This document shows, piece after piece, positions 1 through 34,298 of a stretch of DNA of 34,298 bases. This DNA is from Leptospirales bacterium (GTDB lineage: Bacteria > Spirochaetota > Leptospiria > Turneriellales > JAOUFE01): positions 1-34,298 of the forward strand of contig JBEQLE010000045.1 in NCBI GenBank assembly GCA_040326155.1. The letters run 5' to 3'. The translations under genes were made by a program, and so were the position numbers. Position 1 is the first letter of the stretch; every line of letters starts with the position of its first letter. The notes beneath the pieces are model-generated. The model made no database searches. It was given only the letters and a program-made list of their open reading frames with translations, and was not told where the DNA came from.

Positions 1-1
1 G

Positions 2-86
2 GGGTTCGCTCGCTGGTCGGTGCGACTTCTGACGACCGAAGCGACCCGAAGAGGAATCACCCCGAAGGTGAGTAGGGAGCGAATCC
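2..86. repeat. GC-rich multibranched palindromic (REP/MITE-like) element abutting the IS630 remnant
   Basis: Outer arms GGGTTCGCTC (2-11) / GAGCGAATCC (77-86). Inner hairpins GGTCG..CGACC and TCACC-ccgaa-GGTGA. May be cut by the window edge. Confidence 0.5.
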
Positions 87-299
87 GACTCGTCCTGCAC
101 CAGCACGGCATCAAGCCGTGGCGGGAAAAAAATGTGGTGCATCCCAAAGGAACTCTCAGCTGAATACATAAAAAGAATGGAAGACATCCTGGACCTTTAT
201 GCAAAACCCCTGAACCCCAAAGAGCCTGTTATTTGCCTGGATGAAAAGCCCATTCAATTACACGGCGAAGTCCGAGAACCAATACAAGCAAAATCAGGG
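83..299 (+). pseudogene. IS630-family transposase fragment spanning the frameshift site
   Basis: The frame from 83 reads IRLVLHQHGIKPWREK. After the A7 run (126-132), the ORF from 132 reads MWCIPKELSAEYIKRMEDILDLYAKP..PVICLDEKPIQL, typical of IS630 including the first catalytic D. Similarity is lost after AKSG. Confidence 0.85.
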
Positions 300-378
300 A
301 GTTTAATTGGTGCTCGCATGGTGACTCTGGCGGAATGAAAACGTCAGATAAAATCGCCACGTTTACTTTAATAAAAAT

Positions 379-408
379 TTGACAACTTGCAACTAGTTTG
401 ATTACTCT
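379..408 (+). promoter_or_regulatory. sigma70-like promoter of the 404-aa gene
   Basis: TTGACA 379-384, 18-bp spacer, TACTCT 403-408. Confidence 0.45.
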
Positions 409-419
409 ATCACCATATT

Positions 420-1634
420 ATGAAAAACTTTGAATATGAATCTAATATGCAAGAATGGTTGAGTAAAGAGTTTCACGACAATAATTGTTTAGGTGATTTA
501 ATAATAAATCATGAATATTTGACACAATACACTACTGACTCAAATCAGAAAAAAAGGATTTTAGAAAGTTATAAAAACTCCATCAAGTCCCTCTACATAA
601 ATGAAGTAATCAGTGAAAACAAAAATATTTCATTGAATTCAAGGGAAATTTTAAAACCTGATTTCTTATTATATGCACTTGAAACAGAAAGTATTGTAAT
701 TGTTGAACTGAAAAATATTGAAAACTCAACCCGTGAAGCAGGTACTGAGATCGGTGCGTATTCTAGTGAGATAAAAAGTTATATTCCATTTATTTCAGAT
801 GGCGATATTGTCAATGTTATCATTTCAGAATATTGGCCCACGTTGTTAAGACATTATATCTTTCATGAAATATTTTGGTTGCGGAAAAATATCATATGTT
901 TGCAACCTACGACCGAGGAACCGGAACAAATGTTAAAAATGGTTGATATTGATATAATCGCAACCGATGATTTACTTTTGAAAATAAGCGATCAACATTT
1001 AGGAGGTTATTGTATATGCCTTTATGATATGGATTTATACAAAAATCCTGCAAACAAAACAAAATTTGATCCGTATATTCGCCAAATGCAAGCAGCAACA
1101 TTATCTATGTCAAAAATTGGGAATTTGCATAATAATCACGGTTTTGCATTTTTATGGAAAGATCATTCAAAAAATAGTCTCGCACCCTATATTATAACAG
1201 TTGTTAACTTTGCCCCATTTCGGACATTAGAGCGATTTTTACACACAAAAGATTATTCACCTAATGAATTGAGCGAGAAATTGATAGAACTGGTACAAGA
1301 ATATAATCCAACAGGTCATGGACAATCCTTGGAAAACATTAGTGCCCATGGTGAAAAATTTCTAAAACATTTTTGCACACCGCGATGTGAAGAATTTCAT
1401 TTGTGGAGTGAACTCAAAAAAATTATGAACAATCGGGCCGAATACATTTCTTTTTATGGCTGGGGTTTGTTTGATGAATTATACACAAAAAAATTAGCTG
1501 AGGTAATGCAAAATGGAAATACTACCATCAGCTTTTCAGATCCTGATTTGGGTTGGGAAATAATCAATGAACTGATTGATGATAAATATTATTATTTTGA
1601 TCTCATGTATTATAATATGAAAGAGGAAGATTGA
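420..1634 (+). CDS. hypothetical protein with N-terminal PD-(D/E)XK nuclease-like domain
   Basis: 404-aa ORF. Motif series E.NMQEWL ... KPDFLL ... IVIVELK ... E.G.EI..Y resembles NucS-C/restriction-endonuclease folds. C-terminal region unrecognised. Confidence 0.6.
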   Translation: MKNFEYESNMQEWLSKEFHDNNCLGDLIINHEYLTQYTTDSNQKKRILESYKNSIKSLYINEVISENKNISLNSREILKPDFLLYALETESIVIVELKNIENSTREAGTEIGAYSSEIKSYIPFISDGDIVNVIISEYWPTLLRHYIFHEIFWLRKNIICLQPTTEEPEQMLKMVDIDIIATDDLLLKISDQHLGGYCICLYDMDLYKNPANKTKFDPYIRQMQAATLSMSKIGNLHNNHGFAFLWKDHSKNSLAPYIITVVNFAPFRTLERFLHTKDYSPNELSEKLIELVQEYNPTGHGQSLENISAHGEKFLKHFCTPRCEEFHLWSELKKIMNNRAEYISFYGWGLFDELYTKKLAEVMQNGNTTISFSDPDLGWEIINELIDDKYYYFDLMYYNMKEED

Positions 1635-1676
1635 AAATATTTACTATTCTGGTGAGTTGGAAGATCCCCAAATTCT

Positions 1677-1854
1677 GTCGAGTAGCCCGCAGGAGCTTCG
1701 AACGTACCACTAGCGGAAGCAAGCAGAGCGACGTGATGCCTGAGTTTGCGAACGAAACTTCGTCCTTACGCACCAAAACTGGTTTACTCCCGAACAGATA
1801 AGGGAGTATGAAGATCTTTCACCTTCCGGGTAAATCACACTCTTCTTGGCATAC
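1677..1854 (-). mobile_element. putative internally deleted group II intron remnant (5'-end-like plus domain VI/3' end)
   Basis: The minus strand starts GTATGCCAAG..GAAGGTGAAAGATCTTC (alternative GTGCG start at 1773) and ends GAAGCTCCTGCGGGCTACTCGAC. No domain V or RT ORF. Confidence 0.5.
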
Positions 1855-1979
1855 CGTGGTTTGAGCATCATAAAAAATTAATTGACATTCCAAATAAATT
1901 ATATGGAATTTTGTATAATATGGTAATCTCTGTTAAGTTCAGGGTAACTATATATTAAAATGTTAGCTTCCAGGGTTCA

Positions 1980-2366
1980 ATGAAGAAATTTCTTAAAAAA
2001 GCCGCAAGTATCATAGTTCTACTTATGCTTGCAGTGGGAGTTCTATTTCTGTATTTGAATAGAGATCAGAAATTAGACTTTGCTTCTATTTTGCCTCAGG
2101 AAATAGAACACTGTGGAAATACACTAGGCCCGGAACATACAGAATATGTAGAATTAAGAGTATGGTTCGAATCCAATCAGGGCGGTTGGACAAATACACC
2201 GGCTACATATGTACCAGGTAGTACATATACGGGTTCAACGATCTCTGTAAATGTTTTAGAAAATGGGGTAATCGTTAACTATAAGGCTAAACATAATGGC
2301 TGGTATCAAGTAAAAAGATTGAAAAAATCCAATGAATTATCAAATACATGCAAAAAAAACGAATAA
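1980..2366 (+). CDS. hypothetical membrane-anchored/exported protein
   Basis: 128-aa ORF with basic N-terminus and one hydrophobic segment (IIVLLMLAVGVLFLYL). Confidence 0.75.
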   Translation: MKKFLKKAASIIVLLMLAVGVLFLYLNRDQKLDFASILPQEIEHCGNTLGPEHTEYVELRVWFESNQGGWTNTPATYVPGSTYTGSTISVNVLENGVIVNYKAKHNGWYQVKRLKKSNELSNTCKKNE

Positions 2367-2395
2367 GAAACTTAGGTAATTTGTAGCCATCCCCT

Positions 2396-2488
2396 GCGAG
2401 GCGGTTCCGAGGATCCCTCGCTCATCTTCCAAACAGTAACGTGCGGGAAAGACTAACATACTTTCATAAACTTCTTTCGTCGCACGTT
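2396..2488. repeat. two intergenic inverted repeats (possible terminator or element remnant)
   Basis: GCGAGG(2396-2401)..CCTCGC(2416-2421), and AACGTGCGGGAAAGA(2438-2452)..TCTTTCGTCGCACGTT(2473-2488). Confidence 0.45.
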
Positions 2489-2507
2489 CTTGATACACAA
2501 TAATTTA

Positions 2508-2544
2508 TTGACAGTTCGTTATTTGTAACATATTTTGTATTACA
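2508..2544 (+). promoter_or_regulatory. TA operon promoter with overlapping RHH-type operator
   Basis: TTGACA 2508-2513, 17 bp, TATTTT 2531-2536. TGTAACA and TGTATTACA motifs flank the -10. ATG at 2544. Confidence 0.6.
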
Positions 2545-2792
2545 TGACTACCGTGCGACTCAACAAAGAACTTGAAGATCAAATAGATGCTATCGCTCAG
2601 AATGAGCATATTACAAAATCTGATGTAATTAAGAAAGCTCTTGAAAACTATTGTACTACCTTTTATTCTGAAAAGACTCCATACGAAATTGGGAAAGAAC
2701 TTTTTGGTCGCCAGGGTAGCGGCCGTAAAAACGGCTCTACAAACTATAAAAACATTATTAACAAAATTATACATGAAAAACGCAATCATTGA
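2544..2792 (+). CDS. CopG/ribbon-helix-helix antitoxin (VapB-like)
   Basis: MTTVRLNKELEDQIDAIAQNEHITKSDVIKKAL fits the RHH pattern. Overlaps the start of the PIN toxin. Confidence 0.85.
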   Translation: MTTVRLNKELEDQIDAIAQNEHITKSDVIKKALENYCTTFYSEKTPYEIGKELFGRQGSGRKNGSTNYKNIINKIIHEKRNH

Positions 2793-3192
2793 TACAGGCC
2801 CAATTGTAGCTCTCTTTGACAAAGATGACAAGTTTCATAAAAATGCCATAACCTTTTTCAAAAGCTTTCATGACAGATTAATAACTACCTGGCCCGTTAT
2901 TACAGAAGTATCATATATGTTAAATTTTAATATTGATGTACAATGTGCTTTTTTTGAATGGGTAAGGTTGCACGGCATCTCTATTTATGAAATTAGCCCA
3001 AATCAAGTTCAATAAATTATTTATCTGATGAAACGGTACTCTCATGTTCCAATGGATTTAGCTGATGCATCTATATTACTATTATCTGAAGAAAAGAAAA
3101 TTACCGATATAATAACATTTGATTCTGATTACTACATCTATAAATTGGAAAAGAAAAAATCTTTTAACAATTTGATGAGCGGACATTACTGA
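2773..3192 (+). pseudogene. vapC: PIN-domain (VapC-like) toxin with in-frame TAA at 3013-3015
   Basis: MKNAIIDTGPIVAL..TTWPVITE before the stop. The same frame continues IIYLMKRYSHVPMDLADAS..IITFDSDYYIY to TGA 3190-3192 (139 codons). Confidence 0.85.
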
Positions 3193-3338
3193 AATCACGA
3201 ACTTAGTATAACAAAATTTATTTATTCAGACACTGCTGCGCGCCTTCTTGTTCCGCACCTTATTATACTTCAAAATGATCCTTTCATTTAAAGAGACATT
3301 CGATCAATTATTTTTTTCGTAGATGCCCAACCGCTTTT

Positions 3339-3403
3339 TGTTCGATACCGTACATATACACTTGACAACCAACATCCCTTTGATATATGTACGCAAACGT
3401 ACA
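3339..3403 (+). promoter_or_regulatory. promoter flanked by two TetR-type palindromic operators
   Basis: TGTTCG-atac-CGTACA (3339-3354) and TGTACG-caaa-CGTACA (3388-3403) surround TTGACA 3362-3367 and TGnTATATG 3381-3389. RBS AAGGAG precedes ATG 3418. Confidence 0.7.
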
Positions 3404-3417
3404 ATAAAGGAGTTACT

Positions 3418-3795
3418 ATGAATTTTAAAAAAACTGCGGGGATAATTATTATGATACTGGGAGCATTGCATTTAATGGCACATGCACTTGGACCAAAGTC
3501 TGAATCGGATTATGTAATAATTCAAAAAATGCAAGAACATGGAATTAACTTTCTAGGCGAACACACTTTATGGGGCTTTTACACTGCCTTTTCCTTGTCT
3601 ATGGGAATTCTTTACATGTTTGCAGGTTCTTTGATCATTCTTTCAAAAGATAAATTTGCTTTACTAAGTTGCCTTGTTTTCTTATCAATACTAAGTCTAG
3701 TAGCAATATTATACGTTCATGCTCTAGCCTATGGTATGCTATTGATTGCACTGTTGTTCATAGTTTTATCTGTGATAAAGAAGGAATATGCCTAA
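3418..3795 (+). CDS. small multi-pass membrane protein (LIC_13387-family-like)
   Basis: 125 aa with about four hydrophobic segments and H..AH and GF..AFSLSMG motifs. Family name is from recall only. Confidence 0.7.
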   Translation: MNFKKTAGIIIMILGALHLMAHALGPKSESDYVIIQKMQEHGINFLGEHTLWGFYTAFSLSMGILYMFAGSLIILSKDKFALLSCLVFLSILSLVAILYVHALAYGMLLIALLFIVLSVIKKEYA

Positions 3796-4351
3796 AACGA
3801 TTTGTTCCAAAGAAGATTGGCTAAAATTGGGCCTCTTGAGGTTTGCCAAAAGTGGTCCAACTGCTCTAATTATTGAAAAGATGGCTTCAACCTTAGGTTG
3901 TGCAAAAACCAGTTTTTACAACTACTTTGGAAATAGAGAAAGGTATATCGATGAAATTATAGAATTTTGGGTGCAATATACGACCCATCATGTGGGAAAA
4001 AAACTGAATGAAATAGAGAGTCCTTTAGAAAAATTGAAGTTTTTAACAGAGTACTTGTTTTCAACCAAAGAAATGGAAAACTTTTATTTTTATTTTCGTG
4101 AATTGGCAAATGAAAATCCCAATTATCGACGTATCTTAGATGAAAATGAGCTTTATCGAATGAATGCTTTGAGTGATATTCTGCAAACTTTAAACCTTAC
4201 GAAAGCCAACTCGTTGATGAAGGCTGAAATATATTACGATTATTTTTTCGGCTGGCATGATAGGAATAAACATTTATCCATTACCCCTGGTATTCTGAGA
4301 AAGCAATTCAAAATCATATCGAATATATTAGGTGTTCCTATAAATTACTAA
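3788..4351 (+). CDS. TetR/AcrR family transcriptional regulator
   Basis: N-terminal HTH: WLKLGLLRFAKSGPTALIIEKMASTLGCAKTSFYNYFGNRE. Confidence 0.92.
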   Translation: MPKTICSKEDWLKLGLLRFAKSGPTALIIEKMASTLGCAKTSFYNYFGNRERYIDEIIEFWVQYTTHHVGKKLNEIESPLEKLKFLTEYLFSTKEMENFYFYFRELANENPNYRRILDENELYRMNALSDILQTLNLTKANSLMKAEIYYDYFFGWHDRNKHLSITPGILRKQFKIISNILGVPINY

Positions 4352-4432
4352 ATTAAACTTCGACGAACAGACTTTCAGCTGCTCGCACCTGCGTGGGGCC
4401 AAATTGAAGCGTTTCACAAGCTCGTTATATAA

Positions 4433-4896
4433 AACGACCAGAACTATTATTTTTATATCGAAAGAGCTGCAATTTCGTACTATTAACACAAAGTTATACT
4501 TGAACATAGTAACCTTATGCATCCCAATGGTTACGGTTCTCTGTTTTTTTATTCTACGTATTAGGTTCAAGATCGCCCTGAAAATATCTTTAATTCATAC
4601 GGTTTTTATAACCCATAAAAGCAGGAGAATTGATTTCCTTTTCTTTTATAGTCCTTGCAATGCACTAAACGCGTTTTACCAGCATGTATCTCAAGTTTAC
4701 ATTCGACTATCGCGCGGGAATTTTATCGCGCATCTAACACGGTTCCTGACTTACCGCAGGATAAAAAGATTATTATTGACTATTTAGTCACATATTATAG
4801 AAAAACCTTATATAATTTATTTGGCCTAATATTGCAATAACCAAGCAGCGGCGTGAATATCAAAAGAAATACAAGCGGGCAAATAGAGGACCGAAC
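4433..4896 (+). pseudogene. possible decayed ORF with multiple stops
   Basis: One frame from 4433 reads protein-like through several stops into the 4655-4840 ORF. A shifted frame ends ..QRREYQKKYKRANRGPN. No family recognised. Confidence 0.25.
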
Positions 4897-4963
4897 AAAC
4901 GCTTCACTCTAACGCTGAGCTCGCACAAAACTTGAGGTTATTTTTGGGCGGGGGTTTAATTTT

Positions 4964-5551
4964 ATGAAATTACGTGCTAAAGCATTTTTCCTGGGTATTA
5001 TGTTAGTATTTACAATACTCTCCTGTTCTACGATACAAACAAGTTTAAAACAGTCAGATATTAAGAGAATGGAATCGCTTACAATTCCTATGCAAGGTTT
5101 TAATATTCAAATTATAGATACTCGACCTGATGTTACTTCTCGCCTTCTTTTTATACCGGTTATTTCATTCCCGGGGCAACATGATAGAATCTCACCCCGC
5201 ATTCCAGACGATTTCAAGGAAAATTTAAATAATGTATTGAAAAACATTGTTGTTCCAGGTGAAAAAAAGTACATATTTATTGTATCAATATTAAAGGCAT
5301 ATCAACAATTCGATGCCTCAACCTTTTATGAGAGAGAATATATTTATATTGAGCTACAAACTGAGTTAATCGACGAAGAAAATAATGTTAGAATTGATAT
5401 TTCAAAAACTGAATACTGGTTAGATTTCCGGTCTATTGATGCATCACATGAACACATTAATGAATTATTTTCAAAAGCTTTAGTACTCACTTTTTCTAAA
5501 ACATTGACTCAATTAAATCCTGCATTCAATGACGAAGTGCAATTTTTTTAG
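4964..5551 (+). CDS. hypothetical lipoprotein
   Basis: 195 aa with signal peptide and spirochaetal-type lipobox FTILS-C. Confidence 0.8.
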   Translation: MKLRAKAFFLGIMLVFTILSCSTIQTSLKQSDIKRMESLTIPMQGFNIQIIDTRPDVTSRLLFIPVISFPGQHDRISPRIPDDFKENLNNVLKNIVVPGEKKYIFIVSILKAYQQFDASTFYEREYIYIELQTELIDEENNVRIDISKTEYWLDFRSIDASHEHINELFSKALVLTFSKTLTQLNPAFNDEVQFF

Positions 5552-5693
5552 CCTCTAAAGGTGTTCGAAAAATAAGTGCAAAAAATTAAAGATCAAAGAC
5601 AACCCCTATATTAAAGGTGTTTCGAAAACAGCGTTTGAGCTTAAACGACGTTGCCGATGTGCAGAGACACTGGTGTCGACAAGAAGGGTAGAT

Positions 5694-5922
5694 CAGGAAC
5701 TTCCCCCGCAAAATTTCACGATACCCGATTCTTATTAATTAATTTCCCGGATACAAATTTATGTATCAAGCTAGAGATGAGCGTTTGATACGGAATTCCT
5801 TCGTCGATCGCTATATTTTGTACCGATTTCCATTCACCTTCTTCAAAGGAGTTTAAAATCTCTTTTTCATGTTTTTTTAATTTAGGTTTCGCTGCCATAA
5901 TCTTCCTCCTTTAAGTAGTCCC
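5694..5922. repeat. direct-repeat copy of 7421-7758 with a 108-bp internal deletion
   Basis: Near-identical alignment. The deletion removes 7549-7656 between TTTTG microhomologies (7544-7548 and 7652-7656). Confidence 0.95.
5716..5898 (-). pseudogene. internally deleted duplicate of the BrnA/CopG-like antitoxin
   Basis: 60 aa, equal to the 96-aa ORF 7444-7734 minus 36 aa in frame, with 3 substitutions. Only the last few toxin codons remain upstream. Confidence 0.85.
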
Positions 5923-5950
5923 GCTTAGATTCCCCATACAAAATATTTCA

Positions 5951-5980
5951 TTGACAAAATGTTGATAACTGTCGTAGCAT
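5951..5980 (+). promoter_or_regulatory. sigma70-like promoter, likely leaderless start at ATG 5988
   Basis: TTGACA 5951-5956, 18 bp, TAGCAT 5975-5980. No SD before ATG 5988. Confidence 0.5.
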
Positions 5981-7304
5981 GAGCTATATGAAAAAAAATA
6001 TAATTCAGATATTTTTCATTTTATTTGTCTCAATGCAGATTTCTTCAATTGAAAAGAAAGAGATTAAAAAAGAAATTGAAAAAAAACTAATTTATTCATT
6101 ACAAAATGGTGAACAAATAGGAACTTTTACAAATCGATGGGATTCTAGTAATATTATTTTAAATGATCAAGTCGTTTTATCTATTGATCGTGATGAAGAA
6201 GGTTACAAACAATCTCGATTTATTCTTATTAATGGAAAAGAATATGGGCCATATGTAGATACATTTGTAGTACAATTTACTAACAATGGAAAAGAATGGA
6301 ATTTTATCGCACTAAAACAAAGGGGATATTTTGTTATTTTCAGTGATGGCAAAGAACTTGGACCATATGAATATGCAAATTATTTTAGCATTAGCCCGGA
6401 TGGTAGAAATTGGGCTTTTATCGCTAGAAAATTAGATGGTCAATATTATGTTATTTTTAAAAATGAAAAAGAATACGGTCCTTATATGGATGCAAGACCT
6501 GTAACATTTAGTTTAAATAATGATGCATGGGCTTTTAACGCGTTGAAACCAGATGGTAAATATTATGCTATATTCAATGATGGTAAAGAGTATGGACCAT
6601 ATAAAAGTTCACATTATTTCGCGTTTAGTCTAGACAGCAAAAAGTGGGCTTTTAGCGCTGAAAAATTAGATGGAAAATATTATGTTATTTTTAATGATAG
6701 CAAAGAATATGGACCATATGAAAGTCAAATATTTGTTCAATTTTATAGAAAAAGTAATAAGTGGTTTTTTTGGGCTAAAAAATTAGGTGGAAACTATTCT
6801 ATTATCTTCAATGATGGCAAAGAATACGGGCCGTATAAAAAGAAAGGATATCTAAGTCTTAGACTAGGCGGCAAACAGTGGGCTTTTATCGCGGAAAAAC
6901 TAGATGGAAAATCTTATGTTATTTTCAATGATGGCAAAGAATATGGACCGTATAAAAGTATAATGGATCTTAAATTCAATAAATATAATAAACAGTGGGT
7001 TTTTTTTGCTGAAAAATTAGGTAAAAAATATGACTATTATTTTATTTTCAATGATGGCAAAGAATATGGGGTGTTTCAACACTGGAGTTTTCAGGTTATT
7101 TTCAGCGATAATAGTAAAGATTGGGCAATTTTTAAATATTACAGAAATGATGACAATTATTTTAGTATTATCTTCAGTGATGGTTATAGATCTAATAGTA
7201 TTTCTTCATTAAAATTTTCAAACGACAAAGGAAAAAATAAATTTTTCTATTGGCTATTAGAAGAAAATCGAAAAATCTATTTAATGAAAAAATGGATTGA
7301 TTAA
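5979..7304 (+). CDS. exported tandem-repeat (beta-propeller-like) protein; likely start 5988
   Basis: Signal peptide MKKNIIQIFFILFVSMQISS. Eight ~39-aa repeats of the form NDGKEYGPY..F...K.WAF.A.KLDGKYYVIF. Confidence 0.85.
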   Translation: MSYMKKNIIQIFFILFVSMQISSIEKKEIKKEIEKKLIYSLQNGEQIGTFTNRWDSSNIILNDQVVLSIDRDEEGYKQSRFILINGKEYGPYVDTFVVQFTNNGKEWNFIALKQRGYFVIFSDGKELGPYEYANYFSISPDGRNWAFIARKLDGQYYVIFKNEKEYGPYMDARPVTFSLNNDAWAFNALKPDGKYYAIFNDGKEYGPYKSSHYFAFSLDSKKWAFSAEKLDGKYYVIFNDSKEYGPYESQIFVQFYRKSNKWFFWAKKLGGNYSIIFNDGKEYGPYKKKGYLSLRLGGKQWAFIAEKLDGKSYVIFNDGKEYGPYKSIMDLKFNKYNKQWVFFAEKLGKKYDYYFIFNDGKEYGVFQHWSFQVIFSDNSKDWAIFKYYRNDDNYFSIIFSDGYRSNSISSLKFSNDKGKNKFFYWLLEENRKIYLMKKWID

Positions 7305-7407
7305 AAGTTCAAGCTGAAATAATCTATAAAGGTTTCTATGTCTACAATATAAACAATGGCTGATTGAGGCATATGAGAAACACCAATTAGCTATTTTATG
7401 TTTTGCT

Positions 7408-7440
7408 GTCGAGTAGCTCGCAGGAACTTCCCCCCGCAAA
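7408..7440 (-). mobile_element. group II intron 3'-end (domain VI-like) remnant
   Basis: Minus strand TTTGCGGGGGGAAGTTCCTGCGAGCTACTCGAC. 7406-7430 is 23/25 identical to 1675-1699. Confidence 0.55.
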
Positions 7441-7443
7441 ATT

Positions 7444-7734
7444 TCACGATACCCGACTCTTATCAATTAATTTCCCGGATACAAATTTATGTATCAAGCT
7501 AGAGATGAGCGTTTGATACGGAATTCCTTCGTCTATCGCTATATTTTGAATCGATTCTAAATCCTTTTCATTAATTCTGATATTGATTCTCTTATCTTTT
7601 CTTAAAGTATTTTTGGCATAGTTAGAATATTCTTTAATCTTACTATCCAGGTTTTGTACCGATTTCCATTCACCTTCTTCATAGGAGTTTAAAATCTCTT
7701 TTTCATGTTTTTTTAATTTAGGTTTCGCTGCCAT
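7444..7734 (-). CDS. antitoxin, CopG/BrnA-like
   Basis: KDKRINIRINEKDLESIQNIAIDEGIPYQTLISSLIH RHH motif. Downstream of and overlapping the toxin. Confidence 0.88.
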   Translation of the reverse strand: MAAKPKLKKHEKEILNSYEEGEWKSVQNLDSKIKEYSNYAKNTLRKDKRINIRINEKDLESIQNIAIDEGIPYQTLISSLIHKFVSGKLIDKSRVS

Positions 7735-8011
7735 AATCTTCCTCCTTTAAGTAGTCCCTGGTAGCTTTTCTACTTGGAATAATTGTTTTCAAGAATATTT
7801 CGTGATCATTTTCGACAAATGGGACCATGTAAATATATTTATTGATGTTTAGAAGAAAAATTTTCTGGTGTGGATATTTGCTTTTATTTGGATGTTCCAT
7901 TATATCAACAATCTTTCCAAGCTCTAGATAATGCGTTACAACTTCAAAAGAAATTCCCCTTTCTATTTGTAATTCCTGGTTTTTATCCTTATCCCAGTTA
8001 ATTTTCTTCAC
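7718..8011 (-). CDS. BrnT-like ribonuclease toxin
   Basis: INWDKDKNQELQIERGISFE..HPNKSKYPHQ..YMVPFVE..FLKTIIPSRKAT. Toxin-first operon order. GTG start. Confidence 0.88.
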   Translation of the reverse strand: MKKINWDKDKNQELQIERGISFEVVTHYLELGKIVDIMEHPNKSKYPHQKIFLLNINKYIYMVPFVENDHEIFLKTIIPSRKATRDYLKEEDYGSET

Positions 8012-8016
8012 TCATC

Positions 8017-8046
8017 ATAATATACACAATGTGTGCCCATTGTCAA
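8017..8046 (-). promoter_or_regulatory. TA promoter with palindromic operator
   Basis: Minus-strand TTGACA 8046-8041, 18 bp, TATTAT 8022-8017. Palindrome ACACA-A-TGTGT 8024-8034 lies in the spacer. Confidence 0.65.
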
Positions 8047-8140
8047 CAAATTTTTAAAATTGGCGATTGTAAAAACTGATATTAACTCAGGAAATATTTC
8101 CTTGACTAATTACTTCAGGCATTTACTTCTGATGGTCTCT

Positions 8141-8707
8141 ATGATAAGTTTCAGATTAATTCCATTATTATTCATTTTATTTATTGCATTATATAGTTTT
8201 GGGGGTTGTTCAAAAAATCATATAAAACATTTGAAAATCTTGCCATCTACCTTGCCAACTCATACAGAAACCGCAAACTCTTGTAATATTAAAACAGTTC
8301 AATTCTTTGTTAAATATGGCAGAGACTGTTCATCTGGATTATCTACATGTAAGTTTTTCTATAATATTGAGGGTGAAATTTTGAACAATTCACCAAATTG
8401 TCGTTTGCTGGGTTTTCAATTGTCGAAAGGGAATAGATCCATTTTAAAAAATGACAAAGTGAAAATTATGAAGCATGGTTTACCGAAAGGTGTTTTGAAC
8501 GAAATTGACAAAATCGAAACTCTTCAACTGGTTCCAGTTTGGGAACATAGTGGTTCACCAGGGTCGGACAATCGCTCCTACGATATTATACCGTATTTGT
8601 ATTCCATTATGTATACTGAAAAATTGTCCCACCCCTGGGGTCTAGATCTAAAAGAATTTATTTTGCAAGATCAGAAGGTGTTGATATTGCAATGGTATCC
8701 AAAGTAA
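8141..8707 (+). CDS. hypothetical lipoprotein
   Basis: ORF open from 8033. The likely start MISFRLIPLLFILFIALYSFGG-C gives a lipoprotein signal. Confidence 0.65.
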   Translation: MISFRLIPLLFILFIALYSFGGCSKNHIKHLKILPSTLPTHTETANSCNIKTVQFFVKYGRDCSSGLSTCKFFYNIEGEILNNSPNCRLLGFQLSKGNRSILKNDKVKIMKHGLPKGVLNEIDKIETLQLVPVWEHSGSPGSDNRSYDIIPYLYSIMYTEKLSHPWGLDLKEFILQDQKVLILQWYPK

Positions 8708-8789
8708 TACCATTATTATAAACATCCGACAACATCCTTAACCTGCATACGGCAAGTCGAAAATAGAATACGTTACTTTGACAGCGTAT

Positions 8790-9461
8790 TTATTTGTTAT
8801 TTGAATCTTTATCTGGAGAAGTTTTCTTTTTGGGTTTTTCCGTTTTTGTCGGTTTTTGAATTAGCTCAGAAGCGTCCTTCAATATCTTGTCAGCAATTCC
8901 ATACTTAATCGCTTCAGGTGCGTTCATCCAGTAATCCCTGTCTGTATCTTCAGCGATTTGTTCAATTGATTTTCCGGTGCTGTCTGATAATATCTGATTT
9001 AGCTCTGTACGAGTTTTTTTGATCTCTTCTGCATGTATTTTAATATCAATAGCGGGGGCAACAATCTGACCGGAAATAAGAGGTTGGTGAATCATTACTC
9101 TGGCATGTGAAAACATATATCTGTGACCTTTTTCTCCTGCGGAAAATAAAAGCGCTCCCATAGAAGCCGCCATGCCCATGTCTACGGTATATACGGGAGA
9201 CGAAATCATATTCATTAAATCGAATACAGCCATACCAGACGAGATGACTCCTCCTGGAGAGTTTATAAAAAAGTAAATCGGTTTGCCGGGTTCTTCATTT
9301 TCAAGGAACATAAATTTTTCGATTAAATCTTCTGACGATTTATCTTGAACGGCGCCCCATAAGTAGATTTGCCGATTTTTAACAAACTGCTCTTGAATTT
9401 TTTCTCGAAACCGACTAGGTTTTACATTTTCTTTATCATTATTTAGTTCATTTGTTTTCAT
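8790..9461 (-). CDS. clpP: ATP-dependent Clp protease proteolytic subunit
   Basis: INSPGG, GMAASMG (Ser), MIHQP (His), DRDYWM (Asp). ATG start at 9461; ORF open from 9500. Confidence 0.95.
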
Positions 9462-9523
9462 ATAATTCCCATTTGTATAGCGTTTGGATGAAAAAGCCAA
9501 CTAACCTTATACGGTAAACCATT

Positions 9524-10837
9524 TTATACTTTGACTCGCGTTATTTCCAGTCCCAGCGAGCGCAACCGTTCGTCTATTTTTTCGTATCCCCGATCAACCT
9601 GAATAATATTTTGAATATGAGATACACCTTTTGCACCCAGGGCTGCAATTACCAGAGCCATACCGGCGCGAATATCCGGGGAAACAAGCGTCGCCCCATG
9701 TAATTCCGATGGGCCGATCACCACCGCTCTATGAGGGTCACACAAAACAATCTTAGCACCCATAGAAATAAGCTTGTCGGTAAAATACAACCGACTTTCA
9801 AACATCTTTTCATGAATCAGTATAGTACCATCACACTGCGTTGCCGCAACCAGAGCAATCGAGACCATATCAGCCGGAAAGGCAGGCCACGGAGCATCGT
9901 CCAGTTTCGGAATTTCACCATGAACATCGGTCCGTATTTTCATGCTTTGGTTACCTGGCACAATTAAATCGGTTTGCGAGCCGTTCAGTTCATAATCGAA
10001 TATAATACCAAGTCTTTCAAATACCATTTTGATCATTCGCAAATCGCGCGGATAAACATCTGATATGGTAATTTCACCACCGGTAAGGGCGGCTATAGAT
10101 ATAAAACTTCCAATTTCCAGATAATCGGGACCGATGGTATGATCAGCCGGTTTTAAATTTTCATAACCGTCAATACCATGAATCGTAAGAATATTACTGC
10201 CTATACCCTCAATTTTTACACCCTGGGCGATCATAAACCGACATAAGCCCTGCACATGCGGTTCTGAGGCTGCATTTTCAATAATTGTAATTCCCTGTGC
10301 GACCGAAGCGGCCATAATTGCATTTTCTGTACCCGTAACCGAAGCTTCGTCCAGCAAAATTTGAGCCCCGCGAAGTTTTTTAGCTTCTATATAGTAACCT
10401 GCACGTTCGACGCGAACTGTCGCCCCGAGCGCCTCCATGGCAAGTAAATGAGTATCAATTCTTCTACGGCCGATTTTATCTCCGCCTGGCCTGGGTAGAT
10501 ATATTCGACCCGTCCGGCCTAAAAGAGCCCCCATCAAAGTTACCGAACCACGTATTTGCGAGCTGATTTCTTCAGGAAGATCTTGGGTATGTATATTAGA
10601 TGAATCTATTCGTAAGTTGTGAAAGTCACCTTTTTTTATCGGAGTTATTTTAACTCCCAGGTGTTCCAGTAATTTTATTAAATGTCGTACGTCTTGAATA
10701 TCAGGAATATTTTTTATCGTGGCACCTTCCGGGTTCAAAATGGCTGCGCATATTACCGGCAACGCCTCGTTTTTATTACCCTGCGGCTTAACAGTGCCTC
10801 TGGCAGGTATTCCACCCTCAATAACAAATTGCTCCAT
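9524..10837 (-). CDS. murA: UDP-N-acetylglucosamine 1-carboxyvinyltransferase
   Basis: [45 protein letters not shown] motifs. Confidence 0.97.
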
Positions 10838-11646
10838 TAGAAAACCGGAAGGTTCAATACATCTCTCATGCCGTACATTCCCGGTGGTTTACCGACAATA
10901 TACTTTAAAGCATTAATCGCGCCGGAGGCAAACACATCGCGTGACATAGCCTGGTGCTTCAGTTCAATTCGTTCTCCGTTTCCCAGAAAAAATACCGTGT
11001 GGTCTCCAACGACATCTCCTCCGCGTAACGCAAAACTGCCTAACTCTTTATCGGGTCTTTCGCCGATAATTCCTTCTCTTCCGTACACAACATCTTTGTT
11101 CGTTAAACCGGCTTTTTTAGATATAATTTCTTCCAGCGTTTTAGCCGTACCCGAAGGGGCGTCTTTTTTAAACCTATGGTGTATTTCGCTCATTTCAGTA
11201 TCAAACCCCAGATTCACCAACGTGCCGGCGGCAAGTTCAGTCAGGGCAAATAACATATTGACACCAATACTCATATTCGAAGCCATTAAAACAGGAATCT
11301 CTAAAGATGCTTTTTTTATCGCTGAAGTTTGTTCTTCCGAAAAACCCGTTGTTCCAATGACCAAAGGAATTTTCTTTTCGACGAACAGACCTAAGTATTT
11401 ATCCATCGCGTTGGGCAATGAAAAGTCGATCACCCCGTCAATATTATGAAGCGCGTCTGGTGAAACTTCACTGATTTTTATTGGTTTTCCATCAGGAAAA
11501 TAAGATTCATAATTGCCGTCGATAAAATCGGGGTGGGCCGGATTATCAAAACCTACCGCACATTCCATTTCGTCTAATGATGTCGATAAAGCTGCAATCG
11601 TACGCCCCATTCTTCCGAGTGCTCCCATCATTCCAAATTTAATCAT
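10837..11646 (-). CDS. dapB: 4-hydroxy-tetrahydrodipicolinate reductase
   Basis: [38 protein letters not shown]. Confidence 0.97.
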
Positions 11647-12532
11647 TATTCGCCTCTAATTCTACAAGTATATTTTCGATGGAACTTTCATGTTGTTTTG
11701 AAATTGGCGTCAAGGGAAGACGAAGAACATTTTGGATTTTCTTTTGAACGGACAGTGCGTATTTTACCGGTATCGGGTTAGATTCTAAAAACATGGCTCT
11801 CATTAAAGGAAAAAGTTTGTAAAAAATCTTTTTGCTCTCTTCTGTATCTCCGGCAAAGTATTTCGCCGTCATCTGTACTGCCAAAGCGGGATACAAGTTT
11901 GAAACAACACTGATGACCCCTTTTCCACCGATAGATAAAATCGGTAAAAGCAGATTATCATCACCCGAAAGCAATGCAAAATTTTCATGCACACTTTCTA
12001 TAATTTGAGCCATGAAACTTATATCACCAGTCGCTTCTTTTATACCGGCAATGTTTTCATGTCGAGATAATTCAACGATTGTTTCTAACTCTAATTTTAT
12101 GGAGGTTCGACCCGGTATATTATATAAAATAATAGGTATTTTTGACGAATCAGCTATTTTACAAAAATGCTGTATCATTCCATCTTGGGTGGGTTTATTA
12201 TAATACGGATTCACAACAAGAGCAAAATCTGCTCCGACTTCAGCCGCAGCCGATGTCAATGTAATGGCCTCTTTCGTAGAGTTTGAACCGGTACCGGCAA
12301 TTACAGCCATATCGCTTCTTTTCTCTTTCGACCATGTTACAACCTTTGTAATCACATCCAGGTGTTCTTTATGTGTTAACGTGGGACTTTCCCCGGTTGT
12401 TCCACAGGGAACTATTCCGGCAACTCCCGCGTCTGCCTGTTCGTGAATCAGCTTTTTCAAAGCTTCATAATCGATTTCCTCGGAAGCTGTGAACGGGGTT
12501 ACAATTGCGGTATACGTACCTTTTAAACGCAT
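11639..12532 (-). CDS. dapA: 4-hydroxy-tetrahydrodipicolinate synthase
   Basis: GTTGESPTL, PYYNKP, YNIPGRT, GIKEATG, ESNPIPVK. ATG start at 12532; ORF open from 12550. Confidence 0.97.
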   Translation of the reverse strand: MRLKGTYTAIVTPFTASEEIDYEALKKLIHEQADAGVAGIVPCGTTGESPTLTHKEHLDVITKVVTWSKEKRSDMAVIAGTGSNSTKEAITLTSAAAEVGADFALVVNPYYNKPTQDGMIQHFCKIADSSKIPIILYNIPGRTSIKLELETIVELSRHENIAGIKEATGDISFMAQIIESVHENFALLSGDDNLLLPILSIGGKGVISVVSNLYPALAVQMTAKYFAGDTEESKKIFYKLFPLMRAMFLESNPIPVKYALSVQKKIQNVLRLPLTPISKQHESSIENILVELEANND

Positions 12533-12648
12533 TTGCACAAATTCGAACAAAAAGACACGTTGTCTATGAAAAAATATTTACAAGAACGGTCATTATTCTT
12601 CTAGGTAAACATAGATAAATGCCGATTATAAGATGAGAGAAAAACAAT

Positions 12649-13386
12649 ATGTTAAAAAACAAAAGAATACAGACTTTATTAATTATTATTTTATTTTCCA
12701 TACCCGCAATATCCTTTGCTCAAAACAAAACCGGGGGAGTACACGGAATCGCCTGGGGAACTTCATTTGAAAATGTACTTGATCATTTTCGTGAGCTGGC
12801 AAAGAATCCGAAAAATGAAGTAACAGCAACCATACTCAATGTACGCCCCGATGAAGAAATATTAGTAAAACGAAACGAAATTCGTTACCGGTATTTCTTC
12901 TACCTGCGTCCAGATATCGTGTTAGAAAACAAGCCCAAAGAAGAAGGGTCTGACACAGCAGAAGAAGCCGAAGGCTTTGAACCACTTGCCGATGAAGGAA
13001 CTGACGATATACCCGAAGAGACAACAGAACCAGCCACCGAGACTACAGAGGAAGATATTAAAGTAGAAGTGACAAACGAGAATTTTCCCAGATTTTTCTT
13101 TATGGAAACTAAATTTGCCTATGTTCCTTCCCAGGAGCTGCTGGAACTTCTCAAAAAAAGATATGGCAACCCGACCCTTACAAAACTTGACAAGGATGGT
13201 GTGGGTGCCTATGTCTGGGAGCTTAAAACGGGTTACATTGTTCAATGGGTGGACCTCTATGATAAAAAACCATTTTCACGAAGTATTTACTACATTTCCA
13301 AAACCATAATGGAAGAAATTAACCGCGACTATGCTAAATATGAATATACCAGAGAAATTCAGACTTTAAGAGACATTCTGCCTTAG
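12649..13386 (+). CDS. hypothetical exported protein with acidic linker
   Basis: 245 aa with signal peptide (..AISFA-Q), a GIAWGTS motif and an E/T/D-rich central stretch. Confidence 0.8.
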   Translation: MLKNKRIQTLLIIILFSIPAISFAQNKTGGVHGIAWGTSFENVLDHFRELAKNPKNEVTATILNVRPDEEILVKRNEIRYRYFFYLRPDIVLENKPKEEGSDTAEEAEGFEPLADEGTDDIPEETTEPATETTEEDIKVEVTNENFPRFFFMETKFAYVPSQELLELLKKRYGNPTLTKLDKDGVGAYVWELKTGYIVQWVDLYDKKPFSRSIYYISKTIMEEINRDYAKYEYTREIQTLRDILP

Positions 13387-13420
13387 GTTGAAAGCTCATT
13401 ATTCTTTTTTAGGAATATAA

Positions 13421-14098
13421 TTATAGGGAAGATAAAATTTCTGAAACAGAACGAACGGGGTCAATGGCCTGGGTAATGGGACGTCCGACTACTATATGCG
13501 ATGCTCCAGAGTTTTTTGCCTCTGCCGGTGTGACTATCCGTTTTTGATCGCCCGCATCCACTCCAACAGGTCGTATACCAGGGTTCACAATAATTAAATC
13601 GTTGCCTAGTTTTTCTCGAACAATACTCGTTTCAGCTCCGGAACAGATAATTCCATGACCGCCATTTTTTAACGTTAACTCGGCTCTTTCTAGAACCTGA
13701 TCAGAAATATTTTTACCGCTCGGCTCTTTGGCCTGACTGGTAAGAACTGTAACATTCAAAATCTTTACAGCGCTTTCTTGCGCCGCTTCTGCAGCTGCTT
13801 TTACACCGTCAGAACTGGTAAACACAGTCAATAAATCTACATTAAGTCTGGAAAGTGATTTTACTGCTTTGGATATTGTGTTGGGTATATCGTTAATTTT
13901 CAGGTCTAAGAAAACTTTTTTATCAAGTTTCTTCAAATCTTCTATAATTTCAAACCCGGCAGAGTAAAATAGCTGCATACCGACTTTATAGTAATTTACA
14001 TTTTCCAATCTCGAAACAAGCTCCAAAGCGTCTTGCTTCTTGTCGTAATCAAGAGCTACAATAAGAAAATCAGTATTACTCTTCGGCGTATTCATCAT
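13421..14098 (-). CDS. pyrF: orotidine-5'-phosphate decarboxylase
   Basis: LIVALD, YKVG, FLDLKINDIPNT, VTVLTS, PGIRP, DQKR, VVGRPI. Likely start 14098 or 14095. Confidence 0.96.
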   Translation of the reverse strand: MMNTPKSNTDFLIVALDYDKKQDALELVSRLENVNYYKVGMQLFYSAGFEIIEDLKKLDKKVFLDLKINDIPNTISKAVKSLSRLNVDLLTVFTSSDGVKAAAEAAQESAVKILNVTVLTSQAKEPSGKNISDQVLERAELTLKNGGHGIICSGAETSIVREKLGNDLIIVNPGIRPVGVDAGDQKRIVTPAEAKNSGASHIVVGRPITQAIDPVRSVSEILSSL

Positions 14099-14441
14099 CA
14101 GAATTGTCTGATTCATCTTGCCCGAGATATTGAATATTGATAATTTTATCAAGCATCACTACATCAAAAACGCTTTTCAGGTCAGGATTTGCATTTACAA
14201 TTCGCAATCGGCCATTATGCCGAACCAGACTCATTTGAATATTTACAAACTGAGCGATAAGCTCTGAATTGGCTGAGCCTAGATTGGCAAGGTCAAATTC
14301 AAAATCTAACCCTTCGGTAGTAGATGTACTTAACTCTTCATTAACAGTGTATAAATTTCTTATTATATTAATTAATCCGAGTTGATTGTCTCGCGGTTCA
14401 ACAACGAGTGCCCATTTGGTATCGGATTTATCTATTAGCAT
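14076..14441 (-). CDS. STAS-domain anti-sigma factor antagonist-like protein
   Basis: FDLANLGSANSELIAQFV..GRLRIVNANPDLKSVFDVVMLDKII fits the STAS pattern. Confidence 0.8.
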   Translation of the reverse strand: MLIDKSDTKWALVVEPRDNQLGLINIIRNLYTVNEELSTSTTEGLDFEFDLANLGSANSELIAQFVNIQMSLVRHNGRLRIVNANPDLKSVFDVVMLDKIINIQYLGQDESDNSDDEYAEE

Positions 14442-14535
14442 AAGAGCTTCACGACACGTATGCGATATCGTGTATACTATTTTTTAGGTTTGACGAGCTG
14501 TAAACGTGAGTTTACCTTAGTTATAGTCCGTATTT

Positions 14536-15342
14536 ATGAAAAACAATGTTTATAATATAATCCACTACGAATATGTGAAGCCAAACTTGAAAAAGCCGCT
14601 AATCTACTCGGTTTTACTTCACCTTGTCCTGGGTATTTACCTGGGACTAAATTCTACGCCATCTCCTGCAGGTTCCGTCTCGCTATCGATGATTATAGGT
14701 GATGGAAATGGTGATGAAGCCATCGAAGAAGGTGAACTACCTGAAAACAACGAGAATATGGAAGCAACCGAGAACGTCACCAGCGATTCGATCGAAGAAG
14801 ATATAGATATACCAGGCATTGGTTTTAATAATTCCGAGTACAAAGCCAATAATGCAAGGAACGAAACAGATTACGACCCAGGCTCCAACGGTAAAAACAC
14901 AAATCGTGATTATAACGTAAGCAATACCAATCGCGACACTGAAAACATTGACGAATGGGCAGAACATGAAACTCAAAAAATTAATAGTGATAAGTCAACT
15001 ACCAGTGACAAGGTTCGGGAGCCAGGAAAAGCGAGAATTAAGGCCCAAAAAATAAAATGGTTTAAAGGAACACCTAGAGTTATCACTTACGAGCCCAAAA
15101 TAGAATTTCCGGAAATATTTCGCAGCCGGGGAATGCAATATGAAGTTGTTATAAAAATTTCGGTGAATAGCGAAGGCCATGTTGTCAGCGCGGAAATTGA
15201 AAAAGGATGCGGCGAAACAAGGCTCGATATTCTAGCGCGCAACGGACTAATGGATACAAGGTTTAAGAAAAAAGAGTCAAGCAGTGGAAACGATGACCTG
15301 GATATTGCATACATTATCGTTGCATTTGCTTTTCCCAAATAG
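14536..15342 (+). CDS. TonB-family energy transducer (TonB C-terminal domain)
   Basis: N-terminal TM with SVLLH motif. C-terminal FPEIFRSRGMQYEVVIKISVNSEGHVVSAEIEKGCG..LD. Confidence 0.82.
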   Translation: MKNNVYNIIHYEYVKPNLKKPLIYSVLLHLVLGIYLGLNSTPSPAGSVSLSMIIGDGNGDEAIEEGELPENNENMEATENVTSDSIEEDIDIPGIGFNNSEYKANNARNETDYDPGSNGKNTNRDYNVSNTNRDTENIDEWAEHETQKINSDKSTTSDKVREPGKARIKAQKIKWFKGTPRVITYEPKIEFPEIFRSRGMQYEVVIKISVNSEGHVVSAEIEKGCGETRLDILARNGLMDTRFKKKESSSGNDDLDIAYIIVAFAFPK

Positions 15343-15404
15343 GTGGATATTGGTTTGCTTTTTTCAATAGCTTTGACAACATCTGTAAAGGAATTTATAA
15401 TTAT

Positions 15405-16178
15405 ATGAACGATACCGAAAGCGAATTTATTGCCAAAATTTCTAACCTCTCTCTGGTTATACAAGGTGAAACAATTCTAGAGAATATAAACTTTAACTTG
15501 AAACCCGGTGAAACGTTTGCCATTATCGGTAAGAACGGGGCCGGGAAAACCATGTTGTTAAAATCGCTGATTGGAATTTTTACTCCCACACGAGGAGATG
15601 TTCACATGTTTAATGTGGACATGGTCAACACGAAAGAGAGCCAATTAGTCCCTATTCGTCAAAAAACCGGCTATGTGTTTCAAAAAAGTGGACTGTTTGA
15701 CTCCTTGACAGTCGAAGATAATGTTTTATTTGCACTGGAACGCTTTACGGGAAAAAAAAGAGAAGAACTTTCTGCCAAAGTAACAAGCCTTTTGGCCAGT
15801 ACCGGACTAAAGGGTGTAGAAAAAAAATTTCCCAGTGAACTTTCCGGGGGAATGCAAAAAAGGGCGGGAATTGCCCGTGCCATTGCTATGGACCCGGACT
15901 TACTTTTAATGGATGACCCCACAGCAGGGTTGGACCCGATCTTATCAGATGCCATAGGCGAACTCATATTGGATATTAAAAAAGTAAAACAGATGACTAC
16001 AATTATTGTTACCCACGATATTAAACTGGCGTATAAACTCGCCGACCGTATTGCGCTGATGCATGAAGGAAAATTCATTTCTGTTTTAGATACCGAAAAG
16101 TTCAAAATTTCGGACAACCCTTATATTTATCAATATAGAAACAAGTTGCTCGAAGGTCCTATTAGTGTTATTCGATAA
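15405..16178 (+). CDS. ABC transporter ATP-binding protein, MlaF/Ttg2A-like
   Basis: GKNGAGKT, GYVFQKSGLFDSLTV, PSELSGGMQKRAGIARA, LLMDDPTAGLDP, VTHD. Confidence 0.9.
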   Translation: MNDTESEFIAKISNLSLVIQGETILENINFNLKPGETFAIIGKNGAGKTMLLKSLIGIFTPTRGDVHMFNVDMVNTKESQLVPIRQKTGYVFQKSGLFDSLTVEDNVLFALERFTGKKREELSAKVTSLLASTGLKGVEKKFPSELSGGMQKRAGIARAIAMDPDLLLMDDPTAGLDPILSDAIGELILDIKKVKQMTTIIVTHDIKLAYKLADRIALMHEGKFISVLDTEKFKISDNPYIYQYRNKLLEGPISVIR

Positions 16179-17230
16179 ACAATAAATCTCTATGATATCT
16201 TTTGAATTTTTTAGAAAAGAACTTAGCAAGTGGTTTAATGAAAACAGGGAAAACCATTTTTTTCGGCAAGACCGCACCGCTTACAAAACCTGGATAAGTG
16301 AAGTGGCTTTGCAACAAACACGCATACAGGCGGCGTTAACACCTTTAAAAAGGTTTTTAGATGCTTTTCCTGATGTTTATTCACTGGCCCAAAGTGACGA
16401 GGAGAGCGTCGTACACGCATTTCGTGGTCTTGGCTATTACAATCGCGCTCGAAACCTTAGAAAAGGGGCTAAGTTCATTGTGGAAAACCACAGTGGCAAA
16501 ATGCCTGCAACATACCAGGAGTTGTTGAAAATTCCATCGATAGGGCCATACACTGCCTCTGCAATAGCTTCTATTTGCTTTCAAGAAAAAGTTGGTGTCA
16601 TTGATGGCAATGTGAAAAGAATATACGCACGCTTACATGCAGTTAACCAGAAAATAACAAGCCATATATTCAATAAGAATCTTGAAACTTTCATGTCATC
16701 TTTTATAAATTCTAATCTACCACCTGGAGATTTAAACGAAGCACTTATGGAGTTTGGGCAAAAAGTATGCGTTGCAAAGTCACCAGAATGTTCAAAATGT
16801 CCATTTAACCGCGAATGCAAAGGTTGCCTCGAAGGTAAACCAGAAGAGTATCCGGTAAGAGATCAGGCGATAGAAAAAGTTAAAGTGGAATGGCATGTGT
16901 TAATATATAAAAATGGTAATAAAATAGCCGTCGAAAAATATAAAGATTTTCGGTTTTTAAAATCTCATTGGGGATTTCCCTCATTTTTGAATTTCCCTGG
17001 AAGCGCGATGGAGAGTTCAGCGGGTGTTAAAAATAAAATCGATTCGGCAGAAACAATTGGCGGGCTTTCTCATACGATTACACACCATAAAATTAAATTT
17101 GTAATTTATTCTTATACTTCCGGGGTTAAAGACGAAGGATATGAATGGGTTTTAATCGATGACATGGAAAAAAAGTTAGCGGCAAGTTGTTTATCGAAGG
17201 TATGGAATATCTACAAAAAGCAGTTAGATT

Positions 17231-17315
<85 letters not shown>

Positions 17316-17332
17316 GTTATAAAAAATTTCGA

Positions 17333-17875
17333 TTATTTTTCAGCTGTTACTGCAGCTTTTTCTGTTTTAGGTTTTTTAGCTGATTTCTTCTCAACTTTTG
17401 CGGTTGCTTTTGTTGATGCGACTGGCGCTGGAACTGTTTTTGAAGATTTCTTTGCCAAAGCTTCGCGTACGGTTTTTCGATCGTCTTTAATCTGCGCGAT
17501 CTCTTTCTTTTCTACCAACTCAAGTATAGCCATTTCGGAATTATCTGAGGCGCGTCTTCCGGTACGAATAATACGCGTGTAACCTCCGGGTCTTTCAGTA
17601 TAGCGAGGTCCAATATCGTTGAATAGTTTATTTAAAACTTCTTGATCTTTAACAATACGGGCTGCTTGTCTTAAGTTATGTAATTTAGCTTCTTCTTGAG
17701 TTCCTTTTTTCGCTCTGGTAATCAGTTTTTCCGCTAATATTCTTGCCGCTTTCGTTTTGGCCACAGTGCTTTCAATTCTTTCATGAAATAGCAGACTGGT
17801 CACCATATTGCCAAGCATCGCTTTTCTGTGCGCACTTGTTCTTTGTAATTGTTTAACTTTATTACGTTTTCTCAT
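17333..17875 (-). CDS. rplQ: 50S ribosomal protein L17 with K/A-rich tail
   Basis: RTSAHRKAML, RPGGYTRII, DNSEMAILELV. Confidence 0.97.
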   Translation of the reverse strand: MRKRNKVKQLQRTSAHRKAMLGNMVTSLLFHERIESTVAKTKAARILAEKLITRAKKGTQEEAKLHNLRQAARIVKDQEVLNKLFNDIGPRYTERPGGYTRIIRTGRRASDNSEMAILELVEKKEIAQIKDDRKTVREALAKKSSKTVPAPVASTKATAKVEKKSAKKPKTEKAAVTAEK

Positions 17876-17889
17876 GTTAGTCTCCCGCG

Positions 17890-18897
17890 TTAGACCACTT
17901 CTTTCATTCCGAAAGCTAAACCTAGCCCGGCTAATTTACTTTTCAATTGCAGCAGTACTTTGTCGGAGTAATGTTTGCTTTTTCTAAGATCTTCTTCATA
18001 TTTACCGACAAGATCTTTCATAGTTCTCATATCAAGGCTTTTTAATACAGCCATTGTACGTACAGAGAAACCATACTCTTCCAGAGGCATATTGAGAACT
18101 TCAGCCAAAGCTTCGTCAGCTTCGTCAAATTCTTCCTCTTCTTCGTACATTTCCTCTTCAAAATTAATAAATACTGTAAGATGCTCTTTCATTATTTTCG
18201 CAGCGTAGGCGACTGCGTCTTCAGGAGCAATTGTACTATCAGTCCATACTTCTAATATGAGTTTGTCATAATCAGTTCTTTGATCTACTCTAGTTTCAAC
18301 AACATCAAAATTTACTTTTTTAATTGGTGAAAACATTGCATCGATTGGAATAACGCCAACCTCATCGATCAATTTTTTTGTGATTTCGGCTGCAAGGTAA
18401 CCTCGCCCTTTATCCACCTGCAAAGTCATACTGATATCGGCGTTATCGTTCAAGTGAGCAATAACAATCTCAGGGTTCATAATCTTAACAGATGTGTTAT
18501 TATCAAGGTCCGAAGCTAACAATAAGCCAGGTCCTTTCTTTTGAACATCGATTGTTACAGGGCCGCTTCCATCATATTTTACTCGAACTTTTTTTAAGTT
18601 CAAAAGAATTCGGGAAACATCTTCCCGTACGCCTTCAATGTTAGTAAACTCATGACTTACATTCTCCATTTTGACAGCTACAATCGCAGCGCCTTCAATG
18701 ACAGACATAAGCACTCGCCTCAAGGCATTTGCTATTGTTACCCCAAAACCTTTTTCAAACGGTTCGGCTATAAACTTACCATAATTATTTTTCTTTTCAG
18801 CATGGTGAAACTCCACCACCTTAGGACGTTTTAATCCTTTTAATAAATTCTTAGGTGTGGGTTTTGAATCCATTGTTTCTTCTTTCGTCGACGACAT
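17890..18897 (-). CDS. rpoA: RNA polymerase subunit alpha
   Basis: EPFEKGFGVTIANALRRVL, GVREDV, GRGY, RVDQRTDYDKL. Confidence 0.98.
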   Translation of the reverse strand: MSSTKEETMDSKPTPKNLLKGLKRPKVVEFHHAEKKNNYGKFIAEPFEKGFGVTIANALRRVLMSVIEGAAIVAVKMENVSHEFTNIEGVREDVSRILLNLKKVRVKYDGSGPVTIDVQKKGPGLLLASDLDNNTSVKIMNPEIVIAHLNDNADISMTLQVDKGRGYLAAEITKKLIDEVGVIPIDAMFSPIKKVNFDVVETRVDQRTDYDKLILEVWTDSTIAPEDAVAYAAKIMKEHLTVFINFEEEMYEEEEEFDEADEALAEVLNMPLEEYGFSVRTMAVLKSLDMRTMKDLVGKYEEDLRKSKHYSDKVLLQLKSKLAGLGLAFGMKEVV

Positions 18898-18921
18898 GCG
18901 CTATACCTCTTTCACCCTAAA

Positions 18922-19551
18922 TTATTTAGAATAATGTTCAATAATGATTTGTTCTTTTATCGGAATATCAACATTCTCTCTGGTAGGATATTTGACAATT
19001 TTTCCGCTTTTACCGTCTTCGGCAATTTCCATCCAATCGGCAACTAGACCGACTCCACGTGCAATCTCAATATTACTTTCAACAAGATTAGACGATTTCA
19101 ACTTTGCTGACAAACTTACGATGTCATCCACACGAACTTGAAATGAACCGATATCCACTTTTCTCTCGTTGATAACAACATGTCCATGTGAAATCATATT
19201 TCGAGCCTGGGCCCGCGATGAAGCGATTCCCATACGGTATAAAGTGTTATCCAGTCTTCTTTCTAAAAGTACTAATAAATTTTCACCGGTAATACCACGC
19301 ATTTGCTGCGCTTTCTTATAATAATTTCTAAATTGTTTTTCTAAAACACCATAGACTCTTTTTACTTTTTGTTTTTCACGAAGCTGTATTGCAAATCCGG
19401 TTAACTTGGGCCGTCTTTTAGGCGGCGGACCCGGGGGATTCTTTCTTTCGTTAAAACTACACTTGTCCGTCAAACATCTTTGACCTTTCAGGAATAATTT
19501 TAATCCTTCTCTTCTACATTGCTTACAAACTGGACCGATATATCTCGCCAT
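18922..19551 (-). CDS. rpsD: 30S ribosomal protein S4
   Basis: MARYIGPVCKQCRREG, QLREKQK, LERRLDN. Confidence 0.98.
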   Translation of the reverse strand: MARYIGPVCKQCRREGLKLFLKGQRCLTDKCSFNERKNPPGPPPKRRPKLTGFAIQLREKQKVKRVYGVLEKQFRNYYKKAQQMRGITGENLLVLLERRLDNTLYRMGIASSRAQARNMISHGHVVINERKVDIGSFQVRVDDIVSLSAKLKSSNLVESNIEIARGVGLVADWMEIAEDGKSGKIVKYPTRENVDIPIKEQIIIEHYSK

Positions 19552-19571
19552 TTCAATTCACTCCGAAAAAA

Positions 19572-19958
19572 TTATACTCGTCTTTTCTTACGCGGTCTAC
19601 AACCATTATGTGGGACCGGTGTAATATCTTTAATTATTTTAACTCTAACGCCAGAGGTAGCCAAAGCCCTTATTGCAGACTCTCGCCCGCCGCCGGGACC
19701 TTTTACGTAGATTTCTAGTTCATATAAACCCATATCTCTTACTTTATCCATAACAGATTTGGCAGCCAACTGCGCTGCGTAGGGGGTAGCTTTCCGAGAA
19801 CCTTTAAATTCCATGGTTCCACCGGATGCCCAGGAAACAACATTACCTTCCATATCGGTAATAGTTACGATCGTGTTATTAAAAGTAGCGTTTACATAAG
19901 CGCGTCCTTTTAATACCTTCCTCTTTTCCTTTTTACCTGTGTTTTTTGACTGGGCCAT
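19572..19958 (-). CDS. rpsK: 30S ribosomal protein S11
   Basis: TFNNTIVT, KATPYAA, DITPVPHNGCRP. Confidence 0.98.
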   Translation of the reverse strand: MAQSKNTGKKEKRKVLKGRAYVNATFNNTIVTITDMEGNVVSWASGGTMEFKGSRKATPYAAQLAAKSVMDKVRDMGLYELEIYVKGPGGGRESAIRALATSGVRVKIIKDITPVPHNGCRPRKKRRV

Positions 19959-19960
19959 AA

Positions 19961-20329
19961 TTAATTCCTCTTAATACCGGTATTCCCTTTTCTTTTCTTA
20001 CGGGTTTTTGCATTGGTTTTCGTTCTTTGGCCACGTACAGGTAAACCACGTCTATGACGAAGTCCTCTATAACAACCAATATCCATTAACCTTTTAATAT
20101 TCAAGGCGTTTTCGCTTCGCAAATCACCTTCAACAGTATAATCTTTTTCAATAATTGACTTTAATGTACCAACCTCAGCATCAGAAAGTTCCTGCATACG
20201 ACGATTCCCGTCGATTGCCGCTGTTTTCAATATATTTTTAGAGGCTGTTGGACCTATTCCAAAAATATAGGTTAAAGAGATCAATGCTCTTTTGTTACTT
20301 GGTAAATCTACACCTGCTATCCTGGCCAT
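19961..20329 (-). CDS. rpsM: 30S ribosomal protein S13
   Basis: [32 protein letters not shown]. Confidence 0.98.
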
Positions 20330-20337
20330 AATTTATC

Positions 20338-20454
20338 TCACTTTTGCCTTTGTTTATGCCGAGCATTGGTTTTACAAATAACCATAACTCGACCTTTACG
20401 TTTTATAATTCTGCAATCAGAACATATTTTCTTTACAGATACTCGAACTTTCAT
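20338..20454 (-). CDS. rpmJ: 50S ribosomal protein L36 (not in the ORF track)
   Basis: Hand translation [38 protein letters not shown] (38 aa, zinc-ribbon type). Confidence 0.97.
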
Positions 20455-20468
20455 CTTTTCACCTGTTA

Positions 20469-21278
20469 TCAATTCAATTTTTTATAAAATTCCATTACTT
20501 CATACACATTTTTGCCGATTAAATTATCCGGCAAAGTACAAATCTTTGGGCCACCGGCCGTTAAAGCGACGGTATGCTCATAATGGGCACTTTGCTTACC
20601 GTCTTTAGTTTTTACTGACCATTTGTCTTTGTCAGTATAAACCATGTATTCACCCTCATTCACCATCGGTTCGATGGCCAGGACCATTCCATTTCGCATG
20701 GTGGGCCCGTCTTTCTTTTTACCAAAATTAGGTACCTGAGGTTCTTCATGAATCGATTTCCCGACTCCGTGTCCCACCAGGCTTCGTACTACGGAAAATC
20801 CGTTTTTCTCGGCATGTTCCTGTACTGCGGCGCCAATTGCGCCGACCTTATTTCCTGCTACCGCCTGCTTAATACCCTTAAAAAGGGATGTATGCGTTAC
20901 GGTCATTAAATCGGCTACCAGCGGATGAACTTCGCCAACTGGCCAGGTCCAAGCTGTATCGGCATAATAACCATCGTATTCTATCCCGATATCAATTCCG
21001 ATCAAGTCTCCCGATTTTAATACTGTCTCACGGTTTGGTATACCATGCACGACAATATCATTGACCGATGTGCATATATGAGCTGGAAATCCCATAAAAC
21101 CCATAAAAGCTGCTTTAGCGCCTCGTTTTTCAATAAAGCCATTGGCAATTTCATCAAGAGTTTTTGTAGATACACCGGGAACAACTTCCCTCATTAAAAC
21201 CATGTGTGTATCAAAAGCAATTTCACCAGCCTTCGAAATCTTCTCTATTTCTCTGGAGGTGTAAACTCTTGCTGCCAT
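20469..21278 (-). CDS. map: type I methionine aminopeptidase
   Basis: [45 protein letters not shown]. Likely ATG start at 21278; ORF open from 21338. Confidence 0.97.
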
Positions 21279-21279
21279 T

Positions 21280-21843
21280 TTATTCCCCGATAGCCCGAAA
21301 CAGACGTTCTTTAACGTCTTCCGGATTACCAGTACCATCTATATAACGTATTAAATTGCGTTTTTGATAATATTCTATCAAACTTTCCGTATTCTTTCGA
21401 AATACGATGAGTCTGTTTTTTATTACTTCCAGCGTATCATCTGTCCGATTCTCTTTCTCGGCCCTTGCTAGAAGTCTCATTATCAACTCTTTTTCTGGTA
21501 CGTCAAAGAAAACAACATGGTCAATTTGTTTCTTTTCCCGTTCCAGCAACTCATCGAGAGTCTTAGCCTGCTCATTCGTCCTGGGAAATCCATCCGCTAT
21601 AAAACCATTTTCACAGTCTTTTTCACGTATTCTCTCTTCAATGATTCCGTTTATTACTTCATCGGGTACTAATTCCCCCGAATCCATAAGTCCTTTGGCT
21701 TTCACTCCCAGCTCGGTTTCCTCTGAAACCGCCTTACGAAGCATGTCTCCAGTAGAAATTTGAATGATACTCACCTTGTCAACTATACTTTGTGACTGAG
21801 TTCCCTTTCCTGACCCTGGAGGCCCCATTAATATTATTATCAC
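21280..21843 (-). CDS. adk: adenylate kinase (short-LID type)
   Basis: GPPGSGKGTQ, STGDMLR, DGFPRT, RLLAR..RTDD. Confidence 0.98.
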   Translation of the reverse strand: MIIILMGPPGSGKGTQSQSIVDKVSIIQISTGDMLRKAVSEETELGVKAKGLMDSGELVPDEVINGIIEERIREKDCENGFIADGFPRTNEQAKTLDELLEREKKQIDHVVFFDVPEKELIMRLLARAEKENRTDDTLEVIKNRLIVFRKNTESLIEYYQKRNLIRYIDGTGNPEDVKERLFRAIGE

Positions 21844-21856
21844 TATAACTCTTTTG

Positions 21857-23230
21857 CTACCGTACTATTTTTGGTCTTTTCAATTGTTTTTTCGACCTGT
21901 CCATAAATCCGTCATAATGGCGCATTACCAGTTGGGACTCTATTTGTTTCAAGGTATCTAATGCAACACCAACAATAATTAAAAGCGAAGTACCACCAAA
22001 AAGGGCCGCCATCGAACGATATTTTTGAAGATCCCAGATTTTAATAATTATATCCGGCGATATAGCAATAAAAGCTAGAAATATTGCTCCAGAAAGTGTA
22101 ATTCTATTTAAAATTTTAGATAAAAACTCTTCAGTTTGAGCCCCTGGTCTTATTCCAGGCACATAACCACCATTTTTCTTTAACGCTTCGGCTAAATCTT
22201 TCGGGTTATACTGTATTGCAGTGTAAAAATATGCGAAAAAGATAATCAAGATTACAAAAGTAACCATATAAGATATCGTGCCCATGGTTAAATAACCTTC
22301 CACCACACCGGCAAAATCTGGATACTTATCTTTTAGAAACCCTGCCATATATGTCGGTAACATTAAAATGGAAGAAGCAAAGATAATAGGCATTACATTA
22401 GCTGCATTTACTTTAATAGGTAACGACTGAGAGGCTCCCTGCATCATCTTACGACCAACAATCTTCTTGCCGTATTGTACGGGAACTTTACGGGTTCCTT
22501 CTGTAAGTAAAATACTTAGAGCGATCATGGCTAAGAAAACAACTACCAGAATAACAGCCAAGATAGCTTCCACCTGATCGGAGGCAATATCACCAGCGAA
22601 AGTCTTAATAGCAGTGGGTGCTCCGGCAATAATACCGGCAAAAATCAATAGCGAAATACCGTTACCGATACCGCGCTCGGTAATCATCTCACCAATCCAC
22701 ATTAGAACAATTGTACCGGTTGTAATAGCAAGCATGGTCATTAAAACAAAACCAATGCCGCCTCCACCAGAAATCAGGTCAGCATTCATCTTTCCTAAAA
22801 CCTGATCATGTAGTGAACTTATATGAATAGTTAAACCGTATGATTGCGCTGCACAAAGAATAACCGTACCATAACGAGTGTACTGGTTAACCTTTTTTCG
22901 TCCTTGTTCGCCTTCTTTCTGTAGTTTTTGAAGACTGGGTACCACAACCATTAATAACTGCATAATAATCGAAGCTGAGATATAAGGCATAATGCCAAGT
23001 GCAAATAAAGACAAACGCTTAAAAGCTCCCCCTGAGAAGATATCAATTAAATCGGTAAGCCCTGGAGCATCACCAGCGCTCAACTTCATATACTCTGCAA
23101 GAATATGATTGTCGATGCCGGGAACTGTAACATGGGCTCCAAAACGGAACACCACTATCATAGATAATGAAAATATAACTTTTCTTCTTAAATCCGGAAT
23201 ACTGAATATTGTAGTTAAAATTTTCAACAT
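21857..23230 (-). CDS. secY: preprotein translocase subunit SecY
   Basis: LGIMPYISASIIMQLL, GIGNGISLLIF, PGIRPG, GGTSLLIIVGV. Confidence 0.98.
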   Translation of the reverse strand: MLKILTTIFSIPDLRRKVIFSLSMIVVFRFGAHVTVPGIDNHILAEYMKLSAGDAPGLTDLIDIFSGGAFKRLSLFALGIMPYISASIIMQLLMVVVPSLQKLQKEGEQGRKKVNQYTRYGTVILCAAQSYGLTIHISSLHDQVLGKMNADLISGGGGIGFVLMTMLAITTGTIVLMWIGEMITERGIGNGISLLIFAGIIAGAPTAIKTFAGDIASDQVEAILAVILVVVFLAMIALSILLTEGTRKVPVQYGKKIVGRKMMQGASQSLPIKVNAANVMPIIFASSILMLPTYMAGFLKDKYPDFAGVVEGYLTMGTISYMVTFVILIIFFAYFYTAIQYNPKDLAEALKKNGGYVPGIRPGAQTEEFLSKILNRITLSGAIFLAFIAISPDIIIKIWDLQKYRSMAALFGGTSLLIIVGVALDTLKQIESQLVMRHYDGFMDRSKKQLKRPKIVR

Positions 23231-23242
23231 AACATTACCGAA

Positions 23243-23713
23243 TTATCCTTCCTCGCCAAAAATTACTCCAGCGACTTCGAGTGCCTTTTTAGCAGATTCG
23301 CTGCACTTTTTTAATTTCCACGTTTTACCACTTAAAGAGGCCAGGGCTTCTTTTTTGGTTTCTTCACGTCCTATTAAAACTTTCCAGTCATAATCAGTTT
23401 TTTTGGTAAGTCCGGCTTTCTGTAAAGATTCATCTGAAATTTCTGTAGTGCTGCTATTTTTTGCAAGAGCTACGGCAAGTTGTGCTATGTTAATAGCCTG
23501 TGTATGTTTTTTAAATGCGTTAAAAAAACCTCGTTTAGGTACTCTTCTGTGAAGTGGGTTTTGTCCACCTTCAAACAAAGCAGGAATAGAAACACCAGAA
23601 CGACTTTTTTGTCCTTTCTGACCTCTACCACATGTTTTACCTGTACCAGAGCCGACTCCTCGACCTAATCTTTTTCTATTTTTAATAGCTTTTCTATTTG
23701 GCGAAAGATCCAT
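23243..23713 (-). CDS. rplO: 50S ribosomal protein L15
   Basis: RLGRGVGSGTGKTCGRGQKGQKSR, FEGGQNPLHRRVPKRGF. Confidence 0.97.
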   Translation of the reverse strand: MDLSPNRKAIKNRKRLGRGVGSGTGKTCGRGQKGQKSRSGVSIPALFEGGQNPLHRRVPKRGFFNAFKKHTQAINIAQLAVALAKNSSTTEISDESLQKAGLTKKTDYDWKVLIGREETKKEALASLSGKTWKLKKCSESAKKALEVAGVIFGEEG

Positions 23714-23907
23714 TATTTTACATCCTCTACTTTTACAAGAAAATCAATTTTATCAATCATTCCTGCCACCTGCGGAGAGAGTCCGTGTTCTCGACTCTGG
23801 CCTATACCACGTAAACCTAATCCATCAAGTGTAGCTTTCTGCTTATTTGATCTACCTATAGCGCTTTTTATCTGGGTAATGATTACTTTTTTTTCAGTCT
23901 TTGCCAT
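23713..23907 (-). CDS. rpmD: 50S ribosomal protein L30
   Basis: ITQIKSAIG..TLDGLGLR..GMIDKI, and position in the operon. Confidence 0.95.
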   Translation of the reverse strand: MAKTEKKVIITQIKSAIGRSNKQKATLDGLGLRGIGQSREHGLSPQVAGMIDKIDFLVKVEDVK

Positions 23908-23915
23908 GATATTTT

Positions 23916-24593
23916 CTACTCAGTTACTTTTTTTTCTTCCGGCTTACCAGCATCTGCTTCGGGTGCCTTTTCTTCTTCTTTGACTACCGGACCTGTTTTA
24001 GTTTTTGCTACGGCCTGTTCTCTTCTTTCATCTCTTCTACGCAAGCTGTAATCGCCGAAAAGTTGTTTTAGAGTAATTCCTCTTCGATTCCTTGCATCAT
24101 CTGGTGTTTCCAGTTGACGAAGAGCATCCATAGTGGCCTTTACAATATTTAATGAATTCGATGAACCCTGAGCTTTTGTTAAGACATCCTGGATGCCACC
24201 AAGCTCTACAATCGCTCTTACTGCTTCACCGGCAATAATACCGGTACCAGCAGAGCAAGGTTTAAGCATAACACGAGCTGACTTATATTTGCCAACCACT
24301 TCATGCGGAATAGTAGTTCCTTGTTTTTTAACTTTAAGCATGCCTTTTTTGGCTCGCTCAATGCTTTTACGAATAGCTTCAGGAACCTCGCGCGCTTTAC
24401 CGAAACCCAGACCGACATAAGAGTCATGGTCCCCGACTACGGTTAATGCGTTAAAAGAGAAGCGACGCCCCCCTTTTACAACTTTAGCGACACGGGACAT
24501 TTTAACTACTTTTTCGGTCAATTCGATCTCTTTCGAGTCGATTACCATGGTATTTCGTTTACCGGCGTCTTTTGATTTTGAGCGTTGTCTCAT
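23916..24593 (-). CDS. rpsE: 30S ribosomal protein S5 (N- and C-terminal extensions)
   Basis: [31 protein letters not shown]. Confidence 0.97.
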
Positions 24594-24610
24594 AATTTCC
24601 CCGAAATATA

Positions 24611-24976
24611 TTAGAACGAGAGACCTTTTTCTCTCAAGGTTTCAGCAAACTTGGCGACTTTACCATGATATGGTTTATTGCCACGGTCAAATACAAACCC
24701 TTCCGTCTCTTTAATTTTATTTTCATCCATTTTAGTTTTAAAAGCTTCAGCCAACTTGACTGCATTTTCTTTATTAGAGAGGTTCTTACTTCCCTCCCCT
24801 TTTTTCTGCGTCGTAACGGTTAATATAGTCGTTCCCAACTTATCGTCGATAAGCTGCGCCGTAAGATGTTTGTTACTGGTATTCAAATAAATTCTTTTTC
24901 TAAGACTTCGATTTACACTTTTCAGTTTCTTTCGAATTCTAAGTTTTCTTTTCAAGACTGGTGCGATTCTCTCCAT
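24611..24976 (-). CDS. rplR: 50S ribosomal protein L18
   Basis: [22 protein letters not shown]. Confidence 0.95.
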
Positions 24977-24995
24977 AATTAACCTTCGTATATTA

Positions 24996-25535
24996 TTATT
25001 TCTTACCGGCTTTTCCGGCCTTTCTTCTTACAATTTCATCCGAATAACGAATACCTTTGCCTTTATATGGCTCGGGGGGTCGATATGATCGAATAACAGC
25101 GGACACCTGTCCAACTCTTTGTTTATCAATACCACTAACTATTACTTTAGTAGGCTCAGGACATTCTACGTTGACATCTTGCGGAATGGCCATGTTAATT
25201 TCATGAGAAAAACCCAAAGTCATTACCAGGGAGTTTCCTTTTTTTTGAGCTCTGTAACCAACACCCTGCAATTGAAGATTTTTTGAAAAACCTTCACTGG
25301 TGCCTGTAATACAATTTGCGATTAAAGAACGAACCAAACCATGGTAAGCCCTTTGTTGTTTCACATCAGTGTCTCTTTTGACACTCACCGAACCATCCGC
25401 CACTTCAATTGTAATGCCTGGAAACAAGGGAGCTTCCAAAGTACCTTTAGGCCCGGTAATTTTTACCACTTCTGCAGAAACTTCTACATTGACACCCGCG
25501 GGCAGTTTTACTTTTTTATTACCAATCCTTGACAT
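24996..25535 (-). CDS. rplF: 50S ribosomal protein L6
   Basis: MSRIG, GVGYRA, RPPEPYKGKGIRY. ATG start at 25535. Confidence 0.98.
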   Translation of the reverse strand: MSRIGNKKVKLPAGVNVEVSAEVVKITGPKGTLEAPLFPGITIEVADGSVSVKRDTDVKQQRAYHGLVRSLIANCITGTSEGFSKNLQLQGVGYRAQKKGNSLVMTLGFSHEINMAIPQDVNVECPEPTKVIVSGIDKQRVGQVSAVIRSYRPPEPYKGKGIRYSDEIVRRKAGKAGKK

Positions 25536-25537
25536 GA

Positions 25538-25933
25538 TTACCAAACCTTACAAATATATTCGCCGCCAACATTCAGGTTTTTTGCTTCTTTACCTGTAAT
25601 AACGCCTTTGGATGTTGAAAAAATATGCATCCCGATGTTATTTAAGGCCGGACGAATTTCACTACAAGATCGATAAACTCGACGACCTGGTTTAGATATT
25701 CGTTCTAACCCGCGAATAACAGGAGAGTTTTGATAGTATTTCAACTCTACTTTAATCATACTTTTACTCTCATCCTTAAATGGAATAAAATTTGCAATAA
25801 AACCTTCAGACTTTAAAAGTCCTAGAATTTTCTCAATAATCCCATTGTGGAAAACATCAACAGAATCCATCTCGGCCCGCTGGCCATTTCTGATTCTTGT
25901 TAAAGTATCTGCTATATTATCCGACATACTCAT
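25538..25933 (-). CDS. rpsH: 30S ribosomal protein S8
   Basis: IADTLTRIRN, RISKPGRRVY, STSKGV, GGEYIC. Confidence 0.98.
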   Translation of the reverse strand: MSMSDNIADTLTRIRNGQRAEMDSVDVFHNGIIEKILGLLKSEGFIANFIPFKDESKSMIKVELKYYQNSPVIRGLERISKPGRRVYRSCSEIRPALNNIGMHIFSTSKGVITGKEAKNLNVGGEYICKVW

Positions 25934-25940
25934 ATAATAC

Positions 25941-26126
25941 CTACCATGACGACTTAGTTACACCGGGAATTAATCCGCTGGAAGCCATTTCCCGAAAACA
26001 AATTCTACACATATCAAATCTTCGTATGTAACCACGCGGGCGACCACATAGTGGACACCGATTGTACTTTCTTACGCCAAATTTGGGTTCCCGAAGGGCT
26101 TTTGCTCTTATCGATTTTTTCGCCAT
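25941..26126 (-). CDS. rpsN: 30S ribosomal protein S14 type Z
   Basis: 61 aa, [25 protein letters not shown]. Confidence 0.98.
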
Positions 26127-26140
26127 TTTTTTCTATTCCG

Positions 26141-26707
26141 TTATTTTTTTCTAAAAGGAAATTTAAATTTTTCCATCAGTAATTTTGAATCATCTTTTCC
26201 ACGAGACTTAATGGTAAAGGTTATATCCATTCCATGAATACTTTCAACCTGGTCGACATTAATCTCCGGAAAAATAATCTGTTCTTTTATTCCAAAGGTA
26301 TAATTTCCCTGTCTATCAAAAGACTTATTGCTTAAACCGTTAAAGTCACGTACACGCGGTAGCGCAATGTTAATTAAACGATCAAGAAATTCATACATTC
26401 TCTTACCGCGAAGTGTAACCATTGTACCAACCAATGACCCTTCACGAAGTTTAAAGCCAGCAATTGAATTTTTTGCCTTTGTCTTTACCGGCATTTGCCC
26501 GGTAATCGCTGCTAACTCATTCACCATAGAATCAAGAATTTTTGGGTCTGAAGCCGCTCGGCCTGCCCCAATATTCAAGACAATTTTTTTCAGTTCAGGA
26601 ACCTGCATAATCGTTTTTACTTCTAGTTCTTTTTTAAGCTCTATCCGAAATTTATCCTGATAAATTTTTTGAAGTCTAGCGCTTTTAGTTGCTGTGTTTG
26701 TAGCCAT
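26141..26707 (-). CDS. rplE: 50S ribosomal protein L5
   Basis: ITGQMP, FKLREG, LPRVRDF, GIKEQIIFPEI. Confidence 0.98.
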   Translation of the reverse strand: MATNTATKSARLQKIYQDKFRIELKKELEVKTIMQVPELKKIVLNIGAGRAASDPKILDSMVNELAAITGQMPVKTKAKNSIAGFKLREGSLVGTMVTLRGKRMYEFLDRLINIALPRVRDFNGLSNKSFDRQGNYTFGIKEQIIFPEINVDQVESIHGMDITFTIKSRGKDDSKLLMEKFKFPFRKK

Positions 26708-26718
26708 TTATGATACCA

Positions 26719-27060
26719 TTACCCTAATTCTTTTCCGGAAGAAGTCACTACCCGGGTTTTTTTACCATTTTTATCAATGGCAATTTTAATTCGACTTCCT
26801 TTTTTACTTTTTGCGTCATAGTAGGCAACATTACTAAGCTGAAGAGGCGCTTCAATTTCTACAACGCCGCCTTTAGGGTTTTCCTGGGAAGGACGAACAA
26901 AACGTTTTTTCTGATTAACGCCCTGTACAATTACCCGGCCCCCGGTTTTATCAATCACGAGGATTTTCCCTCTTTGATTTTTACTTTTTCCGCTAATTAC
27001 GATCACTTCGTCTTCTACACGTAGTTTCGTTTTAATTGGTTTCTTACTTTTTATAGCCAT
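26719..27060 (-). CDS. rplX: 50S ribosomal protein L24
   Basis: DEVIVISGKSK..GK, VQGVN, EAPLQLSNV. Confidence 0.97.
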   Translation of the reverse strand: MAIKSKKPIKTKLRVEDEVIVISGKSKNQRGKILVIDKTGGRVIVQGVNQKKRFVRPSQENPKGGVVEIEAPLQLSNVAYYDAKSKKGSRIKIAIDKNGKKTRVVTSSGKELG

Positions 27061-27072
27061 TATATTATTCCA

Positions 27073-27465
27073 TCAAAGCACTTCAGGGGCTAAAGAGACA
27101 ATTTTCATAAAATTCTTATCTCGTAATTCCCTTGCTACGGGCCCGAATATACGCGTACCTTTCGGATTTCCCGTTAAATCGATAATCGCACATGCGTTAT
27201 CATCAAAACGAATATAAGTTCCATCCTGGCGTCGAATCTCTTTACGAGTGCGAACAACCACAGCGCGAACTACTTGTTTTTTATGGTCTTTTTTACCATA
27301 ATTATCTTTAATACCGTAAGCGGGAGTCGCTGATTTAACAGCAACAACAACGACATCACCAATACTGGCATATCGTCTGTGAGAACCGCCAAGTACTTTA
27401 ATTACTTGAACTTTCTTAGCGCCGCTATTATCGGCAACGTTCATATATGACTGCATCTGAAGCAT
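27073..27465 (-). CDS. rplN: 50S ribosomal protein L14
   Basis: [35 protein letters not shown]. Confidence 0.98.
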
Positions 27466-27487
27466 AATTCAAATCCCCTTGTTGCCC

Positions 27488-27742
27488 TTACTGTGCAGCC
27501 GGCTCCAAAACTTCCGCGAGCTCATATCTTTTCAATTTAGAATAAGGACGGCTGGAAATAATGTTTACCACATCCCCTACATTTGCTTTATTTTCAGCAT
27601 CGTGGGCCATGATTTTTTTACTGCGATTGATAAATTTTTTAAACTTTGACTGGGTTTTTCTGTAGCTGATTAAGACTACGATGCTCTTGTCAGTCGAGTT
27701 AGAAACCACAACGCCTTTTAATGTTTTCTTTTTTGCTTCCAT
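27488..27742 (-). CDS. rpsQ: 30S ribosomal protein S17
   Basis: GVVVS..DKSIVV, AHDAEN..GDVV, RPYSKLKR. Confidence 0.97.
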   Translation of the reverse strand: MEAKKKTLKGVVVSNSTDKSIVVLISYRKTQSKFKKFINRSKKIMAHDAENKANVGDVVNIISSRPYSKLKRYELAEVLEPAAQ

Positions 27743-27753
27743 TTATTATCTCG

Positions 27754-28038
27754 TTATTCTTGCACTTGTTGCACTTGTGGTGCTGGTTGTACTTTGGGTA
27801 CATTGATTTCACGCAGTTTCAATACAGTTAAAATTCGGGCTATCGTCTTTCTAGTTTCCCGAATCAATCGTACATTGGGCTGCGAGGCCACTTTGATCTT
27901 ACTACGTAGATCATATAACTCTTTACGTAAATCAGTCTCCAGCTTTTCAAGTTCCGGAGTCGTCATTTCACGTATAGTCCCCAGTTTCGGGGTACCTTTT
28001 TGCTTTTTAGCTTTCGCTTTTTCCTTTTTATTTGCCAC
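27754..28038 (-). CDS. rpmC: 50S ribosomal protein L29 with extensions
   Basis: Core IREMTTPELEKL..LRKELYDLR..IRETRKTIARILTV, between rplP and rpsQ. GTG start at 28038 inferred; ORF open from 28077. Confidence 0.9.
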   Translation of the reverse strand: MANKKEKAKAKKQKGTPKLGTIREMTTPELEKLETDLRKELYDLRSKIKVASQPNVRLIRETRKTIARILTVLKLREINVPKVQPAPQVQQVQE

Positions 28039-28084
28039 GTCTATTCGCCAGTAATATTTATTTAGATATCGCGTCAATCGGTAA

Positions 28085-28495
28085 CTAACGCGTTCTCTCC
28101 ACTATTTTCGTTTTTATAGGAAGTTTTGCCGATGCTCGGATAAAAGCTTCTTTCATGAGTTCTTTATCTCCGCCTGCCATTTCAAAAAGAATTTTGCCAG
28201 GCTTAATTACCGCAACATAATACTCAGGACTACCTTTTCCCTTACCCATACGGGTTTCTGCGGGTTTTTTAGTAACCGAACGGTCAGGGAATATGCGAAT
28301 CCATACTTTTGCTCCCCGTTTTACATGCCTTGTCATAGCCTGCCGAGCTGCCTCAATTTGACGCGAAGTCAATCGGTGTGCAGTAACGGCTTTAAGACCA
28401 ATTTCACCAAAGGATACCTCATTTCCAGCTTTTGAAACACCTTTCAAGCGGCCAGTATGTGGTTTTCTCCATTTTAATCTTTTAGGGGCAAGCAT
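28085..28495 (-). CDS. rplP: 50S ribosomal protein L16
   Basis: MLAPKR, QIEAAR, RMGKGKG, KLPIKT. Confidence 0.98.
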
Positions 28496-28519
28496 CCGTA
28501 TATCTCCTCAGTATTCCTA

Positions 28520-29197
28520 TTAAGATTCTCTTCTTCGTACCAGGTATTTATCATCTTCTTTACCCGCCGATTCAATATAATCACCATTATAAACCCAGAC
28601 TTTAACGCCAATTTTTCCATAGGTCGTATCTGCTTCCGTAAAACCGTAGTCGATTAAAGCTCGTAAAGTATGCAATGGAACGCGACCTTCGAGGTAGTGT
28701 TCCGTACGAGCCATGTCGGCGCCATTAAGACGACCTGCAACATTTACTTTCACACCTTGAACACCGGAGCGAAGAGCCGAACGAAGGGCTTGTTTCATCG
28801 CACGACGAAACGGCATTCTCTCTTCTAGTTGAAGAGCAACCGATTCGGCAAGCGACTGAGCAGAGGCGTCAGGCTTTGAAACCTCAATAATTTTAACCTC
28901 TAACGGTTTTGTAACAAAACTAGCTAACTCTGCCTTAAGAGCTTCGATATTTTTACCTTTTTGCCCGATTACAATACCGGGTTTAGTACAATGCAATTTA
29001 ACATGAACTTTTTCGGGAAATCGATCAATGGCAATTTTTATTACACCAGCTTTTTTATAGCGGTTTTTAACTGCCTTTCGAATTCGTATGTCTTCGTGCA
29101 GAATTTTTGCATAATTCTCTTTTTTTGCATACCAGACCGAGTCCCAGGTTCTGTTGACTTTTAATCTAAGTCCGATTGGATTAACTTTTTGTCCCAT
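28520..29197 (-). CDS. rpsC: 30S ribosomal protein S3
   Basis: [28 protein letters not shown]. Confidence 0.98.
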
Positions 29198-29208
29198 AAT
29201 AAACTTCC

Positions 29209-29544
29209 CTATTCGTCTGATAATACTACTGTCAATCGAGATGTCCGACGAAAAACGCGATCGGCTCTACCTCGTGCACGGGGCTTGAACCTTTTCCAGG
29301 TTGCACCCTCATCGACATAAATCTTTTTTACATACAATGCGCTTTCTTCTAAATCAGTTGAGAGTACCTTTGCGTTTGCTCCGGCGCTCATCACGGCTTT
29401 CAATACAACTTCCGCAGATTTTTGGGGTAGATTTTTTAAAACATCAATGGCTTCTAAAAAATCATAACCACGAACCTCGTTTACAACGAGTCTCATTTTA
29501 CGCGGTGATATTCGAATATGATTTGCACTTGCCTTAGCTTCCAT
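29209..29544 (-). CDS. rplV: 50S ribosomal protein L22
   Basis: [23 protein letters not shown]. Confidence 0.98.
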
Positions 29545-29562
29545 TATTAATTACCCCTGAAA

Positions 29563-29838
29563 TTATTTCTTCTTCCTGTCTAAACTGGTATGGCCTCGAT
29601 AGTTTCGAGTGGGGGAAAATTCTCCCAATTTGTGGCCAACCATATTTTCAGTCACATAGACTGGAATAAATTTAATACCATTGTATACCATAATCGTAGT
29701 GCCTACCATTTCAGGAAAAATTGTAGATCTTCTAGACCATGTTTTTATAGGCTTTTTATCGCCTGCTGCTCTCGCCTTTTCAATTTTCTTGAAAAGATGG
29801 GCATCTATAAAAGGACCTTTTTTTAGTGATCTGGCCAT
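29563..29838 (-). CDS. rpsS: 30S ribosomal protein S19
   Basis: [25 protein letters not shown]. Confidence 0.98.
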
Positions 29839-29839
29839 A

Positions 29840-30670
29840 TTATCTACTTACCCTCCTGGAAATAATAAATCTTCCACTAACTTTACGCTTATTACGTGTC
29901 TTTTTCCCTTTTGTTGGTTTACCCCAGGGAGTAACGGGGTGACGTCCACCAGATGAGCGACCTTCACCACCACCTAGAGGGTGGTCAACCGGGTTCATGG
30001 CAACACCACGAACTTTGGGTCTTCTACCAAGCCAACGACTTCGTCCGGCTTTCCCTAAAGTGACTAGTTCTTTTTCACCGTTGCTTACAATACCTACGGT
30101 AGCAAGACACTTTCCGTGAACTCTTCGGACTTCTCCCGATGGGAGTTTTATAATTACATACTCTTTATCATGACCCGAAATAGTAGCAAACGTACCAGCT
30201 GAACGAGCCATCTGCCCGCCTTTACCGATTACCAGCTCGACATTGTGGACATTCGTACCGATAGGAAGATTCCCTATTGGTGCTGTGTTACCAGGCTCAA
30301 TTTCCACTTTTTGATCAGCCACAATAATTTGCCCGACTTTCAAACCAAGTGGGGCTACAATGTAGCGTCTTTCACCGTCTGTGTAGCACAACAATGCTAT
30401 GAGTGCCGTACGGTTTGGATCGTATTCAATAGTTTCAACTTTAGCCGGAATTCCGGTTTTATTGCGTGCAAAATCAATAAGACGGTATTTCTGTTTATGC
30501 CCACCGCCTCTTCTACGGACGGTAATTTTACCTTGATTATTTCGCCCTGCCTTTTCAGACAAGCCGGATAAAAGAGGTTTGTGAGGCACAGAACAAGTAA
30601 TTTGTTCTGATTTAACAACAGTCTTAAATCTTTGAGTTGGAGTAACTGGTTTAAATCTTTTTATAGCCAT
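29840..30670 (-). CDS. rplB: 50S ribosomal protein L2
   Basis: [30 protein letters not shown]. Confidence 0.99.
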
Positions 30671-30954
30671 TATACACCCTCAAATAACTCTATTTTATCT
30701 TTTGTATCAAGAAATACGTATGCTTTCTTATAACCGGCTTTATACCCAAAGCCAAAACGGTTTTTCTTCGCTTTTCCAAGCACATTTAGTACGTTTACTT
30801 TTAAAGGAGTAACGCCATAAATTGCTTTAATAGCTTTTTTTATCAAGGTCTTATTAGCCCTTTTCGATACCTTAAAAACGTAAACGTTTTGTTCTCGAAG
30901 AACTTCGGCTTTTTCGGTTACGATAGGACTGTTTATAACATCAAAAACGTTCAT
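30670..30954 (-). CDS. rplW: 50S ribosomal protein L23
   Basis: [19 protein letters not shown]. Confidence 0.97.
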
Positions 30955-30964
30955 AGTTGATCCT

Positions 30965-31648
30965 TTATTTTACCTTCTCTAATAATTTCTGGTAAGCATC
31001 TTTTGTAATTATAATTCCGTGACTATGCCAAAGGGGCAAAGCGCCCAATCGATCAACGTGCATATACTGAACCCATGGAATATTTCTCATGGAACGCTTA
31101 TTGTCTTGCTCATCGTCGGCATGAATAAAAGCAACCTTTCGACGGTCATCATTTGTATTCGCCTTCAATTTTCTACCTTTTACATAATTCTCGTAAAACG
31201 TAGAAGCTTCGACTACTTTAGTAAGACCTATAAAAGCGTCTTTTGTCGATACTTTATCCAGTTTCATTTGGTCCAGAATAACAATCTGTCCAATCTGAAT
31301 TTTTTTAGTTAGTATACTTATAATTCCAGCGCGTTTCTTCTTCTGAGGAATCGCTTGGCGATAATCTCTTGGTCTTGGTCCAAACGTGGTTCCACCGCCT
31401 TTCCAGATGGGTGAACGGTTTGAGCCAGCTCTCGCACGACCTGTTCCTTTTTGACGCCACGGTTTTTTACCGCCGCCTCGCACTTCGCCTTTTTCCTTGG
31501 TTTTATGAGTTCCTTGTCGCAAATTTGCCTGCTCGGCTACGACAATTTCCCAAATGAGGTGCTCATTGACTTCATTCGTAAAAATCTTTGGAACTTCTTC
31601 CTCGGATATGGACGAACCTTTAAAATCTACTACTTTTATCGCCATCAT
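30965..31648 (-). CDS. rplD: 50S ribosomal protein L4
   Basis: RQGTHKTK, GGGKKPWRQKGTGRARAGS, FGPRPRDY. Confidence 0.98.
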   Translation of the reverse strand: MMAIKVVDFKGSSISEEEVPKIFTNEVNEHLIWEIVVAEQANLRQGTHKTKEKGEVRGGGKKPWRQKGTGRARAGSNRSPIWKGGGTTFGPRPRDYRQAIPQKKKRAGIISILTKKIQIGQIVILDQMKLDKVSTKDAFIGLTKVVEASTFYENYVKGRKLKANTNDDRRKVAFIHADDEQDNKRSMRNIPWVQYMHVDRLGALPLWHSHGIIITKDAYQKLLEKVK

Positions 31649-31657
31649 AATATCCTA

Positions 31658-32284
31658 TCAGTTCTGGTATACGAATACCTGAGAACCATTTGGGCCGGGG
31701 ACAGAGCCTCGAATTAAAACAATATTCTCATCGGGCAGAACCTTTACAACTACAAGATGCATAGTTGTTGCGGTCTTTCCACCCATTCTACCAGGCATTT
31801 TTTTACCCTTAGCAACACGTCCCGGGTCGGTTCCAGCGCCGACAGAACCAGGCGAGCGGTGAAAATGGGAGCCGTGTGTAGCGCGTCCACCACGGAAGTT
31901 GTAACGTTTTACAACACCCTGGAAGCCCTTACCTTTACTTTTACCCTGAACGATTACCTTATCGCCTTGAGAAAAAATATCACAAGATAAGATGTCACCC
32001 TCCTGGGCGTCACCTTCGTAATTGCGAATCTCTTTCAAGACACGATAGTAAATGTTTGCTTTTTCAAAAGAGGCTTTTTGATGCCCTTTCGCGGCTTTCG
32101 TTAAAGACGTATCTTTAATTTCATTATAACCGATCTGAACAGCCGAATAACCGTCTCTTTCCGGAGTCTTGACCTGAGTAATAGAACAAGGCCCTAGCTG
32201 TATGGCGGTAACAACCTCCACACGACCAGCCTCGGTCCAAACTTGAGTCATTCCGACTTTTTCTCCCAATAATCCCTTTTTCAT
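31658..32284 (-). CDS. rplC: 50S ribosomal protein L3
   Basis: KVGMTQV, DGYSAVQIG, KGKGFQG, GKKMPGRMG. Confidence 0.98.
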   Translation of the reverse strand: MKKGLLGEKVGMTQVWTEAGRVEVVTAIQLGPCSITQVKTPERDGYSAVQIGYNEIKDTSLTKAAKGHQKASFEKANIYYRVLKEIRNYEGDAQEGDILSCDIFSQGDKVIVQGKSKGKGFQGVVKRYNFRGGRATHGSHFHRSPGSVGAGTDPGRVAKGKKMPGRMGGKTATTMHLVVVKVLPDENIVLIRGSVPGPNGSQVFVYQN

Positions 32285-32300
32285 ACAAAATTCCCTGTTA

Positions 32301-32609
32301 TCAGGATTTAATATCCACCGATACTCCGGCCGGCAGTTGCAATTTCATCAATGCATCGATGGTATCGCCAGTCGGCTCCAAAATATCTATTAACCTTGAA
32401 TGCGTTCGCATCTCGTATTGATCCCTTGAATCTTTATGAACAAAGGTAGAACGAAGTACTGTAAACTTTTCAATTTTAGTGGGCAAGGGTACAGGTCCTG
32501 CAACCTGTGCTCTTGTCCGCTCTACGGTACCAACGATCTCCAGAGCAGATTGGTCTAACAATCTGTGATCAAAAGACTTTAGTTTAACTCTAATTTTCTG
32601 GGCTGACAT
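32301..32609 (-). CDS. rpsJ: 30S ribosomal protein S10
   Basis: [26 protein letters not shown]. Confidence 0.98.
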
Positions 32610-32626
32610 ACGTTACTTCTAACAAA

Positions 32627-33832
32627 TTATTCAACGATCTTTGCAACAACGCCGGCGCCGATTGTACGACCACCTTCGCGAATTGCAAAACGTAAACCTT
32701 CGTCCATTGCGATCGGGTTGATCAATTCAATAGACATCGTTATATTATCACCTGGGTTAACCATTTCGACGCCTTCAGGCAATGCGATGGTACCAGTTAC
32801 ATCTGTCGTTCTAAAATAAAACTGTGGGCGGTATTTATCGAAGAATGGAGTGTGACGTCCGCCTTCTTCTTTAGTTAATACCAAAACCTCAGCATCGAAC
32901 TTCTTGTGTGGTGTAATAGTACCGGGCTTAGCCAAAACTTGACCGCGCTCGATATCTTCTTTTTTAGTACCACGAAGTAGAATACCTACGTTATCCCCAG
33001 CTTGACCAAAATCAAGTAACTTACGGAACATTTCAATTCCAGTTACTGTGGTTTTAGTTGTGTCACGAAGACCTACAATTTCAATTTCTTCATTGATATT
33101 GATTTGACCACGCTCAATACGTCCTGTTGCAACAGTACCTCGACCAGTGATCGAGAATACATCTTCAACGGGCATTAAGAAGTCTTTATCAACATCACGA
33201 ACAGGGTCTGGAATATATGTATCTAGAGCTTCTGCAAGCTTCAAAATAGCACCTTCCCCTAAATCGCCGGTATCGCCTTCTGTTGCTTTCAGGGCTGAAC
33301 CATTGACGAATGGAATATCGTCGCCAGGAAACTGATACTTGTTTAAAAGGTCGCGAACTTCCATTTCAACTAGTTCCAGCATATCAGCACGATCAGCATC
33401 GGGCAGCATATCGACTTTATTCAAAAACACAATCATGTGCGGCACGCCTACTTGACGAGCAAGAAGGATGTGTTCTCGAGTCTGGGGCATCGGGCCGTCA
33501 GTGGCCGATACAACCAATATAGCGGCGTCCATTTGAGCGGCGCCTGTAATCATATTTTTTACGTAGTCAGCATGACCTGGACAATCGACGTGAGCATAAT
33601 GTCTATTCTCGGTTTCGTATTCCTGATGAGAGGTCGCGATGGTAATTCCTCTTTCTCTCTCTTCTGGAGCGTTGTCGATTTCTTCATATGAAACTGTTTT
33701 ATTAGTTCCACCAAATTTATTGGTCAGTACTGTAGTAATAGCAGCTGTGAGAGTCGTTTTGCCATGATCCACATGTCCGATAGTTCCGACATTAACGTGG
33801 GTCTTGCTACGATCAAACTTTTCTTTAGCCAT
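32627..33832 (-). CDS. tuf: elongation factor Tu
   Basis: [44 protein letters not shown] at 33846-33841. Confidence 0.99.
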
Positions 33833-34167
33833 AACATTTGCTCCTTATAAACCGTTTATTAAATCCGTAACCGGGCCAGGCCCGATTTAGCGGCAGCCAG
33901 TAGGTAAATTTACCGCTGGCAGAAGGCATTTTTAAACCAATAAACACTCTGACAAGAACAATTTATTCTATACTTCATATATTGCTAATAATATAATATT
34001 TTTTGATGGGGCGGCTGGAAGGTCCCAAGCCGTTTGTTAGAAGCGTAAAGTCGGGTTTTGAGGATAATAATAAACCCGTTTGAATCTGGCGACTACTTTT
34101 TTACACTACTTTCCAAAAAAATGTGACATAATATGTACAGGAGGGGGGGGGCTGGAATTTTCCAGGA

Positions 34168-34298
34168 GGGGTTGTCTAAAAAATCGTAAGGAGCCCGAAA
34201 GCCTCGCATTTTGCTTTGCAAAATGCTTCTAAAGCGGCCCCTGGCCTGCTTTCGGGTTTCTTTTTTTCGCTTCGCGAAAAATTCGCGACTTTTTAGAC
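34168..34298. repeat. nested palindromic MITE-like element, cut by the window end
   Basis: Outer arms GTCTAAAAAATCG(34174-34186)/CGACTTTTTAGAC(34286-34298). Inner arms CCCGAAAGC/GCTTTCGGG. Hairpins GCATTTTGC-ttt-GCAAAATGC and TTTTTCGC-ttc-GCGAAAAA. Confidence 0.75.

Follow-up and report, generated by a model that had tools for sequence, protein, structure and literature searches.

The window analyzed here, the whole 34,298-nt stretch of a Leptospirales bacterium contig, carries a gene island in which pieces of an attC-like palindromic repeat and fragments of a group II intron lie between open reading frames, together with a BrnT/BrnA-like toxin-antitoxin operon whose 3' end adjoins one of the intron fragments and which has a partial copy at 5694-5931 (Table 1). 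Intron debris without a detectable repeat occupies four of the nine intergenic boundaries of the island, a repeat only is found at two, both are present at one, and neither at the remaining two. Scans for promoters (42 sites versus 41.2 expected from shuffles) and terminators (3 sites in 9 kb versus 4.8 expected) gave no excess.

TABLE 1 Intron-derived and repeat-derived features of the island and the toxin-antitoxin operon
Feature	Coordinates	Strand	Basis and remarks
attC-like repeat, right half (...CGTCAGATAAAATCGCCACGTTTAC)	292..367	+	nhmmer 42.4 bits, E 1.1e-13, profile positions 124-200
Stub 1	1677..1699	-	Last 23 nt of intron, unit positions 1919-1941; domain VI 3' strand + CTACTCGAC
Intron 5' fragment	2371..2498	-	Unit positions 1-128, first letters GTGTATCAAGAACGTGCGACG
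attC-like repeat, long form	3197..3361	+	nhmmer 125.6 bits, E 2.5e-36
attC-like repeat, compact, internally deleted	4353..4416	+	nhmmer 6.8 bits, E 0.0079 for 4353-4397
Reverse transcriptase reading-frame relic	4625..4741	-	117 nt, unit positions ~1331-1448
attC-like repeat, middle piece	4905..4949	+	nhmmer 16.0 bits, E 1.3e-05
Stub 3, degenerate	5675..5704	-	Inner part duplicates stub 2 via partial antitoxin duplication
Stub 2	7408..7438	-	Last 31 nt; aligned to last 30 nt of parent, unit positions 1912-1941
BrnT/BrnA-like toxin-antitoxin operon	7444..8011	-	PF04365 E 2.2e-06, PF12441 E 3.3e-06

The fragments were noticed through a 25-mer (CTGTCGAGTAGCYCGCAGGARCTTC) that occurs on the plus strand at 1675-1699 and 7406-7430, both times with 0 mismatches to a degenerate pattern. 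A preliminary description of this DNA reported these copies as identical at 23 of 25 positions, which they are, and in 100 dinucleotide shuffles the mean number of matches was 0.00. The third copy it listed, stub 3, has the letters described, but only its right part is solid: at CAGGAACTTCCCCC a 96-99% duplication begins (5694-5931 versus 7421-7767), while the outer part (GTCGAC...GTAG) is diverged or interrupted and aligns only with a gap. Also accurate was the siting antisense and some 40-125 bp downstream of a plus-strand gene, with distances of 41 nt (ORF 420-1634), 102 nt (ORF 5979-7304), and 124 nt (ORF 4964-5551) from the preceding ORF end, as was the observation that the minus-strand base following the motif is A in all three copies (T before GTCGA on the plus strand). 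Another supposed copy from repeat finding, at 4700-4724, was rejected; it falls within the reverse transcriptase relic and does not represent domain VI.

The 25-mer is the last 23 to 31 nt of a minus-strand group II intron and covers the terminal AC together with either the 3' strand or the upper hairpin of domain VI. A full-length parent, which the preliminary description envisaged, was found in the same genome at the end of another contig (C142; contigs other than the window's own are numbered in this way). It spans ~1941 nt with a 5' ribozyme part of 615 nt, and its encoded reverse transcriptase/maturase (420 aa) has no endonuclease domain. The unit matches the RVT_1 and GIIM domains, TIGR04416 (423.9 bits), RF01999 (110.9 bits), and the domain V-VI covariance model RF00029 (56.3 bits; cutoff, 40 bits). 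The 3' exon of the parent is missing because the contig ends there, and the nearest plasmid-borne intron-encoded proteins (IEPs) are ≤61% identical to that of the parent (Leptospira noguchii plasmid).

Stub 1, 41-43 nt past the stop of ORF 420-1634 and followed by a 3' exon beginning AGAATTT, is identical to the parent at 21 of 23 positions (local alignment score 36, shuffle maximum 26). Stub 2 matches it at 28 of 30 positions with one 1-nt gap (score 45, shuffle maximum 27) and lies 5 nt past the minus-strand antitoxin stop codon and 102-104 nt past the stop of ORF 5979-7304. The stem followed by CTACTCGAC that the preliminary description saw in these motifs is not there as such: stub 2 retains the upper hairpin of domain VI with the basal helix gone, stub 1 keeps the 3' strand only, and on folding neither can form the bulged-A helix. 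The two other intron pieces, which the preliminary description did not list, come from elsewhere in the unit. The relic is 78% identical to the parent over 118 aligned nt (score 104, shuffle maximum 29), and the earlier statement that the window holds no reverse transcriptase or integrase gene must be amended to admit it; four matches to the tyrosine recombinase family PF00589 lie on other contigs and none on that of the window. The 5' fragment, 82% identical to C142:17894-18017, ends 4-5 nt from the stop of ORF 1980-2366 and gives a weak RF01999 match at 2372-2423 on the minus strand (13.2 bits, E 5.7). A "mini-intron" at 1700-1870 was also considered and rejected. Aligned colinearly with the intron at low gap costs, 1677-1870 (minus strand) scored 105 versus a shuffle maximum of 106, so there is no intron homology beyond the 23-nt tail of stub 1; the segment is not unusually structured (z -0.84) and matches neither Rfam nor the introns of relatives.

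The Rfam intron models do not reach threshold on the window itself, and the stubs give no match to RF00029 at its cutoff because they lack domain V; the identification therefore rests on identity to sister copies. The 23-mer of the motif has four copies in the whole genome, all colinear with intron domains V-VI, and two of these, on C122 and C97, extend into domain V. The proposed check against Rfam, negative for the window, thus turns out positive for sister copies with the same 23-mer, with RF00029 scores of 60.1 bits on C122 and that above for the parent; C97 scores 30.3 bits, below the cutoff, and an IS110-like fragment stands in place of its missing intron part. In the parent and C97, domain VI has a bulged A at position -7 when folded, the terminal AC is present in all copies, and the exon +1 base is A in all six tail-bearing pieces. 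The preliminary description was thus correct in recognizing the 3' end of a group II intron, with its terminal AC, at cassette boundaries and on the opposite strand; the branch-A context it invoked is seen in the parent and not in the stubs. That the motif is instead an IS element end, a REP-type repeat, or a chance match, the first two of which the same description had named as refuting it, has a probability close to nil given a chance expectation of 0 and the colinearity of all four genomic copies with domains V-VI.

The shortest remnant is a 9-nt tail (CTACTCGAC) on C92, which directly adjoins an intact repeat and follows a 160-aa ORF at a distance of 29 nt in antisense orientation. On its 3' side comes AGCAAAC, which is similar both to the 3' flank of stub 2 (AGCAAAAC) and to the sequence on the outer side of an uninterrupted repeat (C122:6455). 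Four of five independent tail-bearing fragments (window 1677, window 7408, C92, and C97) are antisense to the upstream gene. The C122 fragment runs in the sense of both flanking ORFs and lies 711 nt from its repeat, on the unexpected side.

The attC-like repeat occurs at ~96 loci genome-wide, with copies of 101-299 nt that have branched interiors, and four plus-strand pieces lie in the island. The piece at 292..367 is cut on its left side by an IS630-like transposase piece. The long form has a left box (ATAACAAAATTT...), a hairpin, and a 90-nt insert, with a degenerate right part to ~3410, and the compact form has the left end followed by AAATTGAAGCGTTTCAC, its right-end match being read by eye. 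Single-stranded DNA folds of eight copies gave z values of -2.0 to -6.8; almost every one of the 16 folds joins the inner boxes TTTTATCTG/CAGATAAAA, and 6-7 of the 8 made from the bottom strand join ATAAC to GTTAT, the outer boxes. With its variable center and its outer (..AAC / GTT..) and inner boxes that pair, the repeat is thus an imperfect palindrome of the kind expected of an attC site. An Rfam search with good copies returned nothing, and an integron integrase (IntI) was not found in this genome, which is 94.7% complete. The best integrase-like protein, of 352 aa on C12, scores 102.7 and 86.5 bits against TIGR02249 (cutoff, 265 bits), or 181.8 bits for the whole protein, and the IntI insert is absent.

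What connects intron and repeat is the pairing of the guide loops. The EBS2 loop of the parent (GATAACA) is complementary to exon positions -14 to -8 (TGTTATC) at 7 of 7 positions and EBS1 (TACTTCC) to positions -7 to -1 at 6 of 7. Together they would base-pair with TGTTATC-GGATGTA, a predicted 14-nt target comprising the GTTAT box and 8 nt beyond it at the gene-proximal foot of the repeat, on the strand opposite the cassette genes. The 5' end of the parent adjoins the ATAAC end of an opposite-strand repeat, and intron piece and nearest repeat are on opposite strands in all five contigs that hold both within 3 kb. Among 12 relatives, the EBS1 loop matches the intron's own 5' exon at 6-7 of 7 positions in ~9, and the homologous EBS2 loop at 5-6 of 7 in ~5. 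Class IIC introns are not known to have an EBS2 and recognize their target via a stem-loop and short IBS1/IBS3. The parent has a real EBS2, as its 7/7 match and the matches in relatives attest, and is therefore not a IIC intron, contrary to the class given in the preliminary description.

The target sequence by itself is not enriched, with 53 and 489 genome-wide matches at two and three mismatches versus 55 and 459 for a reversed control, and only 2 of 6 matches at ≤1 mismatch and 11 of 53 at two mismatches lie beside a recognized repeat. The 5' exon of the window's 5' fragment agrees with the predicted target at only ~3 of 14 positions by manual count. We rejected a parent 5' end at GTGCG, with a 5' exon ..CACGAAC|, given that the 5' ends of relatives read GTGTGCCACGA.. 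and that EBS1 covariation puts the splice site 13 nt upstream. A tandem GTGTG...|GTGCG at this boundary is the source of the 13-nt ambiguity. A genome search with the rejected ..CACGAAC "exon" hit repeat hairpins at C71, C83, and C163.

We consider it probable that a mobile group II intron, resident in this genome and homing to the repeat foot, left the motifs behind as dead remnants, scars of old insertions. The guide loops pair with the repeat foot, and intron pieces therefore lie downstream of, and antisense to, cassette genes. From this pairing and from the position of the parent, retrohoming would put the intron a few tens of nucleotides downstream of a cassette gene in antisense orientation. 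Later truncation or deletion would then have stripped nearly all of each copy, often along with the repeat foot, leaving tails of 9-31 nt with the intron/3'-exon junction intact. Stubs 1, 2, and 3 and the 5' fragment have no neighboring repeat detectable by the nhmmer profile, and each presumably marks a former repeat site; the stubs would mark gene boundaries because the target lay there. Without domains I-V, the stubs of the window are dead relics that cannot splice or move.

The preliminary description instead suggested that the intron ends may have been joints of recombination or retro-capture that assembled the cassettes, a reading akin to the Leon-Roy IIC-attC model. Intron debris does lie at 5 of the 9 intergenic boundaries, a minus-strand 5' piece (2498-2371) and 3' piece (1699-1677) flank ORF 1980-2366 as if the interior had been replaced, and a role of attC introns in cassette formation has been proposed, according to an excerpt of PMC3001079. 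Yet the positions are fully predicted from guide-loop pairing with the repeat foot, and the bracketing pieces, 82% (5' piece) versus ~91% (tail) identical to the parent, need not be one copy; the segment around ORF 1980-2366 has no domain V and so could never splice. The end product of the Leon-Roy cassette-formation model is reportedly spliced and reverse transcribed with no intron ends left. With stubs sitting where an intron programmed for the repeat foot would land, and that of C92 adjoining an otherwise normal repeat, nothing supports the assembly of the array through such joints, which we regard as quite improbable.

The manner in which insertions at the repeat foot became so short can be read in a second way. 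The stubs could have been born short, as 5'-truncated products of abortive reverse transcription during retrohoming rather than full copies deleted later, and the tail-bearing pieces do share one 3' junction while grading in length (9, 23, 31, ~99, and ~390 nt), and they outnumber pieces bearing the 5' end by 6-7 to 2; 5'-fragmented introns keeping domains V and VI are known from a CALIN (cluster of attC sites lacking an integrase), according to an excerpt of PMC7923331. Such products should still adjoin their 5' exon, but the expected IBS1/IBS2 adjoins none of the stubs, and at C92 the 8 nt of IBS1 are gone as well, so that sequence outside the intron was lost. The 5'-only and internal pieces (2371-2498 and 4625-4741) cannot arise in this manner, and the missing part at C97 is replaced by the IS110-like fragment. 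We therefore view this origin as rather unlikely and favor truncation or deletion after insertion.

It is most improbable that the stubs were co-opted, for instance to terminate transcription as hairpins, to insulate convergent genes from each other, or to act as additional sites of recombination. GTCGAGT resembles the GTTRRRY core. A GC-rich hairpin of 10 bp (-11.2 kcal/mol) persists in stub 2, which separates ORF 5979-7304 from the convergent antitoxin gene, and the junction of stub 2 with the latter gene was copied in the duplication; yet there is no T-run on either strand, the terminator scan is empty at stub 2, and stub 1 has no comparable hairpin. The 23-mer was absent from all 40 related genomes searched and its pattern had 0 matches across a reference genome collection, so that there is no conservation suggesting selection.

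Truncated introns in cassette arrays are already in print, and the antisense topology at cassette boundaries has been described for IIC-attC introns (PMC3001079, in excerpt). The introns of that group (S.ma.I2 and relatives; PMC3001079, in excerpt) likewise lie beside or in an attC-type palindrome, on the opposite strand between gene and site, in cassette arrays rich in toxin-antitoxin modules. The parent differs in its covarying EBS2 and its 615-nt 5' part, which read like a IIB-type intron, and in a target set by ~14 nt of pairing with the GTTAT box and its flank rather than mainly by a stem-loop; the length and branching of the repeats and the lack of a detected integron integrase also set this system apart. 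Also similar are H.ha.F1/F2, 5'-truncated IIB intron fragments of a Halorhodospira halochloris CALIN, which according to the excerpted account of Sonbol and Siam 2021 (PMC7923331) are also non-IIC, have the 3' end only, and lie in an attC cluster without a neighboring integrase in which toxin-antitoxin systems are abundant. In the same account they keep domains V and VI and part of the ORF, whereas the present stubs keep only 9-31 nt, with a full parent in the same genome whose guide loops are readable against the repeat. With CALINs and sedentary chromosomal integrons more generally, the island shares same-direction cassettes, mostly orphan genes and toxin-antitoxin modules, and palindromic sites whose outer (AAC/GTT) and inner boxes pair. 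Its sites are longer and multibranched, many cassettes have promoter-like TTGACA motifs, and the best integrase-like protein lacks the IntI-specific insert and falls below the TIGR02249 cutoff.

These observations add a case of a non-class C intron aimed at attC-type repeats in which guide-target pairing can be read, and they bear on the coexistence of introns with gene-capture arrays and on the question of whether a site is inactivated when an intron enters it. Where the recombination sites of a decayed array are no longer recognizable, short intron tails can reveal their former positions; since the stubs are themselves inactive, the practical value is modest. Relatives in other phyla have 50-65% identical IEPs, and several carry TAACAA or GTTAT in the 5' exon. 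It is possible, though doubtful at present, that a non-IIC, EBS2-bearing intron lineage has specialized on the feet of attC-like repeats in a Leptospira-like spirochaete whose cassette system is integrase-poor, and that decay in place with loss of the repeat fixes mobile cassettes. If so, these relatives would represent a second, widespread clade of attC-homing introns, and intron stubs would be a readable record of cassette immobilization.

The 25-nt motif that a preliminary description had read as the 3' end of a group II intron occurs twice in the window, at 1675-1699 and 7406-7430, with 23 of 25 positions identical and 0 matches to the degenerate pattern expected by chance (100 dinucleotide shuffles). 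These two sites and a third, 5675-5704, lie on the minus strand, ~40-125 bp past plus-strand ORFs as described (see the table), and at all three the next base after ...TCGAC is A. The third site does have the sequence attributed to it and its inner part is explained by the antitoxin duplication, but only this inner part is secure: at CAGGAACTTCCCCC begins a 96-99% duplication (5694-5931 versus 7421-7767) involving part of the antitoxin gene. Stub 3, as we call this site, arose when DNA with stub 2 (7408-7438) and that part of the antitoxin gene was duplicated. The direct duplication flanks gene 5979-7304, which encodes a 441-aa orphan protein with at least eight tandem 117-nt (39-aa) repeats and no Pfam family.

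Rfam intron models gave no match at threshold in the window, and the identification of the stubs therefore rests on identity to sister copies elsewhere in this genome, G000 (171 contigs, 94.7% complete). The 23-nt core of the motif has four copies there, two in the window and one each on contigs C97 (position 5515) and C122 (5744), and is confined to G000 among the genomes searched. The C97 and C122 copies align over ~100 nt of common sequence extending inward from the core; model RF00029 (domains V-VI, cut-off 40 bits) scores 60.1 bits at C122:5668-5744 and 30.3 bits at C97:5515-5609, the C97 copy having a 21-nt insert. Searched genome-wide, RF00029 also finds C142:19759-19832, C68, and C85, all three at contig ends, and a full parent intron is present on C142. 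Its 420-aa ORF contains RVT_1 (143.5 bits) and GIIM domains but none for an endonuclease, and scores 423.9 bits against TIGR04416. In the intron, RF01999 (domains I-IV) scores 110.9 bits; the RF00029 match, which the contig end cuts short by two bases, scores 56.3 bits. The nearest plasmid-borne intron-encoded protein (IEP), on a Leptospira noguchii plasmid, is 61% identical. The parent's end is identical to stub 1 (1677-1699) at 21/23 positions and to stub 2 at 28/30, both above every shuffle, which together with the RF00029 matches of the sister copies bears out the group II intron 3' end. The stem with branch A that had been described is found in domain VI of the parent, whose helix of 15 bp has its bulged A seven nt before the end, but the helix is incomplete in the stubs: stub 2 has the upper 10-bp hairpin alone, and stub 1 just the 3' strand. 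An ORF-less derivative at a contig end (C85:57844-58092) joins parent positions ~467-639 directly to ~1845-1929, retains an intact domain V (RF00029, 39.3-42.3 bits), and may be a non-autonomous copy.

The island, absent from the 40 relatives searched, contains two TA modules, and most of its ORFs are without a Pfam family. The window sequence 3200-3345 has ~20 copies in G000; a profile search for this attC-like repeat family gave 62 matches, and with a second profile added the merged loci number 96, spread over 54 contigs. A complete copy measures 101-299 nt and has conserved ends (ATAACAAATTTTGATCTG... and ...CGTCAGATAAAATTGAAACGTTAT) and a centre of variable GC-rich hairpins. Eight copies were folded as single-stranded DNA, top and bottom strand alike (z-scores -2.0 to -6.8). 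The inner boxes (TTTTATCTG/CAGATAAAA) paired in almost every fold; the outer boxes (ATAAC/GTTAT) did so, over an asymmetric loop, in 6-7 of the 8 folds of the bottom strand. Integron attC sites have the same arrangement of boxes, but compared with them the repeat is longer and branched. A search of the 94.7% complete genome for an integron integrase found none; the best candidate is a 352-aa C12 recombinase that reaches 181.8 bits (TIGR02249 cut-off 265) and does not have the segment specific to IntI. A repeat-foot-like motif, GTTATCGGCAATAAACGCAGAGATTAGAAT, lies some 150 nt upstream of this IntI-like gene (locus L018, 2440-2551; C12:9450-9561) and is seen again at C91:2202, C7:361, and C138:45259. 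It could mark the attI-like start of an array, but the contig ends 90 nt later. Window positions 1-340 are an IS630-like transposase fragment (GC 45-63%, A7 run) inside which the contig begins and which cuts a repeat at ~292. At 2773-3192, one in-frame TAA (3013-3015) interrupts the PIN-like toxin gene of an RHH/PIN module, itself 71% identical to a copy on C148, and leaves ORFs 2641-3015 and 3028-3192, which share one frame.

The repeat is also what the parent's guide loops pair with. Loop 242-248 (GATAACA; EBS2) is complementary at 7/7 positions to exon -14..-8 (TGTTATC), and hairpin loop 275-281 (TACTTCC; EBS1) at 6/7 to exon -7..-1 (GGATGTA). In an alignment with 12 relatives (IEPs 50-65% identical), the EBS1 loop varies between introns and matches its own 5' exon at 6-7/7 in ~9 of 12, and EBS2 does so at 5-6/7 in ~5 of 12; on this evidence both are true guide loops. 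To our knowledge IIC introns lack EBS2, so the parent is not a IIC intron; the preliminary description had pointed to IIC-attC introns. The paired exon comprises the repeat's GTTAT box and the 8 nt that flank it on the outside, and it is on the strand opposite to the one on which the repeat has the sense of the genes. The parent abuts the GTTAT-box end of a repeat at C142:17637-17894, itself on the opposite strand. In the orientation of the window, pairing and target strand together predict a plus-strand gene, some tens of nt after it a minus-strand intron, and then a plus-strand repeat; the intron's 3' end would face the gene and its 5' end the repeat. Within the final 20 nt of their 5' exons, relatives from other phyla (loci L044, L046, L047, and L051; a Spirochaetes MAG, WWE3, Steroidobacteraceae) contain TAACAA or GGTTAT, and L044 has a second copy 2.9 kb downstream; these sequences hint that the wider intron clade favours attC-type sites.

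Comparing the parent with the island's intergenic regions by blast and shuffled local alignment revealed two further pieces, including a relic of an RT gene in a window previously said to have none. Parent positions are counted from C142:17894. GTGCG at C142:17907 was rejected as the 5' end, a second GUGYG (GTGTGCCACGAAC) lying 13 nt upstream. We place the boundary at 17894 because this upstream 13-mer is common to all three copies with a 5' end (C142, window 2498, C149), was not seen next to uninterrupted repeats in a search of G000, matches the intron 5' ends of relatives (GTGTGCCACGA...), and directly follows the exon that pairs with EBS1. The two GUGYG motifs reflect a 13-nt tandem repeat of the intron's own 5' end (GTGTGCCACGAAC followed by GTGCGACGAGAG) at C142:17894-17919, window 2473-2498, and C149:46494-46519; relatives have only one each. 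Beside stub 1, a GC-rich stretch at 1771-1858 (within 1700-1870) is 84% identical to the contig end C93:1922-2009 of G003, from another genus of the same family. It has no other occurrence in G000, no Rfam match, no similarity to the intron or its relatives, and no unusual structure (z -0.84); its minus strand begins GTGTG after AAGAAGA, and the G003 equivalent begins GTGCG.

Intron pieces and attC-like repeat pieces in the window
Feature	Position	Strand	Remark
Repeat piece	292-367	+	right half, cut by IS630-like piece
Intron tail (stub 1 site)	1675-1699	-	41 nt beyond end of ORF 420-1634 (+)
5' intron piece	2371-2498	-	82% identity to parent's first 128 nt
Repeat piece	3197-3361	+	
Repeat piece	4353-4416	+	compact
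RT-frame relic	4625-4741	-	78% identity to internal RT frame of parent
Repeat piece	4905-4949	+	
Intron tail (stub 3 site)	5675-5704	-	124 nt beyond end of ORF 4964-5551 (+)
Intron tail (stub 2 site)	7406-7430	-	102 nt beyond end of ORF 5979-7304 (+)

The predicted gene-intron-repeat order fits the observations in most cases. Intron piece and nearest repeat are on opposite strands in 5/5 contigs holding both within 3 kb. C92 has a 9-nt tail (CTACTCGAC) immediately next to an intact repeat, the tail being antisense to a 160-aa ORF and 29 nt after it, and on C97 a 390-nt tail lies 257 nt past a plus-strand ORF, separated from the repeat by an IS110-like fragment. Stub 2 has a 3' flank (AGCAAAAC) similar to the one on C92 (AGCAAAC) and to the outer flank of the uninterrupted repeat at C122:6455; the +1 base is A in 6/6 tail-bearing pieces, which fits an IBS3 position. 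Against homing to the repeat, the C122 fragment has the same sense as its neighbours and is on the unexpected side of its repeat, a profile search of the window detected no repeat beside stubs 1-3 or the 5' fragment, and the 5' exon of that fragment matches the parent's target at only ~3/14 positions. The genome has no more near-matches to the 14-nt target than to a reversed control, and only 2 of 6 with at most one mismatch, and 11 of 53 with two, lie beside a recognised repeat. In G009, from another family of the same order, the homologue of the window's BrnTA-like module (locus L024, 470-540; C15) ends by the repeat-foot-like ...AACAGATTAGTTATCAGATGTTATAACAAATT, at the place where the window has stub 2.

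Tail-bearing pieces of 9, 23, 31, ~99, and ~390 nt have one common 3' junction, a series that suggests 5' truncation and would be expected of abortive reverse transcription. We consider that origin the less likely one, however, since the 5' exon is missing from every tail-bearing piece, the 8 nt of IBS1 are gone as well at C92, and some pieces are 5'-only or internal. For these reasons we favour deletion after insertion, to which we give about an even chance. The proposal that intron ends were recombination or retro-capture joints that assembled the cassettes received no support: nothing we found requires it, and the positions of the stubs already follow from target pairing. The pieces around ORF 1980-2366 moreover differ in identity to the parent (82% versus ~91%) and lack domain V, and the published scheme for cassette formation by introns reportedly ends in a spliced product without intron ends.

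A role for attC introns in cassette formation is proposed in the discussion of PMC3001079, where IIC-attC introns are described as inserting in the attC bottom strand, opposite to cassette transcription; on that description the topology here is the same. The debris is of the kind in Sonbol and Siam's account (PMC7923331) of 5'-fragmented class E/IIB introns that keep DV-DVI in a TA-rich CALIN. The present case differs in three respects: the intron bears EBS2 and has the repeat's GTTAT box as IBS2, the stubs are extremely short, and the repeats are long and branched, with no canonical integrase. The observation itself is confirmed; the preliminary description was right about the identity of the motif and wrong about its class and role. 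The stubs themselves are ordinary relics, and the interest lies instead in the relationship between the intron and the repeat.
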